Below, piece by piece: positions 1-16,531 of a stretch of DNA of 16,531 nt. The position numbers were made by a program, and so were the translations under genes. The stretch lies in UHGV virus genome UHGV-1602447; one strand, 5' to 3'. The notes below the pieces were generated by a model that searched no databases, was not told where the DNA came from, and saw nothing but the letters and a program-made list of their open reading frames with translations. This DNA comes from a virus. Position 1 is the stretch's first letter; every line of letters starts with the position of its first letter.

Positions 1-419
1 CCGATTCTATGTTCATACTGACCGTAACCTGCACCAGGTAACGACGCCCAGATATTGCTGCAACGGTCGATTGCCTGACGAATATCGCCGCGGTCAATCA
101 TCGGTAAAGCGCCACGCTCCTTAATCTGCTGCAATGCAACAGCATCCTGGCTTTTAGGAGAGAAGTCTTTCAGGCCAAGCTGCTTACGATAGGCATCCCA
201 CCAACGGGAAAGAAGCTGGTAACGTCCGGCTGCTGTTGATTTGAGTTTGGGGTTTAGCGTGACAAGTTTGCGAGGGTGATCGGAGTAATCAGTGAATAGC
301 TCTCCGCCTACAATGACGTCATAACCATGATTTCTGGTTTTTTGACGTCCGTTATCAGTTCCCTCCGACCACGCCAGCATATCGAGAAACGCCTTACGTT
401 GACTATTGATTTCCACCAT
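1..419 (-). CDS. R: endolysin R (lambda R-type lytic transglycosylase); 3' end cut by window edge
   Basis: Minus-strand ATG at 419-417 translates [28 protein letters not shown]..., matching lambda R as I recall it. Start overlaps the stop of the upstream holin as in lambda S-R. Frame runs off position 1. Confidence 0.85.
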
Positions 420-726
420 CTTCTACTCCGGCTTTTTTAGCAGCGAAGCGTTTGATAAGCGAACCAATCGAGTCAGTACCGATGTAGCCGATGAACACGC
501 TCGTTATATAAGCGAGATTGCTACTTAGTCCGGCGAAGTCGAGAAGGTCACGAATGAACCAGGCGATAATGGCGCACATCGTTGCGTCGATTACTGTTTT
601 TGTAAACGCACCGCCATTATATCTGCCGCGAAGGTACGCCATTGCAAACGCAAGGATTGCCCCGATGCCTTGTTCCTTTGCCGCGAGAATGGCGGCTAAC
701 AGGTCATTTTTTTCTGGCATCTTCAT
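403..726 (-). CDS. S: holin S (class I, lambda S-type) with dual-start MKM motif (antiholin S107 / holin S105)
   Basis: ORF track 107 aa [39 protein letters not shown]... is near-identical to lambda S from memory. Sits immediately upstream of R with overlapping stop/start. Confidence 0.9.
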
Positions 727-1172
727 GTCTTACCCCCAATAAGGGGATTTGCTCTATTTAATTAGGAATAAGGTCGGTTACTGATAGAACAAATCCAGGC
801 TACTGTGTTTAGTAATCAGATTTGTTCGTGACCGATATGCACGGGCAAAACGGCAGGAGGTTGTTAGGGCAACCTCATGCCACCAGCTTTCACGAAGGTC
901 ATGTGTAGAAGGCCGCAGCGTAACTATCACTGATGAATCCAGGATAGCCAGTGGCTACGGCTCAGTTTGGGTTGTGGCGGCCGGAATCGAACCGGCTTCC
1001 ATCGGTGCGCTGCCGATTGCAGTACGCGCGGCGGTCAGCTACATGACTAGTATTTTCACTGTCGCCTATCTGCTAGCTCGCCATTGAGCTTCACCACAAC
1101 GATAAGAGCACTGCGCGGCACCTTTCACCAATTCCGCGAGGTCTGCGGGTTCAATGCTCTTACCTGTTGTGC

Positions 1173-1219
1173 AAACAAAAAAGCCACCGTTGCAACTTAA
1201 GAGTCACTAACGGCAGCTT
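1173..1219 (-). terminator. candidate tR'-like intrinsic terminator of the short late-promoter transcript
   Basis: Minus strand reads GCUGCCGUU-(17 nt loop)-AACGGUGGC followed by UUUUUUGUUUG. The following sequence TGCACAACAGGTAAGAGCATTGA resembles the lambda tR' region as I recall it. Stem contains two G-U pairs and a long loop. Confidence 0.45.
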
Positions 1220-1220
1220 A

Positions 1221-1262
1221 TGCGAATAGTGTTGCTCATTTGCTCAATGATGTCAACACGTT
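1221..1262 (-). promoter_or_regulatory. candidate late promoter pR'/qut region directly downstream of Q
   Basis: Minus-strand TTGACA (plus 1251-1256) lies immediately after the Q stop, in the position where lambdoid phages carry pR' and the Q-utilisation site. No convincing -10 hexamer could be assigned by eye. Confidence 0.25.
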
Positions 1263-1751
1263 CTATGCTACATGTTTAATTTTCTCTACACGTTTCCGGT
1301 TTTTAAACGCACTATCCAGAACCGGGTAAATCATAAACAACGAAGCATTGAGGATTTCGTCAACTTCCCGGCGACAGGTTGCGAGCGATGGTTTTTGAAT
1401 ACGCCCGCCGCCCCGGCATAACATCTTGCGAGGTCTTGCGACGCGATGATAGTAAGATGCAATGGCATGCTTGGAAGATCCATGAGCGTAGTAGCTGAGG
1501 AGGATGCCAAAGGCTTTCTTGTCAATGTACATGACGGAATCGACGACCTGAGAAATCAACATTCCATCATCATCATTACACATTGGCCTTGTCATAACTC
1601 TTCCCGGCTCTACGCTCTCCATGAACTTAGCTATTACGCTGCTCATGCGCTTTTCCAGACGACCTGAATAAACCCATGCTCCCCACAGTTCAAGCCAGCC
1701 ATTCAGCCAATCGTGCTGTTCTTTGGTGAGGTTTAGTTCTCTTATGCTCAT
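1263..1751 (-). CDS. Q: late-gene antiterminator Q (non-lambda Q type, 162 aa)
   Basis: ORF track 162 aa. Lies between ninH and the late promoter/S-R lysis genes. Sequence is unlike lambda Q (207 aa), consistent with an alternative Q allele such as the phage 21/82 group. Start overlaps ninH stop (ATGA-type). Confidence 0.7.
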   Translation of the reverse strand: MSIRELNLTKEQHDWLNGWLELWGAWVYSGRLEKRMSSVIAKFMESVEPGRVMTRPMCNDDDGMLISQVVDSVMYIDKKAFGILLSYYAHGSSKHAIASYYHRVARPRKMLCRGGGRIQKPSLATCRREVDEILNASLFMIYPVLDSAFKNRKRVEKIKHVA

Positions 1752-1936
1752 CGTCTTCCCCTCTTGCCCTGTTTGACCATCAGGACGCCGTTAACTATTA
1801 CATGACGCTCGCCTTTGCTGTCTCTGTTGTACTTGAGCACTGTTCCTCTTGCGCAGGAAAGCATCCTCGCCACTTCGGTCTGATTGCCTCGTGTCTGGAT
1901 AAGAAGCTCTGGTATCGTTTGAATTGTGGCGTTCAT
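1748..1936 (-). CDS. ninH: NinH-like small DNA-binding protein
   Basis: ORF track 62 aa MNATIQTIPELLIQTRGNQTEVARMLSCARGTVLKYNRDS... resembles lambda NinH (TIPDMLVEAYGNQTEVARRL...). Immediately upstream of Q. Confidence 0.7.
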   Translation of the reverse strand: MNATIQTIPELLIQTRGNQTEVARMLSCARGTVLKYNRDSKGERHVIVNGVLMVKQGKRGRR

Positions 1937-2295
1937 ACGTTCTCCAGTTCGGTGATTTTTATTCCAAGCCTCCCACCTGGTACTTTCACACCGCGAATTA
2001 CGCGAATGTCATCGAATTGCTCGTCGTCTTCCGCAAATCCGGCGTGGATAAGGGAGTCGAGTAAACCTTTCAGGATGTTGTCGAGGTCGCGGCGGCGGGA
2101 GTCTGGAACGTCTGCGATGACTTTGATACGGAGTCGTGATTTGGTGAAAATGTCTAACTTGAGTTGGCGGATGATTTGCTGAACGTCTTTTCGGTATTTC
2201 TGGCCTTTATCGCTGATGTAGTATTGGCTTCCCCGTCTTCGCCAGTAGGTGTTCACCGACGGCGGGTATGGAAGCACAAACTGATATTCGTTCAT
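1933..2295 (-). CDS. rusA: RusA-family Holliday junction resolvase
   Basis: ORF track 120 aa with RusA hallmarks (LPYPPSVNTYW..., DxxRRDLDN, GGRLGIKITE). Same length as E. coli RusA. Confidence 0.85.
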   Translation of the reverse strand: MNEYQFVLPYPPSVNTYWRRRGSQYYISDKGQKYRKDVQQIIRQLKLDIFTKSRLRIKVIADVPDSRRRDLDNILKGLLDSLIHAGFAEDDEQFDDIRVIRGVKVPGGRLGIKITELENV

Positions 2296-2582
2296 GGCTT
2301 AATCTTCCCCTCCTTCAGCAGTATCGCCTGCGTCCTGATCACGCCTTCGAGGTGGTAAAGTCTGGCGTCTTTGTTGTCGAGAATCATTGTGCGTCGGTCG
2401 ATTTCATCGTGACACGCGCTACAAGCCCATGCGCCGATCAGGTCGTCAGGCTTCATTCCCGCTCCGCAAATTCCAGCCATCCTGTAATGTGCCAGAACTG
2501 TAGTTTCAGGATTGCCATTGCATATGCCGTAAATACGTACCTGGCATTCTCTGCCGCGCGCTTCTTTGCGTAGGTTAGCCAT
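2292..2582 (-). CDS. YbcO-like (DUF1364) putative nuclease
   Basis: ORF track 96 aa MANLRKEARGRECQVRIYGICNGNPETTVLAHYR...ACSACHDEIDRR..., closely resembling DLP12 prophage YbcO from memory. Cys/His-rich. Confidence 0.7.
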   Translation of the reverse strand: MANLRKEARGRECQVRIYGICNGNPETTVLAHYRMAGICGAGMKPDDLIGAWACSACHDEIDRRTMILDNKDARLYHLEGVIRTQAILLKEGKIKP

Positions 2583-3304
2583 TAAGCAGCCTCCCCTGTT
2601 ACTTTCAGCATTCCGTTATCGAGCAGCTTTCTGGTCAGCCACTGTTGACCACGACCGGTGATTTTTGTGGTAAACGATATCTGTATTCCGTGATTTGTAT
2701 TGACCGCTGTTTCTTTCACTGTGAAATAGCCGCGATCCATATATTCCTGCATTGGCACATTGCGCCGGGAACCTGAAGCAATAAGGATTTTGTGATCGCG
2801 CATCCACGCAAACAGTTTGTTTGGATCAATTCCAACAACCTTTGCAAAGTTTCCAATCAAAATTCCGCTGGCCTCGCCAACGCGATCGGCAAACTCAACT
2901 TTAGGTGCGGCAATTGCGAGCTGGTTTTCCAGTTGCATTTTCTGCTCAGCAAGATCAGCAGCAAGGCGCAACGCTTCTGGTAGCGTTTTGGGGATATTAA
3001 CCGCAGCTTCTTCAAGCTCTCGCCAACGGTCAACAAGACGAGCGGTGAACTCTGGCGACAACTGGGCAACAACAACAATACTATCTCGCTTACCTTGTTC
3101 GCCTTCGAAGACGTAATGCTCGTACTGAACATTGAACCCTAAGTTATTGATTCTTTCGGAAACCTCAATTTGAGGAAGCCGGATAACACCATTTTTAGCC
3201 AGCGTTTCGATGGTACGTTTCACATTGTCATGACGCTTACCAACCAACTCAGCGATTTCAATGCTTGTCATTTTTATGGCATTGCCATTTATTAACTCAT
3301 TCAT
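2582..3304 (-). CDS. phage antirepressor / regulatory protein (Rha-like N-terminus + KilA-C/ANT C-terminal domain)
   Basis: ORF track 240 aa. N-terminus (MTSIEIAELVGKRHDNVKRTIETL) fits the Rha family; C-terminal half (ADRVGEASGILIGNFAKVVGI...HKILI) fits the KilAC antirepressor domain. Start overlaps ninF stop. Confidence 0.7.
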   Translation of the reverse strand: MNELINGNAIKMTSIEIAELVGKRHDNVKRTIETLAKNGVIRLPQIEVSERINNLGFNVQYEHYVFEGEQGKRDSIVVVAQLSPEFTARLVDRWRELEEAAVNIPKTLPEALRLAADLAEQKMQLENQLAIAAPKVEFADRVGEASGILIGNFAKVVGIDPNKLFAWMRDHKILIASGSRRNVPMQEYMDRGYFTVKETAVNTNHGIQISFTTKITGRGQQWLTRKLLDNGMLKVTGEAA

Positions 3305-3467
3305 CGTCTTCTTCCTCGTACATTGAGCTATTCGGATCGCTCATCAGTTCTGCGCAGCAATCGGAGCACACGTGAACTTCCAGAAAATGCAGTTTTTGCC
3401 CGCAATTAGCGCACGTTAAAGCTCGCTCGACGCTTTCTTGTTCGTAACTTCGATTTTGGTCAATCAC
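3297..3467 (-). CDS. ninF: NinF (56 aa, CxxC...CxxC zinc-ribbon-like)
   Basis: Hand translation from GTG at 3467: (M)[55 protein letters not shown], matching lambda NinF from memory. RBS GAGG upstream. Start overlaps ninE stop; stop overlaps antirepressor start. Below the ORF track size cutoff. Confidence 0.7.
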
Positions 3468-3646
3468 CTTGTTTTCCTCGCACGTTCTCTAAGCCACCGG
3501 ATATCCCACAGGTGAGCCGTGTAGTTGAAGGTTTTTACGTCAGATTCTTTTGGGATTGGCTTGGGTTTATTTCTGGTGCGTTTCGTTGGAAGGTATTTGC
3601 AGTTTTCGCAGATTATGTCGGTGATACTTCGTCGCTGTCTCGCCAC
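3464..3646 (-). CDS. ninE: NinE
   Basis: ORF track 60 aa (M)[22 protein letters not shown]... is near-identical to lambda NinE from memory. GTG start with AAGGAGG RBS 5 nt upstream. Confidence 0.8.
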
Positions 3647-3783
3647 ACGTCCTCCTTTTCCTGCGGTAGTGGTAACACCCCTGTTGGTGTTCTTTCACAC
3701 CGGAGACACCATCGATTCCAGTAAGGTTGATTTGGTCGGAAGCGGTTATCTTCTTTGCATTCACCGCACCGATAACATCGCAT
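3613..3783 (-). CDS. ninD: NinD (56 aa, CxxC zinc-ribbon-like)
   Basis: Hand translation from ATG at 3783-3781: [56 protein letters not shown]. Start overlaps ninC stop (TGATG); 34-nt overlap with ninE, the same geometry as lambda. Not in ORF track (<60 aa). Confidence 0.6.
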
Positions 3784-4655
3784 CATGCAGCTTCCCTCCC
3801 GAAGTCGAAATCAAGCTGCCCTCCAAATATTTCGCATGACTCAGAACAAGAGCCGGTATCGAATCTTTTAGCTCGTACCATGTCCTGATACAGGGCTTGA
3901 TAATCATTTTCTGAATACATTTTCGCGATACCGTCCAGCGACATTCTTCCTCGGTACATAATCTCCTTTGGCGTTTCCCGATGTCCGTCACGCACATGGG
4001 ATCCCGTGATGACCTCATTAAAAACACGCTGCAATCCCTCCTCATCTTTGCAGGCAAGTCCGATTTTTTGCGTTGATTTTTTAATGCAGAATATGCAGTT
4101 ACCGAGATGTTCCGGTATTTGCAAATCGAATGGTTGTTGCTTCCACCATGCGAGGATATCTTCCTTCTCAAAGTCTGACAGTTCAGCAAGATATCTGATT
4201 CCAGGCTTTGGCTTTAGCCGCTTCGGTTCATCAGCTCTGATGCCAATCCACGTGGTGTAATTCCCTCGCCCGAAATGGTCATCACAGTATTTGGTGAAGG
4301 GAACGAGTTTTAATCTGTCAGTGCAGAACGCGCCGCCGACGTATGGAGTGCCATATTTCTTTACCATATCGATAAATGGCTTCAGAACAGGCATTCGCGT
4401 CTGAATATCCTTTGGTTCCCATACCGTATAACCATTTGGCTGTCCAAGCTCCGGGTTGATATCAACCTGCAATACGGTGAGCGGTATATCCCAGAACTTC
4501 ACAACTTCCCTGACAAACCGATATGTCATTGGATGTTCACAACCTGTATCCATGAAAACGTAATGCACGTCTTTACCTGCCCGTCGCTTTTGCTCCATTA
4601 GCCAGAGCAAATATGCTGACGTCCTGCCACCGGAGAAACTAACGACATTTATCAT
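3783..4655 (-). CDS. ninC: NinC (PAPS-reductase-like / 3'-phosphoadenosine 5'-phosphosulfate sulfotransferase fold)
   Basis: ORF track 310 aa. Chosen start is the internal [19 protein letters not shown]... (290 aa, lambda NinC length), whose ATG overlaps the ninB stop (ATGA). SGGxxS P-loop motif of the PAPS reductase family. Confidence 0.85.
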
Positions 4656-5080
4656 GCAGCCCTGTCTCCCCATCTCGCTTTCCACTCCAGAGCCAGTCGC
4701 GCTTCGTCTGACCACTTAACGCCACGCTCTGTACCGAATGCCTGTATAAGCTCTAATAGCTCCGCAAATTCGCTTACACGCATCCTGCTGGTTGACTGGC
4801 CTATTACCACAAAGCCATTCCCGGCAAGGTTAGGAACAACGTCCTGCTGCTTTAATGCTGCGGTAAACACACACTTCCAGCTTTCTGCATCCAGCCAGCG
4901 ACCATGCCATTCAACCTGACGCGAAACGTCACCAAGGCAAGCCCAAAGCTTCCGATTTTGGTCTAAGCTGCGGTTGCGCTGCTTAAACTCGACAATGATG
5001 TCTAAATCGCATGTCCTAAGATACTGAATGGCGTTATATCTTATAGATTCATTAGTAAGGTGATATTTGACACATTTCAT
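4652..5080 (-). CDS. ninB: NinB (Orf recombination mediator), lambda-like body with a non-lambda 27-residue N-terminus
   Basis: ORF track frame 4652-5167. Chosen start MKCVKYHLTNESIRYNAIQYLRTCDLD-IIVEFKQRNRSLDQNRKLWACLGDVSRQVEWHGRW... (142 aa). From IVEF onward it matches lambda NinB; the ATG sits 1 nt after the HNH ORF stop (TAA-A-ATG). Confidence 0.75.
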   Translation of the reverse strand: MKCVKYHLTNESIRYNAIQYLRTCDLDIIVEFKQRNRSLDQNRKLWACLGDVSRQVEWHGRWLDAESWKCVFTAALKQQDVVPNLAGNGFVVIGQSTSRMRVSEFAELLELIQAFGTERGVKWSDEARLALEWKARWGDRAA

Positions 5081-5081
5081 T

Positions 5082-5669
5082 TTAATACCTCGCAAATTCG
5101 CCGAAACATTCATCCGCTTTATTTGCATATACTTTATGAGCTTCCTTTGGGTCATCGTAAAACCCAAGATTAACTTTCCTCTTGTTGATTACGATTTGCG
5201 CCCTCCATTTTCTTGATTTCTTATCCCATGAAACGCCTTTATATCCTGATTTGTTATTTGCCTTTTTGTTTACGTTTTGGATGTTTTGAGATCGAGTTGC
5301 CAATCTAAGGTTTGCTATACGATTGTCATCCCTAACGAGATTTATGTGGTCGATATCACTTTTTGGTAGACTGCCATTCATATAGAGCCACGCCAGCCTG
5401 TGTGCCTTATAAAGTTTTCCATCGACTTTTATTACCCAGTAGCCTTCGCTACTCTTATGCCCTGCGATATCCCCTGCATTCATTCTCTGGCATTTCTTTA
5501 CTTTCCATGTGAATTTCCCTGTTAACTCATCGTAGAGAAGGACTTCTTTTAGTCTCTGCTGAGTTATTTGATTGATTGGTTTTGTTGGGTCTGGAAGGAT
5601 TTGCTGTACTGCGTGAATAGCGTTTTGCTGATGTACTGGAGATCGAATTTCAAAGGTTAGTTTTTTCAT
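5082..5669 (-). CDS. HNH homing endonuclease (HNH_3 + AP2-like DNA-binding domain) fused in frame to the first ~32 codons of lambda-type NinB
   Basis: ORF track 201 aa; start taken at ATG 5669 (RBS GGGGGAGAGGGA). MKKLTFEIRSPVHQQNAIHAVQQILPDPTKPI equals the lambda NinB N-terminus, then ...GYWVIKVDGKLYKAHRLAWLYMNGSLPKSDIDHINLVRDDNRIANLR... (HNH) and YKGVSWDKKSRKWRAQIVINKRKVNLGFYDDPKEA (AP2-like). Confidence 0.75.
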   Translation of the reverse strand: MKKLTFEIRSPVHQQNAIHAVQQILPDPTKPINQITQQRLKEVLLYDELTGKFTWKVKKCQRMNAGDIAGHKSSEGYWVIKVDGKLYKAHRLAWLYMNGSLPKSDIDHINLVRDDNRIANLRLATRSQNIQNVNKKANNKSGYKGVSWDKKSRKWRAQIVINKRKVNLGFYDDPKEAHKVYANKADECFGEFARY

Positions 5670-5685
5670 GACTTCCCTCTCCCCC

Positions 5686-5717
5686 AAATAAAAAGGCCTG
5701 CGATTACCAGCAGGCCT
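5686..5717 (-). terminator. intrinsic terminator between helicase and nin operon (tR2 analogue)
   Basis: Minus strand: AGGCCUGC-(8 nt)-GCAGGCCU GC-rich hairpin followed by UUUUAUUUGGGGG. Located just downstream of the helicase stop, where lambda has tR2. Confidence 0.6.
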
Positions 5718-5745
5718 GTTATTAGCTCAGTGATGTAGATGGTCA

Positions 5746-7182
5746 TCAGAATCCTCCTTTCTTCTTGGACTGCGGTTCCTCTCGTTCACGTCGGCGCATT
5801 TCAGCAGACTGTTGGTCTGTGTCATAAATAGCGCCATTTGCCTGAATGCAATACACCGTGCCGGTATTGCCATGACGATTGAGACGAAGGATTAGTTCGG
5901 TTTCACCAGGTGGAACACTGTCATCAAAAGCGCCTTCACGATGGATCCCAACCCAATAATCGCAATCCTGTTCAATCTGCCCTGTATCTCGTGAGTCACT
6001 TGGTAATGGGCGTTTATTGGTTCGGCTTTCCAGTGCGCGGTTAAGCTGCGTCAGAAGCACAACAACGCAATCAAGCTCTTTGGCAAGGTTCTTCAGTCCT
6101 TTGGTGATCATGCCGTAAGCAAGGTCATTGCGATCGGCCTTCTCAGCGGTCATTAGTGTCAGGTAATCGACCAGAATCATGCCAACACATCCTTTTTCTC
6201 GCTTGATTCGACGGCTTTCGCTGACGATTTGAGCCAGAGATAATCCCGGCGTGTCGTCGATGTAAAGCATGTCGATTTCACTCAAGCGATTAGCTGTTTC
6301 GATCGCCCTGTTGAAGTCACCATCGTAATCACCCTGATAGCCGTCATCAGCGTCATTTGTCGCCGGAAGGTAAAAAATATTCGGGTTAACACCAGACTTC
6401 TGCCCTACCAGTTTTTCCAGTATCTGATCACCTGGCATTTCAAGGCTGAACATCAAAGCGGGCTTTTTCTCATACACTGCGCAATTGATTGCCATCTGGC
6501 TGTATAGCGTCGTTTTCCCCATCTTAGGGCGAGCGCCAATGACAAACAGAGAGCCTTTCACCAGACCTTTCGGTGACAGCATCCTGTCCAGCGATGGGAT
6601 CCCTGTGCTCATTCCCCGTTGTTCGCCTGATGGGTCAAATCGCTTCTCAAGGTCGCTAACCCAGTCTTCCATGACCTCACCAAATGAACGAAGGCCGCGA
6701 CGCGATCCGGTTTTTGCATGGTCTGTCAGTTGCGTGAAAATCGACTGAATAGCTTCGTACTTCTGCGTTGCAGTCATTCCGTTGCGGGAATAGAGCAATT
6801 CCGTCGCTTCAGTCATGCGGTTGATGGCGTAGCGTTCCATTGCGGTTTCACGAACCTGCATTGCATAGGCAACGATGTTTGCTGCGCTTGGCGTGTTCTT
6901 TGCGATCTCAGCGATATAAGCAAAACCGCCAACAGACACAGTTAACGATTTACGCTCCAGTTCATCGAAAAGCGTCAGGCCATCTACTGGCTTTTGCTCC
7001 CGGTGCATTCTGGTTATTTCTTCGAAAAGGATTTTGTGTGGTCGGCTGTAAAATGAATCAGGCTTCAGCATCGCCAGAACTTTCTGGACGCGCTCACTGC
7101 TGTCATCATCCAGAAGCAATCCACCAATCACCGCCTGCTCTGCCTCGATGCTATGGGGCGGCGCATAAAAATTATCGGTCAT
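5746..7182 (-). CDS. replicative DNA helicase, DnaB family (phage-encoded; P22 gp12-like replication module)
   Basis: ORF track 483 aa with Walker A GARPKMGKTT and DnaB-like N-terminal domain (IEAEQAVIGGLL). Start chosen at ATG 7182 (MTDNFYAPP..., RBS GAGGG 7 nt upstream) rather than the upstream GTG. Confidence 0.9.
   Translation of the reverse strand: MTDNFYAPPHSIEAEQAVIGGLLLDDDSSERVQKVLAMLKPDSFYSRPHKILFEEITRMHREQKPVDGLTLFDELERKSLTVSVGGFAYIAEIAKNTPSAANIVAYAMQVRETAMERYAINRMTEATELLYSRNGMTATQKYEAIQSIFTQLTDHAKTGSRRGLRSFGEVMEDWVSDLEKRFDPSGEQRGMSTGIPSLDRMLSPKGLVKGSLFVIGARPKMGKTTLYSQMAINCAVYEKKPALMFSLEMPGDQILEKLVGQKSGVNPNIFYLPATNDADDGYQGDYDGDFNRAIETANRLSEIDMLYIDDTPGLSLAQIVSESRRIKREKGCVGMILVDYLTLMTAEKADRNDLAYGMITKGLKNLAKELDCVVVLLTQLNRALESRTNKRPLPSDSRDTGQIEQDCDYWVGIHREGAFDDSVPPGETELILRLNRHGNTGTVYCIQANGAIYDTDQQSAEMRRREREEPQSKKKGGF

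Positions 7183-16531: not shown

Follow-up and report, generated by a model that had tools for sequence, protein, structure and literature searches.

How can an endonuclease gene lie within the coding sequence of another gene, without an intron or an intein, and leave that gene complete? In the viral DNA analyzed here (UHGV virus genome UHGV-1602447; 16,531 nucleotides, hereafter the window), an HNH nuclease ORF begins with the first codons of a lambda-type ninB (orf) gene and is followed immediately by a second ninB. We conclude that this arrangement is probably a free-standing HNH-AP2 homing-endonuclease cassette occupying a fixed site in ninB of lambdoid phages, with cleavage and homing as its predicted activities. 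A low-GC substitute ninB 5' end, located after the nuclease TAA and one further nucleotide, restores a complete NinB. The host gene is the well-studied orf/ninB recombination mediator of the lambda family. The cassette would therefore allow homing, co-conversion, translational coupling and the function of the hybrid NinB to be tested directly by standard lambda crosses and cleavage assays.

The described features of the locus all lie on the minus strand (Table 1). As reported in the initial annotation, the 195-codon fusion ORF (N-terminus MKKLTFEIRSPVHQQNAIHAVQQILPDPTKPI) opens with residues 1-32 of lambda NinB carrying one change (31/32 identical, A12V; phmmer E = 2e-14 against PDB 1PC6). At the nucleotide level, window positions 5747-5574 are identical to lambda 40566-40739 at 171 of 174 positions (98.3%). 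The terminator-like hairpin upstream, which we take to be lambda tR2, falls within a spacer 98% identical to the lambda ren-ninB spacer.

Table 1 Features of the ninB/nuclease locus in the window.
Feature	Coordinates	Strand	Remarks
Terminator-like hairpin and T-run	5694..5717	-	8-bp stem, 6 GC pairs, TTTTATTT tail
Fusion ORF, 195 aa: NinB(1-32) leader, HNH_3 nuclease, AP2	5082..5669	-	TAA at 5084-5082
ninB remnant, codons 1-32, of the recipient phage	5574..5669	-	with lambda ribosome-binding site and ATG
Mobile cassette, 587 nt	4987..5573	-	absent from lambda and from empty-site prophage L172
HNH_3 catalytic domain, residues 87-129	5283..5411	-	Pfam; D107-H108, N116, N120, N129
AP2-type DNA-binding domain, residues 141-181	5127..5249	-	Pfam and AF2 model
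GAGG, Shine-Dalgarno-like, within the last nuclease codons (..FARY)	5088..5091	-	read from sequence
Complete ninB, 142 aa: cassette-borne variant N-terminus and lambda-type body	4652..5080	-	Pfam, PHROG, AF2
Variant ninB 5' end, MKCVKYHLTNESIRYNAIQYLRTCDLDIIVEFKQ	4978..5080	-	common to all cassette loci
Right-hand recombination zone, putative co-conversion tract	4922..4986	-	clustered differences from the empty-site relative

The two domains proposed to follow the leader in frame were both recovered by Pfam, HNH_3 with E = 9e-17 and AP2 with E = 1e-6, the latter scoring 29.4 bits and so below its curated cut-off of 33.3 bits. The AF2 model of the AP2 region nevertheless superimposed on the plant TEM1 and ERF1 AP2 domains with an rmsd of 1.3-1.5 Å. 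Residues D107, H108, N116, N120 and N129 were invariant in the family alignment (A1), and the HNH_3 region aligned to the catalytic segment of I-HmuI. I-HmuI (PDB 1U3E) was also the top Foldseek match for the nuclease model (probability 1.00), with weak similarity in sequence (phmmer E = 0.31, 19% identity). The nuclease further matched PHROG 99, HNH endonuclease (E = 1e-74), and a PADLOC model (E = 5e-7). Identity as a defense system was considered and rejected, as the only PADLOC model returned was the generic 'homing endonuclease'. HNH-AP2 proteins are a recognized homing-endonuclease family (PMC10448857, citing Magnani 2004), and the ninB-site enzyme shares their C-terminal AP2 domain.

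Translation of the nuclease appears to depend on ninB. No ATG, GTG or TTG occurs in the nuclease frame between codon 1 and Met63, in agreement with the earlier statement that the ORF has no internal start, and residues 35-62 are conserved in the nuclease family although they lie upstream of Met63. Because the cassette carries no start codon and is joined in frame to codons 1-32, the full nuclease can be translated only with the ribosome-binding site and ATG of ninB. The leader is not a normal part of the nuclease family, since free-standing relatives of 160-170 amino acids begin M-x-ITQxRLKE at the equivalent of window residue ~35.

It could be argued that the fusion is only apparent, with the nuclease starting independently at ATC or ATA (codons 32 or 35) or at Met63 and the leader irrelevant. 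Many database entries do imply a non-canonical start, with P0241 and P0242 (161 and 164 amino acids) beginning at these codons, RefSeq (PGAP) splits the ORF into a 5' pseudogene and an 'HNH endonuclease', and residues 1-30 were modeled by AF2 with low confidence (mean pLDDT of 49-67 per 10-residue block, compared with 80 for residues 31-40 and 92-95 for residues 41-100). Initiation at Met63 would, however, cost the conserved residues 35-62, and ribosomes entering from the lambda-type ninB start must read into the nuclease because no stop codon intervenes. The in-frame join is moreover kept in a Cronobacter lineage with 66% identity and in two loci in another gene (L039 and L061), both described below. 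We therefore regard an independent start as distinctly improbable, and the borrowed start accounts for the recurring annotation error seen in these entries and in RefSeq.

The boundaries of the insertion were defined against lambda and against an empty-site prophage of E. coli M172-1 (L172), which is 98.4% identical to window positions 7300-5574 and 98.9% identical to positions 4986-3473. Both comparisons gave the same junction, after codon 32, as the initial annotation had proposed. The 587-nt block, consisting of nuclease codons 33-195, the stop codon, one nucleotide and the variant ninB 5' end, stands in place of 10 nt of ninB (GTAGTAACCA); the ~577 bp originally given as the distance between the lambda-like parts is thus the net gain, and the unit, first placed from 4999, reaches 4652 when complete. 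Overall, about 10-19 nt around ninB codons 33-38 are replaced by the cassette.

An in-frame insertion within a gene that carries an HNH nuclease resembles many phage introns and inteins, and a group I or group II intron or an intein whose removal restored lambda-type NinB would be an alternative explanation. The evidence is strongly against such self-splicing, to which we assign almost no probability. All but one of the 587 nt are coding, and a permissive Rfam scan of positions 4500-5900 returned no intron family, its only match being a chance CRISPR repeat (E <= 1); on these grounds an intron, which the initial annotation had already disfavored, was rejected. An intein was rejected because no Hint domain is present, Pfam finding HNH_3 and AP2 only, and because a stop codon intervenes. 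Nuclease and downstream ninB are also separated by a +1 frame shift. Joining the flanks could not recreate the native sequence, because the lambda-type gene has lost 10-19 nt, and the downstream ninB, which has an ATG of its own, is complete. The predicted reading frames, for a NinB(1-32)-HNH fusion and an N-terminally variant but complete NinB, were confirmed by the ORFs, Pfam and the lambda alignment. The term split gene, under which they had been proposed, is a misnomer, as the downstream ninB is complete alone and the 32 codons upstream, a remnant, provide the nuclease translation start.

We examined this downstream gene and its N-terminus. As first noted, its ATG (5080-5078) follows the nuclease TAA after a single base (5081). 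The GAGG within the last nuclease codons lies 7 nt ahead of the ATG, which is compatible with translational coupling or re-initiation. The encoded protein matched Pfam NinB over model positions 4-131 of 131 (E = 2e-46) and PHROG 72 over residues 1-141, and its AF2 model matched 1PC6 over 141 columns (Foldseek E = 5e-15). By these measures the downstream NinB has a full-length domain and predicted fold. The variant N-terminus is four residues shorter than that of lambda in the PDPTKP loop. That the two NinB N-termini are related had been suggested from direct comparison; pairwise local alignment did not bear this out (z = 0.7 versus shuffles, not significant), and their homology instead rests on the family profile and alignment. 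A search of the whole window with the 30-nt empty-site sequence, allowing up to 3 mismatches, gave no match, and the variant 5' end does not contain the intact target.

The variant 5' end is more than a co-converted donor flank; it is integral to the cassette and has diverged along with it. Its GC content is 33%, whereas the nuclease part has 39% and the ninB body 53%. In a search of 5.8 billion proteins, no uninterrupted ninB with the variant N-terminus was found among the ninB matches inspected; only P0001-P0004 reached 91% identity and 94% query coverage, and all four have the variant N-terminus. Two of these (P0003 and P0004) come after a nuclease ORF and the other two are upstream-extended calls over the 3' end of the nuclease ORF. 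The cassette points to one way in which mosaic phage genes acquire replacement N-terminal alleles.

A second lineage was identified in Cronobacter phage DNA, where a ~70% identical version of the cassette has the same layout and a homologous spare ninB 5' end. The Cronobacter-type nuclease (66% amino acid identity) carries a Cronobacter-type NinB leader, joined to it at the equivalent place. After the nuclease in this locus (L007) comes TGA-ATG and then MKTIRYHLIDE.., and GCGAGG precedes the downstream ATG as in the window; L007 ends 35 nt past the nuclease, so that 12 codons of the downstream gene are visible. Across the nuclease part, pN was 0.21 and pS 0.77 between the Cronobacter and E. 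coli types. Searches for a full Cronobacter-type locus found none in genome-contig scans (in which one degenerate pattern could not match the window type, owing to an extra spacer base) or in a viral pattern scan, and a metagenome scan gave distant relatives only.

The initial annotation had proposed searching other prophages for the endonuclease at the same site. The cassette block was found at 18 loci in E. coli and Salmonella prophages with at least 99.3% identity, and the left junction was single and exact in all 18. These loci comprised 7 cassette haplotypes compared with 13 left-flank and 15 right-flank haplotypes, and nucleotide diversity was 0-0.02 within the block versus 0.11-0.15 outside it. 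Left-flank diversity dropped toward the junction from 0.11 through 0.04 to 0.004, and on the right it climbed within ~30 nt of the block end. Codons 1-32 of the ninB remnant varied by allele, and the cassette occurred with differing replication modules and with both Salmonella-type and Stx-type NinB bodies. The cassette is therefore a fixed-site presence/absence polymorphism in otherwise homologous genomes, and its uniformity in many unrelated lambdoid backgrounds, against diverse flanks, suggests recent horizontal spread. It was intact in 17 of the 18 copies, one copy (L001) having a premature stop at codon 60. A search of phage records found it in none. Among 5426 complete E. coli genomes searched, 2084 matched a 1.2-kb query over the region and 8 of these carried the cassette. 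Because the frequency is low and one copy is broken, spread may be slow or past.

The position of the right-hand crossover varied by locus, lying ~20 nt beyond the block in L020 and over 60 nt beyond it at the other extreme. In the window, 7 of the 16 mismatches to the empty-site prophage fall within 65 nt of the junction and the other 9 in the next 1449 nt, which points to a short, probably real co-conversion tract to the right of the cassette. Co-conversion of donor flank, which the initial annotation had invoked for the variant 5' end, does not suffice for that segment, given its GC content and Cronobacter homologue, and holds for the short tract further right. A synonymous SNP haplotype in this right flank was rejected as specific evidence for co-conversion on the basis of a control with IMG/VR loci; it is also present in about one quarter of uninterrupted lambda-type ninB alleles and, being natural polymorphism, is not specific proof. 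The control consisted of the 80 loci returned for lambda NinB and is a biased sample because all are protein-identical to lambda.

These data also bear on whether the nuclease gene and the variant ninB 5' end are simply part of the lambdoid mosaic, transferred only by general homologous or illegitimate recombination, with the nuclease inactive or serving another role. Lambdoid nin regions are highly mosaic, uninterrupted ninB alleles show patchwork haplotypes, and the rarity of the cassette and its one broken copy would fit passive transfer. Such transfer does not readily account for an exact left junction at every locus or for near-identity of the block between flanks that differ by 11-15%. 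The nuclease keeps its catalytic motif, and pN lies far below pS between the Cronobacter and E. coli types. Recurrence of the architecture in other genes of unrelated phages, presented below, is likewise not predicted by chance mosaicism. We consider passive movement improbable.

A homing cassette could operate as follows. During lytic growth, N-antiterminated transcription from pR would pass the upstream terminator, and ribosomes would make the NinB(1-32)-HNH-AP2 protein, with NinB translated next through coupling or re-initiation at ATG 5080. The nuclease would nick or cut uninterrupted ninB in co-resident lambdoid genomes near the junction between ...CCAACCAAACCAATC and GTAGTAACCATTCAGGAACGC, a candidate target deduced solely from the insertion point. 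Repair of the break off the cassette-bearing genome would copy the cassette together with some flanking DNA, with homology provided on the left by the ninB 5' end and upstream spacer and on the right by the conserved RNRSLDQN-coding stretch onward. The cassette allele would presumably be immune, its target being split and its substitute 5' end too different for recognition. Enzymes of the I-HmuI type are nickases whose substrates can include intron-containing DNA, and immunity is for this reason an assumption.

The same activity might serve as a weapon between phages, in which the carrier cuts the ninB region of its rivals in a form of localized marker exclusion; this use can co-exist with homing. 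Its place downstream of a terminator within the delayed-early nin operon, which should confine expression to lytic growth, would suit a weapon, as would a target so common that more than a third of the complete E. coli genomes searched match the ninB-containing query region. As ninB is dispensable in the laboratory, a rival would be harmed only via the break itself. Nothing in the sequence separates a weapon from plain homing, and we view a role in exclusion as possible but rather unlikely.

We compared the ninB cassette with known systems. Fungal mitochondrial mobile ORF (mORF) elements with a foreign gene terminus occur in atp6 of Allomyces macrogynus and in atp6, atp9, cox2 and nad3 of Glomus (PMC3630166). 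As in these, a free-standing endonuclease ORF lies inside a gene with no intron involved. The gene stays complete because the end that was displaced is supplied by a divergent copy of foreign origin, and the native end persists as a remnant. In support of this comparison, nuclease and substitute end have diverged in step in the Cronobacter lineage. The ninB arrangement is a mirror image, with the N-terminus replaced rather than the C-terminus, and differs further in that the remnant serves as the nuclease translation start and in combining an HNH-AP2 enzyme with a temperate bacteriophage, compared with LAGLIDADG or GIY-YIG enzymes in a fungal mitochondrion. The cassette thus works like an mORF-type element, an endonuclease plus a foreign replacement terminus, and is not a member of that group.

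Among phage systems, the T4 seg and mob genes, such as MobE (PMC2790892, PMC2988022), likewise lack an intron or intein and show presence/absence polymorphism between related phages, and their spread by break repair with co-conversion of flanks is the one we propose for ninB. They are intergenic and have their own starts, whereas the ninB cassette lies inside its target, is startless and brings a substitute gene end. The 'genes in pieces' arrangement of Aeromonas phage Aeh1 nrdA/mobE (cited in PMC10448857) also places an endonuclease gene inside a coding sequence without splicing while gene function is retained. As described there, the two nrdA halves cooperate as separate peptides, whereas the downstream ninB is complete alone and the upstream piece merely a 32-residue leader on the nuclease. 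Assignment to this arrangement, defined by two incomplete fragments, was rejected because the downstream NinB is full length.

Two further phage cases and I-HmuI complete the comparison. The 'hidden' HNH of ShiLan in actinophage methylase genes (PMC11855218) is similarly a homing element inside a phage gene, neither intron nor intein, with no obvious independent translation signal; in ShiLan the HNH frame differs from that of the host protein, which the surrounding insertion keeps, whereas the ninB-site nuclease continues the frame of the host N-terminus and is followed by a new start of the host gene. The case of gene 31 of Salmonella phage epsilon34 concerns another gene and another lineage of nuclease and was noted in one sentence, without a replacement gene end or population evidence (PMC2629481). 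I-HmuI shares the HNH_3 core with conserved D-H and N residues and a beta-sheet DNA-binding region before it, but differs in being encoded by an intron and in having a helix-turn-helix at its end in place of AP2. Together with introns or inteins and intergenic placement, the ninB cassette represents a third route by which a homing endonuclease can enter a gene without destroying it.

Finally, we asked whether this design recurs in other phage genes. No further example was found in P0166 or P0192, nor in the scorable metagenome loci, 2 of the 17 scanned having an N-terminal extension and a downstream ORF. Comparable designs were found in a tail-collar gene (L039, z = 15.4; L061, z = 10.8) and in a Phage_stabilise gene (L171, z = 19). 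Insertion with a borrowed start and a spare front end is an uncommon but repeated route into genes without breaking them. Whether these cases form one distinct homing design is evenly balanced in our judgment. In that design a startless nuclease would take over the translation start along with the initial 20-30 codons of the gene it targets and bring a divergent, presumably cleavage-resistant 5' end coupled to its own stop, in ninB (two lineages ~70% identical), the tail-collar fiber gene and the phage-stabilization gene alike. The borrowed start and the substitute 5' end would then let the element invade a coding sequence, with neither intron nor intein, and keep the target gene working.

The window is a lambdoid prophage early region whose early-right operon lies on the minus strand and carries, within ninB, an in-frame fusion of the NinB N-terminus to an HNH-AP2 nuclease, followed at once by a second ninB start. 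The initial annotation had described both ORFs correctly without giving the strand. Residues 1-32 of the fusion ORF are those of lambda NinB save A12V (phmmer match to PDB 1PC6, E = 2e-14), HNH_3 and AP2 domains follow at residues 87-129 (Pfam, E = 9e-17) and 141-181 (E = 1e-6, slightly below the curated cut-off), and PHROG 99 'HNH endonuclease' covers residues 26-194 (E = 1e-74). The top structural match of the nuclease model was the HNH homing endonuclease I-HmuI, and its C-terminus overlaid AP2 domains at 1.3-1.5 A; HNH-AP2 proteins are a recognised homing-endonuclease family according to a passage of PMC10448857 citing Magnani 2004. Mean pLDDT of the AF2 model of the fusion ORF was 92-95 per 10-residue block over residues 41-100 and 49-67 over residues 1-30. 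Free-standing family members are 160-170 aa long and start M-x-ITQxRLKE, equivalent to window residue ~35. Because the window has no ATG, GTG or TTG between codons 1 and 63 in this frame and nuclease residues 35-62 include family-conserved positions, the full enzyme appears translatable only from the ninB start.

Features of the lambdoid early region and its ninB cassette
Feature	Coordinates	Strand	Matches and remarks
cro-position ORF		minus	early-right operon, first; no Pfam match
cII		minus	second
O-position ORF		minus	third; no Pfam match; homologue in L002 (a cassette locus) and L172 (E. coli M172-1 prophage) annotated 'DNA replication protein'
DnaB-like helicase		minus	fourth
Terminator hairpin	5717-5694		in upstream lambda-like spacer
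ninB nuclease cassette feature		minus	fifth
Fusion ORF, 195 aa	5669..5082	minus	NinB 1-32 leader + HNH_3 + AP2
GAGG	5091-5088	minus	7 nt ahead of ATG 5080
Fusion ORF stop, TAA	5084-5082	minus
Spacer base	5081	minus	before next ATG
Downstream ninB, 142 aa	opens at ATG 5080	minus	Pfam NinB, model positions 4-131 of 131, E = 2e-46
NinC-like PAPS reductase, NinE, Ant/Rha antirepressor, YbcO, RusA, NinH, Q, holin		minus	after the feature
Antirepressor-type gene	2582-3304	minus	Rha N-terminal + KilAC/ANT domains; nin region, between NinE and YbcO
cI-like repressor, N, gp17, Rad52-family recombinase, SSB		plus
300-aa ORF	9853-10755	plus	weak matches to ClpP-like SDH-type serine protease and NfeD

The downstream gene encodes a whole NinB: in addition to its Pfam match, this protein matched PHROG 72 end to end, its AF2 model (pLDDT 83) matched lambda NinB 1PC6 with E = 5e-15 over 141 columns, and its N-terminus aligned to other NinB alleles with a four-residue deletion (PDPTKP loop). 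The split gene proposed in the initial annotation was therefore abandoned. The annotation's argument against an intron was borne out, as a permissive Rfam scan returned no intron and the insert is coding save for one base. An intein was rejected as well, since Pfam found no Hint domain and the nuclease and ninB lie in different frames with a stop between them.

Alignment to uninterrupted relatives defined the insert. Window 5747-5574 corresponds to lambda 40566-40739 (98.3%, BLASTN), comprising the ren-ninB spacer and ninB codons 1-32, and window 4986-4600 to lambda 40750-41136 (96.4%, BLASTN), such that 10 nt of lambda are replaced by 587 nt. A much closer empty-site relative, L172, gave the same junctions (7300-5574 at 98.4%, 4986-3473 at 98.9%) and has GTAGTAACCA where the window has the 587 nt. 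Just past the block EFKQ replaces TIQE (three further substitutions), and as these changes are common to nearly all cassette loci, the true end of the foreign DNA lies ~9-20 nt beyond the block, in the conserved RNRSLDQN-coding stretch. Seven of the 16 right-flank mismatches to L172 fall within 65 nt of the junction, which fits a short co-converted tract. Separately, 80 IMG/VR loci (L088-L167) whose protein is identical to lambda NinB comprise 38 DNA alleles with linked synonymous changes at codons ~45-53 in many partial combinations, showing frequent short-patch recombination within uninterrupted ninB.

Of 5426 complete E. coli genomes searched, 2084 matched a 1.2-kb region-spanning query, and eight of these carried the cassette; none of the phage records did. 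Across a set of 18 loci from E. coli genomes, Salmonella prophages and IMG/VR contigs, the 587-nt block was at least 99.3% identical, and the nuclease ORF was intact in 17, being broken in L001 (E. coli E200086 prophage) at codon 60 (TGC to TGA). Among the 17 loci comparable without gaps there were 7 haplotypes in the block, 13 in the 130 nt to its left and 15 in the 340 nt to its right; nucleotide diversity was 0-0.02 in the block versus 0.11-0.15 outside, dropping towards the left junction (0.11, 0.04, 0.004) and climbing within ~30 nt of the right end. The left junction was exact in all loci and the right crossover points were variable. Cassettes sat beside DnaB-type or primase/AAA-type replication modules, had leaders from different ninB alleles (MKKLTFEIRSPA.., MRKLTFELRSHI.., MRKLTFELRSPI..) and preceded lambda-type, Salmonella-type or, in L020, very different ninB bodies joined right after RNRS. 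These comparisons support the block as a mobile cassette. In L020:3001-4100 (IMG/VR 2751185961_000005), which has a lambda/P22-type leader, the junction of the variant N-terminus to the different body (..IRQNARLHAMLSEISKK..) points to a crossover within ~20 nt of common sequence. The post-cassette ninB of L005 and L006:5001-5595 (Salmonella prophages) has an altered, longer C-terminus (..EWKRGLETPHETLLPLRRKQ.., 170 aa), resembling the product of a frameshift or of fusion to the following gene.

The variant ninB 5' end noted in the initial annotation is real and, as a refinement, belongs to the cassette; with this and the unsplit gene as amendments, that interpretation as a whole was supported. 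GC content differs between the variant 5' end (33%), the nuclease part (39%) and the ninB body (53%), and no uninterrupted ninB with the cassette's N-terminus occurred among the inspected matches of a 5.8-billion-protein search. A Cronobacter 192-aa protein (P0122 cluster), 66% identical, has the fusion at the same position, with a leader of Cronobacter-type NinB (MRKQTFEIRTPLVQQNAIRTIQQLYPDLGK). In L007, the one available contig of this type, the stop TGA runs directly into ATG AAG ACT ATT AGA TAT CAT TTG ATA GAT GAA, encoding MKTIRYHLIDE.., homologous to MKCVKYHLTNE.. of the window; the two cassettes share ~70% nucleotide identity. The start-less nuclease and substitute 5' end have thus diverged together, as an older, conserved architecture. 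In the nuclease part pN was 0.21 against a saturated pS of 0.77, indicating purifying selection.

Because of the upstream terminator hairpin, which we take to be lambda tR2, expression of the cassette should require N-antiterminated pR transcription, i.e. lytic growth. Ribosomes would begin at the ninB ribosome-binding site and produce the NinB(1-32)-HNH-AP2 protein, and the GAGG and 1-nt stop-start gap could couple NinB translation; equivalent layouts occur in Cronobacter (TGAATG) and in L039/L061 (overlapping ATGGCTAA). The enzyme would attack uninterrupted ninB in lambdoid DNA present in the same cell, nicking or cutting it near codons 30-38, and repair off cassette-bearing genomes would copy the cassette. 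The window itself lacks an intact 30-nt target, with up to 3 mismatches allowed. We infer that the hybrid NinB is functional. The system could easily be tested with lambda genetics.

A scan of 67 IMG/VR loci carrying nuclease relatives found the same design in L039:2950-4219 and L061:749-2012 (related contigs 3300010370_000666 and 3300020036_003597), where the first ~22 codons of the HNH-AP2 ORF are homologous to the 5' end of the gene that follows (z = 15.4 and 10.8 versus shuffles), a 237-241-aa ORF whose match to Phage Tail Collar is weak and whose ATG overlaps the nuclease stop (CATGGCTAA). In L171:249-2305 (Logan SRR28285720 contig) a 24-residue remnant or copy (MTSVPVAFRSSEGKYRFAGSTKL) of the Phage_stabilise N-terminus heads the HNH-AP2 ORF, with the complete gene downstream (z = 19); this nuclease has its own internal Met ahead of the conserved ITTERL motif. 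Further candidates scored for N-terminal-copy architecture were negative, and the design therefore appears uncommon, having arisen or spread more than once. Elsewhere, ninF of L001 is interrupted at ~codon 39 by a different HNH gene that has an ATG of its own (L001:5735-6450), the native ninF C-terminus remaining downstream as a remnant, and another HNH gene lies between ninB and an adenine methyltransferase (L001:4146-4673), so that this nin region has three nuclease insertions, the ninB cassette included.

We found no description of the ninB element in the literature searched. Functionally, the element comes closest to the fungal mitochondrial mORF, in which an endonuclease ORF and a foreign C-terminal copy enter a gene and the native C-terminus stays downstream (PMC3630166); the ninB cassette is a phage-borne mirror image with an HNH enzyme and the remnant reused as a start. 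T4 free-standing endonucleases (PMC2790892, PMC2988022), ShiLan hidden HNH (PMC11855218) and, as mentioned in PMC10448857, the Aeh1 split nrdA are related but differently laid out, and an in-frame eaE-N-terminus/HNH fusion receives a one-line note in P22-like phage epsilon34 (PMC2629481). Sequences of the element are already public under generic names, and annotation pipelines often give them a wrong start or split them: RefSeq (PGAP) cuts the fusion ORF of L001:3132-3719 and L002:3671-4258 into a 5' 'HNH endonuclease' pseudogene and a shorter CDS, and database entries of 161 aa (P0241, 115 contigs) and 164 aa (P0242, 101 contigs) begin the nuclease at non-canonical codons (ATA/ATC as M). Annotation systematically overlooks the fusion. 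The 90%-identity cluster of the fusion ORF (P0121) has 592 members, a number unusable as a cassette copy count because unrelated 68-70 aa proteins (MNTVNGMCSDAPRAKKC..) are included. The 300-aa plus-strand ORF lies directly downstream of the cI-like repressor, the place of rexAB in lambda, and may encode an accessory or exclusion function expressed in lysogens.
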